In this document: positions 1 to 64,000 of the stretch, in pieces
Layout: each line of letters opens with the position of its first letter
How positions within the stretch are numbered: the first letter of the stretch is position 1
NCBI GenBank assembly: GCA_964503265.1
Contig: CAZCYO010000002.1
Span: 130,604 to 194,603 of the forward strand
Length of the DNA: 64,000 nucleotides
From: an uncultured Gammaproteobacteria bacterium
Lineage (GTDB): Bacteria; Patescibacteriota; Microgenomatia; Levybacterales; UBA12049
Direction: 5' to 3'
The notes under the pieces: generated by a model
Database searches by the model: none
Told to the model about the DNA's origin: nothing
Seen by the model: the letters and a program-made list of their open reading frames with translations, nothing else
Made by a program: the position numbers and the translations under genes

Positions 1-1346
1 AAACATACAAAGACTGTTTACAATTTATTGATTCATACTGGGATAAGATTATCCATGATTCTAAAGACAGCCAAGGAGATCCACATATCATTCCGCTTCC
101 AAATACATTTATTACGCCTAATGCAACATCTCACTGGAGAAACGCAATGTTTTATTGGGACAACTTTTTTATGTTCCGTGGACTCATCGGAACAGAGCGT
201 GAATGGGTAATCACAGAAGCAGTAGATAACCTTATTTATTTGTATAATACGTTCGGAATAATCCCAAATGCAAGTGTATGGGCCTTTTTAGGTCACTCTC
301 AGCCACCACTATTGACATCAATGATCTTCGATGCATACTACTCTATTCAACGAGCTAGTGGTGTTTCTGAACTTGGGAAAAATGCTTTTATTAAGAGATG
401 GTTACAAAGTAGAATTGACGTCGCAAAAAAAGAATATGAGCACGTATGGATGGATGATACACGATATACACATCGTGTTGAAAAATATGATCTAAGTAGA
501 TATGGAGACCGCGACGTCGGGTATGCTCTCACATCCGAACGAGAATCTGGCTGGGATTTTACGACTCGTTTTTATAATCGTTGTAATGATTTTTTACCTG
601 TCGATCTTAATTCATATCTCCATAAATATGAAAAGGACTTTGCAAAAGCTGCTAATATTCTCGGTCAAAAAGATGAAGAAAAAATGTGGGATGACAAAGC
701 TGAAAAACGACGGAAAACAATTAGTACATATATGTGGAACGAAGAAAAAGGCTTTTTCTTTGATTACGATTACCAGTATGGTCAACAAAGTGAATTTTAT
801 TCACTCGCTGGCTTTGTCCCATTATGGGGGAAGGTAGCGACATATGAACAGGCAAAAAAGGCGAGAGAAAAACTTCCTCTTTTTGAAACAGATTATGGAC
901 TAACTATTACTGCTCGAGACTCAATGCCACCAGCGCTTCATTTCGAACATATCCCTGAAGCGTATCGATATTCGATTGAAGAAATGATGGAACCGAAACA
1001 ATGGGATTATCCGCATATCTGGGCTCCGCTTGAATACCTTACAGTCATAGGTCTTCTTAGGTATGGCTTTACTGACGACGCAGCAAGAATTATGAAAAAA
1101 TCTATAAAAGCTAACTATGCAGTATTTAAAAAATATGGCATGCTCCTTGAAAAACTAGATGCAACGACGGGGGAGAAACCAAAAGATTTTTGGTACCCCT
1201 CTCAATTGGGCTTTGGATGGACAAACGGAGTATTTCACCGATATGTCTCTTTACTCGATCTCATTACAGATAAAAAAGGGAAGATCCTAAGTGACGAACG
1301 ATTAAAAAAAGGTCCACCATATAGCCTTACAGATATTATTCATTAA
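1..1346 (+). CDS. trehalase (glycoside hydrolase family 37), 5'-truncated at window edge
   Basis: Frame 3 is open from nt 3 (TYKDCLQFIDSYWDKIIHDSKDSQGDPHIIPLPNTF...). Carries both GH37 signature regions (...AMFYWDNFFMFRGL... and ...QWDYPHIWAPLEYL...). Confidence 0.8.
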   Translation, partial: TYKDCLQFIDSYWDKIIHDSKDSQGDPHIIPLPNTFITPNATSHWRNAMFYWDNFFMFRGLIGTEREWVITEAVDNLIYLYNTFGIIPNASVWAFLGHSQPPLLTSMIFDAYYSIQRASGVSELGKNAFIKRWLQSRIDVAKKEYEHVWMDDTRYTHRVEKYDLSRYGDRDVGYALTSERESGWDFTTRFYNRCNDFLPVDLNSYLHKYEKDFAKAANILGQKDEEKMWDDKAEKRRKTISTYMWNEEKGFFFDYDYQYGQQSEFYSLAGFVPLWGKVATYEQAKKAREKLPLFETDYGLTITARDSMPPALHFEHIPEAYRYSIEEMMEPKQWDYPHIWAPLEYLTVIGLLRYGFTDDAARIMKKSIKANYAVFKKYGMLLEKLDATTGEKPKDFWYPSQLGFGWTNGVFHRYVSLLDLITDKKGKILSDERLKKGPPYSLTDIIH

Positions 1347-1432
1347 TAGTACGCTAGAGGAGGAAATTACATTCTGCGACATGACAGAGATCTTGACTCT
1401 CCCCTATTTTAGGCATATACTCGCAGCCAGAT

Positions 1433-2077
1433 ATGTCACGAGAGGAGTTTTCTATCTCTGTAGACCATGAACCGAAAGAACCGTTACAAGTTTTTAGCTA
1501 TTTAAATGTGCAATTTGAACCTCGACGTGCATTTATACACGCACTTCATCATAAAGGATATCCGTTAGATTTTCAGGAAGACACGAACGAGCCAGGTCAA
1601 ATGAATGTACACACTGACACGCATGCAGCAAGCAAAGTAACACAACTTATGGGCATGTACGAGCAAAGCACCATTTATAGACTGCTAGGTGACGTATATG
1701 AAGGCTATCCAGAGTCACTGGAGAAATATCTACGCTTAATACCAATCGAACAGATTCACCCACAAGATGAACCCTATCGTCAGGCTGATTTTCAGCATAG
1801 TGTGGTTGAAAATTTTTTCGTTCGTGCTTATGAAAGGAACAAAGAGAAATTACAAGATTTTGGTAACCGTCCACCTGATAGTCCACGTACAATGCAAGAT
1901 TACATCGAATATACATACAGAACTAAACTAGTAGCCACACAACGCGCTACATATGATTATGCTCGTAATCGTGGGGTCTACGGATCAACAAGTAATGATC
2001 TTCCATATATTCTTTATCCATTCATTGATCAATTAACTCGAGCAAACACACAGTTATTACCAAGAAATTCAATTTAG
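1433..2077 (+). CDS. hypothetical protein
   Basis: 214-aa ORF with balanced composition; no motif recognised. Confidence 0.4.
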   Translation: MSREEFSISVDHEPKEPLQVFSYLNVQFEPRRAFIHALHHKGYPLDFQEDTNEPGQMNVHTDTHAASKVTQLMGMYEQSTIYRLLGDVYEGYPESLEKYLRLIPIEQIHPQDEPYRQADFQHSVVENFFVRAYERNKEKLQDFGNRPPDSPRTMQDYIEYTYRTKLVATQRATYDYARNRGVYGSTSNDLPYILYPFIDQLTRANTQLLPRNSI

Positions 2078-3211
2078 CCTCAAAAAACAGAGAAAAATGG
2101 TCATTTCTGAGGCTAATACGTCACCAGATGCTCCAGGACACGTCAAATATATTAAAATGAATAAGTAGTCGTCTAAGTTGCGTGGATTTACCCTTACTTG
2201 TCTACAAACTCTTAAAAAACCCTTAATCAACCCCTGAAAATAGTTATATCTGCAATGTTAACAAATCGCAAGAAATAATGTACATCTACAGATCGAATTA
2301 TCATTCTATCCAACACTTGTGCAGTCAGTAGTAGCTATAAGGTCCTTCTCTCCGCATAGATTGTCAAGGGAAGGGCTATTTACTCACTATTTAGCCTTGG
2401 ATTTTGAGAAAAAAACGTTGTGAAAAATGCGTCAGTCCCATAGTGGGGAAGTCTGACAAATAAAGAATTAAGAGAAAGTTACGGAGAAATAAGCACGAAC
2501 AATATAAATAGGTACATTATTGACACCAAATATGTACAAATTGAGGCTAAAGAAAACAAGTCCTCTCCACGGTTTTCTCGATCATCATGTCGTAAAAGTA
2601 TTATTGTGCGACATGATGATATTCTCTTCTCTGGGCTTTGGGTTAGTACCAGACCAACATGTGTACATAAGCAGTACCATAAGAAGCATACTATCGATAA
2701 CTAATTGTTAACTTGTGCCTATTCTAGCCCTTCCCCAGAGATGTCATTTTACGCGTTTTTAGCCTCTTTCTAATCTGTGAAAAGTGTAGTTATTTTCCAT
2801 GAAAAGTGTGCATAAACAGACATATTTACCTTGATAAATCAACCCATTCTCTATTATTTAGCTTCATATTGTTATAAAATATGTTATAGTATTTCGTATT
2901 TTTTTCGATTGATATCTGACTTGTTTGCTTCAATGCACTAGTCAACCCACATCCCTCTCCTCCACCCATATATATCAAACTATATCACTATTATCCTATA
3001 ATTATATTATGGGACTCTCCTGCTTGTAGCCTATTCCCACTTCTCTCTCTTCACCACTCTTCTTCTCTACCAATTTCAAACATCCTGCAAATTACCCTTT
3101 TATTGCACACATTTATTACAGAGAGAAATTGCTAATTTAGCAATTTAGCATTATAAATATAATAATTACTATAGGACGTTATAATGCATTGAAAGAAGCT
3201 TTTGAAGACCG

Positions 3212-4084
3212 CTATTTCCCCCACTGGGTGAAAAGAACTAACATAAAGAAAACAATAACGCATACCCAGGCATACTCCCATAGCACATTTCTAAAAAGTC
3301 GCTTTTCAAGCCATACGTGTGATAATCCTGCGAAGACATAGAAAATCCCTGTTAAAAAAATGGCGATGATAGTAGGACTTGTCGGCCAAAACCACACAGC
3401 AATAGCAATCTCAGCTAAACACGTCGTCATGCCAAGTATCCATAGAGGTGTTGAGTATCCTGTTTTTTGCAGTGAGTATGTCCAGATCGAGTGAAATGAT
3501 AAAAGATAGGTATAGATAGCTACGAGGAGTACTTCATAGAGAACGAAGATGTGGAGTGAAAAAACGATATTAGAAAAGAAGAAATATGACAGTAATGTAA
3601 TTACAAAAGAAACAATTCGTGCACCAGATAATAATTGAATTGTACGAATGGACGAAACAACAAAAATATTTTGACTTAAAAATAACGAATATAATCCAAA
3701 GGCATACAACAGTGTTAGTAATAATCTAAAAATAATCCTTCCTGGAATTAAAAAATAGAACGATCCAAATGCGAGTGAGTAAAAGAATGGAAGAATAAAT
3801 ACAACAAACCCATTCGTCTCATTTAGATCATCTTTAATCGCCCAAAAGAGACAAATATCTGTAAGGATTGATAGAACGAGACCCGTCAGCAGCCCTGATT
3901 TTCCAAACTGAAATTCACTAATAAAAAGGAGAATGGAAAGCAGTGTCACTGAAATAATAAATTTTTGTCTTTTCTCAATCGTAAATTGGATTATTTTTTT
4001 TGTACTTTTCCCTTTCGGTTTTGTTTTTGCGGTAAAACGACCGGGGAAAAGTGATGAGAAAGAAAATCGGTGTAAAAGTTGCAT
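3212..4084 (-). CDS. polytopic integral membrane protein, function unknown
   Basis: 290-aa ORF with many hydrophobic helices; basic N-terminal tail. Confidence 0.45.
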   Translation of the reverse strand: MQLLHRFSFSSLFPGRFTAKTKPKGKSTKKIIQFTIEKRQKFIISVTLLSILLFISEFQFGKSGLLTGLVLSILTDICLFWAIKDDLNETNGFVVFILPFFYSLAFGSFYFLIPGRIIFRLLLTLLYAFGLYSLFLSQNIFVVSSIRTIQLLSGARIVSFVITLLSYFFFSNIVFSLHIFVLYEVLLVAIYTYLLSFHSIWTYSLQKTGYSTPLWILGMTTCLAEIAIAVWFWPTSPTIIAIFLTGIFYVFAGLSHVWLEKRLFRNVLWEYAWVCVIVFFMLVLFTQWGK

Positions 4085-4111
4085 AATGAGGAGTCTAAAT
4101 AGTATACCGCA

Positions 4112-4861
4112 TTAGCTTAGTTGTTTCATTACTTCGTCTGGAATATCAAAGTTAGCATATACTTTTTGTACATCTCCCAGTGATTCAAGCCGCTCAAGGA
4201 GCGAGAGAATTTTTTGTGCTTTTTCAATCTCTTCAATTGAAACAATAATAGTTGGCTTTCGCGTAAATTCCGCACCAGTAATGGTAAGTCCTGCATTCGC
4301 AAGTGTTTCTCGCACAGCATTTAACTCCTCTGGTTTCGTATAAACCGTAACTTCTTCTTCTCCATCTTCCACATCTTCTGCCCCAGCCTCTGCAGCAGTT
4401 AAAAACAACTCGTCCAGTGTCTGACCATTTTTTTGCACAGAAATAAGGCCTTTTTGTTCGAATTGATATGAAACAGCTCCAGGAACTCCGAGACTACCCC
4501 CATTTTTATCAAATGTACTTTTTACCTCGCTTACTGTTCGCTGATTATTGTCAGTTGCGGTTTCGACGATAATACTGACTCCACCAGGGCCAAACCCTTC
4601 ATAAACTGCTTCATCCATATCCCCTGCCATTTTCCCAGATGCACGAGAAATTGCCCGGTCAATATTATCTTTTGGCATATTTGCGGCACGCGCTGCATCA
4701 ACTGCTAAACGGAGCTTGAAGTTAAAACTAGGATCTGCCGATCCACCACTTCTAACTGCAATAGTAATCGCATTTGAAAGCTTCGTGAAAGCTTGCCCTC
4801 TTTTCGAGTCGTTTAATCCTTTTTGTCTTTTAATTGTTGACCACTTAGAATGTCCACTCAT
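4112..4861 (-). CDS. yebC: YebC/PmpR family DNA-binding regulatory protein
   Basis: N-terminus MSGHSKWSTIKRQKG... and full-length similarity pattern typical of YebC/TACO1 family. Confidence 0.85.
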   Translation of the reverse strand: MSGHSKWSTIKRQKGLNDSKRGQAFTKLSNAITIAVRSGGSADPSFNFKLRLAVDAARAANMPKDNIDRAISRASGKMAGDMDEAVYEGFGPGGVSIIVETATDNNQRTVSEVKSTFDKNGGSLGVPGAVSYQFEQKGLISVQKNGQTLDELFLTAAEAGAEDVEDGEEEVTVYTKPEELNAVRETLANAGLTITGAEFTRKPTIIVSIEEIEKAQKILSLLERLESLGDVQKVYANFDIPDEVMKQLS

Positions 4862-5013
4862 AAATTAGCGTTTAGAAATTAGTAATAAGCGTTTAGATCA
4901 ATTCAAACAAATTTTATCTATACGCTAACAGCTTTTATCTAACCGCTGTATTATACCCTCTCATTATTGACTTTTGCAACAAAACAACGTAAAATTTCTT
5001 CTTAACGTGCTGG

Positions 5014-5736
5014 ATGATATTTTCTCTCTTTAAAGCACATAAAAGAATGAATTCTCTAAAAAACCAAGCAATTCAAGCAGCGCTACACGGAGATTGGAAC
5101 AACGCAATTACCCTTAACAAGGAGATTCTTCAAGAAGAGCCAGAAAATATTGACGCACTTAATCGATTAGGTTTTGCTCATGCAAGTCTTGGTACTATCG
5201 ATTCTGCAAAAGAGTTTTACCAAAAAGTGCTTGAACTTGATATACAAAATCCGATTGCTACAAAAAACCTCAAGAGATTAAACAGTATGAATGGGAAAAC
5301 ACCCGCTCCTGTTATTTATAAGATGAATAATATTTTCATCGAGGAACCAGGTAAAACAAAAGTTATTGAACTTCTTAACATCGCTGATCAAAAAGCGACA
5401 TCTCACCTCCATTGTGGTGAAGAGCTCCAGCTTTCTGTGAAAAGAATGAAAATATTTGTGCTCGATAACGAAAAACAATATATTGGTATGCTTCCAGATG
5501 ATACGAGTAAGCGCCTGATTGATTTCATCCAAGGAGGCAATATTTATGAAGCATATGTAAAAACAGTCGATGAACACAAAGTAACAGTATTTGTCAAAGA
5601 AACATTCAGATCTCCTAAATATAAAAACCAACAATCATTTATCAATACTGAAAAATCAAAATTATCATTTGAGACAAAGGGTTCAGGAGATGATGAAGAT
5701 AACGATGATTCGGTTAACGATCAAAGCGACGAATGA
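5014..5736 (+). CDS. hypothetical TPR-like protein with acidic S/D/E-rich C-terminal tail
   Basis: Helical repeat-like N-terminal region (…ALNRLGFAHASLGTIDSAKEFYQKVLELD…); C-terminal GSGDDEDNDDSVNDQSDE. Start may be the internal Met at 5047. Confidence 0.4.
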   Translation: MIFSLFKAHKRMNSLKNQAIQAALHGDWNNAITLNKEILQEEPENIDALNRLGFAHASLGTIDSAKEFYQKVLELDIQNPIATKNLKRLNSMNGKTPAPVIYKMNNIFIEEPGKTKVIELLNIADQKATSHLHCGEELQLSVKRMKIFVLDNEKQYIGMLPDDTSKRLIDFIQGGNIYEAYVKTVDEHKVTVFVKETFRSPKYKNQQSFINTEKSKLSFETKGSGDDEDNDDSVNDQSDE

Positions 5737-5881
5737 CCTCGATGAAATACCACACGTTCTTTCTTAAGTGATTTTCGTGCTTGAGAAATCTCTTTTATTT
5801 TACGTAAATTCCATAGTGAAAATAACGATAACAAAAAAGACAGCACCGCAATTCCTAACACGATAACCAAAAATGGAATAT

Positions 5882-6670
5882 TCATTTTACTATTCCTTTC
5901 TGAAAGTCTTCTCCAAGAGTTACTACGATATCAGATAGTCCTTTGTTTTCTTGTGATTGTGCTGTGACGTGAAGAATTCTTTCTAGTTTTTTGACCGTGT
6001 ATGTTTTATTTCCATAATACATTAGTTTAGATTTTACAGAAGTGTTAGGTGCTGAAGTAACGGAGATTACTGTACCTCCTGATTTTTCTATAATATCACC
6101 AAATCGAGATCCTAATCCTGATGTATCAGATGCGTTAATAATAGAAAGTGTCTTGTTATCGTTCGTAATACCACTATCGATCATAAGATCTTTTGTCTCT
6201 GTAGTAAACTTTTCTTGTGGTAGTGGAAATTCATATGATTGACGTATTATATCTTCTTCAGGTATCGCTTTACTCGCTGTAATGAGTCTAAGCATGTCAT
6301 AGGCATTAACATGTAAGTTTATAAGAAGATCAGATAGGTCGGCTGTTACTGAACGCTCAGGCGAAGTATTGTGGTTGACTACAGTGTCAATCGGTAACCC
6401 AAGAAATATATCTAAGGGAGGCAAGTCGTCTTTTCCTTTTAGAAAAAGTACAAGCATTTTCTTAGAAGTCGGATCTAAGGAAATAATTTTTGCTTCTTTT
6501 GCATTTTTTTTAATTTCAATGGTATATCTGTGATCTCCGTCAAAAGTACTTGAGCGAATAAGAGTAAAAAGTCGTATTCCAAGAGAAATAGCTATGAGAA
6601 GTAATACAAAAATACAAAAGAAAATAACTTTCTGAATACTGTTTGGTTCACGAGCTTTCGTATGTTTCAT
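5882..6670 (-). CDS. membrane-anchored hypothetical protein (single N-terminal TM; possible LytR_C-like fold)
   Basis: N-terminal TM helix followed by a soluble domain; only weak resemblance to LCP C-terminal domains. Confidence 0.35.
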   Translation of the reverse strand: MKHTKAREPNSIQKVIFFCIFVLLLIAISLGIRLFTLIRSSTFDGDHRYTIEIKKNAKEAKIISLDPTSKKMLVLFLKGKDDLPPLDIFLGLPIDTVVNHNTSPERSVTADLSDLLINLHVNAYDMLRLITASKAIPEEDIIRQSYEFPLPQEKFTTETKDLMIDSGITNDNKTLSIINASDTSGLGSRFGDIIEKSGGTVISVTSAPNTSVKSKLMYYGNKTYTVKKLERILHVTAQSQENKGLSDIVVTLGEDFQKGIVK

Positions 6671-7019
6671 GGGCAGAAATCACATGGTATCAAGAGTATC
6701 AGATGTATCAAAAGCTTATGCTTGATTTAAAGCTCCTGGTACCTTTGATACCCCTGATACTTTTTAACCCTTTTATTTATTGGTTTGGTTTTTTCTTTTC
6801 AATTACTTTTGGTAAAACAAAAGTAGGTGCGTTTGATGGATATTGAGAAATATTTTTGTTTTCTTGTTGTTTTTTTTTCTTTTTTTCACCTTTATAAAAA
6901 TCTCCAGCCATAAATACTCAACCCCCTTTCTCGTAATGATTAGTTATTTGTGATTGGTAATTAGACAATAAGGATTTTGTCCAATAACTAATAACCCATC
7001 ACCGATATAATTATTTTAC

Positions 7020-7802
7020 CTACTCTTCCAGATTTTCACAACTGGAGAGTACTTTTTCTAGTTCATCTGGCAAGGCAGCAGTAAAAGAGATAGGTTCACC
7101 TGTAGTAGGGTTACTAAAGGAAATTGAATATGCATGAAGAAAGACTCTTTCGAGAAGTTGTCTGTCATCTCGTGACGTTTTACGCCCTGCATAGAGAAAA
7201 TCCGCAAAAACTGGATGATTAAGGTATTTCATATGAACTCGGATTTGATGCGTACGGCCTGTTTCAGGACTTACTTCAAGAAGTGAAAGTGTTTCTTTTT
7301 TCTTATTCATTTTAAGAACCACGTGCTTTGTTACATGATAGCGCGTGAGCGCTTCTCGACCACCTGCAACAACACCAAACTGCCGTCTATTCCAGGGAAG
7401 CCTTCCAACAGGAATGTTTATTTCTCCATCAATTGGAACAACTTTTCCATGGACAAGTGTCAAATATGTTTTTTTAACTGATCGTTCTTTAAATTGTTTT
7501 TGAAGTGCCTCGAATGACTCTTTGGTTTTTGCGATAAGCAGTATTCCTGATGTTTCTTTATCAATTCTGTGAACAATGCCTCCCCGTTCTAAAAAAAGTT
7601 GATTATAATCATACATTTTTTCTCCTGTTTCATCGTCAACTTCTTCAACTCTCGCTGGAGCTGGAGGAAGATGTAAGTACTCTTCTGACCAATCTTGGAT
7701 CGTCGCTTCATGAATCGTGGTATCTGATTTATTAACTGTTACACCCGCTGGTTTGTTAATAACCAGAAGTGCTTCGTCTTCGTAAATAATTGTGGGTATC
7801 AT
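7020..7802 (-). CDS. RluA-family 23S rRNA/tRNA pseudouridine synthase
   Basis: Catalytic motif HRIDKETSGILLIAKT and overall RluA/RluD architecture. Confidence 0.8.
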   Translation of the reverse strand: MIPTIIYEDEALLVINKPAGVTVNKSDTTIHEATIQDWSEEYLHLPPAPARVEEVDDETGEKMYDYNQLFLERGGIVHRIDKETSGILLIAKTKESFEALQKQFKERSVKKTYLTLVHGKVVPIDGEINIPVGRLPWNRRQFGVVAGGREALTRYHVTKHVVLKMNKKKETLSLLEVSPETGRTHQIRVHMKYLNHPVFADFLYAGRKTSRDDRQLLERVFLHAYSISFSNPTTGEPISFTAALPDELEKVLSSCENLEE

Positions 7803-7843
7803 ACTCGTATTGTAACAGAAAAAAGGATCAAATCCTATAGCAA

Positions 7844-8533
7844 TTACCTGGGGCGTTTCTTAATAAATTCATGTCGAATAATATATCCCAGCGAAAAGAC
7901 AAACAGTATAAATGACAGAATTTCACTTCCGTTCATAAAGAAATGTTCGGGACGACGAAATGGAATCATGTTTGCTAAAAACGATACAAGCGAAATCGAC
8001 ATGATAATAAGAAAAGTGCTGGTTCCATCTCTCACTTCTCCGCGTACGACAGCTGGTTGTACAAGCTTCATCATGATGGTGTACAGAATTGGATAAAAAA
8101 GTATCTCACCAATAATAACCATAATATATGGATGTGCTGGCAAAAAAAGAGTTCCGAGTAATCCAACTGGGAATGCGATAAGTAATACGATACTGAGTAA
8201 ATCTGCTACTCTATCAAAAGGAAATTTCTTGAGTTTTGAATAATACAGCAGAAATAATAATGCCCCAATAATACCTCCAGATAATGATAATCCCGGAAAG
8301 TAAGGAACAAGAAAAAATACGAGTAGGTTAAGATACTTCCAGCTTGGATTAAACGCTACATAAAATATACGTGCAAATAACAGCCCAGAGAAACATGTTA
8401 ATATCGCAATATTAAATAATTGCTCGAGCGTAACATTTTTTCTCATGAGCACCCAATCTTCTCGTGAAAGAATATGAAGAACAAACAGAAACGTGAGAAA
8501 ACTAAGCGTAAGAAATAAAAGTGAAAACTGCAT
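7844..8533 (-). CDS. Lgt-like (prolipoprotein diacylglyceryl transferase family) membrane protein lacking the GRxGNF signature
   Basis: Colinear blocks resemble Lgt (ARIFYV; PGLSLSGGIIGALL; KLKKFPFDRVADLLSIVLLIAFPVG) but the expected GRWGNFxNxE motif is replaced by GLLGTLF. Confidence 0.45.
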   Translation of the reverse strand: MQFSLLFLTLSFLTFLFVLHILSREDWVLMRKNVTLEQLFNIAILTCFSGLLFARIFYVAFNPSWKYLNLLVFFLVPYFPGLSLSGGIIGALLFLLYYSKLKKFPFDRVADLLSIVLLIAFPVGLLGTLFLPAHPYIMVIIGEILFYPILYTIMMKLVQPAVVRGEVRDGTSTFLIIMSISLVSFLANMIPFRRPEHFFMNGSEILSFILFVFSLGYIIRHEFIKKRPR

Positions 8534-8534
8534 A

Positions 8535-9800
8535 TTACAATAATTTAATTCTACTAACCGAGACCATGAGTAAACTTAGTCCAATTCCAATTAATACAGG
8601 TGTTATACCTAACCAGTCTGATAAACTTCCAACGAGTAACACGGGAAGGAAGGAAAATAATCCGACTAGTGTATTCATAACTCCATATACTTTCCCACGA
8701 ACCTCATCTGAAGTTTGTTCTTGAAGGATTGTATTTGAAGGGACAAAGACAAGAGCATTAGCGATTCCGACAATAAATGCGAGGATAATAACAATGTGAA
8801 TATTTGTGATCATAAGTATCTTTGGAAGAAACGGATTAAGGAGCTGAACAAATCCTTTTGCTGCAATTTTAGAACAGAATGGTAAAATGATCATCGCACT
8901 GCCTGTTAATGTAATTCCCATAGTTACCATACGATTTTTGTTCATATGCTGCATAAAATTTCCGATGAGAATTGCGCCAACAATCGTCCCGACAGCTGCA
9001 GGGGCAATAAAAATAATTGGAAATTCTGCGATATCCATATTGAGGACATTTGCTGCATATCCTGGTGCTATAGCAGCGATCAGTAAGATGAAAACCTGAG
9101 CAAGCGCGAGCATCATTACTGAGTGAAAAATAGCTTTCGTGCGAGCAACAAGCGAGAAGACGTGACGAATTTCGTGCATGAAGGATCTATTTGTTATATC
9201 TATTTCGATTTTTTTCTCTTCATCAGGCTTCTTAAGTTTAATAAGCCAAATGAATGCTGCGCCGATTAATAACAGTGCCGTAATAAAAAGAAGGGTATTT
9301 GTTTTCCCAAGAGCTAAAAATACTGGCCCAGTTGAAATATATGCTAATAAAATAGAGCCTAAAATTCCCATTCCAAAAAGCGCATTTGCTGAAAATAAAT
9401 ACTTTTCAGAGACAACAAGTGGGATCAGTGGTGATTCAGCTGGGATAAAAAACTGCGTCGTTACAGCCACTGAAAATGAGATCAGATAAACGACCGTCAA
9501 ATTTGACTGCGTGAATACAAGTAAGAAAACAAGCACTGCACGGATAATATTCGTGGTATATAAGACATTTTTCTTATTCCACCTATCGACATAGACTCCA
9601 GCGACAATCCCAAATAGAATTGCTGGGACTGTATAGGAAATAACAACACCAGATACGGCAGTATTTGAATGAGTAAGTGCGTACACTGCGAAGATAAGAT
9701 AGAAATTAAAGAGGTTACTTGCAATTTGAGTAAAAATTTCACCCAACCACAAATAAAGGAATGACCTTTCGGAAAATGCACGAAAAATATGATCTTTCAT
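8535..9800 (-). CDS. MFS transporter
   Basis: 421 aa, ~12 predicted TM helices. Loop motif between TM2 and TM3 (GVYVDRWNKKNVL) is typical of the major facilitator superfamily. Confidence 0.75.
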   Translation of the reverse strand: MKDHIFRAFSERSFLYLWLGEIFTQIASNLFNFYLIFAVYALTHSNTAVSGVVISYTVPAILFGIVAGVYVDRWNKKNVLYTTNIIRAVLVFLLVFTQSNLTVVYLISFSVAVTTQFFIPAESPLIPLVVSEKYLFSANALFGMGILGSILLAYISTGPVFLALGKTNTLLFITALLLIGAAFIWLIKLKKPDEEKKIEIDITNRSFMHEIRHVFSLVARTKAIFHSVMMLALAQVFILLIAAIAPGYAANVLNMDIAEFPIIFIAPAAVGTIVGAILIGNFMQHMNKNRMVTMGITLTGSAMIILPFCSKIAAKGFVQLLNPFLPKILMITNIHIVIILAFIVGIANALVFVPSNTILQEQTSDEVRGKVYGVMNTLVGLFSFLPVLLVGSLSDWLGITPVLIGIGLSLLMVSVSRIKLL

Positions 9801-10357
9801 TACTGGGCTTTTTCACTATATTCCCCTGTTCGAGTATCAACTTTTATCTTTTCTCCAATATTGATGAAAAGAGGAACTTTAGTAGTTAGGCCATTTTCTA
9901 GTGTAGCATCTTTAAACACGTTTGTGGCAGAGTTACCTTTAACTCCTGGAGTGGTTTCGACAACTTCAAACACCATTTTCGGGGGGAAAAGGACACTGAG
10001 TGCCTCTCCATCGAGGAAACTTCCGACAAATTCTTCCCCTTCTTTGAGATATGCGTGTTCTGGAATTTTTTTAAGAGGAATTGTGATCTGTTCATAGGTA
10101 TGAGGATTCATAAAGTATGCGTTATCCTCATCTTTATAGAGAAATTGAATTTCACTTTTTAGTACCATCACGTCCTGTACTTTCGCGCCGTTAATATAAC
10201 TTTTTTCGACCACTCCACCACTGGTTAAATTACGAACCTTTACTTTAATATTCGCACTTCCCCGCCCCATTTTAATATGTTCGTAGGAAATTACCTGAAG
10301 GAGTGCTCCATCTTCATTATAGGTGGTACCTGCTTTGAGATCTGTTACGCCTATCAT
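9800..10357 (-). CDS. efp: elongation factor P
   Basis: MIGVTDLKAG...KPGKGSANIKVKVRNLTSG... EF-P KOW/OB pattern. Start placed at the internal Met, because the upstream extension in the ORF track is not conserved in EF-P. Confidence 0.85.
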   Translation of the reverse strand: MIGVTDLKAGTTYNEDGALLQVISYEHIKMGRGSANIKVKVRNLTSGGVVEKSYINGAKVQDVMVLKSEIQFLYKDEDNAYFMNPHTYEQITIPLKKIPEHAYLKEGEEFVGSFLDGEALSVLFPPKMVFEVVETTPGVKGNSATNVFKDATLENGLTTKVPLFINIGEKIKVDTRTGEYSEKAQ

Positions 10358-10419
10358 AATTTGCTTAGTGCAAAGGGCTAAGGGCATAGAGTAGTTTTCT
10401 CTACGCTCTAAGCACTATG

Positions 10420-11412
10420 CTATTTGCTACGCTTGTATCTGAATAAACCAGACACTGGAATAACTTCTACTCCTTTCTTTTCAAGTGCATCTAAGAAAAT
10501 ATTCGCACCTATCGAATCTGCTGCCATATGACCACAGTCAATAACATTTACATGATGTTTCTTAAGCTCTGTCAATGCATCTTCTGCCACATGCATTTCA
10601 ACAATAGTTCCGACACCAGCTTTCGCCATTTCAACATAAAGTTCCTTCGATGGATTAGTTCCACCGGTGAAACTGACAACTACTTTACCTGCTCGACGAT
10701 TTTTCGATCCAGAAACAATCTCAGGTCCAGCTTTCTGACGATGTGCTTCTGTGAATTCTGGAATATCATTAATCACATCGAGAACATCTCCTGCTGTTTC
10801 GAAAGTATTTTTCGCAAATAAATCCTTCATGAATTTATCTCCTAAGTTATCCCAGATCGTATGAAGCGCCATATATGGCATTTCAAGAGCTCGTGCGATA
10901 TCAACAGCCTGGCCATGATTAATCGGTCCAAAGCGACGTTTCACTAGTCCCATTCTTTCTTCAAATAGTGCCTGTGCGACGTTTTCAGGAACTCCAGCTT
11001 TAGCGAACATATCGATTTGAAGATCCATCACTTCATGAAGTGCAGCGAGTGCATGACCACTTGGATGATGCGAAATGACCAATCCGATATCGCGCCCTTT
11101 TTCATTTAGTCTATCTGCTAGAAGTACTTCGGCACCATCGGTATCTATCCCAGCTAACACTTGTTTTACCTGTTTTTTAGGATCACCAAACAGAAGTCGT
11201 GAATCAGAATAGGGATTCGTGAGGGATTCAGTATCGTAGAGTTTTTTCTTTTTTTCTGGGAGTTCATCGTAGGCTTTTTTCGCCTTTTTCATGACTTCTT
11301 TCAGTCGAGCCGTGCCGCGTGGATCTGCAGCCATACCCATTTCAAGTGCTAAGTCATATATTTGTTGTATAGTCATGCTTCTGAGTATATAATAGAGAGG
11401 CTCAAAAATCAA
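10420..11412 (-). CDS. NIF3-family dinuclear-metal-centre protein (longer than typical, with an N-terminal extension)
   Basis: ISHHP and C-terminal VIDCGHMAADSIG motifs resemble NIF3/YqfO metal-binding His clusters. Confidence 0.5.
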   Translation of the reverse strand: MIFEPLYYILRSMTIQQIYDLALEMGMAADPRGTARLKEVMKKAKKAYDELPEKKKKLYDTESLTNPYSDSRLLFGDPKKQVKQVLAGIDTDGAEVLLADRLNEKGRDIGLVISHHPSGHALAALHEVMDLQIDMFAKAGVPENVAQALFEERMGLVKRRFGPINHGQAVDIARALEMPYMALHTIWDNLGDKFMKDLFAKNTFETAGDVLDVINDIPEFTEAHRQKAGPEIVSGSKNRRAGKVVVSFTGGTNPSKELYVEMAKAGVGTIVEMHVAEDALTELKKHHVNVIDCGHMAADSIGANIFLDALEKKGVEVIPVSGLFRYKRSK

Positions 11413-11427
11413 TGAAAACTGATGATG

Positions 11428-11446
11428 AGATCCTATGATTCCCGAT
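11428..11446. repeat. palindrome TTCCCGA-TCAAG-TCGGGAA (6-5-6) upstream of tRNA-Leu
   Basis: Read directly. A second near-identical copy lies at 13488..13506. Confidence 0.6.
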
Positions 11447-11487
11447 CAAGTCGGGAATGACAACTATCGTTAAGATAATAGGAATTA

Positions 11488-11571
11488 GCCGAGGTGGCGG
11501 AATGGTATACGCGGCAGTCTCAAAAACTGCTGGCCTTAACGGCCTTGAGGGTTCGAGTCCCTCCCCCGGTA
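11488..11571 (+). tRNA. tRNA-Leu (anticodon CAA), class II with long variable arm; CCA not encoded
   Basis: Acceptor GCCGAGG, D-arm GCGGAATGGTATACGCG, anticodon stem-loop GCAGT-CTCAAAA-ACTGC, variable arm GGCC-TTAAC-GGCC, T-arm GAGGG-TTCGAGT-CCCTC, 3' acceptor strand CCCCGGT (one A:C mismatch, one G:U), discriminator A. Confidence 0.8.
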
Positions 11572-11600
11572 CAAATTATGATATTCTAAAGTTACTGTTT

Positions 11601-12440
11601 ATGTCAGAATTAACTGGTTCAAATAATCCCTCAACTATAGAGATAAATCCTCCATTAGAAGTAGAGGGTGAAAAAAGGAGAAAAATTGCAGAAATAACAA
11701 CTGCTGATCAGACAGCATTTGAGGAGTGGACAAAAGATAAAGATCATGCCCGTAGACTGGGCATGCCCAAAGAAGTACTACGGTATTTACTTATTCCACA
11801 ACGAACTCTTGAATTAGCAGATGACCCAACGAATGTAGATTTATTGATCATTAATCAAGATCCACAAAAGGTAAAGTCTTTCGTAATCGAACATAAGACA
11901 CACCCTATTTCAAATCATACTAGCCTACTGACATATTGGAAAAATGAGGAACGTTTAAGAAGCGAAGGAGAAGCACGCGCTCAAGCAACCGGTGGACTGT
12001 TTATATTCGTTTCCTCCGAGCCTCCACCAGACGTAGATCTATATCATGCACGAAATAGGGATCTCATTGAAAATGGACAATTAGGATTAAATGATTATGT
12101 CACCAACGATATTTCTTTATCTATATCCAATGGTGATCAGATAAATGTAGGAAATTATCAAGATCGAGAAGAGTTTAGGGGAAAAGGTATAGCTACCTCA
12201 TTTTATTCAAGATTACATAACGCCGCAGGAGAAATGGGAATTAGGTTTATTACAGGATTAAATAATCGACGTAATATTAGTTACTTTACTGATAAACTCG
12301 GCAGGAGCACACTTGCAGAAATAAAGCCAGAATTAAGAACAACCTTTAATAGTAATCCAAGTGGAGAAATTTTGGAAAATCTCACAATTGATTTTATCAA
12401 ACCCGAAGATCAAGCAGCTTTCGTCTCCTCTGAAAAATAA
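11601..12440 (+). CDS. hypothetical protein with C-terminal GNAT-like acetyltransferase motif
   Basis: Start moved to Met at 11601 because the ORF-track start (11457) runs through the tRNA gene. Motif ...EEFRGKGIATSFYSRLHNAAGEMGIRFITG resembles the GNAT acetyl-CoA binding R/Q-x-x-G-x-G/A motif. Confidence 0.4.
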   Translation: MSELTGSNNPSTIEINPPLEVEGEKRRKIAEITTADQTAFEEWTKDKDHARRLGMPKEVLRYLLIPQRTLELADDPTNVDLLIINQDPQKVKSFVIEHKTHPISNHTSLLTYWKNEERLRSEGEARAQATGGLFIFVSSEPPPDVDLYHARNRDLIENGQLGLNDYVTNDISLSISNGDQINVGNYQDREEFRGKGIATSFYSRLHNAAGEMGIRFITGLNNRRNISYFTDKLGRSTLAEIKPELRTTFNSNPSGEILENLTIDFIKPEDQAAFVSSEK

Positions 12441-12515
12441 ATGGAATGATGGATTTGACTAAGTATCAAGAAATCTACTCAAAATAGTCCGCTCATGTTA
12501 TTCCTCCCTTTAAAC

Positions 12516-12572
12516 GCAAAAACCCCTCCAGACAGAGTGTCGGGAGGGGTTTTGCACGGTACAATTTTTTTT
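12516..12572. terminator. bidirectional rho-independent terminator between converging genes
   Basis: GCAAAAACCCCTCC-(13 nt)-GGAGGGGTTTTGC, a 13-bp GC-rich stem, followed by TTTTTTTT on the plus strand and a T-rich run on the minus strand. Confidence 0.55.
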
Positions 12573-12589
12573 GCGGAATTGGAGTACTG

Positions 12590-13021
12590 CTACTCCTCAG
12601 AGGTGAGATTGAATGGAGCGATCCAGAAATCGTATTCCCGATTACGGCGCTCGCGCTGTTCTCGTTCGTACAGACATTCTGGACACTCATCACTCGACAC
12701 CGGTAAAGCATCCCGGTAACCTTTGTTAAACCGGGTGATGCATTCCTGCTCAAGATTGCTACCACGTGGAGCAGTAAAAACGTGGCGACCGTATTGGCAC
12801 TGGACGTTGTAGGGTGTGTAATCCTCGTCTGTGCCACTGAGAATCCGCGCAATGATGTTGCCGCCTCCTTTTCCCCATTGGGAATCGGAGAGCATCTGGA
12901 CCAATTCCATGGTCTCTTGGACCTCAGGGGAAATCTCGACTGGCGGTGCTGGCAATGTGCCGTAAAGCGCATTGACTCGCCGGCGGGTCGAGTTCGATAG
13001 AAGTTCGAACATGGTTGCCAT
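12590..13021 (-). CDS. hypothetical protein (GC-rich islet gene 2; Cys pairs CQYGRH...CPECLYE may bind metal)
   Basis: 143-aa ORF in a segment whose GC content (~55% by eye) is far above the window background. The competing overlapping ORF 12493..12972 looks compositionally artificial. Confidence 0.35.
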   Translation of the reverse strand: MATMFELLSNSTRRRVNALYGTLPAPPVEISPEVQETMELVQMLSDSQWGKGGGNIIARILSGTDEDYTPYNVQCQYGRHVFTAPRGSNLEQECITRFNKGYRDALPVSSDECPECLYEREQRERRNREYDFWIAPFNLTSEE

Positions 13022-13051
13022 TATGGAGTACTCCTTGCCGCTGGAAGCGGC

Positions 13052-13396
13052 CTATACACGAGCAGCACGCCGAGCTTGGCGCGCTGCAGCTTTGTGGCTA
13101 ACCCTTGGGGTTGCCACGACGGGAATCATGGGCGTGGAGGGGACCTTAGTTAATTCCCTCCAATTCCTGGGAGTAGCCATATTCCAGCCATCCCGTTCGA
13201 TTTGCGATGTCCCTTCGGACGTCTTAACAGTAAGGATGGCTTTGGGATACGTCGGCGGACCATTCGGTCCATCCACATACTTGAAATAGAGATGTTCTCC
13301 ATGATTCGTGATTTCCTCAAAGCTGAGGCGTTCGTGTGAGAATTTGGAACGTCCGACTTCTTCACCATTGACGGTGAGTGTGAGTTCGTAGCGCAT
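13052..13396 (-). CDS. hypothetical protein (GC-rich islet gene 1; Arg-rich C-terminus)
   Basis: 114-aa ORF in the same high-GC segment, 30 nt upstream of the previous gene on the same strand. Confidence 0.35.
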   Translation of the reverse strand: MRYELTLTVNGEEVGRSKFSHERLSFEEITNHGEHLYFKYVDGPNGPPTYPKAILTVKTSEGTSQIERDGWNMATPRNWRELTKVPSTPMIPVVATPRVSHKAAARQARRAARV

Positions 13397-13487
13397 GAAT
13401 CCTCCTTATACGATAGCCATCAATCCACGGAACCATTTTAGCGAGTATAGTTACTCACCAAAACGGTTCCATAGATGTATATTCCGC

Positions 13488-13506
13488 AAATCCCGATTAA
13501 ATCGGG
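13488..13506. repeat. palindrome ATCCCGA-TTAAA-TCGGGAC (6-5-6), second copy of the TCCCGA-N5-TCGGGA motif
   Basis: Read directly. Lies ~95 bp upstream of the start of the GC-rich islet operon (minus strand) and ~150 bp downstream of the ddl stop. Confidence 0.6.
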
Positions 13507-13650
13507 ACAAATTGTAAACGTGCAAAGAAAATATATATGAAGATTATGATAGACAGAAAATGAGTCTAGGTAAACGTCAAATATAGCCGTGAATATAGCA
13601 TAAAATGGAAAGAAAGTCAAACTATGGGCTTATTTATTATTGATAATAAC

Positions 13651-14793
13651 TTACTTCGCTTGAAGAGCTAACTGAATAAGTTCGTCAATTAATTCACTGT
13701 ATACTACACCGCTTGCTTCCCATAATTTCGGGTACATACTAATTTTCGTAAATCCTGGCATCGTATTAATTTCATTAACATAGAGCATTCCTTCTTCTGT
13801 GAGAAAGAAATCCACTCGAGATAGTCCTCGTGCTTCAAGAACTTGGAAGGTTTTAATGGCTAAACGCTGTACTTCTTTAAGTGTTTCCTCTGAAATGTCT
13901 GCTGGGATTTGTAATTTCGCTCCATTTTCATCGAGATATTTCGCATCGTAATCATAAAATTCATGTGTCGGGATGATTTCTCCAGCGATTGATGCTTTTG
14001 GATCATCGTTCCCAAGTACTGCACACTCAATTTCTCGACCTTTTATAAATTCCTCGATAATAATTTTCCGGTCATGAGTAAATGCTTCAGTGATTGCTTG
14101 TTCGAGTTCTGCTCTATCATGTGCTTTACTGACTCCAACTGATGAGCCTAGATTAGCGGGCTTTACGAAGAGAGGTAACCCAAAGTCTTCAATGATTTGA
14201 TCAATAGTTAATTTGTCATCCCCGACCCGATCGGGGATCCATTCAACCATCTCCTTAGCCTGGATTCCCGTTTTCACGGGAATGACAGATGAGCGGCGTA
14301 AAACCAAGAATTTCCCGATAGGAATCCCTGCATCTCGAAGAAGGCGCTTCATCACATCTTTATCCATTCCGACGGCGGATCCTAATACATCTGACCCGAC
14401 GAATGGAATTCCAAGTGTTTTAAGCATTCCCTGGATGGTTCCGTCCTCACCCATAGGGCCGTGAAGAAGTGGAAACACTACCATGTCATGTTGAGCTGAA
14501 TTGGACATCTCACTAGTACCTTGACGGTGATCCTGAACCAAGTTCAGGATGACATTATTTTTTGTATTCTCGGTTATGAGAGATTTCTCGCTGTCACTCG
14601 AAATGACAAGTGTAGGCGAAGATAGTTGACTAATTGAAATATCATGCCAGGTTCCTTTTTTTGAAATATAAATTGGAGTGACTTCATATTTTTCTTTATC
14701 GAGAGCCGCATAGACGTTTTTCGCAGATTGAATCGATACATCATGTTCTGCTGACTGTCCGCCAAATAATAATACTACTCGTATTTTCTTCAT
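13651..14793 (-). CDS. ddl: D-alanine--D-alanine ligase
   Basis: MKKIRVVLLFGGQSAEHDVSIQSA... and ATP-grasp C-terminal motifs. Start ATG (14793-14791) overlaps the murF stop (14792-14790) in an ATGA arrangement. Confidence 0.9.
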   Translation of the reverse strand: MKKIRVVLLFGGQSAEHDVSIQSAKNVYAALDKEKYEVTPIYISKKGTWHDISISQLSSPTLVISSDSEKSLITENTKNNVILNLVQDHRQGTSEMSNSAQHDMVVFPLLHGPMGEDGTIQGMLKTLGIPFVGSDVLGSAVGMDKDVMKRLLRDAGIPIGKFLVLRRSSVIPVKTGIQAKEMVEWIPDRVGDDKLTIDQIIEDFGLPLFVKPANLGSSVGVSKAHDRAELEQAITEAFTHDRKIIIEEFIKGREIECAVLGNDDPKASIAGEIIPTHEFYDYDAKYLDENGAKLQIPADISEETLKEVQRLAIKTFQVLEARGLSRVDFFLTEEGMLYVNEINTMPGFTKISMYPKLWEASGVVYSELIDELIQLALQAK

Positions 14794-16058
14794 AAACCTG
14801 CCTGTTTCCGTTTTCTCTCCCAAAATGCATCCTGCCGACACAATTTCTCTTTATCTTTCTGATTTTCAAGGAGTTTTGCGATTACCCCTTCAAGTAGTCT
14901 TCCACCTTTGAATAGTACTGTCTCTCCCCCATTCAAATGCTTCTCAAGGTATGAAAGGACCTCAGTAGGTTCATTTATAACGATAACAGAATTACCATAT
15001 GTACTATCTACTATAGGATGTATGTATTTTCCCCCATTCTTCCCGTATAGAATAAGTTTTTCAAAGGGCATAGGAAGTAACACTTCTGCTAACTTTTCAT
15101 GCTCCGCTTCAGATTGTTCTCCCTGTTCCATCAGATCACCAATAACAGCCCATTTATGTTTTCCAGGCATTTGCGCATACATGTCTAAAATCGTCTGCAT
15201 GGAGGCTACATTTGCGTTATAGCAGCTATCAACAATCGTTATGTCTTTCTTCCCTTTAAAGACTGAACTTCGACCAGGTGGTAAGTGAAAGGTAGCAAAT
15301 GAATCATCAACGGTAATGTCCATATACTGACAAAGCTCAATCGTCATCATAATCCCATAGGCTACTTCTTCTGGAAGAAGATACGGAAAGGTAAACTTCT
15401 TATTTTCAATCGCAAAACTAGCTCCTTTTTCAGACACATGATATCCATTCAGGAATTGTTTTTTCTTGAGATTAACCACTTTTGATTTCGCGTGCTTTGC
15501 TTGGTCAACCATATCTGAGTTATCCCCATCTATAAAAGAAATTTCTGAAGTGTTCTTAAGAAATTGCCCAAATTCATATGCGATCGCTTCCTCAGTCGAC
15601 TTAAATTTCTTCGATTTAAGTACGTCATCGAAATTCATACTGTGTGTCTTTCCTGAACTAACCCAAAGTGTTATCGCTGGTTTAAGGAGTTCTGCTAAAA
15701 ATGCCCCTTCACCAGGACGATCACAATCTGCTTCAACGATATAGAGATTTTCTCGTGGAACTGGCGTAAATACTTTAAAAGGGGTTACTAAAAATAGTTT
15801 TATCCATTCGCCATATGTATATGATTCTCGGTGCAGTCCTAAAATATCAAAAGGAATCCCGAATGAACTATTCGCATGATGCGAGTATTTCGCTATATTT
15901 CCGATCTGAGATTCGACTAAATGAAGGAGTGTTGTTTTCCCACTTGATCCTGTAATGACAATGATTCGTGGATGCCAAAGCATAAGACGAATCTGAGCAA
16001 ATATCCGAAAGTACCATGCAATAGGGAAAAAAAGTTTTTCTTTAAGAATATCAATCAT
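14790..16058 (-). CDS. murF: UDP-N-acetylmuramoyl-tripeptide--D-alanyl-D-alanine ligase (Mur ligase family)
   Basis: Mur ligase P-loop IVITGSSGKTT; translationally coupled to ddl, as in many murF-ddl operons. Confidence 0.7.
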   Translation of the reverse strand: MIDILKEKLFFPIAWYFRIFAQIRLMLWHPRIIVITGSSGKTTLLHLVESQIGNIAKYSHHANSSFGIPFDILGLHRESYTYGEWIKLFLVTPFKVFTPVPRENLYIVEADCDRPGEGAFLAELLKPAITLWVSSGKTHSMNFDDVLKSKKFKSTEEAIAYEFGQFLKNTSEISFIDGDNSDMVDQAKHAKSKVVNLKKKQFLNGYHVSEKGASFAIENKKFTFPYLLPEEVAYGIMMTIELCQYMDITVDDSFATFHLPPGRSSVFKGKKDITIVDSCYNANVASMQTILDMYAQMPGKHKWAVIGDLMEQGEQSEAEHEKLAEVLLPMPFEKLILYGKNGGKYIHPIVDSTYGNSVIVINEPTEVLSYLEKHLNGGETVLFKGGRLLEGVIAKLLENQKDKEKLCRQDAFWERKRKQAGL

Positions 16059-16112
16059 ATTAGGACATTTTACCCGTTAACCGTAGAAAAAACTAGTAAA
16101 GTAATACAACTA

Positions 16113-18011
16113 TTATTTTCTCACACCACAACACCTGCCTACCCAGGCGTCACTTCCCCATTTGGTGGAATACTGGTCAACACATGAATTTACTTTTCCA
16201 CAGCCACATTCTTCAAATACACACGTGTAATTTCCTTTTTTACAGCTCCCACTAAATCCTCTATTTGGAGACTCCCCACATGCATTTACTGGAGGTTGTG
16301 GTTGTGTTACTACTTGTACTGGTGATACAACAGCTGGGTCGGTAGACGGAATCTTCGTGTCAACTTTTGGTGTTGCTGGTTGAGATGGTGAGTCTTGTGG
16401 AGGAAAATCTCGCCACGGATTAGGTTTGGTAGTCCATTCAGCTGCGGCATTTAACGCACAAACCCAATCTCCCTCAGTACATGTTGAGCGAATACAATTT
16501 TCCCCAGTTCCTGCATCTTCAATACCTGATGTAACAGATGGATTTGGACATTTATTCGTACCACCTTGTGTCGTATACACAGGTGTTATCTGTGGTATAG
16601 GTTTTTTATTAGATTGTGGACTTCCACCATCAATGGGTACACTTTGAGAAGTCCCAACCAATGAATCAAGTTTGTCATTTATAGCTTTTTGGGAAACAAG
16701 ATTATAATCAGTATACGGATATGTATCGGGGTTATATCCATGTTTTCCACCTCTTCCCATCGCACTTCCTTCTGCTGATCTGAACCAATTCGCATAATGA
16801 CAGCCTTGGAAATATGTTATATCTCCAATAGTTGTTGCCCAACGTTCATCCTTTTGAGCTACATTACTACAATTTGGCCCAAGTGTTATATCATCTTCAC
16901 TAAACCTATCTGACCCATCAGGCTTGGTATATACATACTCATCATATAATCCCATTATATGCCCAAATTCATGTACAAAATTTTTTTCATTTTTAGGATG
17001 ATTCTGTAAAAAAGCTAGTGTTCCATCAATAAATGCACTTCCATCACGCTTCTCTCCATTATATTTATTACTAATAATGACAATTTTATCGTAGGATATT
17101 CCAGCATCAGCTAGTACCGTTTCTGGATTCACGTCACTATTGCACCAAAAAGTCCCTTGATCGTAGTCACAACCCAGATCATCATTGGTGTACCAAAATT
17201 TTTTAAAGTTAATTTGGTCTTGTCGATAAGAAAATGGAGCTTTTTGGAGTAAGAAATTAGCAAATCGCTGAGCATCAGACTCAAATGCTTGCTTTCCAGA
17301 ATCACTTTTTTCATAGTGGTCACTAATAAAAACAATCTGAAGTTTATTATTCTCAGCAGCAAATGCATGATGTACCCATGAGAAAGAATGCAAAAGGGTT
17401 GTGCGTACAGAATCAATCAAACCCGTAGGTAATAACGATAGCTCTTTTCTTTCAGTTTCAGATAAATGATATACATTACTTACGACGTTGTTATTAGTTA
17501 CAATTTGGATACTAGCAATACTCTGAAGATATGGAGTTACAAGTACCATATTTCTTTTAGATAGTAACAAGGTTCCGCTATTTGCATCAGATTCTGCAGA
17601 AAGCATGGTATACACATTAAATGGTTGTTTGTACAAAAGTGTTCCTTGTACATCTCTATATTCAACCGTATACAACACAGTCGTTTTTGCATATTTAGGA
17701 ACAGTACCTTTCGATAATGAAACATTTTGAATCAAAAAAAGAGGTGTTTGTTTTTTGTCGTACGTTAGTGAAAGATGCAGGGTTTTATTAGGATACATGG
17801 TGATAAGAGATTGTTGCTGAGACACCTGAGGAATTGCTGTGACAGATTTTTTCGTTGGTGATGAGAACGATGACAGTAATACAATCCCTACACATAGGAA
17901 AATACCGATAGTAAGTATCAGCCATTTGAATGTACGGAGTTTCGTAAAAAATAGTTGGCTTCTCGTTTCGTTTTCTTGAGAAAAATTTTCGTATGTATAA
18001 CGTTGTTCCAT
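16113..18011 (-). CDS. secreted/membrane-anchored zinc metallopeptidase-like protein (HEFGHIMGLYDEY; M64-like motif) with Cys-rich C-terminal module
   Basis: N-terminal TM/signal anchor, HExxH...GLxDEY motif, and a C-terminal 60 residues holding about 10 Cys. Confidence 0.5.
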   Translation of the reverse strand: MEQRYTYENFSQENETRSQLFFTKLRTFKWLILTIGIFLCVGIVLLSSFSSPTKKSVTAIPQVSQQQSLITMYPNKTLHLSLTYDKKQTPLFLIQNVSLSKGTVPKYAKTTVLYTVEYRDVQGTLLYKQPFNVYTMLSAESDANSGTLLLSKRNMVLVTPYLQSIASIQIVTNNNVVSNVYHLSETERKELSLLPTGLIDSVRTTLLHSFSWVHHAFAAENNKLQIVFISDHYEKSDSGKQAFESDAQRFANFLLQKAPFSYRQDQINFKKFWYTNDDLGCDYDQGTFWCNSDVNPETVLADAGISYDKIVIISNKYNGEKRDGSAFIDGTLAFLQNHPKNEKNFVHEFGHIMGLYDEYVYTKPDGSDRFSEDDITLGPNCSNVAQKDERWATTIGDITYFQGCHYANWFRSAEGSAMGRGGKHGYNPDTYPYTDYNLVSQKAINDKLDSLVGTSQSVPIDGGSPQSNKKPIPQITPVYTTQGGTNKCPNPSVTSGIEDAGTGENCIRSTCTEGDWVCALNAAAEWTTKPNPWRDFPPQDSPSQPATPKVDTKIPSTDPAVVSPVQVVTQPQPPVNACGESPNRGFSGSCKKGNYTCVFEECGCGKVNSCVDQYSTKWGSDAWVGRCCGVRK

Positions 18012-18013
18012 AA

Positions 18014-18658
18014 TTAGTTAAATACAAACTGCATCATGTGACACATATTTAGCTGCGTGACTGTTGCTTTTATTCCTGGAATAAATGTTCCAACTTGCAA
18101 AGCACTATTTGCTGCAAGTACTTTTTTAGATGTCTGCATATTAGCTATAGCTATCTTTGGGAAGTTATTTTCCCTGTTACTTTGTTTACGTGTACATGTT
18201 GCATCTGCACGAATTGTATAAATATCTCCATGTTTAACTACGCTTCTTTTTGGTGTTGTATACGTCCATTGCGATTCAAAAAGGCTTCCTGTCTGGTCAC
18301 TAGGAGATTTCGTGCTGATAATTTCAGGAGACACTGATAACTCTTCAATTGTATTATTCCGCTCTCTAAGCTCGTGAAACCTAACAGCTATGACATCGAC
18401 CCCTGATAACCCTGAAGTTACTTTTATGCGATACGAAAATGTCGTAGTACTATCAGTAGCAATCTCTGTCGCATTCAAACTTTCACAGCTACAATGTGGT
18501 TCTTCCGTAACGACATTCTCTGAGGCATGTTGCCTATTATCTTGTGAATAAGAGAGGGTAAAAAGAGTAGTAGGTATTGCCAGTAGAATCACAATTATCC
18601 CAAACAAACGTATGTTCTTTTGTAGAGTAAATCGACTAAAAAAAGGTACATTTTTCAC
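18014..18658 (-). CDS. hypothetical membrane-anchored secreted protein
   Basis: N-terminal TM helix; ends 2 nt upstream of the next gene on the same strand. Confidence 0.4.
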   Translation of the reverse strand: MKNVPFFSRFTLQKNIRLFGIIVILLAIPTTLFTLSYSQDNRQHASENVVTEEPHCSCESLNATEIATDSTTTFSYRIKVTSGLSGVDVIAVRFHELRERNNTIEELSVSPEIISTKSPSDQTGSLFESQWTYTTPKRSVVKHGDIYTIRADATCTRKQSNRENNFPKIAIANMQTSKKVLAANSALQVGTFIPGIKATVTQLNMCHMMQFVFN

Positions 18659-18711
18659 AAAAAAGTAGTTGCATTTTTATTGTATGGAAAAAGCGGTCAA
18701 AATAAAAGTGG

Positions 18712-20037
18712 CTAGGTTACTTCGTGTCCTCGATCAACGCTATAAAATTTAATTCTGTCACCACGGAATAAGAGATCTATCTCTCCTGTCGCGCCATTTC
18801 GATGTTTGGCGATGAGAAGTTTCGCTGGAATGTTCGGGCCTGCTGCTTCAGCATCAGGACGATAGATAAACATAACGACGTCAGCATCCTGCTCGATCGC
18901 TCCTGATTCTCGAAGATCTGAAAGTTGTGGTTTACGCTCACCGCGCTGTTCAACGGCACGAGACAGCTGAGAAGCAGACAATACAGGGACATTAAGTTCA
19001 CGGGCTAAATTTTTAAGCGATTTAGAGATTTCAGAAACTTCGACTGTTCTACTTTCTAAATTTCGTCCTGGATGAATAAGCTGAAGATAGTCAACCATAA
19101 AAATTCCGATGTTATGCTCAAGCTGGAGTCGTCTGGCTTTACTTCGCATCTCACTAATAGAGATACCTGGTGTATCATCGATAAAAATTGGTGCGTCAGC
19201 GAGCTGTCCCATCGCTTCTGATAATTTCGTAAAATCATCTTCAGATAATTTACCAGTTTTGAGTCTCCATGCATCCACATCTGCTTGTCCAACAAGCATA
19301 CGGTCCACCAATTCTTCCTTACTCATTTCCAGTGAGAAAATACCAAGTGGTATCTTATCTTTAACCGCCATAGAAAGTGCCATATTAAGCATAAGTGCTG
19401 TTTTTCCCTGTCCTGGACGTGCAGCAAGAATAAGAAGATTTGATTTCTGCATTCCAGAAAGCGTATTATCGAGATCAACAAATCCTGACGGAACACCACG
19501 GAGTCCGGCTCCACTTTTATGAAGCTCGTCGATTCGATCAAAACTTTCAGCGAGGGTATCTTTAATTGCTAAAAATCCTCTTGTGATATTTCCTTGGGAG
19601 ATTGCGAAAATTGATGATTCTGCCTGGTCGATAATTTCTTTTACTTCTTTATCTTCCTGAAATCCAAGTTCTGCGATTTCACCACCAGCTCGAATAAATG
19701 AACGCTTTGTGCCAGCATCGCGAACAATTTTCGCATAATGCTCCACATTTGCAGCAGTCGGAACGACATTCACGAGATCTGTTAGATATGATGAAGTAAC
19801 TTTCTTTCCGTCTTTATGCTTTTTAAGTTCATCAGCAATGGTCAGTAGATCGATCGGCCTTCTATCATCGATTAGTGTTAACATCGCTTCGTAGATAAGT
19901 CCATTCAAATCGTTATAGAAGTGAGACGGAAGTAAAAATGCTGAAACGAGGTTGATCGCTTCTTTATCAATAAGAACAGCACCTAATACACTTTGTTCAG
20001 CTTCGTCGCTATGTGGGAGAGTGCGGATAATGGCCAT
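18712..20037 (-). CDS. dnaB: replicative DNA helicase DnaB
   Basis: N-terminal DnaB domain (EAEQSVLGAVLID) and RecA-like core (ILAARPGQGKTALMLNMAL; Walker B and downstream motifs). Confidence 0.9.
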   Translation of the reverse strand: MAIIRTLPHSDEAEQSVLGAVLIDKEAINLVSAFLLPSHFYNDLNGLIYEAMLTLIDDRRPIDLLTIADELKKHKDGKKVTSSYLTDLVNVVPTAANVEHYAKIVRDAGTKRSFIRAGGEIAELGFQEDKEVKEIIDQAESSIFAISQGNITRGFLAIKDTLAESFDRIDELHKSGAGLRGVPSGFVDLDNTLSGMQKSNLLILAARPGQGKTALMLNMALSMAVKDKIPLGIFSLEMSKEELVDRMLVGQADVDAWRLKTGKLSEDDFTKLSEAMGQLADAPIFIDDTPGISISEMRSKARRLQLEHNIGIFMVDYLQLIHPGRNLESRTVEVSEISKSLKNLARELNVPVLSASQLSRAVEQRGERKPQLSDLRESGAIEQDADVVMFIYRPDAEAAGPNIPAKLLIAKHRNGATGEIDLLFRGDRIKFYSVDRGHEVT

Positions 20038-20147
20038 AGATAAGTAAAGTCAAAAAATGAAAAGTAAAAAACCAAAAACACAACTTAAAATACAAAAAGT
20101 TTTAACTTTTGATCTGTATTTTTGAATTTTGCATTTTGACTTTTAAC

Positions 20148-20660
20148 TTATTGCAGGAGTACTGTTTCTACTTCGACTGGCAGTTTGTCCATAGTTACTA
20201 CGTATTTTGGTACTTCTTGGAGTGCGCCTTTAGCCACTTTTTCTGCAACTTCTTTTCCTTTATCACCGTAGAACACAAGAGTATTTGTCACAAGTGTTGA
20301 GGCAAAACTTGGATCACTTACTGTATCTGCAAAAATAACAACTATTTGGTGCTCACCAAGTTTACTTTGCATTCGTTCAAGTGCTGTTATTTTTCCAATT
20401 ACTACGTCAATCCCATCCATCGAAAAACTATGTGCAAGATCAGGTCCGTTTCTGTATGTTGAGATTTTTATGCTACTTACTTCAAAATCTCCAGGTCCAT
20501 CAATCACAAGTACATCTTCTTTAATAGACTCGCCTGTTTCATCATAGGTATACAGTAATAATGCATTCACTCCTACTGAGACATCTGAAGATCCGACAAC
20601 GAGCGTTGCTTGTTTCCCTTTGATTCGAATACCACCTTTTGGTAAGACTGCAAATTCCAT
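20148..20660 (-). CDS. hypothetical protein
   Basis: 170-aa soluble ORF; no confident family assignment. Confidence 0.4.
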   Translation of the reverse strand: MEFAVLPKGGIRIKGKQATLVVGSSDVSVGVNALLLYTYDETGESIKEDVLVIDGPGDFEVSSIKISTYRNGPDLAHSFSMDGIDVVIGKITALERMQSKLGEHQIVVIFADTVSDPSFASTLVTNTLVFYGDKGKEVAEKVAKGALQEVPKYVVTMDKLPVEVETVLLQ

Positions 20661-20787
20661 GTATACTATACTAACATAGCGACCTATTCCTTGACAAGGA
20701 AAATCAATGAATGTATTATAGGCATGGTTACATTTTGAGCCTCAACCCTCCTACCCGACAGGCTTAAAAAGTGCATAAATTCTTGCC

Positions 20788-21237
20788 TTGTACACAGGCA
20801 CACTATATATGAAATCTGAGCGTTTTATCCTGTCCATCATCGCCATTATTATTGGACTTCTGGTCGCAGGGGGAGGATTTTATATTTTTCAAATGACTAA
20901 GTCTATTCCAGGTCCGAGTAACGTTACTGTTAAAACGACAACTCCATCTCCGACGCCTGATTTAAGCGGATACTATATAACAGTCGATACTCCCGCAGAT
21001 GAGTCTGTAACAGATAAACGAACAGTTACTATTTCTGGAAAAACGCTTCCGGATGCGACGATAACAATTGCGAGTGAAAGCGATATAGAAGTCGTAAAGC
21101 CTTCAGGAACAGGAGCTTACACAGTGACACAAACTATTGATACTGGTACAACTACATTTCGAATTTCAGCCATATTTAGTAATGGCTATGAGAAAAGTAT
21201 CACAAGAACGATAACGTACTCGACAGAAACATTTTAA
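20788..21237 (+). CDS. hypothetical membrane-anchored/secreted protein
   Basis: N-terminal TM helix, Thr/Ser-rich extracellular part. Confidence 0.4.
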   Translation: MYTGTLYMKSERFILSIIAIIIGLLVAGGGFYIFQMTKSIPGPSNVTVKTTTPSPTPDLSGYYITVDTPADESVTDKRTVTISGKTLPDATITIASESDIEVVKPSGTGAYTVTQTIDTGTTTFRISAIFSNGYEKSITRTITYSTETF

Positions 21238-21308
21238 TAACTTTTAATTTGAAATTACAAATTTGAAATCAAATTAAAATGTTTTAAAACGTAATTATTT
21301 ATAATTCA

Positions 21309-22106
21309 ATGAAAATTAAAAATTTAAAATTAAAAATTATCTTTATTCTTACTATTATCTTCTACCTTCTATCTCCTATCTCAATAGATGCTGCTACTCC
21401 ATCAACAACTCCCCCGCCAACTGCGATACAAGATAAGCTTATTAATCAAATTAACGATCTAAAAGAAAAAATTGCTTCAAAAGTAGCACAATTAAAACTA
21501 GTCGATAAACGTGCAATTATCGGAACAGTCGTCGATAAAACAAATACGCAAATTACCATCGATGATTTAAATAATCAAACTCGGTTCATCGACGTTGATG
21601 AAATTACGAAATTTTCAGGTCCTGATGCTTCATCCTCTTTTGGCATTTCTGATATAACCAAGGGGACAAACATTACCATTTTAGGGTTATATAACAAAGA
21701 ATCACGCAGAATTACAGCACGATTCATAAATACTATTACGCTCACACGTTTTATTAGTGGCGCAGTTGTTTCACTAAATAAAGATGAAGGAACATTTAAA
21801 GTAATTGATGAAGATGGTAGACAGTCAACAATTGACGTAGAAAATGTTACCAAAACATCAGCTTATCTCAAAGACGGAACACTTGAAAAAAGTGGATTTT
21901 CTAAAATAACTGTTGGTTCGAGAGTTACACTTGCTGGATATACAGATAAAAAAGATACATCGATGATTATCGCAACAAGAGTCATTTTATTTCCAGATCT
22001 TCCCAAAAATCCTAAAATAATTATTCCCGATGGTGGAGTTCTTGATAACGGTCAAGAACCTGTAACATCAAGTGGTAGTGGGAAAAAATTAACTCCAATT
22101 AAATAA
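21309..22106 (+). CDS. hypothetical secreted protein
   Basis: N-terminal signal/TM segment and Pro/Thr linker. Confidence 0.4.
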   Translation: MKIKNLKLKIIFILTIIFYLLSPISIDAATPSTTPPPTAIQDKLINQINDLKEKIASKVAQLKLVDKRAIIGTVVDKTNTQITIDDLNNQTRFIDVDEITKFSGPDASSSFGISDITKGTNITILGLYNKESRRITARFINTITLTRFISGAVVSLNKDEGTFKVIDEDGRQSTIDVENVTKTSAYLKDGTLEKSGFSKITVGSRVTLAGYTDKKDTSMIIATRVILFPDLPKNPKIIIPDGGVLDNGQEPVTSSGSGKKLTPIK

Positions 22107-22113
22107 TTTTTCT

Positions 22114-23217
22114 ATGAATCTTGAAACACGTTTTCGTGCACTTCAAACATTTTTAAACACATCTGAACTTGATGCTGTGTTTATTTCCTCTGTTTCAAAT
22201 ATCGTGTATTTAACTGGTTACGAAGGATTCTCCAAAGAAGAACGAGAAGCGTATCTACTGATTACAAAACGAAAAAAATATATCTTCACAGATGGAAGAT
22301 ATAGTACTGCAGTAAGAGATGAGATAGATGACTTTCAACTCGTTGAATCATCAAGTACGTCACCTTTTTTAAGTAATTTAGAAAAAATCGTGCAAAAAGC
22401 AAAAATAGAGTCAATTGGTATTGAAGTTGATGACCTGAGAGTGAGTGAATATAAAGCTATTTCTCCGCTATTTCCCAAAAAGAAAAGCATTTCTTTAAGT
22501 AAACTCCGAGAAAAAAAAGATGATGAAGAAACAATGCGAATTAAAAAAGCATGTCAGATTGGAGACAAGACCTATGCATATATACTCTCTCGTCTCAAAG
22601 CTGATCAAACTGAAAAACAAGTAGCTGCCGAAATGGAATACGTCATGAAGAGACAAAACGCAGCTCCTTCGTTTCGAACCATTGTCGCCAGTGGGAAAAA
22701 CTCATCAATCCCTCACCATATGACAAGTGAAAAAAAACTCCAAAAGAATGCTTTTCTGCTTTTTGACTTTGGGGTAACCTATGATATGTATTGTTCTGAT
22801 ATGACCAGAACTGTTGTGTTTGGAAAAGCGACAAACGAACATAGAAAAATATACGCTACTGTCTTATTAGCACAACAAAAAGCAATTGATTATATCGAAC
22901 ATTCTCTTAGTACAAATAAGCCATGCTCAGCTCATCAAGCAGATAGTGTCGCTCGATCAACAATAGAGAGCGCTGGATATCCGACAATTCCCCATTCACT
23001 CGGGCACGGAATTGGTGTCGAAGTTCACGAACTCCCTCGTCTTTCTCCACATTCAAAAAGTATCCTAACTGAAGGAATGGTATTCTCAATCGAACCGGGA
23101 ATTTATCTCCCAGACCTAGGCGGTGTACGTATCGAAGATCTGTTTACGATTCAAGGAAATAAACTCATTCAACTTACTAAAGCACCTAAAAAAGAGTTAT
23201 TAGAAATTGAGATTTGA
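22114..23217 (+). CDS. M24-family Xaa-Pro aminopeptidase
   Basis: Metal-ligand motifs ...HSLGHGIGVEVHE... and pita-bread fold pattern; N-terminal creatinase-like domain. Confidence 0.8.
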   Translation: MNLETRFRALQTFLNTSELDAVFISSVSNIVYLTGYEGFSKEEREAYLLITKRKKYIFTDGRYSTAVRDEIDDFQLVESSSTSPFLSNLEKIVQKAKIESIGIEVDDLRVSEYKAISPLFPKKKSISLSKLREKKDDEETMRIKKACQIGDKTYAYILSRLKADQTEKQVAAEMEYVMKRQNAAPSFRTIVASGKNSSIPHHMTSEKKLQKNAFLLFDFGVTYDMYCSDMTRTVVFGKATNEHRKIYATVLLAQQKAIDYIEHSLSTNKPCSAHQADSVARSTIESAGYPTIPHSLGHGIGVEVHELPRLSPHSKSILTEGMVFSIEPGIYLPDLGGVRIEDLFTIQGNKLIQLTKAPKKELLEIEI

Positions 23218-23226
23218 GCTTATAAT

Positions 23227-23255
23227 TTGACAACATAATCATTCTTGGATATAAT
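23227..23255 (+). promoter_or_regulatory. consensus sigma70-type promoter (TTGACA-17 nt-TATAAT) for the his leader
   Basis: TTGACA at 23227-23232 and TATAAT at 23250-23255, with exact 17-nt spacing. Confidence 0.6.
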
Positions 23256-23262
23256 TTGGTTA

Positions 23263-23510
23263 CAATTTAGAAAAAGCGTTACTACTGGAGTCACGATCCA
23301 GGACCCACTTCGCTAATCCCGATATATTCGAGACTAAAGATACGAAGGTGGGACGATGATCTTCAAAATAAGATACGGAAGTTTAACCGTTAAATTGAAC
23401 AGACGATGTCGCGTAAGCGGAGTCGCCACTAAGAGCTTTTTGGAGTAATCCGAAAAGAAAAAGGATGGGACCGCGAGAGGTCCTTTTTTATTACCTCTCG
23501 TTCCTTTTTC
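23263..23510 (+). promoter_or_regulatory. probable T-box riboswitch leader (His-specific) controlling hisG-hisE-hisS
   Basis: T-box-like sequence AAAAAGGAUGGGACCGCG at 23457-23475 against consensus AAUUAGGGUGGNACCGCG. The UGGG bulge is complementary to the CCCA 3' end of tRNA-His. The downstream 8-bp helix is mutually exclusive with it, and a CAC triplet sits in the loop of an upstream hairpin (CUGGA-GUCACGA-UCCAG). Confidence 0.55.
23474..23510 (+). terminator. leader terminator (CGAGAGGU...ACCUCUCG + UUCCUUUUUC)
   Basis: 8-bp perfect helix followed by a U-rich tract; the 5' strand overlaps the 3' half of the T-box sequence. Confidence 0.5.
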
Positions 23511-23551
23511 ATTACAGTATGTGTAGTGGAAAAAGAACGTGAGGTTTTTTT

Positions 23552-24427
23552 ATGGAAAAATTAAATAGTAATAATATAAAAATTGCAGTTCAAAAAGATG
23601 GTCGACTCACTGAGAAAACCTTCAGTTTTTTGCGCAGTGCGGGGCTTGAGTTTGAAACGTATAAGAAAAAACTCTTCGCAGTCTGTCGGAATTTTCCACT
23701 TGAGATTCTCTATGTTCGTGATGATGATATCCCCTATTATGTCGAAACAGGAATCGCTGATTTAGGAATTGTCGGACAAAATTTATTAACAGAACTTGAC
23801 TCGGATGTGACAGAACTTCTTCCACTGGAATTTGGTTACTGTTCACTTGGTGTAGCAGTTCTTAAAGAATCAGATATTACGTCACTTTCAGATTTAGAAG
23901 GATGTAAAATCGCGACATCGTATCCAAATAGTACAAAAAAGTTTTTTGATGACAAAAATATTTCTGTTGAAACAGTGATGATTAGTGGATCTGTCGAGAT
24001 CGCACCGACACTCGGTGTCGCATCAGCGATCGTCGATATCGTCGCAACAGGTAGTACACTCGCACTGAACGATTTAAAACTCTTAACTAAACTCTATGAC
24101 TGCGAAGCGGTACTTATCGCAACAAAAAATATCAAAAGTAAACAAAAGAAAGAACTTATCAACTCACTAGTCACACGCTTTAACGGCGTACTTGCGGCTA
24201 AAAATTATAAATATATTATGATGAATGCTCCCAAAAGTATTTTACCGAAACTTAAAAAATACGTTCCTGGTCTTACTTCCCCTACTATCTCACCACTCGC
24301 AGATAGTAATTTTATTTCGATTCAATCAGTCGTTAAAGAAGATGTGTTCTGGGAAACAATGGAAACACTTAAAAAACTTGGCGCAAGTGGTATCATCGTA
24401 TTACCAATTGAAAAAATGATTATATAA
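23552..24427 (+). CDS. hisG: ATP phosphoribosyltransferase (long form)
   Basis: 291 aa; catalytic-domain motifs and a C-terminal regulatory domain. Confidence 0.85.
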   Translation: MEKLNSNNIKIAVQKDGRLTEKTFSFLRSAGLEFETYKKKLFAVCRNFPLEILYVRDDDIPYYVETGIADLGIVGQNLLTELDSDVTELLPLEFGYCSLGVAVLKESDITSLSDLEGCKIATSYPNSTKKFFDDKNISVETVMISGSVEIAPTLGVASAIVDIVATGSTLALNDLKLLTKLYDCEAVLIATKNIKSKQKKELINSLVTRFNGVLAAKNYKYIMMNAPKSILPKLKKYVPGLTSPTISPLADSNFISIQSVVKEDVFWETMETLKKLGASGIIVLPIEKMII

Positions 24428-24432
24428 ATACT

Positions 24433-24714
24433 ATGACACTTGAAAATCTCTATCAACTCATCGTTACACGGAAAGAAGAAATGCCTGAAAATTCCTACCT
24501 TACTTCCCTTTTTACAGAGGGCGACGATAGAATTATTCAAAAAGTTGGCGAGGAAGCAGTTGAGGTAGTAATCGCTGCAAAAGGAACTGATAAAGAACGA
24601 GTTATTTCTGAAATGGCTGATTTATGGTTTCACTCCCTCGTTCTTCTTGCTAACAAGGGTATTACGCCAGAAGATATTTTAGTAGAACTTGAAAAGCGAG
24701 ATAAAAAGAAATAA
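24433..24714 (+). CDS. hisE: phosphoribosyl-ATP pyrophosphatase
   Basis: 93 aa; ...EEAVEVVIAAKGTDKERVISEMADLWFHSLVLL... HisE/MazG-like motif. Confidence 0.8.
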   Translation: MTLENLYQLIVTRKEEMPENSYLTSLFTEGDDRIIQKVGEEAVEVVIAAKGTDKERVISEMADLWFHSLVLLANKGITPEDILVELEKRDKKK

Positions 24715-24736
24715 TTTCTGATATTATACAAATACT

Positions 24737-26005
24737 ATGATTACACAAACACTTAAAGGGTTTCGAGATTTTCTGCCGAAAGAAGCACTTAAACGCAAGT
24801 TCGTTATCGATACGATAACCTCAGTGTTCCAAAAATTTGGCTTTGACCCACTTGAAACACCAGCACTTGAATATGGTGAGGTCTTAACTGGAAAATATGG
24901 TGAAGAAGCAGATAAACTATTATATATGTTTACTGATCGTGGCGGACGAAACATAGGACTTCGATACGACCAAACAGTTCCACTCGCTCGTGTCGTCGCT
25001 GAATACCAAGATATTCCAAAACCATTTAAGAGATATCAGATACAACCTGTTTGGCGTGCTGAGAACACCCAAAAAGGACGATATCGTGAATTCCTCCAGT
25101 GTGATGCAGATATTATCGGCGATTCATATTCCCCGACGGCTGATGCTGAAATTTTATCTCTTCTTTATAGCGTTTATAACGCACTTGGTTTTAAAAAAAT
25201 TACCATTGTCGTAAATAGTCGACAAATACTACGTAAACTTATTAATGACTCACTTATGACTCCCCCATCTGAGGAGATATTCCTCTCTATCGTCCGCTCA
25301 ATTGATAAACTTGATAAAATTGCAGAAGAAGGTGTAAAAGCTGAATTACTCACCAAAGAAATTCCTGAAGCTGCAATAAACGAATTATTTACTAAGATTT
25401 CAAAGTGGTCTTCACTCACCTATAAAGAACTTGAATCAGTGGATAGTAATTTATACTCAAGTTTAAAAATGGCAATTGAGAATTTTCAAATTCCAGAAAC
25501 TGCGTTACTATTTAATCCTACGCTCGCTCGTGGACTAGATTACTACACAGGTATCATTTTTGAAGCTGTTGATGCTTCATATCCTGGATCTCTTGGTGGC
25601 GGAGGCAGATATGATAAGTTAATTGGAACATTTATTGGAAAAGATGTAACAGCTGTGGGATTTGCGATCGGTTTTGATCGCACTCTAGAAGTAGCGGAAA
25701 TGAATAACCTTATTTCGACTAACACTTCTGTCACAAAAGTACTGATCGCATATGAAGATGATACTGATACTATTTTTCCTCAAGCACTAAATCTAACTTC
25801 TACACTACGCGAGGAAAATATCAATACAGAAATGTACTTAAATCCTAAAGATAAACTCGATAAACAACTGAAATATGCTGATAAAAAAGGGATTCCCTAT
25901 GTAGTAATCGTCGAAAGCGAAAAGCTTACGCTCAAAGATATGACTACGGGAGAAAGAAAAGAAGTTAGTCTTGAAGCTGTGGTTAATACACTGAGACAAA
26001 CATAA
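24737..26005 (+). CDS. hisS: histidine--tRNA ligase
   Basis: Class II motif 2 (FKRYQIQPVWRAENTQKGRYREFLQCDADIIG), HisRS-specific GGGRYD motif, and C-terminal anticodon-binding domain. Confidence 0.9.
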   Translation: MITQTLKGFRDFLPKEALKRKFVIDTITSVFQKFGFDPLETPALEYGEVLTGKYGEEADKLLYMFTDRGGRNIGLRYDQTVPLARVVAEYQDIPKPFKRYQIQPVWRAENTQKGRYREFLQCDADIIGDSYSPTADAEILSLLYSVYNALGFKKITIVVNSRQILRKLINDSLMTPPSEEIFLSIVRSIDKLDKIAEEGVKAELLTKEIPEAAINELFTKISKWSSLTYKELESVDSNLYSSLKMAIENFQIPETALLFNPTLARGLDYYTGIIFEAVDASYPGSLGGGGRYDKLIGTFIGKDVTAVGFAIGFDRTLEVAEMNNLISTNTSVTKVLIAYEDDTDTIFPQALNLTSTLREENINTEMYLNPKDKLDKQLKYADKKGIPYVVIVESEKLTLKDMTTGERKEVSLEAVVNTLRQT

Positions 26006-26098
26006 CTTGTCATTCTGGAGAAGCAACGACTTCGATAGAATCCCAAACCATATGAGATCCTATCGCTTCGCTCCAGGACGACAGAATGAACTCCTGCC

Positions 26099-27019
26099 AT
26101 GTCTAATACTAAAAAAGCAATTATTGCACTCATTATCGCCAATACTATTTGGGGTGCGGCGTCCCCAGTCTTTAAATGGTCACTTGAGAATATTCATCCT
26201 TTCACCTTAGCTTTTTTACGCTTTGCAGGCTCTGCTGTACTATTATTTCCGCTATCGATCGGACACTTGAAAATGACTCGTCGGGATTTCATTAAGCTCT
26301 CGACGATGTCTTTAATAGGACTCTCACTTTCAATTCCAATCTTTTTTCTAGGCCTCCAACTCACTTCAAGCATTAACGCTCCTGTTATATCCTCATCTGG
26401 TCCAGTAATTCTTCTTATTGGAGCGATGATATTTTTAAAAGAACGGCCTAAGAAAAAAGTTATCATGGGAACGCTCATTAGTTTGGCTGGCGTGCTACTT
26501 ATTATCCTGCAACCAATCCTTAAAGAAGGGCTTGATGGCGGACTTACAGGCAATTTACTATTCGTTGCATCCACTATCGGAGGTGTCATTTATACCCTAC
26601 TTTTAAAAGAGTTGTTAAAAAAATATGAGGTAATACCTGTTCTTTTCTGGACGTTTACGATTGCTGCCATAACTACGATGCCATTTTTTTTAAACGAAGT
26701 ACATACGTATGGCTTCCTCCCACAATTAAATATACAAGGAATTGTAGGAATTTATTTTGGTGTGTTTTTCGCAGCAACTCTCGCATATCTTCTTTTCACA
26801 TACTCACTGAAGATCCTTGTCGCGAATGAGGTTGGCCTGTTCACCTATATTGACCCAGTCATAGCGGTGATTATCGCCATCCCGCTTCTCGGAGAAAAAG
26901 TAAACAGTATTTTTCTACTCGGGTCAGTCTTAGTATTTGGAGGTATTTTTATCTCAGAGAATCGTCTTCACTGGCACCCATTTTATTTACTCAGAAGAAC
27001 TTTCTCTAAAGAAAACTGA
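26099..27019 (+). CDS. EamA/DMT-superfamily transporter
   Basis: 10 TM helices as two EamA repeats. Confidence 0.75.
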   Translation: MSNTKKAIIALIIANTIWGAASPVFKWSLENIHPFTLAFLRFAGSAVLLFPLSIGHLKMTRRDFIKLSTMSLIGLSLSIPIFFLGLQLTSSINAPVISSSGPVILLIGAMIFLKERPKKKVIMGTLISLAGVLLIILQPILKEGLDGGLTGNLLFVASTIGGVIYTLLLKELLKKYEVIPVLFWTFTIAAITTMPFFLNEVHTYGFLPQLNIQGIVGIYFGVFFAATLAYLLFTYSLKILVANEVGLFTYIDPVIAVIIAIPLLGEKVNSIFLLGSVLVFGGIFISENRLHWHPFYLLRRTFSKEN

Positions 27020-27610
27020 GCGCACTTTTCTCAGTCCACGAGACACTCGAGATTTAACAGTGCCCTTGGGCACTTCTAACTGCTCTGCCATTTCTTCATA
27101 GGATAACCCTTTTGCAAAAAGCGTCACTGCTTCTAGTTGTCCATCGTCTTCTAAACAGTTAATTGACTCATGAATACGAATCCAATCATCAGAGTGTAAG
27201 ACTAATTCTTCTGCAGATGGTGATATCGCAGGAGATTCTTTGTTTTTTTGAATTCGAGCAGCAAGTAATTCATCTTCACCGGTAACTTCGCGTTCTCTTC
27301 TCACCCTTCCTCCTCTAAAATAATCTATTCGAGCATTATATTGTGTTACAGAGTACCAATGTTCAAGAGGAGCTGCACCAGTATAGGTACCAAGCCCGAC
27401 AATCGCCCGAATCGCACCTTCTTGAGTCGCATCTTCAGCGTCTTCAACTGTCATACCACGATTAACTCCAGCTGTTACCGTCTCTTTCCAGTTTTTTTCA
27501 TATATAACAGCTACGTCTTCAGGCGTTGGACGCCACTGCGAAAAGTGAGAAATTGTTTCATTATTTTTTGCCATAGCGGATATTATAGGATGGTATTTTG
27601 ATAGCGTCAA
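26987..27610 (-). CDS. ECF-type sigma-70 family RNA polymerase sigma factor
   Basis: Region 4 HTH LSYEEMAEQLEVPKGTVKSRVSRGLRKV and a region-2-like segment; true start may be the internal Met at 27574. The 3' end overlaps the convergent EamA gene by ~30 nt. Confidence 0.7.
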   Translation of the reverse strand: MTLSKYHPIISAMAKNNETISHFSQWRPTPEDVAVIYEKNWKETVTAGVNRGMTVEDAEDATQEGAIRAIVGLGTYTGAAPLEHWYSVTQYNARIDYFRGGRVRREREVTGEDELLAARIQKNKESPAISPSAEELVLHSDDWIRIHESINCLEDDGQLEAVTLFAKGLSYEEMAEQLEVPKGTVKSRVSRGLRKVRSVFFRESSSE

Positions 27611-27666
27611 GCAGCGTTATCGTCACTCTTGCCTCTGTTTGACAAATACGCTATAATAGTTCGAGT

Positions 27667-27966
27667 ATGAAAGTCGGAATTCACCCACATTATAATTCAG
27701 CAGCACAAGTAACTTGTGTTTGTGGTAACAAGTTCACTGTAGGTTCAACTCAAGATGTTATTCACGTTGAGCTTTGTAGTAAATGTCATCCATTCTATAC
27801 AGGCGAACAGCGATTCGTTGACACAGCATCACGTATTCAGAAATTCCAAAAGAAACAAGAAGTTGCAGCACAATTCAAAGTTACGATTAAAGCGAAAGTT
27901 GACGAAAAGAAACGAGCAGAAGACGCACCTAAATCTCTTCGAGAGATGCTTATGGGCACGAAATAG
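27667..27966 (+). CDS. rpmE: 50S ribosomal protein L31
   Basis: MKVGIHPHY...CxC...[10 protein letters not shown] zinc-ribbon L31 pattern. Confidence 0.85.
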
Positions 27967-28129
27967 TTATCCCCTTCTCTTTGTGTTAACAATAACTCCA
28001 TTTATGCACACACATCTTTTAGTTTTCAACGAAGTATCAAGTATAATGTATTACGTATCATGTATATAATACATGCTTTAAATTTTGCTTTATACTTAAT
28101 ACATACTACTTGATACCTAATACAAAATC

Positions 28130-29035
28130 ATGAATGACTATCGCTACACACAAATCGCTGAACTTGAGGCTAAAATTGAGGAAACTCGAGCACTTCTTGA
28201 AGATCCGACTCTTACAGAACTTGCTGAAGCTGAAATTGCGGAGCTTGAAGCTCAGAAGAAAGCTATCGAAGATACGATGATTCCTGATCCAGCCGAAGAA
28301 GCAGCTGATCTGGACAATCGAAATATTATTCTTGAAGTAAAAGGTGCAGCAGGTGGAGATGAAGCGACATTATTCGCACAGGAACTACTTCGCATGTATG
28401 TACGATACTGTGAACTTAATGGCTTCAAATTTGAACAGGTTGACGATCTCGTTATCAAAATCGCTGGAAAAGAACCATTTAAAACATTTAAATATGAATC
28501 TGGAGTTCACCGTGTTCAGAGAGTTCCTAAAACTGAGAAAAAAGGACGAGTTCACACTTCCACAGCCACAGTGTCAGTTCTTCCAGAACTTGAAGATATT
28601 GATTTACATATCAGCCCAGATGATATCGAATTTGCAGCGTTTCGTTCAGGCGGACATGGCGGACAGAACGTAAATAAAGTATCGACCGCCGTTCGAATCG
28701 TTCACAAACCATCAGGAATTGCTGTGGTATCTTCATCTGAACGATCTCAAATCCAAAATCGCGAAATCGCTATGGCGCTACTTCGTGCGAAGTTATGGGA
28801 AATTAAAGTGACTGAGCAAAACGAAGAAATCGCATCACTCAGATCCACACAAGTTGGACGAGGAAATCGCTCTGAAAAAATTAAAACATATAACTTCCCC
28901 CAGGACCGCCTCACTGATCACAGACTTGGCAAATCATGGGGAAATCTCCCAGTCATTATGGACGGATATATTCCAGAAGCTGATTACTCACAACTTGAAG
29001 AAGGTGCACCGTTAGTAGACTCTGAAGAAGAGTAA
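28130..29035 (+). CDS. prfA: peptide chain release factor 1 (tripeptide motif PKT)
   Basis: GGQ motif (RSGGHGGQNVNK). The RVQRVPKTEKKGRVHTS region matches the RF1 pattern with PKT; no SPF (RF2) motif. Confidence 0.85.
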   Translation: MNDYRYTQIAELEAKIEETRALLEDPTLTELAEAEIAELEAQKKAIEDTMIPDPAEEAADLDNRNIILEVKGAAGGDEATLFAQELLRMYVRYCELNGFKFEQVDDLVIKIAGKEPFKTFKYESGVHRVQRVPKTEKKGRVHTSTATVSVLPELEDIDLHISPDDIEFAAFRSGGHGGQNVNKVSTAVRIVHKPSGIAVVSSSERSQIQNREIAMALLRAKLWEIKVTEQNEEIASLRSTQVGRGNRSEKIKTYNFPQDRLTDHRLGKSWGNLPVIMDGYIPEADYSQLEEGAPLVDSEEE

Positions 29036-29048
29036 TCGTTAATCGGTG

Positions 29049-29063
29049 TCGATACTCGTATCG
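29049..29063. repeat. palindrome TCGATAC-TC-GTATCG flanking the four-helix-bundle gene (3' side)
   Basis: Read directly. Partner copy TCGATAC-GA-GTATCGA at 29481..29497. Confidence 0.5.
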
Positions 29064-29098
29064 TGAGGTGGTTAAGAAGTTGGTCTTTTAAATGATGT

Positions 29099-29470
29099 TC
29101 AAGACATACTGAGTTTATATAATTGCCTGCTTGATTTGTCATATACATCTATTAATTCATTTATTAACTTTTCGTTAATATTATAAATATCTTTACACTG
29201 TTCTAAACTTACGATTGACTCATTACTCTCACCCATTGCATCGTCTAAATATTTTTGAAAACCCATCTTTTGATGCCTTTTTGCATACCCTTCTGCAATA
29301 AGCCGTGGGATTGCTTTACACGATCTACTTAGTTGATCAGTCAAGTCAAACTTTTCCGATTTAGAAAGAAGAAGGATAATATCTTTCACAATAATAAGCA
29401 TTGATTTATATGTGTTTTGGTAGACCTCTAAATCACGAAAGCTAGTAATTGGTTTTCTTACCGTTTCCAT
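29099..29470 (-). CDS. four-helix-bundle protein ('23S rRNA intervening-sequence protein' / Avd-like family)
   Basis: Characteristic ...SRSCKAIPRLIAEGYAKRHQK... (IPxNIAEG-like) motif; ~120 aa. Confidence 0.7.
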   Translation of the reverse strand: METVRKPITSFRDLEVYQNTYKSMLIIVKDIILLLSKSEKFDLTDQLSRSCKAIPRLIAEGYAKRHQKMGFQKYLDDAMGESNESIVSLEQCKDIYNINEKLINELIDVYDKSSRQLYKLSMS

Positions 29471-29480
29471 AAAACGCTAA

Positions 29481-29497
29481 TCGATACGAGTATCGAT
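29481..29497. repeat. palindrome TCGATAC-GA-GTATCGA flanking the four-helix-bundle gene (5' side, 11 nt from its start codon)
   Basis: Read directly. Confidence 0.5.
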
Positions 29498-29552
29498 ACC
29501 GACAAACATAAGAGCTTGCACCGACTTCCCCACTTTGCTACTATATTCCCCC

Positions 29553-31046
29553 ATGCTGCCTCGTAAACTTTGCTTTGTTGACTTAGAAACCACTGGTGGA
29601 TCATCTAGCCATGATCGTGTGATTGAAATTGGGATGGTTCGAGTAGAAGACGGAATTATTACGAAAGAGTACCAGTCCCTCATCAATCCCGAAAAACATA
29701 TTCCTCCAGAAATTGAAAGACTAACAGGAATCACTGAACGAGATGTAGAAAAAGCTCCTCTTTTTTATGAGATTAAGGATGAAATTTTAGAGACACTTGA
29801 AGATTGTTTCTTCGTCGCACATAATGTGCGCTTTGACTATGGATTCTTAAAAAGTGAATTCGCTCGGCTTCACATGCCATTTTCACCAAAACATTTCTGT
29901 ACGGTAAAACTGTCCCGCCTCCTCTATCCAACAGAAAGACATCATAATCTCGATGCTGTTATGACACGTACGGGAATCTCATGTGAGAATCGCCATCGTG
30001 CATTTGATGATGCGAAGGTGCTGCATGAATTTTTCCAACATTCACTCAAACAATTCCCTCTCACTGTTTTAGAAAAAGCCGTAAGTATCGCGATGAAAAA
30101 ACCATCTCTCCCGACCAAACTTAATCAAATTGATCTCGACAAACTTCCAGAAGCACCCGGGGTTTATATTTTTTATGGAAAATCCGAATCTCAAAGTTCG
30201 AAATTCGAACTTAAGGAACCACTGGTTCCTTTATATATCGGTAAAAGTATTAACCTTCGGGAACGTGTACTTTCACATTTCGCAGCAGACATCCGAAATA
30301 GTACGGAGATGAAAATAACTCAACAAATAGAACATATCGACACCATTCAGACAGCGGGTGAACTGGGAGCGCTCTTCACTGAATCTGCCATGATTAAAAA
30401 AATGCTTCCTCTCTATAATAAAATGCTTCGCCGAAAACAAGAATTAGTTGCGATAAAACATACCGTAGATGAGCATGGGTATGAAACAACGTATTTAGAG
30501 CCAATACATACAGTAGATCCGCAAGAGTTTTCAACGTTTCTTGGTTTTTTTCGCTCACGAAAACAGGCAAAAGACTATTTAACAACGGTAGCAAAAGAGC
30601 ATACTCTTTGTGAAAAATTGCTTGGACTAGAAAATACGAAGACTGAGTGCTTTAACTACCGTCTAGAACGCTGTAGAGGCGCTTGTATGGCACGTGAACT
30701 TCCTATCGCATACAATATGCGGTTTGTCTTGGCATTCTCTGGTATGAAAGTGAAACCATGGCCATTTACTGGACCCATTATGATTGAGGAAAAAAATGAT
30801 TGGTCAGGGAAAAGCGAGTATTTCTTAATAAAAGATTGGTGTTATTTAGGCAGTATTATATATGATGAGGATGGAACAGAGAAAAAAACGATGACTAATA
30901 CTTTGGAATTTGATGTAGATATATATAAAATCCTTCTTAGATTTATGCAATCTCCGAAAAATCTAAAAACAATCAAACATCTTTCCAAAGAACAGGCATC
31001 AGATTTAGAATCACAACTGTCATCTAAGAGGTTACTTCCTTCTTAA
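29553..31046 (+). CDS. DEDDh (DnaQ-like) 3'-5' exonuclease fused to a GIY-YIG nuclease domain (Cho-like architecture)
   Basis: N-terminal CFVDLETTGG...HNVRFDYGFL...HRAFDDAKV exonuclease motifs I-III; central GVYIFYGKSE...LYIGKSINLRERV GIY-YIG motif. ATG at 29553 preferred over the TTG at 29535. Confidence 0.7.
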   Translation: MLPRKLCFVDLETTGGSSSHDRVIEIGMVRVEDGIITKEYQSLINPEKHIPPEIERLTGITERDVEKAPLFYEIKDEILETLEDCFFVAHNVRFDYGFLKSEFARLHMPFSPKHFCTVKLSRLLYPTERHHNLDAVMTRTGISCENRHRAFDDAKVLHEFFQHSLKQFPLTVLEKAVSIAMKKPSLPTKLNQIDLDKLPEAPGVYIFYGKSESQSSKFELKEPLVPLYIGKSINLRERVLSHFAADIRNSTEMKITQQIEHIDTIQTAGELGALFTESAMIKKMLPLYNKMLRRKQELVAIKHTVDEHGYETTYLEPIHTVDPQEFSTFLGFFRSRKQAKDYLTTVAKEHTLCEKLLGLENTKTECFNYRLERCRGACMARELPIAYNMRFVLAFSGMKVKPWPFTGPIMIEEKNDWSGKSEYFLIKDWCYLGSIIYDEDGTEKKTMTNTLEFDVDIYKILLRFMQSPKNLKTIKHLSKEQASDLESQLSSKRLLPS

Positions 31047-31249
31047 CGAGCACTTCCAGAAGCGCTTACTTGTGTGACAGCAGAACCACCATTTGATACA
31101 ACCATTTGACCAGTTAAGAGAACGACCACAATCATAACGATAAATGCTCCACTTGCTAAGATAATCATTGTTAAATCATCTGTTCCATGTCCCATGTGTT
31201 TTAAATGTCCTCCACTAGTAGTAGCTTTTTTTACAACTTTCTTTTTCAT
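31043..31249 (-). CDS. small membrane protein with His-rich N-terminal segment (GGHLKHMGHGTDD) and one TM helix
   Basis: 68 aa; strong SD GGGAGGUGA 6 nt upstream; sits directly behind conserved leader copy 1. Confidence 0.45.
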   Translation of the reverse strand: MKKKVVKKATTSGGHLKHMGHGTDDLTMIILASGAFIVMIVVVLLTGQMVVSNGGSAVTQVSASGSAR

Positions 31250-31410
31250 ATCTATTCACCTCCCTTCACCTTGATTATTTCTTAAATTACTATTTCAAGG
31301 GATGTCGCAACGTCTTTAGATTTGCGACGCTTTCACCTTAATTATTTAATCTATAAATAGTAAGTGATGCCGAAATAGTACGAAAGTACTTTTTGGCGCC
31401 TCTTCCTACA
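31250..31410 (-). promoter_or_regulatory. conserved ~160-nt 5' leader, copy 1 (candidate cis-regulatory RNA or riboswitch-like element)
   Basis: About 93% identical over ~160 nt to 45442..45602; both copies abut a minus-strand start codon. Contains a duplicated module AAUAAUYAAGGUGAARG(G) carrying the SD. Confidence 0.5.
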
Positions 31411-31548
31411 GTAATAATAATCTATATATTTAGCATACAATACTGACTGAGGAGGTTGTCAAGAATTAATTGAATATGTTACCTTTTCAATCTCGTCGAA
31501 GAAGATAAATGTATGAAGGAAACTAAACGCTCATTTCTAAATGCTAGC

Positions 31549-32325
31549 TTAATAGGAGACCCATTTGCTCACGCGAGCTTCTGATTGTAGTTTTTGTACA
31601 AATGGTTGAATCTTATCATTCAATTTTTGCTGACGAAGACTTTCTTTAATTTGGGTAGAAAGTGTTGCTGGATCTGTTCCTTCAGGAAGAGATGCTTTGT
31701 TTTTCTCCATGTAGTCTTTTACTTCTGCATCAGAAATAGTAACAGGTCCTACCATTTTCTCGAGAAGTTTTTGGTATCTGACCTGATCTTTAAGATCGTT
31801 CATTGACATATTTGCACTAGTTAATGCATCAGTAAGTTTTTGACCTTGAGTACTGAGTCTTTTTTCGATGTTTTTAATTTCTGCATCTACATCAGCATTT
31901 GAAACTGTCACATGTTTTTTGCGTGCTTCTTGAGCGATGAGTGTTTTTGTAACGAGTGTGTTAAGTGCATTTGCTCCACCTGATTTTTCAAGTTCTTTAA
32001 TAACTGCTAATCGACTAATAGGCTGTCCATTAACTGTAGCAGCAACAAACCAACTACGTGTAAGATAGAGCGCAGCAAGGACGACAAATACTACACCAGC
32101 AATAACAATATATGATCTTTTTATTTGTAATGCTCGTCGAGCTTTTGGAGTTTTTGCTGATTCTGTCATAACTGGAGTTTCTACTGTTTCTGACATTGTT
32201 TCTTTTGTACGAGACGCTGTTCTACTTCGAGAAGGTGTAGTCGATCTAGTAGCTGGTGCTTTTCTGGTAGCAGTTGCTGGAACTGTTCTTTTTGTAGTAG
32301 ATGTGGAAGATTTCGTATTTGCCAT
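31549..32325 (-). CDS. hypothetical membrane-anchored periplasmic protein (SurA-N/PrsA-like chaperone domain suspected)
   Basis: Basic Thr/Ser/Arg-rich N-terminal tail, one TM helix, then a helical domain; no PPIase motif. Confidence 0.4.
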   Translation of the reverse strand: MANTKSSTSTTKRTVPATATRKAPATRSTTPSRSRTASRTKETMSETVETPVMTESAKTPKARRALQIKRSYIVIAGVVFVVLAALYLTRSWFVAATVNGQPISRLAVIKELEKSGGANALNTLVTKTLIAQEARKKHVTVSNADVDAEIKNIEKRLSTQGQKLTDALTSANMSMNDLKDQVRYQKLLEKMVGPVTISDAEVKDYMEKNKASLPEGTDPATLSTQIKESLRQQKLNDKIQPFVQKLQSEARVSKWVSY

Positions 32326-32383
32326 TATTTAGCTATTATAGGGCGGGATTTTTTTAATTGCAATAAGTAATTTTACTATGTCG

Positions 32384-33550
32384 TTATTGCGATGGAGCCG
32401 CGTCAAGTACAGCACTAACCTCTACTGTCTTTCCATCTCGATATAGGGTTAATTTGACAGTATCTCCGACTTTTTTACGAGCAATAAATTTCGAGAGTTC
32501 ACCACTATCTGCTACGACTTTTTGCCCATCAAATTGTGTAATCACATCTCCACGTTCTACTCCAGCTTTATCAGCAGAAGAAGAAGGAACAACTGATTCG
32601 ACGTACGCTCCAACTGCTAAATCATAACGAATCGCCATGTCTTTAGTAAGCATTCGATATGATACACCAAGGAACGGTCGATTAAACTGTCCATTATCAT
32701 TAAAGTTTTTAATGGACTCTTTAACAGTATTAATTGGCATGGCAAATCCGATATTCTGACCACTTTGAGAAACAGCAGTGTTTACGCCAATTACTTGTCC
32801 ACTTGAGTTAATCAGTGGTCCCCCACTATTTCCAGGGCTGATAGCAGCATCCGTTTGAATAACATTATCGAGTTGTTCCACAAAACCTTCAAATGGAGAT
32901 CCTGCTGTGATTCCACGACCAAGTCCTGAGATAATCCCACTGGTAACTGATCCATTAAATTCTCCAAGCGGCGTGCCGATAGCAACTGCCAATTGCCCGA
33001 CTTGAAGCTTTCCTGAGTCCCCCAGATCAACTGGTGGAAGTGAATCACCACTACCAGGTGTGATTTTTAAAATCGCGATGTCGTTAGTTGGATCCCTATA
33101 GATTTTCTCTACATCATATTTTTTATTTGCACTCGTTATGACTTGGTACTTAGACGATGTGTCAGCAACCACGTGTTTATTGGTGACGATGATACCATCT
33201 TTTGTAATGATAAAGCCTGAGCCGATATTTTGTGGTTCAGTTGGATTAGGCTCAGTTTGTTGCTGCTGTGGTGGGACGGAAAAACCGAAGAATGAGAACG
33301 GATCGTTGGTACTATTCTGACTAATAAGACTTGTCGCTGCGATAGTCACGACAGATGGACTAACTTTCTTTACCACATTAATTACGACTGATTCTTCAGA
33401 AACGACTTTTACGTTTTGGGTATTTCCGCCACCTGCGAAGAATGATGATTCTGATGCAGTTTTACGAAGTTGAGGAATATACCGCTGCGCAGCACTAAGG
33501 CCAGCTAAAACGATAAGTAATGCGATAATAAGAAGAACTAGTTTACGCAT
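32384..33550 (-). CDS. htrA: HtrA/DegP-family serine protease with PDZ domain
   Basis: Catalytic triad context ...TNKHVV..., ...DIAILK..., GNSGGPLINSSGQVIGVNTAV; C-terminal PDZ. Confidence 0.85.
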   Translation of the reverse strand: MRKLVLLIIALLIVLAGLSAAQRYIPQLRKTASESSFFAGGGNTQNVKVVSEESVVINVVKKVSPSVVTIAATSLISQNSTNDPFSFFGFSVPPQQQQTEPNPTEPQNIGSGFIITKDGIIVTNKHVVADTSSKYQVITSANKKYDVEKIYRDPTNDIAILKITPGSGDSLPPVDLGDSGKLQVGQLAVAIGTPLGEFNGSVTSGIISGLGRGITAGSPFEGFVEQLDNVIQTDAAISPGNSGGPLINSSGQVIGVNTAVSQSGQNIGFAMPINTVKESIKNFNDNGQFNRPFLGVSYRMLTKDMAIRYDLAVGAYVESVVPSSSADKAGVERGDVITQFDGQKVVADSGELSKFIARKKVGDTVKLTLYRDGKTVEVSAVLDAAPSQ

Positions 33551-33646
33551 AAAAACAGTATAGCATAGGTATACAACCCTAATCTGAAAAAATGCTTAAA
33601 AAATAAAAAGGTCGTAAGAGCTATTTGTTATTGGACGAGGGAGGAA

Positions 33647-35242
33647 TTATGCGGCACGGGTTAGACCAAGTGCAGCTCCTAACTTTCTCCAAAGAGACAT
33701 TGGTTTTGCTTGTAGAACTTCAACTTGTGGAGCAGTTTTATCTGCGTTGTGGATAGATATATATGCTGCAGTATCTGGAGCTGAGACTTCTTGAGGTTCT
33801 GTTTGGACGGCTCTTCCAGCGAGTGAAACAATTGGTTGCAGACGCCCTGCCTCGCTTTGAAATGATAGTATTTCGTCTGCAGCTAGGTCTGTTTCAGTCG
33901 GCAGTACGGGAGGGTTTTCTCCATCTGTCACGTGAGATTCTCCTTCAGTTACTGGAGTACTCGGTTCTCTAAGGAGTAGATCATTTCCAGGTTCTGTAAT
34001 ATCAGGTTCTATAGATACTGTATCTGGGTACATTCCGGCAAGTTCAATTGGATCTAGATTATCAATGTGAAAAGAGTCATCAACCTCCTCAGGAATTTGT
34101 GAAGTGGGCTGTTCTGAAAGAGTGGTTACTGGTTGTGGACTCCCCAAGACGGGTTCAAGCGTGATTGGGTTATTCATCGGGTCGTCCATGGTTTGTTCTT
34201 CAGAAGGTAATGGTACTACATTACGAGAACCCCCAATTAAACCATCAAGCATACCTCGCACAAGATCGCTTCTCCTTTGTGCTGCTGCAACATAATCAAT
34301 GGGAGGAGCTGATTCTCTTACTTGAGCCACGGGGCTTGGTACATGTACTTCTGGAACAGCCACAGATAAATCGGGCTGCATAGCATCTCTGCGTGCTGAT
34401 TCTCTCATTGCGGCTACATATGGTTTGCCAGAAGATCTAATAGATCTAGCAGTTGATCCAGGTCTTGTTCTTCCAAGCGTTAATGTATCTACTGGTTGAA
34501 CTTTTTCATCTACCTTATCAAGTACACCTTGAATTGTCTTTTCAGGAATTGTCAGATCCGCAATATCTGCTCTGACAAGTGGATTTGGCACTACTAATTC
34601 TCGCTCGTTCATAAGAGCAAGCTTTGCCTGATCCATAAATTTATAGGCATCACTATCTGCATTTTCTGACATCGCACGAGCAAAAAGAGTAGCCATTCTC
34701 TTCGCCTCATGATCGACAAGACCTTCTCTGTTCTTGTTACGAAGAAGGGGTTTACTATTTTCCCACAGATAGTCTCTATCCGTCTGTAGTTCACTTCTTA
34801 AGGCTTCATTACCTCCCTGAGTCGCTGCTGTAATATCTTCATCAAGCTGTCTAAGAATATAATTGAGTGGAACATTACGTCTGATACTTTTTCTGTTTCC
34901 TTCTGCATCTTTAAATGAGTAATATCTGGGTTTCTCTCCCCAATTTGAAGCTTCGAGTTCTGTATGTGTCGCTACAAATCCCATTCGATCCTCATCGCTG
35001 AGGTTTCCTTCCGCTCTTTTTATATCGTAGGCTTCTTCATATCGTTTGGCGGCTTTTTGGAAAATTCGAATGATTTTAGGTTTCTCACCTATTTCGGGTT
35101 GAGGAAGATTTTCTGCAACAGGCATGAGAAGAGGTGCTTCAACGGGAGATGGGACAGGAGATATTTCTTGCATACATTTACTGTACCAAGAGTTGAACTG
35201 CTTTTTCAAGCTGTGTATCGTGACTTGGGTCTTTTGGATCAA
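33647..35242 (-). CDS. large hypothetical protein (no recognisable domain)
   Basis: 531-aa ORF. The first 64 nt overlap ctpA, so the real start is probably the Met at 35173 (MQEISP...). Confidence 0.4.
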   Translation of the reverse strand: MIQKTQVTIHSLKKQFNSWYSKCMQEISPVPSPVEAPLLMPVAENLPQPEIGEKPKIIRIFQKAAKRYEEAYDIKRAEGNLSDEDRMGFVATHTELEASNWGEKPRYYSFKDAEGNRKSIRRNVPLNYILRQLDEDITAATQGGNEALRSELQTDRDYLWENSKPLLRNKNREGLVDHEAKRMATLFARAMSENADSDAYKFMDQAKLALMNERELVVPNPLVRADIADLTIPEKTIQGVLDKVDEKVQPVDTLTLGRTRPGSTARSIRSSGKPYVAAMRESARRDAMQPDLSVAVPEVHVPSPVAQVRESAPPIDYVAAAQRRSDLVRGMLDGLIGGSRNVVPLPSEEQTMDDPMNNPITLEPVLGSPQPVTTLSEQPTSQIPEEVDDSFHIDNLDPIELAGMYPDTVSIEPDITEPGNDLLLREPSTPVTEGESHVTDGENPPVLPTETDLAADEILSFQSEAGRLQPIVSLAGRAVQTEPQEVSAPDTAAYISIHNADKTAPQVEVLQAKPMSLWRKLGAALGLTRAA

Positions 35243-36455
35243 GTGTCACAGGATAATCTGGAATTAAGCCGGCTCCATCTTTACCATTTCCAACCCATGT
35301 ACCGTTCGGGGTAAGCCATTTTGCGATCGTGACGTGAATCCCTGCTCCCCCACCCAAATCCTCAGCTTGCTGTACAGTTCCTTTTCCAAATGATTTTTCA
35401 CCGACCAGTTTTGCTCGATTGTGATCTCTAAGCGAGCCAGATAAAATCTCACTTGCTGATGCAGACCCACCATTAATAAGAACAACAACTGGCATATCTG
35501 TGAGTAATCCCTGGCGAGATACAGGAAGAATCGTGCGTTGACCTTGGCCGTCTTCCTGCATAACGATTGTACCGTTTGTAATAAATTCTGACGCGATATA
35601 TACGGCATCAGTTAAATAGCCTCCAGGATTATTGCGGACATCGACGATCACACCTTTTAGATTTGGGTTCTGCTTTCGTTCAAGTTCAATTTTATTTGTT
35701 AATCCTACCCATTCCTGATTTGTGTTATCGCCGAATTGTCCGATGTGAATATACGCTATTTCATCATTTTCATTTCCTTTTACAGAATCTTTATTAATCT
35801 CTGAAATATCTTTCGTTTTTTTAATCCAACTTACAACACTTTTAACAGTAATATCATCTCGAATAATGTCGATTTGGGAGACTTTCTGTTCATTCTTATG
35901 GACAACCGTGAGAGATACTTTTGTTCCTTTTTCACCACGGATTTTCTCAACCGTCTGATTTAAATTCCATCCACTCGTCATAACGTTATTTACTTTAACG
36001 ATTGAATCCCCTGCTTTTATCCCGGCCTTTTGTGCTGGACTGCCTTCAAGTGGAGCGACCACAATGATTTGATTTCCTTTCATACCAAGTTCAGCACCAA
36101 TTCCTTGGAACTTCCCTGATAAGCCTTGTTTGAAATCACTATTTTGTGCTGGAGGAAGATACATCGTATATGGATCATCAAGTGAGGAAACCATACCTGA
36201 GATAGCACCATTTAACAGCTTCTGAGCGTCGATTTTCGTTTTATCATAATAACCATCCTGAATTTTCTGGAGAACAGACCAGAACATGGTTAAATCGAGG
36301 TTGGTTACTCCAGGAGGTGGGTCTTTACTAACGACATTAACACTTGGATGATAGTTTTTCCAACTATAATTAATTTTTGTGACTCCGACATAATAGCCAA
36401 GTAATGCCGCGATAATCACGATAACAATCGTTCGAAGTGTCTGTGGTTTTATCAT
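35178..36455 (-). CDS. ctpA: S41-family C-terminal processing peptidase (CtpA-like) with PDZ domain
   Basis: N-terminal TM helix, PDZ, and S41 catalytic region ...NPGGYL...VVLINGGSASASEIL... Confidence 0.8.
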   Translation of the reverse strand: MIKPQTLRTIVIVIIAALLGYYVGVTKINYSWKNYHPSVNVVSKDPPPGVTNLDLTMFWSVLQKIQDGYYDKTKIDAQKLLNGAISGMVSSLDDPYTMYLPPAQNSDFKQGLSGKFQGIGAELGMKGNQIIVVAPLEGSPAQKAGIKAGDSIVKVNNVMTSGWNLNQTVEKIRGEKGTKVSLTVVHKNEQKVSQIDIIRDDITVKSVVSWIKKTKDISEINKDSVKGNENDEIAYIHIGQFGDNTNQEWVGLTNKIELERKQNPNLKGVIVDVRNNPGGYLTDAVYIASEFITNGTIVMQEDGQGQRTILPVSRQGLLTDMPVVVLINGGSASASEILSGSLRDHNRAKLVGEKSFGKGTVQQAEDLGGGAGIHVTIAKWLTPNGTWVGNGKDGAGLIPDYPVTLDPKDPSHDTQLEKAVQLLVQ

Positions 36456-37219
36456 CTTAATAATACTACTACTTTTTCACTACCATTTACAAACACTTTT
36501 TTTTCTTTGTGTTTTTTTACCTTATCGAACAATTCTTTTTCAAGCATAACAAGTGGTACTGTTTTCTCTTTATCAGCAAAATAGACAAGATCAGGCTCAG
36601 TAATTTCTTCAACTATCATTCCAACAACTCCAATACCAAGTGCTTTCATCAGGAGTTCTCGTGTTACTTTCTCACTCACCACAATCTTTCCTATCGCATC
36701 TGCATCGAGTCGATACAGTAAGTCTTCATCTTTTTTCCCTTCAAGGATATACATGTCACCCGAGACAGCTTTCCCTGAGCCTCTACTCGCAGCTAAGACA
36801 TTCTTATCAGTTTTAAGAATAATTTGCGAATCATCGACAGAAAGTACTGTCCCTTCAACTGGCGCTACTATGGTATCGCCAATTTTCTCAGCCTCTTCAC
36901 TTTTCGTCGGTGCGATAATGAGCTTCCCTGTATTTCGCTCGTAGCGAATAATCGTTCCAGCTACTTTACTTTGGACTTGAATGCTTGAGAAAAAGCCAGA
37001 TTTTACCGCAAGTGCCTCCCCTACTTCGACCGTCTCACCAGGATTTTTCTTCAACATTTTCGCCACTTTAAGGGGATTTGTTTCGAGCTTTTCTGCCAGA
37101 TTGATCGCTTCTTCACTAACAGCATCATACGTAGCAAGCGTATCACCAACAGTTACAGTAGTACCGGGAGTAATTGTCGTCGTAAAACCAGTTGGAATAA
37201 GGACAGGCAGTTCAGTCAT
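36452..37219 (-). CDS. hypothetical protein
   Basis: 255-aa soluble ORF; its stop overlaps the ctpA start by 4 nt. Confidence 0.4.
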   Translation of the reverse strand: MTELPVLIPTGFTTTITPGTTVTVGDTLATYDAVSEEAINLAEKLETNPLKVAKMLKKNPGETVEVGEALAVKSGFFSSIQVQSKVAGTIIRYERNTGKLIIAPTKSEEAEKIGDTIVAPVEGTVLSVDDSQIILKTDKNVLAASRGSGKAVSGDMYILEGKKDEDLLYRLDADAIGKIVVSEKVTRELLMKALGIGVVGMIVEEITEPDLVYFADKEKTVPLVMLEKELFDKVKKHKEKKVFVNGSEKVVVLLR

Positions 37220-37323
37220 ACATGAGTTATTCGTTATTAGCTAAGAATAAACAATATATCAAGGATAATATATTTTGAAGGAGAATACAAATTACCTAAG
37301 AAAAAAAGACTGACAAGAGGAAA

Positions 37324-37566
37324 TTACTCTGTAACCACAAAAGGCATGAGCGCTAAGTGACGAGCATATTTAATCGCTGTCGTCATTCGTCGCTGATGAA
37401 GCGCGCAAATACCATTTCGACTTCGTGGAATGATTCTGCCACGATCGTTTGTAAATCGCTGAAGAGCTGCTACATCTGTGTACCAAGGTGTTTTTTTCTC
37501 AGTACAAAAATAGCAGTCTTTAGGGACCTGTATTTTTCTAATTGTTCGCATCGGTTTTTTATTCAT
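37324..37566 (-). CDS. rpsR: 30S ribosomal protein S18
   Basis: ...CYFCTEK...RFTNDRGRIIPRSRNGICALHQRRMTTAIKYARHLALMPF. Confidence 0.9.
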   Translation of the reverse strand: MNKKPMRTIRKIQVPKDCYFCTEKKTPWYTDVAALQRFTNDRGRIIPRSRNGICALHQRRMTTAIKYARHLALMPFVVTE

Positions 37567-37577
37567 AATTCTAACTC

Positions 37578-38051
37578 CTAGAAGGGAATATCATCTGGCA
37601 TCACTTCTTCAGTTGGTGCTTGAGTATGCATTTCCTCTTCTTCTTTCTTTGGCGCTGCTTTTTTAGCTGGTGCTGAAGATGTTACTTCTTCATGCATTTC
37701 TGCTTTCTCGCCTGCTCCTTTATTATCAAGAAGAATCATATCATCAATCACTACTTCTGTGCGTGATCGCTGTTGATTATCTTGAGTCGTCCAGTTTCGG
37801 GTTGAAAGTCGTCCTTCGACATAGACTTTTCTTCCTTTCACTAAGAACTGACTACAAAGTTCAGCCAATTTATTCCAAGCAACTATATTATGGAACTCAG
37901 TTTCATCGTGTTTTTCACCGGTATCTGTCGTCCAAGAACGATTGGTCGCAAGACCGAATGAACATACTGCTGCACCGGTAGGTGTGTAGCGAAGTTCAGG
38001 ATCTCGCGTGAGATTTCCGATAAGTTGAACTCGATTAAGACTTCGTGCCAT
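37578..38051 (-). CDS. ssb: single-stranded DNA-binding protein
   Basis: OB-fold MARSLNRVQLIGNLTRDPELRYTP... and acidic C-terminal tail ending DDIPF. Confidence 0.9.
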   Translation of the reverse strand: MARSLNRVQLIGNLTRDPELRYTPTGAAVCSFGLATNRSWTTDTGEKHDETEFHNIVAWNKLAELCSQFLVKGRKVYVEGRLSTRNWTTQDNQQRSRTEVVIDDMILLDNKGAGEKAEMHEEVTSSAPAKKAAPKKEEEEMHTQAPTEEVMPDDIPF

Positions 38052-38172
38052 ATCTATATAAACTCTAATTTCGAATATCGAAATCCGAAATAATATTTAA
38101 ATAATAATTCTCAAAACAGTTTTATTTTGATCGTTTTTATTTGTTTCGTATTTCGAGTTTCGTGCTTCGAAT

Positions 38173-38451
38173 TTATTTTACTCTAACGAGTAAATGTCGT
38201 AACACATTTTCGTTTCGTAATAATCGTGCTTCAAAATCAGATGGAACTGCATTTTCACCCTCAAGACGAAGCATGTGATACACACCTGCTACTTCTTTTT
38301 TAATTTTATAAGAAAGTGGCTTCTGGCCCCAATCTTCTTCTTTTGCGACGGTTAAATCCTTCACTAATGCTTTAATAGCATCAAGTGCTGTTTTTCGATC
38401 AGCATCTGTTAGTGATGTTTTTAACACTAATACTAGTTCATAGAGTCTCAT
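38173..38451 (-). CDS. rpsF: 30S ribosomal protein S6
   Basis: MRLYELVLVLK... S6 pattern; classic rpsF-ssb-rpsR order. Confidence 0.85.
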   Translation of the reverse strand: MRLYELVLVLKTSLTDADRKTALDAIKALVKDLTVAKEEDWGQKPLSYKIKKEVAGVYHMLRLEGENAVPSDFEARLLRNENVLRHLLVRVK

Positions 38452-38465
38452 ACGTGCTCATAATT

Positions 38466-39014
38466 TTACAATATCTGCGTGTTTGAAGCAAGTGGGAATA
38501 TATTTGGATAAAATCGCCATCTTCCGTCCTGAAATGCAGCTCGTTTAAATCCGATCGGGTTTTCAGGATAGATTTGACCATACTGAGGTTTGATAAGCCG
38601 TTTCTCAAGTGGCTCGATGCGTACAGTACCGAGTTTGGGTCGAGCGTGAATAAAATGCTCCTCATCGATCATAATTCCCACATGTGTCGGAAATGCCCCA
38701 CTCCAACTAAAAAAGACGAGATCACCTTTTTGCTTAAACTCTGGATGGATGGCAATCCCCCATTTATCCATATATTCATTTGCGTGCCTAATATCTGGTT
38801 CTGGAGCAAATCCGATATCTGTTAGAACTCTGGTGACGAGCCCTGAGCAATCAAATCCATCTTCACGAGTCATACCACGCTCAGGAGTCGTATATTTTTT
38901 CGTGGGAGCATCGAGGTAGGTGAGCGCTTGTCCTACAAAAAGATCTGCAAAGGTACGAGCATCTGTTTCATATCCTGGAGGATGGATATCTATTTTTCGT
39001 TCTGGGTGAGGCAT
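38466..39014 (-). CDS. NlpC/P60-family (C40) cell-wall peptidase
   Basis: Catalytic Cys context FDCSGLVTRV and downstream His (THVGIMIDEEHFIHA). Confidence 0.7.
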   Translation of the reverse strand: MPHPERKIDIHPPGYETDARTFADLFVGQALTYLDAPTKKYTTPERGMTREDGFDCSGLVTRVLTDIGFAPEPDIRHANEYMDKWGIAIHPEFKQKGDLVFFSWSGAFPTHVGIMIDEEHFIHARPKLGTVRIEPLEKRLIKPQYGQIYPENPIGFKRAAFQDGRWRFYPNIFPLASNTQIL

Positions 39015-39017
39015 ATA

Positions 39018-40115
39018 TTAGGCTCCGATCTTAAACTCGACCACATCTCCATCTTTCATAATATAGTCTCTCCCCTCAAGTCTCGCCTTACCAGCAGTTC
39101 GAGCAGCTTTCACTCCATTTAGTGACACGTAGTCATCATATGAAATAACTTCAGCTTTAATAAATTTCTTCGTGAAATCCGTGTGGATTTCACCTGCTGC
39201 TTCTGGAGCACTGACTCCCTTTCGAGTCGTCCAGGCTCTGACTTCCTTCTCCCCTGCTGTAAGGAAAGAGATAAGGCCAAGTCTGTCATATGCCTTCGTG
39301 ATGAGACGCTCAAGGCCAGAGGTCGGGAAACCGAGATCATGGAGATACATTTTCTGCTCATCCTCATCAAGTGCTGCCAGTTCTGATTCGATCTTCGCAC
39401 AGATCACGACGAAGTTCTGTTCTGAGAGCTGGAGTAAATTCGCATAACGCTCGATCATCACCTGATTATTCACCAGTGAATAATCATCTTCTGAGACATT
39501 TAACACGATTACTTCAGGTTTAGAGGTAAGTAAAAAGAGCTGATCGAAGAGTATTTTCTCTTCTTCATCGACCTTCGTCTGTCGTGCTGGGATCCCCGCT
39601 TCGAGGTTTTCGAGTACTTTTTTATAGAAATTAATGGTGAGTGGTGGAAGTTTCCGATTCTCCAGTGCCTTCTGCATCGTCTGCATGTCAGCGATCATGA
39701 GCTCCGTCTGAATCGTCGCATAGTCACTCTCAGGGTCACTACTTCCCTCCCTGATCACATTCTCATCGATGAATGCGCGAACTACATGTGCAATAACTCG
39801 AACTTCACGAATGTGAGAAAGAAATTTATTCCCCAGCCCCGCCCCCTCTGATGCACCTTTGACGAGCCCAGCGATGTCGACGAATTCCACAGTCGCAGCC
39901 TTAATCGGTGGAAGTGACGACATTTTTTCCTCCTCCATCGTAATCTCAGCCAATTTCGTGAGTCGTGCATCCGGCACCGGAACGATCCCGACATTCGGTT
40001 CGATAGTAGCAAAAGGATAATTAGCCGCAAGAGCCTGCTGCTTCTTAAGCAGAGCATTAAAGAGAGTGGACTTCCCCACATTTGGTAAACCAACAATTCC
40101 TACAGATATGTTCAT
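39018..40115 (-). CDS. ychF: ribosome-binding ATPase YchF (Obg-family GTPase)
   Basis: MNISVGIVGLPNVGKSTLFNAL... G1-G4 motifs, C-terminal TGS domain. Confidence 0.9.
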   Translation of the reverse strand: MNISVGIVGLPNVGKSTLFNALLKKQQALAANYPFATIEPNVGIVPVPDARLTKLAEITMEEEKMSSLPPIKAATVEFVDIAGLVKGASEGAGLGNKFLSHIREVRVIAHVVRAFIDENVIREGSSDPESDYATIQTELMIADMQTMQKALENRKLPPLTINFYKKVLENLEAGIPARQTKVDEEEKILFDQLFLLTSKPEVIVLNVSEDDYSLVNNQVMIERYANLLQLSEQNFVVICAKIESELAALDEDEQKMYLHDLGFPTSGLERLITKAYDRLGLISFLTAGEKEVRAWTTRKGVSAPEAAGEIHTDFTKKFIKAEVISYDDYVSLNGVKAARTAGKARLEGRDYIMKDGDVVEFKIGA

Positions 40116-40134
40116 ATGAGGGTAATTATAACAG
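40099..40134. repeat. 36-bp exact direct repeat, copy 1 (contains the ychF RBS and first 6 codons)
   Basis: CCTACAGATATGTTCATATGAGGGTAATTATAACAG, identical to 43570..43605. Confidence 0.9.
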
Positions 40135-40673
40135 TTTACGTTCTAAAACAGAACAAAATAATTGCAGCATCATGACCACCCAAGAATTACTCATATTAAT
40201 CTTGAGCCTAATTTACTAAAACTGTAACATTGGTTAAACAATTGTGAGTTATAATCAAACTTTTGACTCAATTCAAGCTCAATTGTGATGCAATTCTGTT
40301 AAGAATTAATATTACTTGAATATTAAACGGCTGTGTGTAGCCTCTAGCACTATTCTTCTTCAAGCAACTGTACCTTCGTGACTTTCGATTATTACAATCT
40401 CCTTCGTTGGGCAATTTTCTTATCCTATTCAATGGTGCATATGGTTTTTATAGATCGAAGATTACAGGTTGGGCACTTATTTTTGGAGAAATCGTATTTC
40501 TATTTAATCCCATATATCTATTTAGCTTTCTCGTCAGACATGGAGTCCTATTGACTTTACAAGTGCAGTCTTATTTTTTATTGTGGGATATTCAAATGAA
40601 AAATCAACAGGTAAAATTGCAGATTGTATATCTCACAAGCATAGCTGTACAATTAACTTAAATTAATATTAAA

Positions 40674-41183
40674 ATGAAATGTATAAAATGCGACCAACGC
40701 ATAGACGAAGATTGTAAATATTGCCCCTCCTGTGGAAATAAGGTTGAGATAACTGATAAACCTGCTGTCGTAGAGGTTGAACATGAAATATTTGAACACC
40801 TCGAATTTCTAGGCTACGAGACTAACAAACTTGAAGTAAATGCTGGAAACGCACAACGATACTCCGCAATTCATAAAGGAAGTAAACCAAACTTACTTTT
40901 CAATGCAATAACTGACATTGGAACTTCCTTTGTAACTCTTTACAACATAAATGAAGATAAAGTTAAGAAGAACCACAAAGAGGCTCTTGAAACCGTTAAT
41001 AGAATGAACTATCAAACGCTATTTTGTTCTTTCTCAATATCTCCTGAGTTAAATAGCTTCGTATGTAGTGCCTTGTATTTAGGAAAATATAGCAAAAAAC
41101 AATTTGCCGATTTTCTAGACTTATTTGAAAACGATATTCAAAGAAGACTCAGAGAAGAAGATTACTTAAAAGACATTTCATAA
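40674..41183 (+). CDS. zinc-ribbon protein 1 of cassette (N-terminal CxxC...CxxC; C-terminal YbjN-like soluble domain suspected)
   Basis: MKCIKCDQRIDEDCKYCPSCG; 169 aa; ends 2 nt before the next gene. Confidence 0.5.
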   Translation: MKCIKCDQRIDEDCKYCPSCGNKVEITDKPAVVEVEHEIFEHLEFLGYETNKLEVNAGNAQRYSAIHKGSKPNLLFNAITDIGTSFVTLYNINEDKVKKNHKEALETVNRMNYQTLFCSFSISPELNSFVCSALYLGKYSKKQFADFLDLFENDIQRRLREEDYLKDIS

Positions 41184-41185
41184 CT

Positions 41186-42082
41186 ATGTATTGTCATAAA
41201 TGTAGTAAACAAATTCTTGAAAATAGTAAATTTTGCAAGCATTGTGGTGTTCAGTTAGAGGGAGTAAGGAAAGACATTGAATCTAAACAAATTGAACAAC
41301 CTAGTCTCCCACATAAATCAGAAAAAAAGAAGTCTTGGGGAGGAATCATTAAAATTCTGGTTCTTCTTGCAATATTTGGTTTTGGAACATATAGTGCTGT
41401 AGATAAAGAACAAATAAAAACGAACAACGAAGCAATTATAACGTTTGACGCTGGAGATAAAAAAACTGCTATTGAACAATTTCGTAAAGCAGCAAATGAA
41501 GCTACATCAAATGAAGTAAAAGTTTCAGCACTTAAAAATCTTGCCTATGTATATTCGACTGATACGCAAACAACCGAAGCATTGGGTGCGTTCAACGAAG
41601 CTCTTCCCTTAACAACACAAAACACATTCGACTATTATCTGATTTCAGGAGAAATTGCTCTACTTAATCGAGATATTAATAAAGCCTTAACTAATTACAA
41701 TAGTGCTTACAGGCTTAATCCCGAAAATTTTCAAATTAATAATGCGCTAGCATTATTCCATTTAGATTTAGAAGGGATTGCGCCAAAATATACTGACTAC
41801 AGCAAAGCACTTCTCTATGCTAAAAAAGCAAATGAACTAAGCCCTTCAGAAACATCGAAGCAAAACCTCGCGATAGCTTATTATTACAATAAAAACTACA
41901 GTGAAACTATAACTTTACTATCTTCATCCAACTTTACTCAACATCCTTATGCAGCGTATTGGCTTGGTCTTGCGTATCTAGGAAACAAAGATGATGCAAA
42001 TGCAAAAATCTATTTACAAAAGTCTATTGATAATGGAGCCGAAGCCTCTCAAGAAGTTCACGATTATTTAAACTCAAATTAA
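41186..42082 (+). CDS. zinc-ribbon protein 2 of cassette (N-terminal zinc ribbon, one TM helix, extracytoplasmic TPR repeats)
   Basis: MYCHKCSKQILENSKFCKHCG; TM ...IIKILVLLAIFGFGTYSAV...; TPR-like repeats (...ALKNLAYVYS..., ...YWLGLAYLGN...). Confidence 0.5.
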   Translation: MYCHKCSKQILENSKFCKHCGVQLEGVRKDIESKQIEQPSLPHKSEKKKSWGGIIKILVLLAIFGFGTYSAVDKEQIKTNNEAIITFDAGDKKTAIEQFRKAANEATSNEVKVSALKNLAYVYSTDTQTTEALGAFNEALPLTTQNTFDYYLISGEIALLNRDINKALTNYNSAYRLNPENFQINNALALFHLDLEGIAPKYTDYSKALLYAKKANELSPSETSKQNLAIAYYYNKNYSETITLLSSSNFTQHPYAAYWLGLAYLGNKDDANAKIYLQKSIDNGAEASQEVHDYLNSN

Positions 42083-42083
42083 T

Positions 42084-43424
42084 ATGTATTGTAAGCACTG
42101 TGGAAAGAAAAACCCTGAAGGTAGTAAATTTTGTCAGCATTGCGGTCAGGAAATTGATAACATAGCGAAGACCGACAATACCCAATATGAAGAAAAGCAT
42201 TCTATAGATAAACATATAGACCAGAATACCGCTCCATACCCCTATGTAATCTCAACTTGGAAGCTAATAATTATGTGTTTAGCAACTTTTGGAATTTTTG
42301 AGATTTATTGGTTCTATAAACAATGGAAATCTCTTAATACGGAGAATAACCTCAAGCATGGATGGTTTATGCTTTGGATATTCGCACTTTTTTCTCCTCT
42401 AACGTCTTACTCACTATTCAAGTATATCTCACGAGATGTAAAAACTGTGAATGATGGAAAAGGCTTAGAAGCAGGAGCTCTAGCAGTAGTGTATTTTTTC
42501 TTAACCAGGTTCTTACTTGGATTTTTACCTTTAATTTCAGTTCAAAACAATATAAATCTATATTGGGAGAAAAAGTACAAAGATAGACTTGTGAGGTCAA
42601 ATTTCGGGGCTTGGAATTGGATTATTGTTATTGGTGTTGCACTTATTTTTATAACAGCCTTTTATTCGGAAGACACAACTACCACCAAAACCACATCAAA
42701 CATCCCAGAAACTGCCGTAATTGAGAAAGATAGTCGAGAAGAAATTGCATCTTCAGTTGTAAACATTCTTTGCCCTAGTACAAGTAATGCCAAAAACGAA
42801 TCATCGAGTGGGGGCTCTGGTATCATATTAACCAAAGATGGAATAATATTAACTAATTCTCATATTATTCCGCAAAATAAGACAAATATACTAGTAGACG
42901 AAACAGGATGCTTAGTTGTTTTACCAGACTCACTAACAGGACAGCCATCAGAAGTTTACCTAGCGCATCCTATTGTTATTCCAGGTATAAGCGATGATTA
43001 CGACCTAGCATACATGCAAATATACAATGCTTATTACGACAAGGAAGAAGGGAAATACAAGGGAACCTATCCTAAGACATTCCCTGCTTTTGATGACACA
43101 AACCGATGCAAGAATGAAAATATTAAACTAGGTGAACCAGTAAGAATTTATGGCTATCCTGCTATTAGTGGAGGATATTCACTAACTGTAACTGATGGAG
43201 TTGTTAGTAGTTTTCCTGGGAATGGTTTAATAGTTACATCAGCTAAAATTAGCCATGGAAACTCTGGTGGCTTAGCAGTTGATAAAGATGGCTGTATGCT
43301 TGGTGTACCATCACTAGTAAGCTCTGATGATAGCGAGAGTTTGGGTGTAATATATTCAATGTCTTTAATTAATGAATTTGAATCTGAAGTCACGAAATAT
43401 TTGAATAAAAACCATTCAAAATAA
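42084..43424 (+). CDS. zinc-ribbon protein 3 of cassette (zinc ribbon, DUF4234-like multi-TM region, C-terminal trypsin-like serine protease domain)
   Basis: MYCKHCGKKNPEGSKFCQHCG; TM region with FEIYWFYKQW; protease motifs ...TNSHII... and ...ISHGNSGGLAVDKDG... Confidence 0.55.
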   Translation: MYCKHCGKKNPEGSKFCQHCGQEIDNIAKTDNTQYEEKHSIDKHIDQNTAPYPYVISTWKLIIMCLATFGIFEIYWFYKQWKSLNTENNLKHGWFMLWIFALFSPLTSYSLFKYISRDVKTVNDGKGLEAGALAVVYFFLTRFLLGFLPLISVQNNINLYWEKKYKDRLVRSNFGAWNWIIVIGVALIFITAFYSEDTTTTKTTSNIPETAVIEKDSREEIASSVVNILCPSTSNAKNESSSGGSGIILTKDGIILTNSHIIPQNKTNILVDETGCLVVLPDSLTGQPSEVYLAHPIVIPGISDDYDLAYMQIYNAYYDKEEGKYKGTYPKTFPAFDDTNRCKNENIKLGEPVRIYGYPAISGGYSLTVTDGVVSSFPGNGLIVTSAKISHGNSGGLAVDKDGCMLGVPSLVSSDDSESLGVIYSMSLINEFESEVTKYLNKNHSK

Positions 43425-43569
43425 TAAATCATTACTGGTTGAATAATTTTAAGCTAACAATCTTCCCCAGATCATCTCTCGCAACTATTTTCCTTAATTT
43501 TCGTGGCTTGGGAAGTTTAATTTTTACTACAAAGGGGAAACTGTTATGTCGGGTTATGTTCTGACTATC

Positions 43570-43605
43570 CCTACAGATATGTTCATATGAGGGTAATTAT
43601 AACAG
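43570..43605. repeat. 36-bp exact direct repeat, copy 2 (creates a truncated ychF' start: MNISVGIVRT*)
   Basis: Identical to 40099..40134; lies 3 nt downstream (minus strand) of the stop of gene 43608..44135. Confidence 0.9.
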
Positions 43606-43607
43606 AT

Positions 43608-44135
43608 CTAATCTTGTGAAATCTCCCAGGGTAATTTACTCTTGTCTAAAAACTTACAAGGGATCTTCTTATTAAACTCGCTCCATAGATTACGAGTAAC
43701 TGCGATATGAAGCCTCGCGTACTGCCCAGCTGATCCAGCATTACCAAACTCTTTTTCCCTATCAACCACTTTTCCTAAATGAGGAATCATGACGCTCTCG
43801 TAAGGAAAATCTGGCGGAAATTGAGATCTCGTAAAATCAACTCGCTGTCCATCTGGCAAAACATTTAAGTAATGACTTCCCCTTACATATACTCCCCATT
43901 GCTGTGCAAGATCACCGAACCAATATCCTTGAATATCTCCTCCAAAAAGATCATTGGTTACTTGGGCTGCTGCACTGCAGTGTCCAAATGATGGATATTC
44001 CGGTCGCCATCCCTCAGGATTAGCTAGGATATTCGACGAGAAGGATAGTTGAAATGCTTTTCCAAGCTCTTCAAGCGTAACTCCTGTTTCTTTGTTTACA
44101 AGTTGTTCAGGATTATATCCCAATCTTTCACCCAT
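43608..44135 (-). CDS. hypothetical protein
   Basis: 175-aa soluble ORF; no family recognised. Confidence 0.4.
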   Translation of the reverse strand: MGERLGYNPEQLVNKETGVTLEELGKAFQLSFSSNILANPEGWRPEYPSFGHCSAAAQVTNDLFGGDIQGYWFGDLAQQWGVYVRGSHYLNVLPDGQRVDFTRSQFPPDFPYESVMIPHLGKVVDREKEFGNAGSAGQYARLHIAVTRNLWSEFNKKIPCKFLDKSKLPWEISQD

Positions 44136-44342
44136 AATTGAGGGCGATTATAGCAGTGCTTAAAGGAAAACAGTAGATCCTTAATCCCAGCTTCATTAAA
44201 ACTACGCTGTGTAAACGAGTTCAGTATGATATATGTGTGGGATCATTTTACTTCTTGGATGATTTCTTGATAGAATTCCCCTCTTCCTCATATCAAGAAG
44301 GTTATAGAACGTCCAGATACTTTCGATGATTAAGAAGTTCTG

Positions 44343-44939
44343 TTAGTTGAAATTAATTGAAGATAAGAATGAATCAACTTCATTTCTATGGCTGGTTCCA
44401 TCAAAAACGATAAACGAGAAATCCCACTGTATATCATCGTCTATAAGCGTTATATGAGGATACTGTACATCATAGGCCATATCATTCCACACCATATATT
44501 TATACCCAGTTAATCCGCCTATTTCTACTGCATAGATCGTTCTATCAATAGATGGAATGTATTTGCTTGAATCCTGAATTATAGTAGGAATTACTTCTTT
44601 TGGAGATGTTGTAGATTTATTTCGCGTTATCACGATTCGCATACCATCATCTTTACGAGTAGTATTATAGGAATAATCTGGAGAGTAAACAGTGAGATAG
44701 TCTTCCCCCCCAGCCTTACTAACTTTCTTTGTCCATTCTTTAGGAAGCGAAAATGAAATATATTTTTCGATTGAATCATGTACTGCAGGTGAAGTATCTG
44801 CAGCAGTCTTGCTGACTTGGTCCACATCTTTTGCTACCTCAGGCTGCCTCGTCTTATTAGCATTTTGGATAAATACAACTGCAATTAGCAATACACCTAC
44901 GCAAGTAGTTCCTATGATTAGTTTTTTATTAATTTTCAT
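44343..44939 (-). CDS. hypothetical secreted protein
   Basis: N-terminal signal/TM anchor. Confidence 0.4.
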   Translation of the reverse strand: MKINKKLIIGTTCVGVLLIAVVFIQNANKTRQPEVAKDVDQVSKTAADTSPAVHDSIEKYISFSLPKEWTKKVSKAGGEDYLTVYSPDYSYNTTRKDDGMRIVITRNKSTTSPKEVIPTIIQDSSKYIPSIDRTIYAVEIGGLTGYKYMVWNDMAYDVQYPHITLIDDDIQWDFSFIVFDGTSHRNEVDSFLSSINFN

Positions 44940-45027
44940 TTATTTAATCCAGAGTATATCAGTTTTATGCGACAAAAGCCTCGAAATGAGGCTTTTGTGT
45001 AAAAACGTTTGCTAGTATTATGCCTTC

Positions 45028-45441
45028 TTACATCCCTTTTGGCTGAAGCATAGCGATACGATTTCCTTCTGTATCGATAATACCTGAGAAGAGACCTACT
45101 CCTGGAATATCGTCAGGTTTTTCAGGTCCGCCCATTCCCCCAAGTACTTTTCCACCTGCTGCTGTCACAGCTTTCATCGCTTCATAAATGTCATCAACTG
45201 CGACGACGACTGATGGATGCTGAGCTTCCCCACCTCTTTTATAAAACCCACCATTAATCGCACCTGGTGTAGTAGAACGATTATCTGTACTTGTCTCTGT
45301 GGTCATCACTGTTACGTAATTCCCCATCTCAGGACCCAACTGGTGCATCCCCCATCCGAAAACTGTCTCGTAGAATTTCTTAATCCGATCCATATCATCA
45401 GCTGGTATTTCAAAATGAACTACTGGATTTTTTTTATTCAT
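45028..45441 (-). CDS. VOC-family (glyoxalase/bleomycin-resistance/dioxygenase fold) protein
   Basis: MNKKNPVVHFEIPADDMDRIKKFYETVFGW... VOC pattern. ATG at 45441 with SD GGGGGUGA is preferred over the upstream GTG at 45462. Confidence 0.7.
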   Translation of the reverse strand: MNKKNPVVHFEIPADDMDRIKKFYETVFGWGMHQLGPEMGNYVTVMTTETSTDNRSTTPGAINGGFYKRGGEAQHPSVVVAVDDIYEAMKAVTAAGGKVLGGMGGPEKPDDIPGVGLFSGIIDTEGNRIAMLQPKGM

Positions 45442-45602
45442 ATATGATTCACCCCCCTTCACCTTGATTATTTCTTAAACTACTATTTCAAGGGATGTCG
45501 CAATATCTTTAGATTTGCGCCCCTTTCACCTTGATTATTTAATCTATAAATAGTAAGTGATGCCGAAATTGTACGAAAGTACTTTTTGGCGCCTCTTCCT
45601 AC
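45442..45602 (-). promoter_or_regulatory. conserved ~160-nt 5' leader, copy 2 (candidate cis-regulatory RNA)
   Basis: Near-identical to 31250..31410. Transcript begins ...GUAGGAAGAGGCGCC... and ends ...AAUAAUCAAGGUGAAGGGGGGUGAAUCAUAU-AUG. Confidence 0.5.
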
Positions 45603-45661
45603 ATTAGTTATATATTGTAATAGAAATATTATTTTTTTTGTAGCTCTTATAGAAATAAGCT

Positions 45662-45704
45662 ACAAAAATAAGCCAGGGCTCTTTTTAAAAGAGTGGCCTG
45701 GCTT
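45662..45704 (-). terminator. rho-independent terminator downstream of the GlsB-family gene
   Basis: AAGCCAGGCCACUCUUUUAAAAAGAGCCCUGGCUU followed by a U-rich run on the minus strand. Confidence 0.45.
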
Positions 45705-45715
45705 ATCATAAAGAC

Positions 45716-45982
45716 TTAGAGAGCTCTTCGTCCTGCGATCGCTTTCCAAACGAAAATAGCGATACATGCTCCGATTACTCCGACGATAATCCCTGGAACA
45801 CTTAGTCCGTTATCGGTAGGTGTTGCTGGAGAGATGAAACCAAGAAGTGTCGTTCCTAAGAATCCTCCTATGATTCCAGCTACAACGTTAGCGACCCATC
45901 CCATCTCACCGTCAGTTTTCATGACCATGGATGCGATCCATCCGACTAACCCTGCTAATACTAATGTAATAATTAAACTCAT
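45716..45982 (-). CDS. GlsB/YeaQ/YmgE-family stress-response membrane protein
   Basis: 88 aa, Gly-rich TM helices (VAGIIGGFLGTTLLGF...IIVGVIGACIAIFVWKAI). Confidence 0.7.
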   Translation of the reverse strand: MSLIITLVLAGLVGWIASMVMKTDGEMGWVANVVAGIIGGFLGTTLLGFISPATPTDNGLSVPGIIVGVIGACIAIFVWKAIAGRRAL

Positions 45983-46023
45983 AATTTTATATACCTCCTT
46001 TCATTTAAATTTTTTAGGTGTTT

Positions 46024-46260
46024 TTACTTTGTTCCACCTTGAACATTCACATCAATTTTTCCTGGTACATTTATTTGCGGAGAAACAGATTGACGCATCA
46101 TTGGTAACCCGTACACGAAGAAAAAGAATGCGATTAGTAGTACAACGATAACGCCGAGTATCATTCCCATGCCGTTACTTGATTCAGTTGTCCCTGGATT
46201 ATTTACTATTGTTGCCATATATCTATCACCATCCTTTCTTAAGAAACACTTAATAATCAT
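46024..46260 (-). CDS. small hypothetical membrane protein
   Basis: Single TM helix; start probably the internal Met at 46218. Confidence 0.3.
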   Translation of the reverse strand: MIIKCFLRKDGDRYMATIVNNPGTTESSNGMGMILGVIVVLLIAFFFFVYGLPMMRQSVSPQINVPGKIDVNVQGGTK

Positions 46261-46346
46261 ATTGTAATAACACCGAGCTAAAAAAACGTAAGCTGCGGGT
46301 AAGGAACGTGTAATAGATGAGCTTAGAGGAAGATGAGATTAAAACG

Positions 46347-47288
46347 CTAGGCACGAACTGTAACGACGACTTTTCCCTTAGGGTGGGATGTTTCGAGGTG
46401 TGTGTATGCGGCTGCTGTCTCATCAAGAGTAAATGATTTGTCAATTTGTGGCCTTATAACTCCTGAATCGACGAGTTCTGCAAGTCGTTTTAGACGAATA
46501 GTGTTCGTATCGGTAAATTGCCCTACTCCAGTAATTTCATGCTCACTAGCTTTCGCTTGATCTACCTGGCCTGTCATCGAGACGAGTACTCCACCTTTTT
46601 TAAGAACTCCAAATGATCTTTCAAGCGTCTCTCCCCCGACAGTATCAAATACTGCATCATAGTCTGAGATTTTTTCTTCAAATTTTTCTGTTTTATAATC
46701 GATCACTTCATCAGCACCAAGTGACTTCACGAGCTCTTCATCTCCCATACTCACGGTCGTCGCCACATATGCACCTAAGTGTTTAGCCAGCTGGATCGCG
46801 ATCGATCCTATTCCCCCAGCTCCACCATGAATAAGAATCTTCTGACCAGTGGTTAGTTTCATCGAATCTTCAAGAGCCTGGATACTACTTACTCCCACAA
46901 GAACGAGAGATGCAGCTTCTGAGAAGTCGACAGATGTTGGTTTCTTTGCAGTATTCTTCGTATTCGCAGCTGCAAATTCAGCAATCGCTCCTGAACCCCC
47001 GTTTACGACGACAGCCTGTCCATAGACTTCATCCCCCACAGAAAATTCAGTCACACCAGGCGCAACCTCAGTCACGACCCCTGAAAAATCTCCCCCGATC
47101 GTCACAGGGAAAGTAAGTGGGATCATTTCTTTCATATACCCCATGCGTACTTTATAGTCAAAAGGATTTAACGCTGCTGCATGAACCTCGACCATAATCT
47201 GTGAGTCTTTAAGCACAGGAGTTGGTGCATTTTCGTTTATTTCAATAACTGAGGAATCACCGTAAGAATTATATTGTGCTGCTTTCAT
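46347..47288 (-). CDS. MDR-superfamily NADPH:quinone oxidoreductase / zinc-type alcohol dehydrogenase-like protein
   Basis: GroES-like N-terminal domain and Rossmann GGAGGIGSIAIQLAK motif. Confidence 0.8.
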   Translation of the reverse strand: MKAAQYNSYGDSSVIEINENAPTPVLKDSQIMVEVHAAALNPFDYKVRMGYMKEMIPLTFPVTIGGDFSGVVTEVAPGVTEFSVGDEVYGQAVVVNGGSGAIAEFAAANTKNTAKKPTSVDFSEAASLVLVGVSSIQALEDSMKLTTGQKILIHGGAGGIGSIAIQLAKHLGAYVATTVSMGDEELVKSLGADEVIDYKTEKFEEKISDYDAVFDTVGGETLERSFGVLKKGGVLVSMTGQVDQAKASEHEITGVGQFTDTNTIRLKRLAELVDSGVIRPQIDKSFTLDETAAAYTHLETSHPKGKVVVTVRA

Positions 47289-47392
47289 CTAAATACCATA
47301 GTACTCTTAATACTTTACTTTGTGAAGTAGTTACTTTTTGGAAAGTGTTGTTTTCTATCATCACCCTCCACATTTATTCTGAGTTCGACTGT

Positions 47393-48058
47393 TTACAGTT
47401 TTTTCTGAAGTTTATACCCTAAAATCGCGAGGGGTTCTTTGAGGAAATACTTTGAAAGATACGTATGGTGAGTCCAGCAAGGACTATCGATAGCTGGTGA
47501 GACAGTGAAAGAAAGTGCTGCTTTTTTCGCGACAAGAGAGGCCCTGGGGATATGGAATGGTTCAGTAACGATGATTACTGATTGAAGATTTTTTGCCTCA
47601 AATAGTTTCTTTGAAAACATAATATTCTCATATGTCGAGCTCGATTTCTTTTCAAGGAGTATATCTTCTGGCTTTACCCCTTCTTCGATCGCAATTTTCT
47701 TCATCGTCTCCGCTTCATTCGCATTATCTTCCTTATCATTCCCTCCACTCATGAGGATTTTCGGCGCAAATTTATGCTTATAAAGAGTAACAGCATGATC
47801 GACACGAGCTTTAAGACATGGATTATATGCTCCCGAAATGTAGACCCTTGCTCCGAGTACGAGTATCACATCAGATGGTACTTTCGAGTCTTTTTCAGCA
47901 TTATTTCTGATATAAATTGCGAGTGAAACATACACGATAAGTGAACATAGTACTATGACTGAGAAGATAGAGATGAAAGATCGAGCAAGTTTTCCCAACG
48001 CAGCTATGAGTATAGCAAAATAATTGAAATTAAAAGTAAAAAAATACTTTTTTTGCAA
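47393..48058 (-). CDS. DUF218 (YdcF/SanA/ElyC-like) membrane-anchored protein
   Basis: N-terminal TM helix; ...ILVLGARVY...ILMSGGNDKED...STYENIMFSKKL... pattern. Confidence 0.65.
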   Translation of the reverse strand: MQKKYFFTFNFNYFAILIAALGKLARSFISIFSVIVLCSLIVYVSLAIYIRNNAEKDSKVPSDVILVLGARVYISGAYNPCLKARVDHAVTLYKHKFAPKILMSGGNDKEDNANEAETMKKIAIEEGVKPEDILLEKKSSSTYENIMFSKKLFEAKNLQSVIIVTEPFHIPRASLVAKKAALSFTVSPAIDSPCWTHHTYLSKYFLKEPLAILGYKLQKKL

Positions 48059-48104
48059 TGATTTATTCTATCGATTTATTGAAGTATCCCTGTAGACTAT
48101 TTAT

Positions 48105-49856
48105 ATGTGGCAACAACTCGCAAATCCATTACATAACATCACACTCTCAGCAGTAGTTGCAGTCATCCCGATACTCTTTCTCTTTATTCTCCTCATTAGC
48201 CGCAAAGTTCCTGGCTACATCGCCACGATATGTACACTCATCGTGGCGCTTATCATCGCAACCACAATCTATACTATGCCTGTTAGCCTGGCACTGATGG
48301 CTGCGCTTTATGGGATACTCAACGGCTTATTCCCAATAGGTTGGATCGTCCTTAATGCTGTATTTCTCTATAACATCAGTGTTAAAAGTGGCGGGTTTGC
48401 CATCGTTCGAGATAGTATCGAATCTGTGACTGCGGATCGACGTCTTCAGGCGTTGTTAATCGCGTTTTGTTTTGGAGCATTTCTTGAGGGTTCGGCAGGA
48501 TTTGGGGCACCCGTCGCGATCACTGCTGGAATGCTGGTGGGACTTGGATTTGTACCATTATATGCTGCTGGAATTTGTCTAATCGCCAATACCGCACCTG
48601 TCGCGTTCGGAGGTGTCGGAATCGCAGTGATTACGGCCGGACATTTGACAAATATCGATCCAGCTATCCTCAGTCGTATGATCGGTCATCAGCTTCCGTT
48701 TATCGCATTTATCATCCCCTTTTGGCTTGTCATTATCATCGCAGGGTGGAAAGATACGAAAGCTATCTGGCCTGCAATTCTCGTCACCAGTACATCATAT
48801 GCACTAACGATGTTTCTCACAGCGAGTTACCTCGGACCGACACTTCCTGATGTTCTTTCCGCTATCGTCTCAATCATTTGTTTGATTGGTTTTCTCAGAA
48901 TTTGGCACCCCAAAGAAATCTGGCGTTTTCCGAAAGAACGATCCGAAGCACTTATGCATCCTGTGAGACATATGCATAGTCGAACAGAACTCGTTAGGGC
49001 GTGGACTCCATTTCTGTTACTTATTATTTTTATCGGTAATTGGGGAAGTTCAGGCATCCAGCAGATACTCAGTAAGGTAACACTTCATATTCCTTTTGGA
49101 GTTCTTAACCATGCGGTTGTCGCAAATGGGAACATACTCACTGTTAACTATTCCTTTGCATGGCTTGGAGCAGCAGGGACAGCGATTCTGTTAGCGACAA
49201 TCGTAACCGCACTTCTTCTCAGACTTCCCGCTCGTATATTCTGGCAAGTAGCTAGCCAAACCGTCACAGAACTCTACAAACCCCTCATCACAATTGGCTC
49301 GATCGTTGGATTCGCATATGTCGCTAATTATTCTGGCATGTCCACTACGATCGGAAACGCACTTACCATAACAGGACACTTTTTCCCGTTACTTTCTCCC
49401 CTTCTCGGCTGGCTTGGTGTATTCATCACTGGCAGTGATACCTCTTCAAACGCGCTTTTTAGTAATATTCAGTCCCAAACAGCCCAGTCACTCGGAATTA
49501 GTCCGGTCCTAAGTGTCGCAGCGAATAGTAGCGGTGGGGTCGCAGCGAAAATGATCTCTCCCCAAAGCATCGCAGTAGCCACTGCGTCGACCAAACTAAG
49601 CGGACAAGAAGGAACATTATTTAGATTTACGATCCTTCACAGTCTCGGCCTGATTGGAATCATTTGTATCCTCACCTATATCCAGGCTTACTACGCGACA
49701 TGGATGATCCCAAGTATCGTAAGTACAAATATCACAAACGCAGCATCAAGTGTATCAATCGGAGAGATATGCATTATCGGTGTTTCACTATCAGTACTAG
49801 TAGCATTTGCGGTGGGGTCATTTCGATATACGGAAGATACACATCCTGCGGAGTGA
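48105..49856 (+). CDS. lctP: L-lactate permease (LctP family)
   Basis: 583 aa; conserved N-terminal and central LctP regions (...GAFLEGSAGFGAPVAITAGMLVGLGF...). Confidence 0.8.
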   Translation: MWQQLANPLHNITLSAVVAVIPILFLFILLISRKVPGYIATICTLIVALIIATTIYTMPVSLALMAALYGILNGLFPIGWIVLNAVFLYNISVKSGGFAIVRDSIESVTADRRLQALLIAFCFGAFLEGSAGFGAPVAITAGMLVGLGFVPLYAAGICLIANTAPVAFGGVGIAVITAGHLTNIDPAILSRMIGHQLPFIAFIIPFWLVIIIAGWKDTKAIWPAILVTSTSYALTMFLTASYLGPTLPDVLSAIVSIICLIGFLRIWHPKEIWRFPKERSEALMHPVRHMHSRTELVRAWTPFLLLIIFIGNWGSSGIQQILSKVTLHIPFGVLNHAVVANGNILTVNYSFAWLGAAGTAILLATIVTALLLRLPARIFWQVASQTVTELYKPLITIGSIVGFAYVANYSGMSTTIGNALTITGHFFPLLSPLLGWLGVFITGSDTSSNALFSNIQSQTAQSLGISPVLSVAANSSGGVAAKMISPQSIAVATASTKLSGQEGTLFRFTILHSLGLIGIICILTYIQAYYATWMIPSIVSTNITNAASSVSIGEICIIGVSLSVLVAFAVGSFRYTEDTHPAE

Positions 49857-49865
49857 TACAACCCT

Positions 49866-50087
49866 CTAATTTCTTCCCCAGCTCAGTCGTGCCCAGATTC
49901 GTTCATGGAAATAGTAAAGAAGCGCACTTGCGATATTGGTAAATACCACAAAGCCGATGGTTATGTCATATCGATGGGTTAAGGCGAAGGTAATAATCGC
50001 ATCGGAAATAATCACAATAGTCCGAAACGTCAGTGACTTTACGGCCGATCGTTTTACCTGTTCAACTGAAGATTTTTTTACTGCCAT
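49866..50087 (-). CDS. small membrane protein (DUF2061-like)
   Basis: 73 aa with two TM helices. Confidence 0.4.
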   Translation of the reverse strand: MAVKKSSVEQVKRSAVKSLTFRTIVIISDAIITFALTHRYDITIGFVVFTNIASALLYYFHERIWARLSWGRN

Positions 50088-50222
50088 ATCTTACATACCA
50101 TTTCTCTCTTTTAATGGTAATGAAAATAGCTAACGAATACAATCTCACAAGGCTAATAACAGTACATACTCCCAGTTGTTGGAATGAACATTTCTTGCTA
50201 CGCTTATTGTAGAGTTACCCAT

Positions 50223-51164
50223 ATGAAACTGCTCACATTACTCTTTTTCACCTTCACACTTCCTCTCGTTATTTTCTTAACAGTATTACTGTATGGTCCA
50301 CTCACTCCTGTATCGATAAAGAGTGAATTAAATAATGCAAGTGTATACGAAAAACTGAGTCAAACACTTGCAGATATAAGTTCAAACGATAGTGAAAATA
50401 CTGAACTAGCAGGTATTATTACTTCTCGTTTTACTTCGGAATATATAAAAATTAAAACAGAAGGAGTGATCGATGATACTAGTAACTGGATCACAGGAAA
50501 ATCGACGACTCCACCAATGTTATCTTTTAAAGAACTAAAAGAAGATATTGTAAAAGAAAATCCACAACTTCTAACACAGCTTACCGATATGGCTGACGAG
50601 ATGAAGAATGAATCGGCAGCATATGCTGACTCTTCAGAAAACACAGATGAGACAATGAATCAGCAAGCAGACATGATGAATGTTAGTACGAGTATTTCAC
50701 AGCTTGTAAACAGTGATTTTTCTTTTAACCTCGAGAAAGAACTCAATGGGATAAAAAATGGCTACGCAACTACCCGAATCGTGCATCCAATCCTTATCGT
50801 ACTTCTCTTTGGAAGTATCCTCCTTCTTGGAGTATTATCTTCTTCATGGCCAGCACGCTTACGCTGGATTGGAAGCACACTTATTAGTAGTAGTGTCGTA
50901 GGGTTTGGAATACTATTTGTTGCGACTCATGGGATACTGGCACTAACAACTGCTCTTTCAGACCAATCAAACGAATTTGTGAGATTGTTCTCCCCTATTA
51001 TTCTTCATATAACTACTTCGTTCGTTTCTTCGTACTCGCTCTATGAAAAAAGTGTCAGTATTGTACTGCTCGTGATAGGTATTGCTTGTATTATCGGATC
51101 TACAGTTATCAAACCAACATCTATCCTCCCAGTAAAAGAACTCCCGAAGAAACGATCGAAGTAA
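50223..51164 (+). CDS. hypothetical membrane protein
   Basis: Start placed at MKLLTLLFFTF...; N- and C-terminal TM segments. Confidence 0.4.
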   Translation: MKLLTLLFFTFTLPLVIFLTVLLYGPLTPVSIKSELNNASVYEKLSQTLADISSNDSENTELAGIITSRFTSEYIKIKTEGVIDDTSNWITGKSTTPPMLSFKELKEDIVKENPQLLTQLTDMADEMKNESAAYADSSENTDETMNQQADMMNVSTSISQLVNSDFSFNLEKELNGIKNGYATTRIVHPILIVLLFGSILLLGVLSSSWPARLRWIGSTLISSSVVGFGILFVATHGILALTTALSDQSNEFVRLFSPIILHITTSFVSSYSLYEKSVSIVLLVIGIACIIGSTVIKPTSILPVKELPKKRSK

Positions 51165-51187
51165 TTGAGAAAGTCGATATAAGAAGA

Positions 51188-53062
51188 TTATTCCTCTGAC
51201 TGCTGCACATCAGAATCTGAAGAAGAAGTATCAGAACCATCACTACTTGAATCCATCATGCGTTCATCTCCTGTGTTGTTCGTGTCATCCTGTATTTGTG
51301 TATCTTCCGTTGATTCTTCAGGAGTCGGAGTTGCTTCTTCCTCAAAGTAAAGACTGACATCACCACTGTTCTCTAAATACTCTGGATCCTCATCAGGTCG
51401 AGACTGTAAATTTCCGATTTCATTTTCGACACGATAACTTTCCGCTTCAGCTTCACGAATCATGCCTTCGGCTTCACTGTGTTTAGAATCACAATCGTCT
51501 CCACCCATTTCCAGACACATCGCGTATACCGCCTCATTTAATTCAGATGTTTGTGAGATCATTTCATCGAATTTCTTTTTTAGAGATTCCTGATCGAGCT
51601 CTTCAAAACCGAATGCTTTGAGTAATTCGACTCCGAGAGTAGACATAGCAGCGTTATAGAGAATTTCTTCGTTATCTATCGTCGGTTCAACATCATATGG
51701 GTCATCTATTGGTTCATCATATTTTTCAGTAGAAGTCTTGAGGGTATTTTGAAGCGACTCATAGGTCGGTCCCGATTCAACTCCAAGGGCTTCTAGGCGC
51801 TGTAGCTGCTTGGCAGCATCAACTGCGGTTGAGTTCGGATCCTGTGCTACTTTTGATGCATCTTTGACAGCTACTTCTTTCGCTTTTTCAGTAAGCTGCT
51901 CATCAAGATTTGTATCATCATCAAGCCCAATGAGTTGAACATTTTGCAAAGCAATCATAATAGTTTTAACATCAGAGTTTGGATTCGAAAGTATTTTTTT
52001 CGTATCGTCAGCGATGATGTTTTTTGCTTTACGAAGACAATTCTCACCAATCGAATCATATCCCATTAACTGTGCAGCCTGTGCAAGCCCTAAGTATTCC
52101 TCAACCCCAAGTCCTTCTCTTCGACACGTTGCCTCATAAAATCCCTGACCTGTTTCGTAAGCATATGCTTGTTTAATAAATGAGAATCGAGGATTCTTTA
52201 TTTTTTTCTGCAGAACAAGTGCTGCATAGAGTTCAAGCGCAGGTGGTTGTTTTTTAGATAGAATTTTTGTAACAGCGTTCTTCGCCTTCGTCAGCTCATC
52301 TGGCGAAAGTGATTTATTATTAAATAAGAGACTCGTTGCTGCTTCAATCACAGTAAGTGATGGCATAGATGTTACAGCTAAAGCTTCAGTTGCGATTTGG
52401 GTTTGATTATCACCGTCTAATGAAAACACATACGCTCCACCTGTTAGGATTCGAGCCGGAAGATACGTTTCTGTCTCAAGTCCACGTGCAATCAGAGCTG
52501 GTGTATACGATGTCGCTTTTGCATCAATTTCTAGCACTTGTGCTGTTCCAGTAGACCGAAGTGTCATAGACTTAATATTTTTAGGGGCGTGGTTTCTAAA
52601 TGAACTATCTGTAAGATTAAATGATAACGTTACAGGACGCGAAAAACGTAGTTTTCCTGGACTAAGTAGTACACCTGCAGTAGGTGATGTCGCTTTTTTA
52701 TCATAATAAAACGGAATCATTTTAACGAGGGTTTTTTCATTTAGCGCACCTTTGGGAACTTCAAGTGTGACACGAACGTTCTCCCTGGTTACAATCTGCA
52801 TAACAGTATCACGCGACGGATCGATCGTTAGTTGACGTGCTCTGGCAAAATCAAGATCAGGCTTTATAACAGTGAGTGGTTTCTGAGTCCCGATAAATGG
52901 TAATGCTTTCCAAGGCTTAAAAAAGAATGCTAATCCGATTATGAGACCAAGCACAATAATTCCGAAAAGATATGTAAAACGCGAAAATCCCCGCTCAGAT
53001 GTGACGACTTGTTTTTGTCTTCTTTTATGAACTTTGGCAGATTTTTTTTGAGGCATAGTCAA
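51188..53062 (-). CDS. large hypothetical membrane-anchored protein with acidic Ser/Asp-rich C-terminal tail
   Basis: Basic N-terminal tail, one TM helix, ~550-aa ectodomain, ending ...DSSSDGSDTSSSDSDVQQSEE. Confidence 0.4.
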   Translation of the reverse strand: MTMPQKKSAKVHKRRQKQVVTSERGFSRFTYLFGIIVLGLIIGLAFFFKPWKALPFIGTQKPLTVIKPDLDFARARQLTIDPSRDTVMQIVTRENVRVTLEVPKGALNEKTLVKMIPFYYDKKATSPTAGVLLSPGKLRFSRPVTLSFNLTDSSFRNHAPKNIKSMTLRSTGTAQVLEIDAKATSYTPALIARGLETETYLPARILTGGAYVFSLDGDNQTQIATEALAVTSMPSLTVIEAATSLLFNNKSLSPDELTKAKNAVTKILSKKQPPALELYAALVLQKKIKNPRFSFIKQAYAYETGQGFYEATCRREGLGVEEYLGLAQAAQLMGYDSIGENCLRKAKNIIADDTKKILSNPNSDVKTIMIALQNVQLIGLDDDTNLDEQLTEKAKEVAVKDASKVAQDPNSTAVDAAKQLQRLEALGVESGPTYESLQNTLKTSTEKYDEPIDDPYDVEPTIDNEEILYNAAMSTLGVELLKAFGFEELDQESLKKKFDEMISQTSELNEAVYAMCLEMGGDDCDSKHSEAEGMIREAEAESYRVENEIGNLQSRPDEDPEYLENSGDVSLYFEEEATPTPEESTEDTQIQDDTNNTGDERMMDSSSDGSDTSSSDSDVQQSEE

Positions 53063-53070
53063 AAAAGGTA

Positions 53071-53946
53071 TTAGTAATCGGATGATGTATCACTTACTGG
53101 CTGCTCTGTGGAAGTGTCATCAGATGAAGATTGCTGATATTGCTTCATCATTTCTTGCACATCAGCTGGCATATTCTCTGAATTTCCAGGAGCAGACGGC
53201 TCTCCCTCTTTAACTGGAGATGGAACTGAAATGCTAACTCTGTTATATGAATAGATTGATTCACTTGAACCGTCTTTACTTTCCATAGTCATTTTTCTAA
53301 CAAGATATTCATAATTATCAAACCAAATAAACTGTTTTCCGTCCATCGCTTCTTCACTTAGGATTTCATATTTAAAACAAGTCAAATCACCACATGTTTC
53401 TTTAGTGATAAATGTATATTTCGTTTTATCCTCTGCTTCACCATCTTTTTCATCAAAAGGAACGTTATCTTTCATTTCTTCTTCTGTTGTATTTTTCTCA
53501 TCTAGTTTAAATGTCGTTTTCCACCACTTATTATCGGTATAATCTAACGTATATGTCGTATCTCCAATCGTAATACTATTTGAGTCTTCTTTTCCGTTTT
53601 GTTTAGAAACCATGTGAAATTTATCTGTTCCGGACATTTCTGTCAGTGATTCAATCTTCATTCCAGCGTAAGTAGATGTCGTCGTTGTGGAATAATCTCG
53701 CTGTGTCTGCCAATTATTTAAAAATTTACAGAGATCTGGATCGTTATGCTTACAGTTGGGATTGAGTGCTATTTTCGTCAGTGGGCCAAGCTTCATGCCA
53801 CTATTTAGCACATATACTCCTCCTCCAACGATACCAAGTATGACAACAACAGCAATCAGGAGAAATGTTTTGGAGACCCCTCTTTCTGACTTAGGAAAAG
53901 ATATTCGAGACGCTTTCTTTGTGGGTTTTTTAATAACTTTTTTCAC
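53071..53946 (-). CDS. hypothetical membrane-anchored protein with acidic Ser/Asp-rich C-terminal tail
   Basis: Same architecture as the preceding gene; ends ...SSSDDTSTEQPVSDTSSDY. Confidence 0.4.
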   Translation of the reverse strand: MKKVIKKPTKKASRISFPKSERGVSKTFLLIAVVVILGIVGGGVYVLNSGMKLGPLTKIALNPNCKHNDPDLCKFLNNWQTQRDYSTTTTSTYAGMKIESLTEMSGTDKFHMVSKQNGKEDSNSITIGDTTYTLDYTDNKWWKTTFKLDEKNTTEEEMKDNVPFDEKDGEAEDKTKYTFITKETCGDLTCFKYEILSEEAMDGKQFIWFDNYEYLVRKMTMESKDGSSESIYSYNRVSISVPSPVKEGEPSAPGNSENMPADVQEMMKQYQQSSSDDTSTEQPVSDTSSDY

Positions 53947-54060
53947 CTTAAAAATAGCTTAATCCTATTTCTAATCGTCTGTCAATAGATGAGTTTACCA
54001 TGATGAAAACTGCTTAGTTGCATACTACAGAAATACTCCATATACTGATTAGAGACTATT

Positions 54061-55713
54061 ATGGATCAAGCACTTCTCGACGAACTGAAAACAAACATTA
54101 AAGGCGATGTCGTCACTGATGAAGAAACCCTTATGCTCCATAGTCACGATGCAAGTCTATTTGAAGTAAAACCCCAAGTCGTCGTATTTCCAAAAGACGA
54201 AGAAGATGTCGCTTCCCTCGTCAAATTCGTGTCCGAACATAAAAAAGATAGCGCTACTCTCTCACTCACTGGTAGATCTGCTGGAACAGATATGAGTGGC
54301 GGATCAATTAATGAATCAATCATCGTCGCTTTTCAAAAATACTTTACAAAAATCGGCGAACTCCGTGGTGATGTCGCGACCGTCCAACCTGGTGTCTTCT
54401 ATCGTGACTTTGAAAAAGAAACACTAAAAAGTAATATGATTTTCGCATCGTACCCTGCTTCACGTGAACTCTGCGGCATTGGTGGAATCGTTAATAACAA
54501 TTCAGGTGGTGAAAAATCTCTTGAGTACGGTAAAACAGAAAATTTCGTAAAAAGGGTGAAAGTAGTACTGGCTGATGGGAGTATTTGTGAACTTAAACCA
54601 TTAAACGAGGAAGAATTAAAAAAGAAAATGGAACTGGATACATTTGAAGGGAAACTATATAAGAATATGTATACGCTTATTACGGATAACTATGATGTTA
54701 TTAAAGCAGCCAAACCTCAAGTGACGAAAAATTCTGCTGGATACTTCCTCTGGAATGTGTACGATAAAGAAAAAGGGATCTTTGATCTAACCAAACTCTG
54801 GGTTGGCGCTCAAGGAACGCTTGGCATGTTACTCGAGGCAGATTTGCAGGTAGTTCCAGTTCGTAAACATCACGAAATGGAAGTAATTTTTCTCCACGAT
54901 TTAACCCATTTAGGTGAAATTATTGACGCGGTTCTTCCTCTTGGCCCTGAAAGTTTTGAGAGTTATGATGACAACACACTTAAACTCGCTCTTCGCTATT
55001 TCCCAGAATTTATTAAACAGCTTGGAATTTCGGGCATGATACAGGCAGGACTCGCATTTATGCCAGCATTTATGCAGATGGCGATCGGGAGACTGCCGAA
55101 ACTTATTTTACAAGTCGACTTCGCTGGAGATGATCTAGAAGAACTCAAGAAAAAGATCGAAACCCTCCGCGAAAAACTAAAACCACTTCATCCTCAGACA
55201 CGAATCGCGATTGATGATCAGGAGAAGAAATATTGGTTGGTGCGTCGTGAGAGCTTTAATCTTCTTCGCCATAAAATTCGAGATAAACACACTGCACCAT
55301 TTATTGATGACTTTGTCATTGATCCACACCAAATTGCTGAAGTTATCCCACAAGTAACAGCAGTCCTCAAACGATATCCTGATTTTATTTTTACTGTTGC
55401 AGGACACGTCGGAAATGGAAATTTCCATATTATTCCACTGGTCGATATCACTAAACCAGCAGTGAGAGATGCAATTCCAGTAATTTCTAAAGATGTCTAT
55501 GATATTATCGCGAAGTATAAAGGCTCAATTACTGGTGAGCATAATGATGGACTCGTTCGCTCCCCATTCTTAAAACAAATGTATGGTGAAAAGATTTATT
55601 CACTCTTTGAGGAAACGAAAAAGATCTGGGATCCAGAAAATATTTTTAATCCAGGGAAGAAAGTGAACAGTTCATTTGATTACGCGATGAAACATGTGCG
55701 AACAAACTGGTAA
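54061..55713 (+). CDS. FAD-binding (PCMH-type) oxidoreductase, D-lactate dehydrogenase/GlcD-like
   Basis: FAD-binding domain pattern (...LTGRSAGTDMSGGSINESIIV...) and C-terminal FAD-oxidase domain. Confidence 0.7.
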   Translation: MDQALLDELKTNIKGDVVTDEETLMLHSHDASLFEVKPQVVVFPKDEEDVASLVKFVSEHKKDSATLSLTGRSAGTDMSGGSINESIIVAFQKYFTKIGELRGDVATVQPGVFYRDFEKETLKSNMIFASYPASRELCGIGGIVNNNSGGEKSLEYGKTENFVKRVKVVLADGSICELKPLNEEELKKKMELDTFEGKLYKNMYTLITDNYDVIKAAKPQVTKNSAGYFLWNVYDKEKGIFDLTKLWVGAQGTLGMLLEADLQVVPVRKHHEMEVIFLHDLTHLGEIIDAVLPLGPESFESYDDNTLKLALRYFPEFIKQLGISGMIQAGLAFMPAFMQMAIGRLPKLILQVDFAGDDLEELKKKIETLREKLKPLHPQTRIAIDDQEKKYWLVRRESFNLLRHKIRDKHTAPFIDDFVIDPHQIAEVIPQVTAVLKRYPDFIFTVAGHVGNGNFHIIPLVDITKPAVRDAIPVISKDVYDIIAKYKGSITGEHNDGLVRSPFLKQMYGEKIYSLFEETKKIWDPENIFNPGKKVNSSFDYAMKHVRTNW

Positions 55714-55722
55714 ATAATACTG

Positions 55723-56586
55723 CTATGGGAGGAGACCCGTTAGCAAAAGTAAAATTGAAAAAACGGTGAGACTTTTGAGTGATACAAAAAATGTTTTTTT
55801 CGCCCACTTTTCTGAATCGTTTGTAAAAAAACCTTCTGAACAAATCCACAACCAATATCCATTCATCAGTAGCATAACAATAAAATAAACATATCCTGTT
55901 AGGCCAATAATTGTTAGAAGTAATGTCGTTATAACATAGCCAATCAAATAGATAAATATATGTGTTTTGGTGAGTGCTAGTCCTTTTTTAATTGGAAAAG
56001 TTGGGATTGCTGCGGCTGCATAATCCTTCATTCGATAGATTGCGATCGCATAAAAGTGAGGCATTTGCCAAAATGAAAGAATAAGAAAGAGCACTAATGC
56101 ACCGATATCAAAGCTATTCGTAACTGCTGTGTATCCAGCGACAATCGGCATCGCGCCTGAAACACCACCAATAAGCGTACCATGCACTGAGCGACGTTTG
56201 GAAAAGCCATATAATAATACATAATCAATAAACCCAATGACACCCACAGCGAGTGTTAAAACATTTGTATACGTTATCAGAAGAACAACACCAAAAATCC
56301 CAAGTACTGTGGCAAAAATAAATGCATTTCGTCCACTCACTATACCTGTCACCAATGCGCGCTTCTTGGTCCTCTCCATCTTTGCATCAATCTCACGATC
56401 CATGTAATTATTACAAACACATGCAGCTGCAATAATACACGCAGTACCCAGCATTACAGCAAAAAAAAGGAGTACATCAATGTGCGTTTTTGAAGCGACG
56501 AAGAATCCGGCAGCAGTGGTAAGCAAATTTCCGTAGATTATTCCAGGTTTTGTTAATTGATAATACGTTTTTATGCGGTCAGACAC
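55723..56586 (-). CDS. cyoE: protoheme IX farnesyltransferase (heme O synthase)
   Basis: UbiA-family motifs; terminal gene of the cyo operon. Confidence 0.85.
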   Translation of the reverse strand: MSDRIKTYYQLTKPGIIYGNLLTTAAGFFVASKTHIDVLLFFAVMLGTACIIAAACVCNNYMDREIDAKMERTKKRALVTGIVSGRNAFIFATVLGIFGVVLLITYTNVLTLAVGVIGFIDYVLLYGFSKRRSVHGTLIGGVSGAMPIVAGYTAVTNSFDIGALVLFLILSFWQMPHFYAIAIYRMKDYAAAAIPTFPIKKGLALTKTHIFIYLIGYVITTLLLTIIGLTGYVYFIVMLLMNGYWLWICSEGFFTNDSEKWAKKTFFVSLKSLTVFSILLLLTGLLP

Positions 56587-56963
56587 TAGTGATGAATCCC
56601 TTCGTCGTTAATGATGTGTCTCTCCATGCCAGCTGAGGTCATATTATAATTTAAATGAGTCATTATCCAAATCGATCCAATTACAACGATCAAGATCATG
56701 CCTGTAATATAAAAAAGAAACAGTGCATTAAAATACGGTTTTTCCTCACGACCAAAATGCAAGAAGAAGACGAGTTGTACGACAAGTTGGATCAGTGCCA
56801 ACACGATTAGATATGGAATAAGCAGTTCATGAGGAAAAGACATATGACTGGTATTTGTATGGATAAATACCGGAATAAATGCAGCAAAAGTTAAGACAAG
56901 TGATAAAATAAATCCAATGATATATGATCGTATTACTCCAATTTTCATAGCTTTATAAGGCAC
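56586..56963 (-). CDS. cyoD: cytochrome o ubiquinol oxidase subunit IV
   Basis: ~110-aa three-TM protein, placed between cyoC and cyoE. Confidence 0.6.
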   Translation of the reverse strand: MPYKAMKIGVIRSYIIGFILSLVLTFAAFIPVFIHTNTSHMSFPHELLIPYLIVLALIQLVVQLVFFLHFGREEKPYFNALFLFYITGMILIVVIGSIWIMTHLNYNMTSAGMERHIINDEGIHH

Positions 56964-57549
56964 CTAATAAATAAACAACTGTAAAAATAAATATCCAAAC
57001 AATATCAAGAAAATGCCAGAATAAACTGAGTAGCGTTAGTTTTCTGATAGCACTTTCTGTTACACCTTTGCGCCAAATATAAATAAGCAAAATAAGAATC
57101 CATACTAACCCAGACAAAATATGTACACCATGAGTTCCTACTAACGTAAAAAATGCTGAGAGAAATGCACTTTTCTGTGGAGTATTCCCTTCGTGAATAA
57201 GCGTTGAAAATTCAGAAAGCTCGAGTCCTAAAAATACGACACCGAGTATAAATGTACTTATGAAATAGAGTAACGTTTTTTTCTTGTCTTTCAATCGCAC
57301 ATAGAGCATACCTATTCCACAGGTGAAACTACTCGTTAATAAAATAAGCGTTTCTGTAAGTGCGAGTGGCAGACTAAATAACTTCTCACTTCCCTCTCCT
57401 CCAAATGTATTATTATGGAGTACTGCGTACGCTGCAAAAAATACGGCAAACATTAAAAGATCAGTCAAAATATAGAGCCAAAAACCAAAATATGATTTAT
57501 CATCTGTAGCAGATTCCATACTAATATCGTCTTTTCTACGTTCGATCAT
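56953..57549 (-). CDS. cyoC: cytochrome o ubiquinol oxidase subunit III
   Basis: Five-TM subunit III pattern (...YFGFWLYILTDLLMFAVFFAAY...). Confidence 0.8.
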   Translation of the reverse strand: MIERRKDDISMESATDDKSYFGFWLYILTDLLMFAVFFAAYAVLHNNTFGGEGSEKLFSLPLALTETLILLTSSFTCGIGMLYVRLKDKKKTLLYFISTFILGVVFLGLELSEFSTLIHEGNTPQKSAFLSAFFTLVGTHGVHILSGLVWILILLIYIWRKGVTESAIRKLTLLSLFWHFLDIVWIFIFTVVYLLGAL

Positions 57550-59525
57550 GATGTTAAATATCCTCCACTTCTTTCTTTTTCCATTTTTTCAACTTCTGCT
57601 GCCGTCACAAGATATTCTGTATCTTCATCAAATGCTCGAATAGTAAAACATGTTAGAGCACCGATCAGACTGACCACAGCAAGCCAGATAATATGCCAAA
57701 CAAACGCAAACCCAATAAGAAAGACAAAACACGAAATATAGATACCAATTGGTGTATTTTTAGGCATATGGAAATCTGTATACACTGGTGGATTTACTCC
57801 TTTTGATTTCTTCATATCCCAGAACGGCTCATTACTAGTTACTTCTGGAATAACTGCGAAGTTATAAAACGGTGGCGGAGACGATGTCGCCCATTCAAGC
57901 GTGCGGCCATTCCAGGGATCTCCTGTGCTATCGCGAAGTGCTTTTCTATTTCGGATACTTACGATGATTTGTACTACTTGAAGAGTTGCACCAAGCATAA
58001 TAATAACACTTCCTATCGCTGCAATAATAAATAACGGTTGCCATGACGGATCTGTGTAGTGATCAAGTCTTCTCGTCGCGCCCATCATCCCAAGTATGTA
58101 GAGTGGAATAAACGAGACAAAAAATCCAATTAACCAACACCAAAATGCATATTTCCCAAGCTGTTCATCGAGGGTAAATCCCGCAATTTTAGGGAACCAG
58201 TAACTAAATCCGGCAAAGATACCAAATAATGCACCACCTATCACCATCGTATGAAAATGTGCGACTAAAAATAACGAATTATGTACTTGAAAATCAATAC
58301 CGGGAATCCCCATCATCACACCAGTCATACCACCTAAGGTAAATGTCCCGATAAAGCCAAGGAACCAATAAATCGGAGTTTTTAAGATAATCTTCCCTCT
58401 AAAAAGAGTTGATACCCAGTTAAATACCTGTACTCCTGTCGGGATTGCAATAAATTCAGTCATAATTCCAAAGAATGCATTTACATTCGCCCCTGCTCCC
58501 ATGGTAAAGAAATGATGAAGCCATACAAAAACAGATAGCAACATCACAGATCCTGACGCAAGAATAGATGAAAGGTAGCCAAAGAACTTCTTCTGAGAAA
58601 ACGCTGTAACCACTTCTGACCAAATCCCAAATACCGGTAGAATGAGGACGTAAATCTCAGGATGTCCCCATGTCCAGATAAGATTTACATACATCATTGG
58701 GTTTCCCCCATGACTCGTGGTAAAAAAATGCATCCCAAAGTAGCGATCTAAAAATAGAAGAATAGTCGTCGCAGTGAGTACCGGAAAAATCGAGATTACT
58801 AAAATCATGCTAAATAATGATGTCCACACAAAAATCGGCATTCGCATAAGTGTCATGCCTGGTGCACGCATTTTAATAATCGTTGCAATCAGATTAATAC
58901 CACCAAGCAGTGTTCCAAGCCCTGAAACCTGCAGACTCCAAATCCAGTAATCGACGCCAACCCCTGGACTATACTGAATTTCAGATAACGGCGCGATAGC
59001 AAGCCATCCTGCAGCAGAAAATTCTCCTCCTACTGCAAAAAAGAGATTTATAAGAATAGCACCTGCTACATATAACCAAAACCCAAGTGTATTAAGAAGT
59101 GGAAATGCCACATCACGAGCACCAATTTGAAGCGGAACGATTATATTTAAAAAGCCAGATAAAAATCCCATGGTCACAAAAAATACCATGATATTTCCAT
59201 GAGCGGTAAAAATTTGTTGAAAATGATCCGCATTCAAATAGCCACTAGATGAACCTACGGCAACTGCTTGTTGGAGCCATATCATAACCGCATCAAGTCC
59301 ACCACGTGCAAACATGAGAAAAGCGACGATCATATACATGAGGCCTATTTTCTTCGGATCGACAGAGGTTAACCAGTCATTCCATAGCCATTTCCATAAC
59401 TTTTTTTTAGTTATGAAAACAGCGAGTGCGATACCCATCAATGTTATAAAAATTGTTCCACCAATAGTAAACCATTCATGAGGAAGTGCAGCGAGTGTTA
59501 GTTTTCCAAAAATAAATTCTTGCAT
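57546..59525 (-). CDS. cyoB: cytochrome o ubiquinol oxidase subunit I (heme-copper oxidase)
   Basis: 659 aa with canonical His ligands and the GHPEVY-type motif (WGHPEIYVLILP). Confidence 0.9.
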   Translation of the reverse strand: MQEFIFGKLTLAALPHEWFTIGGTIFITLMGIALAVFITKKKLWKWLWNDWLTSVDPKKIGLMYMIVAFLMFARGGLDAVMIWLQQAVAVGSSSGYLNADHFQQIFTAHGNIMVFFVTMGFLSGFLNIIVPLQIGARDVAFPLLNTLGFWLYVAGAILINLFFAVGGEFSAAGWLAIAPLSEIQYSPGVGVDYWIWSLQVSGLGTLLGGINLIATIIKMRAPGMTLMRMPIFVWTSLFSMILVISIFPVLTATTILLFLDRYFGMHFFTTSHGGNPMMYVNLIWTWGHPEIYVLILPVFGIWSEVVTAFSQKKFFGYLSSILASGSVMLLSVFVWLHHFFTMGAGANVNAFFGIMTEFIAIPTGVQVFNWVSTLFRGKIILKTPIYWFLGFIGTFTLGGMTGVMMGIPGIDFQVHNSLFLVAHFHTMVIGGALFGIFAGFSYWFPKIAGFTLDEQLGKYAFWCWLIGFFVSFIPLYILGMMGATRRLDHYTDPSWQPLFIIAAIGSVIIMLGATLQVVQIIVSIRNRKALRDSTGDPWNGRTLEWATSSPPPFYNFAVIPEVTSNEPFWDMKKSKGVNPPVYTDFHMPKNTPIGIYISCFVFLIGFAFVWHIIWLAVVSLIGALTCFTIRAFDEDTEYLVTAAEVEKMEKERSGGYLTS

Positions 59526-59526
59526 A

Positions 59527-60399
59527 TTACATATTCATATCTGAAGAATGCATATATTTCGTGACAATATCATTATACAGATTCTGACTCACAGGTGCAT
59601 AAAAAGCAGCTTTATTTTTCTCACTTGGTTTGGCTAATATGTCATATGTTTCGTGATCAAGCGTAAATGAAGATTGCTTCACTTTTTCAACCCAGCGAGC
59701 AAATTCTTCATCAGACAGGGAGTGAGCAGTAAATTTCATATCAGCAAATCCTATCCCGCTAATTTCGGCTGTCGATCCGGCAAATTCGCCTGTTTTATCT
59801 GCCATAAGATGTAACTTCGTTACCATCCCTGACATCGCGTACATTTGTCCACCCAGACGAGGAATCCAAAATGAGTTCATCGGCGCATCGGCCGTCAATT
59901 CAAATGTGACTGGTGTTTTTTCTGGAAATGCGACAACATTTACTGTCGCGATATGTTGTTCAGGGTAAATAAATAACCATTTCCATTGCAAGGCAACGAC
60001 TTGGATACGAATTGGTGTTACGGCTGAGGAAAGTGGTTTATATGGATCAAGCGCATGAGTGCTTTGCCAAGTAATGATGGCCAAGATAAAAATAATCATA
60101 CTTGGCAGTACCCACCATAATAAAAGCATGGAGCGACTCCCTACATGATCTGGTTTATAGACTGCTTTCGTGTTTGATTCTCTATATCTCCATACTATAA
60201 TGAATGTCGTCACGATAACTGTTCCAATAACAGTTATACCAAGTGCAAATACGAGTACGAGCAGTGCATATTCTTTTTGGGCGACGATACCAGCAGGATT
60301 GAGGAGTGGAAAACTAAACGTGTGAGCGGTAATCCAAGCTAACGCACAAAGATCAATAATAACTAAGGAAATAATAAGTGGCAGTGCTAGTTTCCTCAT
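59527..60399 (-). CDS. cyoA: ubiquinol oxidase subunit II (no CuA-site Cys/His cluster)
   Basis: Two N-terminal TM helices plus cupredoxin-like domain lacking the CxExCG CuA motif, consistent with quinol oxidase. Confidence 0.75.
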   Translation of the reverse strand: MRKLALPLIISLVIIDLCALAWITAHTFSFPLLNPAGIVAQKEYALLVLVFALGITVIGTVIVTTFIIVWRYRESNTKAVYKPDHVGSRSMLLLWWVLPSMIIFILAIITWQSTHALDPYKPLSSAVTPIRIQVVALQWKWLFIYPEQHIATVNVVAFPEKTPVTFELTADAPMNSFWIPRLGGQMYAMSGMVTKLHLMADKTGEFAGSTAEISGIGFADMKFTAHSLSDEEFARWVEKVKQSSFTLDHETYDILAKPSEKNKAAFYAPVSQNLYNDIVTKYMHSSDMNM

Positions 60400-60561
60400 G
60401 TTTTTCTTTCTAATCTAAGTATACAAGTAAACGAACGCTATTTCTATGAGAAAATAGAACTGCCTTATCGTACTCACCTCATTCTGTGTGTTTTCAGTAA
60501 CATAATCTCCTTTATAAGGTGCACTCATCGATACCATTCCACTGTTACTCGCATGTGTCTC

Positions 60562-60927
60562 TTACATCTCAGCTTTTTCTGCATCTTCTTTAGTGACATG
60601 AATCGTACCATCTGGATGTGCTGGTGGAGCATAAACGGTGAAGAGTTTGACTGCATCTGATCCAATATTACGAATATTGTGCAGCGTTCCTGCTGGAATA
60701 AAAACTAAATGGTGTTCGTCGACTACTTTTTTTTCACCATTTTGAACCGCTTCGACTTCTCCTTCAACGATAAAAATGAGCTGATCTGTCACTGGATGAA
60801 CTTCTTCACCAATATCTTCACCTACTGGAATACTCATAGCGACTACCTGACTATGCGCTCCTGTATAAAGAACAGTTCGAAAATTAGTATTACTTTTGGT
60901 TAGTTTTTTGATGTCTTCTGCATACAT
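60562..60927 (-). CDS. cupin-domain protein
   Basis: ...GEEVHPVTDQLIFIVEGE...HHLVFIPAGTLHNIRN... two-motif cupin signature. Confidence 0.75.
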   Translation of the reverse strand: MYAEDIKKLTKSNTNFRTVLYTGAHSQVVAMSIPVGEDIGEEVHPVTDQLIFIVEGEVEAVQNGEKKVVDEHHLVFIPAGTLHNIRNIGSDAVKLFTVYAPPAHPDGTIHVTKEDAEKAEM

Positions 60928-61363
60928 AGTTCCTCCTTTCTATCTTAGACCTGGACTCATCAAAACATTTTCCCAGGCTTCAACAAATAACTTAATATGA
61001 TTGATGACATCTCTAATAAAATTTTTCATATGTTTATTTTGAGTCGTCGAGGAGTTGGACCTCGGTCTGCCTTTTTTTTCTACATCCTAAGGCAATTCTG
61101 CTAGTTAAACTAACGACTCTTTGACGCCCGGGAGGATTCACAATACCTCAATTCATCTCTTATCTGAGTGTGCTCTAACATTTGACCCCGATTACATCTG
61201 GGTTGAGTTACGGGCGTGTGTTGGTAAAGTACACTGTGAGGATATACCTTTACCTAAACTTATGCAGTGATTTCTATCATCATTGCTACGTGACACGTAT
61301 CACATATCAACATAGCTCAGTGGATAATGACTAAACAGAAGTAATTAATAGAAATTGTATTTT

Positions 61364-61813
61364 TTATTCATACCACTGACGATTATGAATATGTTCTTTA
61401 TCATCTATGTGAGGAAAATAGGTAATAAGTATAAATACTAATACTAAAGAAATAATACCTAATCCAAAATAGATGCTCTGTAACCATAACGTTTTTAGAA
61501 TGATAGAAAGTTCAACAAAAATCCAAATAAGTAACCCAAAGCTTGCAATTGCGGACGCCTCGTATTTATGTGATTTTTTCATCACCATCAAATAACTTGC
61601 AAATAGTTGTGTTCCCCCAACAATACAGATAAGAATAACTGCTGGAACAAAAAAAGAAGGAAACGGAGAATTATGTAAAAATGCACTCGACATCCCGAGG
61701 CCATTTGTTAACAGTAATTGTAGCCCGCCAAAAATAGCTGTACTCGCGATAAAACCATGAATTAGTAACAAAAGTGAGTGAGTTGTATGTGCAAGAAGTT
61801 TGGATTGTTCCAT
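61364..61813 (-). CDS. hypothetical integral membrane protein
   Basis: 149 aa with four TM helices. Confidence 0.4.
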   Translation of the reverse strand: MEQSKLLAHTTHSLLLLIHGFIASTAIFGGLQLLLTNGLGMSSAFLHNSPFPSFFVPAVILICIVGGTQLFASYLMVMKKSHKYEASAIASFGLLIWIFVELSIILKTLWLQSIYFGLGIISLVLVFILITYFPHIDDKEHIHNRQWYE

Positions 61814-61882
61814 AAGGTAGTTACGCTCCTTGTAGACTACACGTTATGAAATGGTAACTCAGTGATATTACTCACACATAGC

Positions 61883-62527
61883 CTAAACCCCATCACTTAA
61901 TTCTGCTTCTAATTTCTTAAGATCTGGAATAACTAATGTATTTCTACTAAATAGTAATATTCCTTTTTCTTTTAAGATTTTCATTTCTCGACTAACTGTC
62001 TCTCTCGTCATACCTGCTTGAGCTGCAAGTTCTTTTTCAGAGACTGTCACTTCAATTTCTTTATCACCAGTGCCAAATCGTTTCGCATAAATAAGAAGCT
62101 CAGCGAGTAATCTTCCATATGCATCACCAGACATGAGATACGACATTCTCGTGAGCATTCCTTCTGTTCCACGATATACTCTACTTAATAAGTTGTATAA
62201 TACATCTGGATTATTTTTAATAAACCGTACAACATCAGCAGGTGGTGCTTTATATACATCCACTTCATCTACTGCCTCAAAGAAAAATTTATTAGGAGTC
62301 GTATTTATCGCCCACGACATAGGGAAAAATGATACGGGCTTATAGATATTAAGGACAAGCTCATCACCTTTTTTGGAAATCACATACTGTTTAACATATC
62401 CTTTTTTCAAATAAAATACTCCCCCGGGAGCATCCTCTGCACGTATCAAAAGATCTCCTTTTTTATAGTGTTGCTTTTTATACTTCGCGAAAAAATCATC
62501 AACCTTTTTAGCAATTACATCATCCAT
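61883..62527 (-). CDS. Crp/Fnr-family transcriptional regulator
   Basis: cNMP-binding-like beta-barrel and C-terminal HTH (...TRETVSREMKILKEKGIL...). Confidence 0.8.
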   Translation of the reverse strand: MDDVIAKKVDDFFAKYKKQHYKKGDLLIRAEDAPGGVFYLKKGYVKQYVISKKGDELVLNIYKPVSFFPMSWAINTTPNKFFFEAVDEVDVYKAPPADVVRFIKNNPDVLYNLLSRVYRGTEGMLTRMSYLMSGDAYGRLLAELLIYAKRFGTGDKEIEVTVSEKELAAQAGMTRETVSREMKILKEKGILLFSRNTLVIPDLKKLEAELSDGV

Positions 62528-62596
62528 AGCGAGATTATACTCTTAAGTGTGATCGTAATCAAAGTTACATTAGTATGTCTATGCTACACTAGGTAT

Positions 62597-63307
62597 ATGA
62601 AAACTCACGATACTCAGGAACCACATCTTCCAAGCACTACTGCGAAGCTTAATTGGCTTCGTGCGTCAGTACTCGGTGCCAATGATGGCATCGTATCAAT
62701 TGCTGGACTTGTCGTCGGAGTCGCTGGTGCGACAAATTCATCTGGGATTATTGTCGCAACTGGAATTGCTGGTATTATCGCTGGGGCAATTTCGATGGCT
62801 GCTGGTGAATATGTATCTGTGAGTAGTTCTCGAGATACGGAAAAAGCATTACTTCGTAAAGAAAAGTTTGAACTTGATAATTTCCCTGAGGCGGAACTGG
62901 CTGAGCTCATCATGATTTATGAGCGAAAAGGGTTATCTGAAAAAACCGCAACCATAGTCGCAAAAGAATTAACAGAAAAAGACGCATTTAAAGCACACGT
63001 CGACGCAGAACTTAATATCGACCCAGATAATTTAACGAACCCCTGGCACGCTGCTATGGCATCAGCAATCGCATTCTTTCTGGGGGCACTGATCCCTATG
63101 GTAGCAATTGTTCTTCCCCCTGATTCAGTTCGCGTACCATTCACATTCGGAGCAGTCATCGTAGCACTCATGATAACAGGATATGTCAGTGCGAAAATCG
63201 GTGGAGCGCATGTGACACAAGCAGTAATCAGAGTAGTAGCAGGAGGAGCACTCGCCATGGCGATTACCTATGGAGTTGGGAAACTTTTTGGCGTTTCGGG
63301 ATTATAG
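62597..63307 (+). CDS. VIT1/CCC1-family membrane protein (putative iron/manganese transporter)
   Basis: ...LNWLRASVLGANDGIVSIAGLVVGVAGA... VIT-family pattern; start placed at Met 62597 to avoid a 5' extension overlapping the Crp/Fnr gene. Confidence 0.7.
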   Translation: MKTHDTQEPHLPSTTAKLNWLRASVLGANDGIVSIAGLVVGVAGATNSSGIIVATGIAGIIAGAISMAAGEYVSVSSSRDTEKALLRKEKFELDNFPEAELAELIMIYERKGLSEKTATIVAKELTEKDAFKAHVDAELNIDPDNLTNPWHAAMASAIAFFLGALIPMVAIVLPPDSVRVPFTFGAVIVALMITGYVSAKIGGAHVTQAVIRVVAGGALAMAITYGVGKLFGVSGL

Positions 63308-63312
63308 AAAAA

Positions 63313-63726
63313 TTACTTTTTCTTCCCTGTATAAACTACCTCAAAAAGAATTTCGTCTGGTGTGTGGAACATGACTTGGTAGTATGTGTTTTCTCCATCT
63401 GAAAATTCCGCACGGTGACGAGGTGTTTCAAAAAGAGCAGGAATGTTTCGTTCTTTTAGATATGCAACAACTGCATCGACGTCTTCTTGTTCAGTGACTC
63501 CAATTCCCACATGATTCATCCCGATTAAATCATAATTCTGCTTTTCTTTATGTTCAGTATGAGAAAACCAAATACTTCCTTCAGTCTCCCCACCACCAAA
63601 TCCAAACCCTGCGAACTTATCATCACTATAGATTTCTTTCCATCCTAAAAACCCAAGAAATTCTTTATAAAATGAAATATTTTTAAAATCAATAACAATC
63701 TGAATATGTGAAAGAGAAGATTTCAT
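63313..63726 (-). CDS. VOC-family (glyoxalase-like) protein
   Basis: ...HIQIVIDFKNISFYKEFLGF...MNHVGIGV... VOC pattern. Confidence 0.65.
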   Translation of the reverse strand: MKSSLSHIQIVIDFKNISFYKEFLGFLGWKEIYSDDKFAGFGFGGGETEGSIWFSHTEHKEKQNYDLIGMNHVGIGVTEQEDVDAVVAYLKERNIPALFETPRHRAEFSDGENTYYQVMFHTPDEILFEVVYTGKKK

Positions 63727-63767
63727 AGTATGAGTATACAAAACAGACTAGTTTGGTACAATGATAT

Positions 63768-64000
63768 TCTGTGGATGGGATTACTACAATTATTTTTGAT
63801 TTCGGAGGCGTGATCGGATCGGATGCAAATAGCTGGACGAAGGATAACGATGTCGTTAATACAACTGGCTTAAGTATCGAAGAGATTGACACAGTATACT
63901 TCCAGCATTGGGATAAATTAAAAATAGGAAAAGAAGATTTACAGGAATTCTTTGAAGACATACAAAAGAAAAGTAAACATGCGGTAACAATAGATGAACT
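63768..64000 (+). CDS. HAD-superfamily hydrolase-like protein, 3'-truncated at window edge
   Basis: Open frame to window end; motif-I-like TIIFDFGGVIGSD. Start codon (GTG?) uncertain. Confidence 0.3.

Follow-up and report, generated by a model that had tools for sequence, protein, structure and literature searches.

A zinc-ribbon gene block inserted beside ychF in an uncultured Levyibacteriota-like bacterium is probably an orphan fragment of a small integrative element

In the genome of an uncultured Levyibacteriota-like bacterium, three genes encoding zinc-ribbon proteins separate the GTPase gene ychF from a YunG-family gene, and the start of ychF is found on both sides of them. How did this block arrive at the locus, and what kind of DNA is it? 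We examined these questions in a 64-kb window, the whole stretch of DNA that was analyzed. Our results indicate that the block has been inserted between the YunG-family gene and ychF, and that it probably represents a decayed or orphan piece of a mobile element. The features are listed in Table 1.

Table 1. Features of the ychF locus, with positions in the 64-kb window
Feature	Positions	Strand	Evidence or remarks
ychF, intact, 365 aa	39018..40115	-	Pfam YchF-GTPase_C and MMR_HSR1; orthologues listed
Repeat copy 1, attR-like	40099..40134	-	Exact match; extended -10 box TGTTATAAT, 9 nt, ATG and first codons of intact ychF
Left-end segment of the insert, 169 nt	40135..40303	+	No detectable relative among the fetched loci
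DUF6804 pseudogene	40304..40607	+	Four homologous pieces in three reading frames, three frameshifts, in-frame stops
g1, 169 aa, soluble; N-terminal zinc ribbon, YbjN/type III secretion chaperone-like domain	40674..41183	+	
g2, 298 aa; N-terminal zinc ribbon, one transmembrane helix (residues 54-72), TPR domain	41186..42082	+	Pfam, hydropathy
g3, 446 aa; N-terminal zinc ribbon, DUF4234 helical membrane region, S1 protease	42084..43424	+	
Conserved 3' flank of the protease gene	43425..43524	+	Common to the related element in L084
ychF' stub ORF, MNISVGIVRT*	43554..43586	-	Read from the sequence and the 42-nt extended repeat
Repeat copy 2, attL-like	43570..43605	-	Starts 2 nt past the YunG stop codon; junction covered by contig L002
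YunG-family gene, upstream flank of the insertion	43608..44135	-	Pfam PF24585; homologues found

The block between the two repeat copies measures 3,435 bp (40135-43569). As originally predicted, the 36-bp direct repeat CCTACAGATATGTTCATATGAGGGTAATTATAACAG occurs exactly twice, at the positions given in Table 1, and allowing up to three mismatches revealed no further match in the window and none in 100 shuffles. No repeat of this length is expected by chance, and it constitutes one of only two direct-repeat families of at least 24 nt in the window. At both ends of the block it spans the region from the -10 box of ychF to codon 6, so that it does duplicate the start of this gene. A ribosome binding site had also been placed inside the repeat, but no Shine-Dalgarno sequence is visible there; its first element is instead an extended -10 box. 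The YunG-family gene and other genes of the window display the same -10-to-ATG layout, and ychF is probably a leaderless gene. With the TGTTATAAT box and the ATG both inside the repeat, neither the promoter nor the N terminus of ychF has been lost; the gene is a full-length ORF with both of its Pfam domains, and its N terminus aligns with those of its orthologues. A conserved GTPase gene has thus accommodated an insertion without damage, because nothing of the extended -10 promoter or the start codon lies outside the 36 bp that were duplicated.

The similarity between the two ends extends past the repeat, reaching 42 nt with 2 mismatches. The predicted truncated ychF' ORF is present, but it does not begin 3 nt past the stop of the upstream gene: its ATG (43586, minus strand) lies 21 nt past the YunG stop codon. 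Codons 6 to 8 of the stub are GGG ATA GTC, versus GGA ATT GTT in ychF, with synonymous third-position changes only, and the similarity stops past codon 8. These codons, situated just beyond copy 2, suggest that the recombining sequence resembled ychF. At the same end of the block, homology to the related element in L084 ends at 43524, and 45 unique nt remain before copy 2. A transposon with a target-site duplication was considered and rejected, as there is no transposase, the only inverted match near the ends is 10 nt long, and the similarity runs codon-wise past the repeat.

The same structure could in principle be produced by an assembler that threaded a separate molecule, sharing 36 bp with the ychF start, into the chromosome. 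Logan contigs break exactly at the repeat, and independent contigs cover only the junction at copy 2, the junction of copy 1 with ychF lying outside this cover. However, the metaSPAdes contig L002 (ERZ4216102), from a separate assembly, spans the YunG-family gene, copy 2 and the 3' end of the protease gene with 100% identity, and extends more than 180 nt to each side. A stub with synonymous codons would also be hard to account for by misassembly, which we regard as extremely unlikely.

Comparison with other genomes supports an insertion. In the syntenic relative L110, the order is the YunG-family gene, a gene for a 205-aa protein, a NYN gene, ychF, one unrelated gene and rpsF-ssb-rpsR, and the trio is missing; in L003 and L004, the trio is likewise absent and other genes lie upstream of ychF. 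The GC content is 0.33 to 0.35 in the block versus 0.41 to 0.49 in the flanking genes, and g1 to g3 are antisense to both neighbors, ychF and the YunG-family gene. The exact repeat, the GC contrast, the gene orientation and the situation in L110, L003 and L004 are the observations on which the insertion is based, and they bear out the original prediction that about 3.4 kb was inserted between the upstream gene and ychF in a manner that rebuilt the ychF start. If the trio were instead ancestral at this locus, the promoter and start of ychF would simply have been duplicated in place, and nothing would have been inserted. In line with this, the AT content of the trio is matched by that of some resident genes, and an exact empty site, with the YunG-family gene followed directly by ychF, was not found, the interval in L110 holding two other genes. 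We nevertheless consider an ancestral trio very unlikely: it is missing from the three loci mentioned above, its closest relatives lie at unrelated loci in mobile elements with 80% DNA identity, its genes are antisense to their surroundings, and the block carries a pseudogene of an element-associated family. Only six homologues of the YunG-family gene were found, and scans of JGI data gave no unoccupied site. The GC contrast is a moderate one, as the resident rpsF and a gene for a 198-aa protein are equally AT-rich.

The three genes are tightly packed, with gaps of 2 nt (g1/g2) and 1 nt (g2/g3), just as predicted. Pfam agrees with the domains initially assigned: YbjN in g1 (25.6 bits versus a cutoff of 22), TPR in g2, and DUF4234 (26.0 versus 25.3) together with a trypsin-like domain (Trypsin_2, E 7.5e-14) in g3. 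Zn_Ribbon_1/DZR matches confirmed a zinc ribbon in all three proteins, but with a spacing of CxxC-N10-CxxC, read from the translations, rather than the N12/13 given before. In g3, the DUF4234 region is followed by a further transmembrane helix (residues 176-194), and a disordered linker connects this helix to an S1 protease domain of the DegS/HtrA type that lacks PDZ. The structure model of g3 (pLDDT 77) ends with the protease domain and matched DegS/HtrA1 in Foldseek with target TM-scores of 0.7 to 0.8 (E 1e-13). The domain contains the serine motif GNSGG and a His-Asp-Ser triad; H260, D307 and S394, along with four Cys residues, are invariant in 36 homologues. With dN/dS values of 0.21 for g2 (against L084) and 0.19 for g3, the invariant triad and cysteines, and recognizable folds, the three genes look functional and under purifying selection.

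The 539-bp stretch in front of g1, previously described as a non-coding leader of about 540 bp, holds a decayed DUF6804 gene. It was detected by tblastn with the DUF6804 protein of L084, and the translations of its frames agree; its DNA is 75% identical to the intact gene at L096:4906-5210, and its Pfam match is weak. In relatives, a gene for a protein of 220 to 254 aa lies between the DUF6804 gene and g1, and this gene is missing from the block. Given the decayed DUF6804 gene in the leader and the loss of the 220-254-aa gene, the trio does not form a complete cassette of three genes but belongs to a longer array of zinc-ribbon genes, variable in content, that integrative elements of candidate-phyla-radiation bacteria carry.

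These elements came to light through relatives of the trio at other loci, whose proteases share 56 to 85% identity with g3. Five of six distinct contexts are small integrated elements of candidate-phyla-radiation bacteria; four of the five contain a large serine recombinase and one contains PrimPol/D5 primase and FtsK, and HTH_17 and HTH_3 genes occur in most. In L084 (80% DNA identity over 40648-43524, 84% protease identity), the genes lie among those for PrimPol/D5_N, FtsK and DUF5659. L088/L089 (85% protease identity) carry HTH_17, the zinc-ribbon array, TPR, the protease and a large serine recombinase, ending in tRNA-Asn, and L090-L095 (79%) carry the recombinase, HTH_3, FtsK_gamma, HTH_17, the array and host genes. 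DUF6804, a 240-aa gene, the array and a recombinase, ending in tRNA-Gln, are found in L096-L101 (71%), and HTH_17, the array, the protease and a recombinase in L113-L115 (56%). At the loci with 71 to 85% protease identity, the DNA is 72 to 81% identical over homologous stretches. No element genes were found within 9 kb of the relative in L086.

The block and these elements share the DUF6804 gene (in some members), the zinc-ribbon array, the zinc-ribbon-TPR gene and the zinc-ribbon-DUF4234-protease gene. Unlike the block, the elements retain backbone genes, namely, the recombinase in L088-L101 and L113-L115 and PrimPol/D5 primase and FtsK in L084. The block consists of the module alone, and its site is ychF, where a 36-bp repeat flanks it. 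In agreement with the original prediction, neither an integrase nor a transposase is encoded between the repeats, and the content is confined to g1 to g3 and the pseudogene. The HTH_17 gene and large serine recombinase that accompany the module elsewhere are absent from the block and the window, and a tblastn search for which three large serine recombinases and further backbone proteins served as queries detected no homologue anywhere in the 64 kb. Conversely, none of the other module-bearing loci has a ychF-like stub, and none of the related elements with a recombinase has long flanking direct repeats. At least two of the latter end at tRNA genes. Large serine recombinases normally require only a very short shared core. 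Since the elements end at tRNA genes without long repeats and such a core suffices, the linked recombinase family does not obviously explain the 36-bp repeat.

Taken together, the block is probably foreign DNA, an orphan fragment presumably joined conservatively at ychF. It would correspond to the accessory module of a small element that integrates into the genomes of candidate-phyla-radiation bacteria of the Microgenomates type. Its decay is evident from the DUF6804 pseudogene, the missing intermediate gene and the lack of any backbone gene in the window. We infer that a circular DNA with a ychF-like sequence, which began at the extended -10 box and ended at codon 8, recombined conservatively with the promoter and start of the resident ychF. 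A crossover inside the 36 identical bases would have produced a hybrid copy beside the YunG-family gene, followed by the donor's synonymous codons 6 to 8 and a stop, and a second copy before the undamaged ychF; recombination across a ychF-like sequence would in this way leave ychF intact. Everything else of the element, its recombinase included, would now be gone, either through deletion or because the enzyme acted in trans, while the DUF6804 gene would have decayed and its neighbor on the g1 side would have been deleted.

A site-specific insertion had been proposed. The insertion itself stands, while the mechanism is plausible only, since a single crossover by homologous recombination across the same 36 to 43 bp yields the same structure. 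In such a RecA-type (Campbell) route, which we consider possible but distinctly less probable, a donor element residing at ychF would have excised imprecisely, carrying about 45 bp of the donor ychF promoter and start, and the circle would then have recombined with the recipient ychF through this short homology. The similarity past the 36 bp, which is codon-wise and differs at synonymous sites only as expected of a diverged ychF allele, is consistent with this route, as are the absence of a recombinase and the fact that the module-bearing elements with a recombinase have no long att repeats. On the other hand, a length of 36 to 43 bp is close to the minimum for efficient homologous recombination, and no donor-type locus with the module beside ychF was found. 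From sequence alone, the outcome is the same as that of site-specific integration.

Could the block still be moving? An active miniature mobilizable cassette would require that the repeat copies work as attachment sites and that the genome contain, at another place, the gene for a recombinase that excises the block as a 3,471-bp circle for reinsertion at gene starts. The repeat copies are perfectly identical, and L097-L101 contain other small gene sets, which differ between strains and are bracketed by 35- to 43-nt direct repeats. The Logan contig L083 is 3,501 bp long, 30 bases more than one repeat period, and its ends match; a k=31 assembly graph, however, would give this shape equally for any flanking repeat of 36 bp. 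The block also includes a pseudogene, and neither a second copy, nor an empty site (expected as AGATTAGAT, core and AATTGTTGG), nor a circle junction (expected as GAACGTAAA, core and GATAGTCAGAAC) was seen; the 36-bp core is absent from the JGI metagenomes. An active cassette is quite unlikely for these reasons, and we retain the orphan fragment as the favored explanation.

Insertions of a similar design are known from SXT/R391, at the 5' end of prfC, and from Tn5253, at rbgA. As with the block, these elements insert at the end of a conserved gene for a translation-associated GTPase, their flanking direct repeats represent a shared att sequence, and the target gene is kept intact; Tn5253 duplicates 17 to 84 bp of rbgA, restoring its coding sequence (PMC8571831). 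The block differs in that it harbors no integrase, excisionase or transfer genes, comprises only 3.4 kb that are partly decayed, resides in a candidate-phyla-radiation host, and has a repeat that includes the promoter of a probably leaderless gene.

What the module does can be approached from its proteins. The proposed topology of g2 and g3 places the zinc ribbon in the cytoplasm, followed by a membrane anchor, with the TPR domain or the DegS-HtrA-like protease on the outer face. g1 is predicted to be a cytoplasmic zinc-ribbon protein with a chaperone/adaptor fold: its residues 37-161 resemble YbjN and class I type III secretion chaperones (CesT/SycE fold) in the order of helices and strands, with a YbjN score above the cutoff, although the model is of low confidence (pLDDT 60) and identity to the matched structures is only 4 to 15%. 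Unlike these chaperones, g1 has an N-terminal zinc ribbon, and there is no type III secretion system. g3 shares with DegS/HtrA (S1C) and MarP-type proteases the protease fold, the His-Asp-Ser triad and an N-terminal membrane anchor with the protease domain behind it. It differs from both in its additional cytoplasmic zinc ribbon and DUF4234 helical region, and from DegS/HtrA in having no C-terminal PDZ (in Pfam and in the model) and no sigma or anti-sigma partner. The analogy to anti-sigma or signaling modules that had been drawn thus holds for the DegS-like protease fold but not for its regulatory partners, as no sigma or anti-sigma family (zf-HC2, RseA-like) was found in g1 to g3 with Pfam or among the genes listed for 12 related loci. 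Tentatively, the zinc ribbons might hold g1 to g3 together in a proteolytic complex that faces the envelope, and such a complex might serve the parent element, for example, by excluding competitors or remodeling the envelope.

The trio matches no described system, as had been surmised. PADLOC, PHROGs and NCBIfam returned nothing specific for it: PADLOC-DB 2.0 gave only generic protease-domain matches (RT-Protease_XI, E 2e-9) and one weak Csx28 match, and all NCBIfam scores of g3 were far under the family cutoffs. A literature search found no system of this composition, and the searchable literature yielded no description of Microgenomates/Patescibacteria elements that combine a large serine recombinase with this module. 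To our knowledge, the mobile elements of candidate-phyla-radiation bacteria have barely been described.

This raises a broader, though unlikely, joint reading. The zinc-ribbon array/TPR/DegS-like protease operon would be a conserved working part of a family of undescribed small integrative elements in Microgenomates-type bacteria, perhaps forming an envelope-spanning machine for exclusion, entry or surface remodeling, and a recombinase acting in trans would move small gene cassettes flanked by 35- to 45-bp repeats that duplicate the promoter and first codons of a gene. In that case, the block would be a still-mobile cassette and not a remnant, and cassettes moved in trans could land harmlessly at the promoters of leaderless essential genes. 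Should the block be no more than a remnant in decay, it would amount to an ordinary genomic islet. The locus points to a recurrent, uncharacterized zinc-ribbon/TPR/protease module on small integrative elements, mostly with a serine recombinase, in Levyi-, Roizman- and related bacteria. A role of the module at the cell envelope, if it has one, could be relevant to how elements exclude one another or to the surface biology of their hosts.

The 36-bp direct repeat of the original prediction was recovered at both of its positions by string search, shuffling and a direct-repeat search (see the table of features). The 36-mer occurs exactly twice in the window, with no extra matches at up to 3 mismatches and none in 100 shuffles, and the 64 kb contain just one other direct-repeat family of at least 24 nt; the similarity reaches 42 nt with two mismatches. 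On the minus strand, each copy reads CTGTTATAATTACCCTCAT ATG AAC ATA TCT GTA GG. Copy 1 runs on into intact ychF (GGA ATT GTT GGT ...). Copy 2 begins 2 nt after the stop of the YunG-family gene (YunG) and runs on as GGG ATA GTC AGA ACA TAA, giving a ychF stub that encodes MNISVGIVRT before its stop codon. The three codons past the exact repeat in copy 2 are synonymous with ychF codons 6-8, and the likeness ends there. Because GGN always encodes Gly, this signal rests on Ile and Val, with a chance probability of roughly 0.5% as a post hoc estimate. The junctions in the window are GAACGTAAA-core-AATTGTTGGTTTACC on the left and CAAGATTAGAT-core-GATAGTCAGAAC on the right, the core being the 36-mer.

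Features of the locus and of other repeats in the window
Feature	Position	Strand	Remark
166-nt direct repeat	31254-31419; 45447-45612		
ychF	39018-40115	-	flanking gene, intact
Repeat copy 1	40099-40134		
10-nt inverted match	40128-40137; 43537-43546		
Insert ends	40135-40303; 43525-43569		
DUF6804 pseudogene	40304-40607		broken into three reading frames; aligned to intact DUF6804 proteins
g1	40674-41183	+	
Similar 5' ends of g2 and g3	41180-41248; 42078-42146		ribbon coding plus preceding junction
g2	41186-42082	+	
g3	42084-43424	+	protease
Repeat copy 2	43570-43605		
YunG-family gene	43608-44135	-	flanking gene

The window is matched at 100% identity by two further assemblies of the same organism. 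One of these, the metaSPAdes contig L002, covers YunG, copy 2 and the protease gene, and this junction is therefore real; independent cover extends to the copy 2 junction only and not to the copy 1/ychF junction. A Logan contig of 3,501 bp (L083) consists of one repeat period plus 30 bases. It is not informative as to an excised circle, since a k=31 graph gives the same shape for any 36-bp flanking repeat.

The host is Levyibacteriota-like, and the best orthologues of its ychF have 71% and 63% identity. Two comparison loci (L003 and L004) carry different genes upstream of ychF. Another locus, L110, is syntenic (YunG ... ychF, then a single gene and rpsF-ssb-rpsR), has a 205-aa secreted protein gene and an NYN gene in place of the trio g1-g3, and lacks a duplicate of the ychF start. 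GC content is 0.33-0.35 in the block versus 0.41-0.49 in its neighbors, a few resident genes being equally AT-rich. The loci without the trio, the GC contrast and the mobile contexts of its relatives (see below) thus give good support to the proposed insertion between YunG and ychF, and the block very probably did enter at this locus. A strict empty site was not found by protein searches with ychF and YunG or by JGI scans: no record exists of the exact ychF protein, the contigs that encode an identical YunG belong to the same genome, JGI scans with YunG and with the 36-bp core returned nothing, and of only 6 YunG homologues, one led to the syntenic, non-empty L110. In L110 (6662-7158), YunG is split by a frameshift into ORFs of 127 aa and 44 aa, with an AbiEii gene just upstream, so that this region is variable in that genome too.

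The leader of the trio, originally described as non-coding, holds a DUF6804 pseudogene. Its four pieces (LNIKRLCVASSTILLQATVPS followed by a stop, DYYNLLRWAIFLS, AYGFYRSKITGWALIFGEIVFLFNPIY and LSRQTWSPIDFTSAVLFFIVGYSNEKS) match, in order, the intact DUF6804 of related loci, and its DNA is 75% identical to L096:4906-5210. In the related loci L084 and L096-L101, DUF6804 and the g1 homologue are separated by a gene for a membrane protein of 220-254 aa; only 33 nt of this interval is left in the window. The insert is thus what remains, in part decayed, of a longer array of genes. The insert ends have no relatives in any fetched locus or elsewhere in the window. Near them, ATAACAGTTT, which spans the copy 1/cassette junction, and AAACTGTTAT, 24 nt inside copy 2, form an inverted match that could be due to chance.

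Homologues of the g3 protease number 534, mainly from Patescibacteria metagenomes, and take two forms, a full-length form of ~440 aa and one of ~306 aa without the DUF4234 region. We read six distinct contexts of trio relatives. The gene content places the module in a small integrative element in five of the six.

Contexts of trio relatives in comparison loci
Loci	Protease identity	Gene content
L084/L085	84% (DNA 80% over 40648-43524)	PrimPol/D5_N primase, DUF5659, RDD, FtsK, DUF6804, 254-aa gene, trio; 3' of trio, conflict-system genes SMEK_N/CTD12, MC6/MC8
L088/L089	85%	HTH_17, two zinc-ribbon genes, TPR, protease, large serine recombinase overlapping tRNA-Asn at end
L090-L095	79%	recombinase, HTH_3, FtsK_gamma, HTH_17, three zinc-ribbon genes, TPR, protease, host genes
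L096-L101	71%	DUF6804, 240-aa gene, g1-like gene, zinc-ribbon-DUF2569, TPR, protease; then HTH_3, DUF5659, recombinase overlapping tRNA-Gln
L086/L087	74%	similar array, antisense between glycosyltransferase genes; 0 element genes within 9 kb
L113-L115	56%	HTH_17, three zinc-ribbon genes, protease, two small ORFs, recombinase

Homologues of the element backbone genes are absent from the entire window. The 5' zinc-ribbon coding segments of neighboring array genes share 62-80% DNA identity, and the arrays are paralogous and vary in number. At their 5' ends, g2 and g3 have 74% DNA identity over 69 nt, and the same likeness is seen between neighboring array genes in L084 and L088; such ends could aid the gain or loss of members by recombination.

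Several other features of these loci were observed. The SMEK_N/CTD12 and MC6/MC8 genes lie directly 3' of the trio homologue in L084 (11350-14339); we take these domains to belong to predicted NTP-dependent conflict systems, which would put that module in a conflict-gene neighborhood. A 35-43-nt repeat, GTGCTGAAAGCCGTAGACGACGTTAGAACTTTTTAT, found three times (L097/L098 3063-4278, L100 5063-6278 and L099 3091-6281), encloses, at the left edge of the recombinase element, the genes for an S51 peptidase and a 134-aa protein; sister contigs have another set of four genes (3.15 kb) between two copies. It translates as (M)LLLKAVDDVRTFY. Most differences among its copies fall at third codon positions, so that this may be a further case of a duplicated gene start, with cassettes being swapped. 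From 8135 onward, L113 and L114 share 99.99% identity, and to the left of this position they are unrelated. In L113, the breakpoint lies ~32 codons into a secF-like gene (an assignment based on the N-terminal residues) and gives rise to a secF'-HTH_17 fusion ORF. This would be either a second insertion site in the 5' part of a gene or a chimeric contig.

The structure at ychF is that expected from conservative recombination between a chromosomal site and a circle with a ychF-like site. The chromosomal site would have been AGATTAGAT-core-AATTGTTGG and the circle site GAACGTAAA-core-GATAGTCAGAAC. Codon-wise likeness beyond the core shows that the incoming site either came from a diverged ychF start or imitated one. 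A transposon target duplication was rejected, as the repeat is too long and the similarity continues codon-wise past it; an integron cassette was likewise rejected, as neither an integron integrase nor an attC-like structure was seen (without a specific attC model). There are precedents in SXT, which uses the 5' end of prfC (PMC2791158), and in Tn5253, whose 17-84-bp duplication in rbgA leaves the coding sequence of this gene restored (PMC8571831). Either a site-specific recombinase or homologous recombination may have made the repeat, and the sequence does not decide between them. The large serine recombinase ORFs in L088 (8742-10262) and L100 (18739-20411) end inside opposite-strand tRNA-Asn and tRNA-Gln genes, respectively, which suggests that tRNA genes are the integration sites of these elements and that the recombinase gene extends to the end of the element. 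Long direct repeats around the module are absent from L086, L084, L088, L090, L099 and L100, and no module-bearing locus has a ychF-like stub. The tRNA ends and the lack of long repeats therefore weaken a simple link between the 36-bp repeat and that enzyme family.

The repeat begins with an extended -10 box, TGTTATAAT, 9 nt before the ychF ATG, and no Shine-Dalgarno sequence is visible at this start. The same layout is found at YunG (TGCTATAAT, 11 nt, ATG), at several other window genes and at the NYN gene of L110. We infer that the ychF mRNA is leaderless or near-leaderless and that its whole promoter and start lie within the repeat. Copy 1 would then keep ychF expressed, and transcription of the stub, possibly along with antisense transcription across the cassette, would start from copy 2. 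Promoter and terminator scans gave background levels only, Rfam searches of the block (E up to 1) and the whole window returned only a distant tRNA, and a tRNA scan found none near the block. The window also holds a 166-nt direct repeat (93% identity) that forms a shared ~190-nt leader, preceding two unrelated minus-strand genes, for a 68-aa membrane protein (start 31249) and a glyoxalase-like protein (start 45462). It contains an internally duplicated AATAATCAAGGTGAAGG, has no Rfam match and is a candidate cis-regulatory leader.

The prediction also holds for the three ORFs, the 2-nt and 1-nt gaps between them and the domains, except that the ribbon spacing is CxxC-N10-CxxC rather than N12/13. 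In g2, the ribbon is followed by one transmembrane helix and TPR repeats. In g3, it is followed by a DUF4234 region (58-168) modelled confidently as helical, a TM helix (176-194), a disordered Thr-rich linker and a protease domain that matches DegS and HtrA1 in structure model comparison, with no PDZ domain. H260, D307, S394 and four cysteines are invariant across 36 g3 homologues. An outward-facing protease is suggested by the strongly basic loop ahead of the last helix, by the acidic linker that follows this helix and by the conserved cysteines. Against L084, dN/dS is 0.21 for g2 and 0.19 for g3, and pN and pS for g1 are 0.19 and 0.77; the trio genes have been under purifying selection. PADLOC, PHROGs and NCBIfam hold no specific family for the trio, IMG/VR gave zinc-ribbon-level matches only, GenBank phages gave no match to the module, plasmids gave generic protease-domain matches only, and nothing was found in the literature on this protein combination. 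The resemblance to an anti-sigma module did not hold, as no sigma or anti-sigma genes are present.

The solid part of our working model is the domain content, the 1-2-nt gaps between the three ORFs, carriage by mobile elements and purifying selection. Shared cytoplasmic ribbons would gather the three proteins, the TPR protein would recruit substrates on the outer face in place of the missing PDZ domain, the protease would cleave envelope proteins, and g1 would act as an adaptor in the cytoplasm. The module of the parent elements sits between the HTH_17 gene and the recombinase or element end. Prophages hold conversion and exclusion genes in a comparable position, and by this analogy we tentatively favor, as a rather doubtful reading, competitor exclusion or envelope remodelling for the benefit of the element; general envelope quality control by the module is the main alternative.

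The original observation thus stands, and its reading as an insertion largely does. The best reading of the block is an orphan fragment, decayed in part, of an integrative element from candidate-phyla-radiation bacteria, with an att-like duplication at its borders that leaves ychF intact. What makes it worth pursuing is that the module is undescribed and is steadily linked to small integrative elements, most of which carry a serine recombinase.

Follow-up and report, generated by a model that had tools for sequence, protein, structure and literature searches.

A conserved leader common to two unrelated genes as a candidate gene-control element in Patescibacteria

A leader of about 160 bases stands in front of two unrelated genes in a 64-kb stretch of Patescibacteria DNA (the window, meaning the whole stretch analysed) and, judged from its sequence, is a genuine new candidate gene-control element. 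It appears to be a genuine lineage-restricted element of the 5′-UTR type, which would be present in the mRNA. We tentatively propose that the leader tunes translation initiation, mRNA lifetime or both through competing segments that resemble the Shine-Dalgarno (SD) sequence and its complement, and that it would thereby couple the two genes.

Patescibacteria (Candidate Phyla Radiation) have tiny genomes with few recognisable regulators. Their control of gene expression has been described as largely unexplored, with riboswitches mentioned only as a prospective engineering tool (PMC11665869). A covariation-supported leader coupling two unrelated genes would offer a testable handle on post-transcriptional control in these bacteria, and its presence at both loci suggests that an uncharacterised VOC enzyme and an uncharacterised His-rich membrane peptide are functionally linked. 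With its SD-like box and clamp hairpin joined to a mimic of the 16S rRNA 3′ end, the module may also serve as a compact, portable translation-control part. Should the element prove to be no more than a stabiliser or standby leader, it would be a modest addition to a well-known class.

RESULTS

Two unrelated genes carry nearly identical leaders

Global alignment of the minus-strand leaders at 45442..45602 and 31250..31409 yields 151 identities in 162 columns, or 93%, in agreement with the original prediction of two similar leaders 14 kb apart (Table 1). The locus of copy 1 had been assigned correctly, and its end is here revised from 31410 to 31409; copy 1 spans 160 nt because of a 1-base deletion near the ATG. 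Identity sets in sharply at GUAGGAAGAGGCGCC (also given as (T)GTAGGAAGAGG) and ends at the start codon in both copies. Outside these boundaries, the further-upstream DNA and the coding regions of the two loci are dissimilar, as had been claimed, and this arrangement favours an element of the transcribed-leader type over a duplicated gene.

Within the 64-kb window there are exactly two occurrences of the 32-mer GTAGGAAGAGGCGCCAAAAAGTACTTTCGTAC; 100 shuffles contained none. The leader is also repetitive within itself: the motif AAAUAAUCAAGGUGAA[A/G]GG is present twice per copy (four matches, compared to 0.03 expected), which bears out the predicted internal duplication whose second unit carries the SD. 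Leaders within one genome are 80–97% identical, compared to 70–72% for orthologous leaders between genomes.

A covariance model of the element, R1, scored 91 bits on 45517..45602 (copy 2) and 88.6 bits on 31324..31409 (copy 1), and these two leader loci were its only matches in the window. Applied with all filters off to fetched loci totalling about 75 kb, to which lineages that carry the element contribute about 36 kb, the model found orthologous leaders only. The many intergenic copies of a dispersed repeat were absent from both the window and these loci, and over the DNA searched the element is not a dispersed repeat.

Table 1. Coordinates of the leader copies, their parts and the neighbouring features within the window
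Feature	Position	Strand	Remarks
Leader copy 2, 161 nt	45442..45602	-	GUAGGAAGAGGCGCC to last base before the VOC-gene ATG
Leader copy 1, 160 nt	31250..31409	-	In front of the 68-aa membrane-protein gene
Purine box 0 (GUAGGAAGAGGC), weak SD-like, without start codon behind	45591..45602	-	Copy 1: 31398..31409
Hairpin 1, GCCAAA-A-GUAC uuuc GUAC-A-UUU-c-GGC	45562..45590	-	Copy 1: 31369..31397
Pyrimidine block AUCACUUACUAUUU, anti-SD-like	45548..45561	-	Copy 1: 31355..31368
Spacer end and purine box 1 (UAAAUAAUCAAGGUGAAAGGGG), first repeat unit of the original prediction	45520..45541	-	
Hairpin 2 of the degenerate module (GGCGCAA..UUGCGAC)	45497..45521	-	Copy 1: 31304..31328
Degenerate block 2 (AUCCCUUGAAAUAG)	45483..45496	-	Complementary to UCAAGG of both repeat units and to the G-rich SD
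Second repeat unit and true Shine-Dalgarno (AAUAAUCAAGGUGAAGGGGGGUGA)	45449..45472	-	Copy 1: 31256..31279
VOC/glyoxalase-fold gene, 137 aa from ATG	45028..45441	-	Pfam PF00903, PF22677
68-aa His-rich single-pass membrane protein gene	31043..31249	-	No known family
Promoter-like TTGACA-N19-(TG)TATGCT	31432..31462	-	Ends ~25 nt 5′ of leader copy 1
Two strong hairpins 3′ of the upstream Transgly_assoc (GlsB-like) gene	45637..45707	-	MFE -31.9 kcal/mol, z = -5.95

A repeating module contains a covarying hairpin

A reading of the ~160 nt as one aptamer is not supported, and the leader instead consists of repeats of a ~67-nt module. Each module is composed of a purine box, a clamp hairpin, a pyrimidine block and an A/U spacer, followed by the next box or the ribosome binding site (RBS). 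The purine box has the consensus AGGAA(A)G.GGC, kept in all relatives, and the spacer terminates in AAU(A/U)AAUC. Depending on the lineage, one or two modules stand in tandem; the window leaders have one good module and one degenerate module. The conserved positions are the single-stranded flanks and two closing pairs; stems and loops differ in sequence among the compared leaders, and their loop and junction nucleotides show no conservation.

We evaluated hairpin 1 across the homologous leaders and found that 7 of its 12 aligned pairs have compensatory changes on both sides, with 92.8% of cells paired. For the whole tested structure, which includes both helices, slid controls were 34–51% paired and 0 of 500 shuffles attained the observed covariation score; the test covers about 5 independent module sequences, drawn from 3 close lineages, which also served to derive the structure. 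RNAalifold independently predicted the same hairpin, together with invariant G-C and G.U closing pairs that join the box GG (45592-45593) to UC in AUCAC (45559-45560). An invariant C.A mismatch at the hairpin foot is flanked by these G-C and G.U pairs.

The second module matches R1 weakly (17.5 and 14 bits) and has lost the conserved block. Its hairpin, described originally as GUCGCAA-N11-UUGCGAC, is a perfect 7-bp stem in copy 1 (GUCGCAA/UUGCGAC at 31304..31328); in copy 2 the sequence is GGCGCAA..UUGCGAC, and a G.A mismatch interrupts the proposed stem. Two further helices were considered and rejected. Pairing of purine box 0 with the AUCAC block showed no covariation beyond composition. The long-range helix between GGCGCC and GGGGCGC/AGCGUCGC was discarded, both segments having better local partners: the GCC of GGCGCC pairs with a GGC 24 nt downstream, in a hairpin that covaries in relatives. 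The substitutions between copies that had been read as paired opposite GGCGCC are just local-stem differences of the second hairpin, and this part of the original prediction is not supported.

The purine boxes are predicted to hybridize weakly to the 16S rRNA tail, and the true SDs far more strongly. All duplexes were calculated with a generic 16S 3′ end, which may not be the host's own; the resulting free energies are -8.6 kcal/mol for purine box 0 (top 1.8% of window 12-mers), -11.0 kcal/mol for purine box 1, and -8.6 to -11 kcal/mol for the purine boxes overall (top 0.3–2% of window 12-mers), compared to -15 to -21 kcal/mol for the true SDs, including -19.8 kcal/mol in copy 2 and -20.7 kcal/mol in copy 1. 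The true SD of copy 2 is located 7 nt before the ATG at 45439-45441. In both leader sequences, no ATG, GTG or TTG lies 5–12 nt downstream of the purine boxes.

The pyrimidine block AUCACUUACUAUUU resembles the 16S rRNA 3′ end GAUCACCUCCUU. It is identical or near-identical in the window, L026 and L056, and the L059 variant AUCUCAUACUUUUU is complementary to the RBS of L059 itself.

Pairing between the block and the SD is predicted in isolated segments, with SD accessibility not below that of controls

The block and the downstream purine tract were 74% paired across leaders, and two pairs had changed on both sides (U/A in L026 vs A/U in L059 is one instance). In every isolated segment from block to AUG, the minimum free energy (MFE) structure has the block bound to the GGUG tract of its cognate SD. 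Complementarity exists between the CCCUUGA segment and each of the two UCAAGG units, and likewise between CAUCCCUU and AAGGGGGGUG, consistent with the alternative partners proposed earlier. Pairing of CAUCCCUU with AAGGGGGGUG is seen in the isolated segment, and block 2 pairs with unit A in the full-length MFE structure. In the predicted fold of the window lineage, the block prefers the decoy purine box over the SD as its partner.

Across full leaders, the predicted probability that the SD is unpaired ranged from 0.26 to 0.62, compared to 0.34 to 0.44 in shuffled-leader controls. At 37 °C, SD accessibility was predicted to fall below the shuffled controls in no leader, and it exceeded them in window copy 2 and L056 (0.62 vs 0.40–0.41). 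Higher temperature raises the predicted accessibility in L059, L029 and L056, and leaves that of window copy 2 flat (0.60–0.63). Cognate block/RBS duplexes were marginally better than shuffles (p-values of 0.04 to 0.36) and no better than non-cognate pairs. The SD-sequestering switch envisaged in the original prediction is retained as far as block-SD complementarity goes; the sequestration itself is not borne out by these comparisons with shuffled leaders.

The leader is kept in front of the same two genes in related lineages

Related uncultured Patescibacteria have homologous leaders before the same two genes; the VOC gene is preceded by one in 3 lineages and the 68-aa membrane-protein gene in 2. 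VOC orthologues of 81% identity (L026/L027) have an element with two modules, and those of 85% identity (L028-L033) have one with a single module. A small-protein orthologue of 77% identity, located in a syntenic 20-kb locus (L059, also L060/L061), likewise has one module. Retention of the leader before the same two genes argues for their co-regulation. Among more distant VOC homologues at 66% identity (L057 and the Bacteroidota-like L058), the module is absent.

In L056, a near-identical strain, box 0 and hairpin 1 are missing as assembled, an unrelated hairpin is found instead, and the rest of the element is kept; the homology breakpoint coincides exactly with a module boundary. Elsewhere, an exact lone copy of the 15-mer ATCACTTACTATTTT is located in L059, 8 nt before the SD of another gene.

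Wider searches returned chance matches. A scan of genome contigs for AAGGTGAA-N-CCCTTGA-N-CAAGGTGAA gave 19 single matches in unrelated phyla, none of them leader-like by blastn. In metagenome contigs, the exact 21-mer GGAAGAGGCGCCAAAAAGTAC had 0 matches, and a degenerate three-part pattern had 21, all attributable to chance; the best-looking of these, L041, lies within a coding region of a virus-like contig, scores only 20 bits against R1 and was rejected. Viral contigs contained 7 pattern matches, 0 of which matched R1, and we consequently reject a phage or mobile origin.

The leader resembles several known systems and matches no known family

When the whole window is searched with Rfam 15 at gathering thresholds, the sole match is a tRNA. 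At E ≤ 10, the region 45380..45720 gives chance-level matches, the best of which (E 0.32) is on the opposite strand, and at E ≤ 1 there is no match in L029, L056 or L060. The original prediction had assigned the leader to no known riboswitch family, and these searches concur. Across the carrying lineages, we found no riboswitch-type aptamer with conserved loop or junction nucleotides; and in the four leader regions scanned, there were neither terminator-like sites nor the alternative intrinsic terminator and anti-terminator structures of a transcriptional attenuator.

Several characterised systems share single features with the element. Guanidine-II (mini-ykkC) is a tandem-hairpin translational riboswitch defined by conserved ACGR loop nucleotides. 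The present leader similarly has short, possibly tandem hairpins directly before the SD, alternative pairing that involves the SD, and small transporter- or detoxification-type genes downstream; however, it has no counterpart of the ACGR loop, its loops and stems vary freely, and it has no Rfam match. ROSE-type thermometers have auxiliary 5′ hairpins, and such hairpins are found here too. As in ROSE and fourU thermometers and anti-SD hairpins, a pyrimidine segment complementary to the SD lies 30–40 nt upstream and pairs imperfectly at low energy, but there is no Rfam thermometer match and the predicted SD occlusion is not above background.

Ribosome standby sites normally have no conserved sequence module, hairpin of their own or anti-SD-like block. 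The leader resembles the standby site of tisB in having a single-stranded, purine-rich segment before a structured RBS, which could hold the 30S subunit until the RBS opens. It differs from tisB-type sites in its conserved module with its own hairpin and anti-SD-like block. Streptococcus pneumoniae BOX elements occur as more than 100 dispersed copies at varied intergenic sites. Our element has in common with BOX its variable tandem units, its hairpins and its position adjoining genes; unlike BOX, it is present at two genes only, in orthologous positions and fused to the RBS.

STAB-SD of Bacillus thuringiensis cry3A is a 5′ mRNA stabiliser with the purine tract GAAAGGAGG (Agaisse & Lereclus 1996, cited in PMC7509114 and PMC12970973). 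The leader has a comparable SD-like tract in its 5′ UTR (GGAAAGGGG, GGAAAGAGG or GGAAGAGG) without a start codon behind it, and it carries extra SD-like copies upstream of the true SD, with the start codon distant. In contrast to STAB-SD, its match to the 16S tail is much weaker (-8.6 to -11 kcal/mol, compared to -15 to -21 kcal/mol for the true SDs), and it always comes with a covarying hairpin and a block of anti-SD type, occurs in tandem and is common to two genes.

DISCUSSION

A proposed model of competing SD-like and anti-SD-like segments

We infer three things: the element is part of the transcript, it influences translation or mRNA stability, and SD-like and anti-SD-like segments compete within it. 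In the model, one or two modules directly before the RBSs would couple the expression of the VOC enzyme and the His-rich membrane protein. The purine boxes would be weak docking sites for the 30S subunit that have no start codon, much like STAB-SD or standby sites. Mimicry of the 16S 3′ end would fall to the AUCNC block, with either the box GG at the hairpin foot or the GGUG tract at the true SD as its partner, and the hairpin would act as a clamp that decides which pairing wins. Intrinsic or kinetic folding, temperature, 30S occupancy and a trans-acting factor are candidate triggers; a small-molecule ligand ranks last as the least likely of them.

Alternative mechanisms

Several other mechanisms were weighed. 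The module could be a platform for a trans-acting RNA-binding protein or small RNA that reads AGGAAAG.GGC and AUCACUUACUAUUU at the foot of the clamp hairpin and co-regulates both genes. Most of the sequence conservation indeed lies in the flanks, and the hairpin varies freely in sequence; modules number one or two as is usual for arrays of protein-binding sites, and the lone exact 15-mer of L059 precedes an SD as well. Hairpin sequences follow the lineage and not the gene, as would fit their co-evolving with a common partner, but gene conversion between loci 12–14 kb apart explains this concerted evolution equally well. AGGAA boxes are found in the L026 and L059 leaders; in the window lineage, GGA-type (CsrA-like) motifs are not kept, boxes 1 and 2 reading AAGGUGA, and none of the boxes lies in a hairpin loop. 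On balance, we consider such a platform unlikely.

A metabolite aptamer is a less likely reading of the leader than competing SD-like and anti-SD-like segments. It strikes us as decidedly improbable that the module forms the aptamer of a new class of riboswitch or RNA sensor restricted to a Patescibacteria clade. The hairpin foot (G-C, G.U and C.A) and the flanking blocks would then bind a small molecule or metal ion, and the VOC detoxification enzyme would be switched on together with the His-rich membrane peptide. We give the same low standing to a new small-molecule or ion riboswitch along the lines of the original prediction, in which hairpin and flanks form the aptamer and CCCUUGA or AUCAC would be the SD-sequestering platform. 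The response to metals or toxic compounds suggested there is wholly conjectural. A conserved structured leader before two unrelated genes with no Rfam match is what such a class would present, as are the pairings available to the SD, the invariant non-Watson-Crick positions at the hairpin foot (C.A between G-C and G.U), and target genes plausible for detoxification or metal handling. However, loop, bulge and junction nucleotides are not conserved, in contrast to the known cores that bind ligands, hairpin 1 is swapped for an unrelated hairpin in L056 (as assembled), module copy number differs among close relatives, the window's second module has no conserved block, and the distribution is very narrow and leaves out the 66%-identity VOC homologues. 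If true, this would be among the first native ligand-sensing RNAs defined in ultrasmall bacteria.

An RNA thermometer, or intrinsic SD occlusion, would have the block mask the SD in a metastable hairpin that temperature or ribosome load opens. The block variants are each complementary to their own SD (UCACUU/AGGUGA, CAUCUC/GAGGUG, CAUCCCUU/AAGGGGGGUG and UCAU/GUGA), their imperfect pairings of -5.6 to -11.8 kcal/mol are typical of thermometers, and predicted accessibility responds to temperature in three leaders (L059, L029 and L056). The probability of this mechanism is nonetheless low: no leader has its SD less accessible at 37 °C than shuffled controls, copy 2 is essentially independent of temperature, Rfam offers no thermometer match, and VOC and membrane-protein genes are not classical heat-shock genes.

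The conserved blocks could alternatively act at the DNA level, each module being a promoter (TACTAT as -10 and the hairpin-loop TTYGTA as -35), an operator palindrome or both. TTYGTA-N16-TAYTAT can be read in most modules, L026 module 1 has TTGTAA-18-TATTAT with an upstream TG, and the L059 15-mer sits where the -10 of the next gene is expected. Yet the hexamers are poor (3/6) and promoter-like matches do not exceed shuffle expectation, with better and conserved promoters upstream of the modules. Moreover, compensatory changes, including C-G to U.G, preserve a hairpin whose arms are located outside the promoter hexamers, and an operator would keep its sequence beyond mere pairing. DNA-level action is accordingly very improbable. 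Most doubtful of all is a non-functional or selfish repeat that arose by recent segmental duplication, as a gene-conversion tract or as a BOX/MITE-like intergenic repeat. Its modular tandem build with variable module number, the concerted evolution within genomes, the L056 breakpoint at a module boundary, and the short-read unitigs of the same organism that break inside the element are all what such a repeat would leave. Against it, the element abuts the RBS at both genes, its orientation unchanged, even among lineages whose orthologous proteins are just 77–85% identical; there are no more copies in the 64-kb window or in ~36 kb of carrier lineages, and none in viral contigs; terminal inverted repeats and target-site duplications are missing; and the hairpin is maintained by compensatory change.

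Downstream genes and transcription signals

The two downstream genes are those named in the original prediction, a VOC-family gene and a gene for a small His-rich single-pass membrane protein. No leader peptide or uORF was accepted: the leader lacks an ATG, and no short ORF recurs consistently from lineage to lineage. Sigma-70 promoter sites numbered 0–2 per leader region, within shuffle expectation, and the only in-module match was in L026 module 1. Readings of the conserved blocks as sigma-54, sigma-B or ECF-type promoters were rejected by eye, their hexamers or spacing being unfit.

Upstream of the leaders, the AATTAATTCTTGACAA and TGTATGCTAA of the promoter-like site before copy 1 are the same in the window and L059/L061, although the spacer and flanks have diverged. 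A plausible TTTAAA-17-TACAAT is present upstream of the L029 leader. On the copy 2 side, a strong structure of terminator type lies at 45637..45707; the first of its two hairpins is followed by a U-run, and the hairpin pair separates the VOC transcription unit from the upstream gene. Some gene callers choose a GTG at 45462 as the start of the VOC gene.

A repeated leader of a small Patescibacteria clade

The leaders of the VOC/glyoxalase gene (copy 2) and the 68-aa His-rich membrane-protein gene (copy 1) are identical in 151 of 162 alignment columns. The data thus bear out the original prediction of a ~160-nt repeat upstream of two unrelated genes, with small corrections only: copy 1, predicted to span 31250..31410, was confirmed as a repeat and shortened to 160 nt. 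The similarity begins at (U)GUAGGAAGAGG and stops at the start codons, and no relatedness between the two copies was found in the DNA upstream of the leaders or in the coding regions. The window has exactly two occurrences of a 32-mer from the leader's 5′ end (0 in 100 shuffles), and the predicted internal duplication is confirmed by four occurrences of AAAUAAUCAAGGUGAA(A/G)GG in the window against 0.03 expected. Searches of the 64-kb window by blastn and by covariance model with all filters off found no third copy. The organism's short-read unitigs (Logan SRR12487046) are interrupted within the repeat, which is what a sequence with two or more copies should produce.

At gathering thresholds, Rfam 15 matched a tRNA as its sole hit in the whole window and did not match the leaders; a permissive scan of the leader region (E ≤ 10) returned only chance-level matches, mostly on the wrong strand, and three homologous leaders from other assemblies had no Rfam match at E ≤ 1. 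The general reading of an undescribed cis-regulatory leader is supported: this is a genuine, hitherto uncatalogued, covariation-supported 5′-leader element, and it belongs among the structured bacterial 5′-UTR regulatory elements, a known kind.

Scanning the genome, metagenome and viral collections for DNA patterns yielded nothing beyond chance matches, and leader homologues were gathered by protein look-ups. Related leaders accompany VOC orthologues that share 81% identity in L026/L027 (JGI, with contigs of up to 1.5 Mb) or 85% in L028–L033 (ENA). They also precede the small-protein orthologue (77% identity) in L059, which spans 20 kb and is syntenic with the window, and in L060 and L061, as well as the small-protein gene in L056, from a strain with 95.6% identity to the window. 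In other lineages, VOC homologues sharing 66% identity were without the leader. The window lies on a 341-kb contig of an NCBI MAG; for its YchF, the best named relatives carry the label 'Patescibacteria group bacterium' (70–75% identity). The element is restricted to a small Patescibacteria clade, where two unrelated genes have it fused to their RBS. Among solved structures, the VOC-fold enzyme is nearest to uncharacterised proteins or glyoxalase I, and the His-rich membrane peptide has no family. Public VOC gene calls (P0001, 144 aa) start at GTG 45462, within the leader's purine tract; the true start is more likely ATG 45441, judging from a strong SD 7 nt upstream and orthologues that begin MNKK.

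Positions of the leaders and of other features in the window and related loci
Feature	Position	Strand	Context
Leader copy 1	31250..31409	-	adjoins ATG of 68-aa membrane-protein gene 31043..31249
Leader copy 2	45442..45602	-	adjoins ATG of VOC-fold gene 45028..45441
Predicted promoter of small-protein gene	31432..31462; L059 9850..9885	- (window)	TTGACA, TATGCT conserved
Two back-to-back strong hairpins	45637..45707	-	after Transgly_assoc (GlsB-like) gene, upstream of copy 2
Promoter-like TTGACA-N17-TATAAT	about 23229..23257	+	ahead of hisG T-box
Divergent T-box leader	23313..23508	+	precedes histidine-biosynthesis gene hisG, ATG at about 23553
Class-I peptide release factor (PCRF + RF-1 domains)	28130..29035	+	301 aa; L059 orthologue 303 aa
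Variant 5′ end of small-protein leader	L056 1..80		JGI 3300045313; about 95.6% identical to window 30419..31376
Stand-alone 15-mer ATCACTTACTATTTT	L059 about 16945..16959	-	inside 3′ end of CntK_N-like gene

Modular structure of the leader

Comparison of the relatives shows the leader to be built from a ~67-nt repeating module, consisting of a purine box AGGAA(A)G.GGC, a hairpin with outer and inner stems, a conserved block AUCACUUACUAUUU (AUCAUAUACUAUCU in L029, AUCUCAUACUUUUU in L059), an A/U spacer with the 3′ end AAU(A/U)AAUC, and then either the next purine box or the true RBS and ATG. There is one module in L029 and L059 and two in L026. The window leaders each carry one good module (91 and 88.6 bits with R1, the covariance model built for the module) and, after it, a degenerate module (17.5 and 14 bits) in which the block has drifted to AUCCCUUGAAAUAG. 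The internal duplication therefore represents the 3′ ends of successive modules. The predicted GUCGCAA/UUGCGAC hairpin is that of module 2, and is perfect in copy 1 but not in copy 2.

In an alignment of six module sequences, 7 of the 12 pairs of hairpin 1 (the module 1 hairpin) are changed on both sides (for example GCC/GGC, GCCA/UGGC, UUGAGA/UCUCAA, CUGAGA/UCUCAG and C-G to U.G), and 92.8% of its cells are paired. The complete tested structure, with both helices, was 34–51% paired in slid controls, and none of 500 shuffles matched its observed covariation score. RNAalifold independently predicted the same hairpin, adding two invariant closing pairs (G-C and G.U) across a C.A mismatch, which join GG of the box with UC of AUCAC. 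Support is moderate for the helix between the block and the next purine tract (74% paired, two double changes), and a longer helix between the first purine box and the block showed no covariation. The long-range GGCGCC pairing proposed originally is unsupported, as its GCC forms the 5′ arm of hairpin 1.

Competing Shine-Dalgarno pairings

Against a generic 16S 3′ tail, duplexes of the purine boxes reach −8.6 to −11 kcal/mol (top 0.3–2% of window 12-mers), compared to −15 to −21 kcal/mol for the true SDs; the boxes are therefore weak SD-like sites, and no start codon follows any of them. The block AUCACUUACU is similar to the 16S 3′ end (GAUCACCUCCUU) and complementary to SDs of the GGUGA type. 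When the block-to-AUG segments were folded in isolation, the block paired in each with the GGUG tract in the cognate SD (UCAU/GUGA, UCACUU/AGGUGA, CAUCUC/GAGGUG and CAUCCCUU/AAGGGGGGUG), with energies of −5.6 to −11.8 kcal/mol and z-scores of only −0.6 to −2.7. Stability was no greater for cognate block/RBS duplexes than for non-cognate ones. In full-length leaders, predicted SD accessibility was not below that of shuffled-upstream-leader controls (0.26–0.62 versus 0.34–0.44), and was above it in window copy 2 and L056. The window's MFE folds leave the true SD open, pairing the module 2 block with the upstream decoy UCAAGG and the module 1 block with the second UCAAGGUGA unit. Consequently, of the predicted SD-sequestering switch, the competing SD/anti-SD geometry is built in, but a default 'off' state is unsupported.

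Transcription context and alternative mechanisms

Upstream of copy 1, AATTAATTCTTGACAA ... TGTATGCTAA is kept in the window and in L059/L061, but the 19-nt spacer and the flanking sequence are not, the pattern expected if a real promoter lay 25–50 nt before the module. The spacer between TTGACA and TATGCT is an unusual 19 nt in both lineages, with TG directly before the −10 hexamer and no conserved dyad seen within it; over-long spacers are characteristic of activator-dependent (MerR-type) promoters. A TTTAAA-17-TACAAT site lies upstream of the L029 leader. The hairpin pair upstream of copy 2 (MFE −31.9 kcal/mol, z = −5.95) has a U-run after the first hairpin and A8 after the second, and could terminate transcription from both directions. 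The hairpins are predicted to end the preceding gene, making the VOC gene its own transcription unit, with only about 35 nt left for a promoter. No terminator-like site was found inside any leader scanned. As judged from sequence, this promoter and terminator context supports a transcribed leader and rules out classical transcription attenuation.

The best-supported mechanism, which we advance tentatively, would be post-transcriptional tuning of translation and/or mRNA stability. The SD-like boxes would compete with a block mimicking the 16S 3′ end, and the clamp hairpin would organise this competition, in a blend of STAB-SD or standby leaders with anti-SD hairpins. A binding platform for a trans-acting factor is an unlikely alternative to such tuning. 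A true riboswitch, as first proposed, is improbable and unsupported: the hairpin sequence varies freely, module number is variable, the distribution is narrow, and there are no conserved loops or junctions. An RNA thermometer is just as improbable. The leader has little chance of being a promoter or operator itself. A functionless or selfish repeat is the least probable reading.

Evolution of the modules and other observations

Module 1 is 97% identical between the two genes within the window, and L026b and L059 are 80% identical, compared to 70–72% between lineages. Within a genome, the leaders of two different genes resemble each other more than orthologous leaders do across lineages, and the hairpin sequence tracks lineage, not gene. 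This pattern points to either gene conversion between loci 12–14 kb apart or co-evolution with a shared partner.

In the L056 variant, the first ~40 nt (the first purine box and hairpin 1) are swapped for an unrelated perfect 9-bp hairpin, ACUGAAAUG..CAUUUCAGU. The upstream gene end differs and the breakpoint coincides exactly with the foot of hairpin 1; from the AUCAC block onward all sequence is retained. Either hairpin identity is irrelevant or the short contig is chimeric; the variant could reflect true module swapping or an assembly chimera at the repeat. In L059, the exact 15-mer of the conserved block also stands alone, 8 nt upstream of the next gene's AAGGAGGAG-N8-ATG and with no hairpin in front. 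For the sequence examined, such an occurrence has a chance probability of about 1e-3 to 1e-4, which hints that the block may be functional by itself.

With Rfam RF00230 the hisG T-box scores 39.9 bits (E = 1.3e-7); the gathering score, 93, is far higher, and a standard scan therefore misses it. It contains the conserved box GG(A)UGG(G)ACCGCG as well as a hairpin and T-run resembling a terminator. The window's class-I release factor is clearly shorter than the usual ~360 aa.
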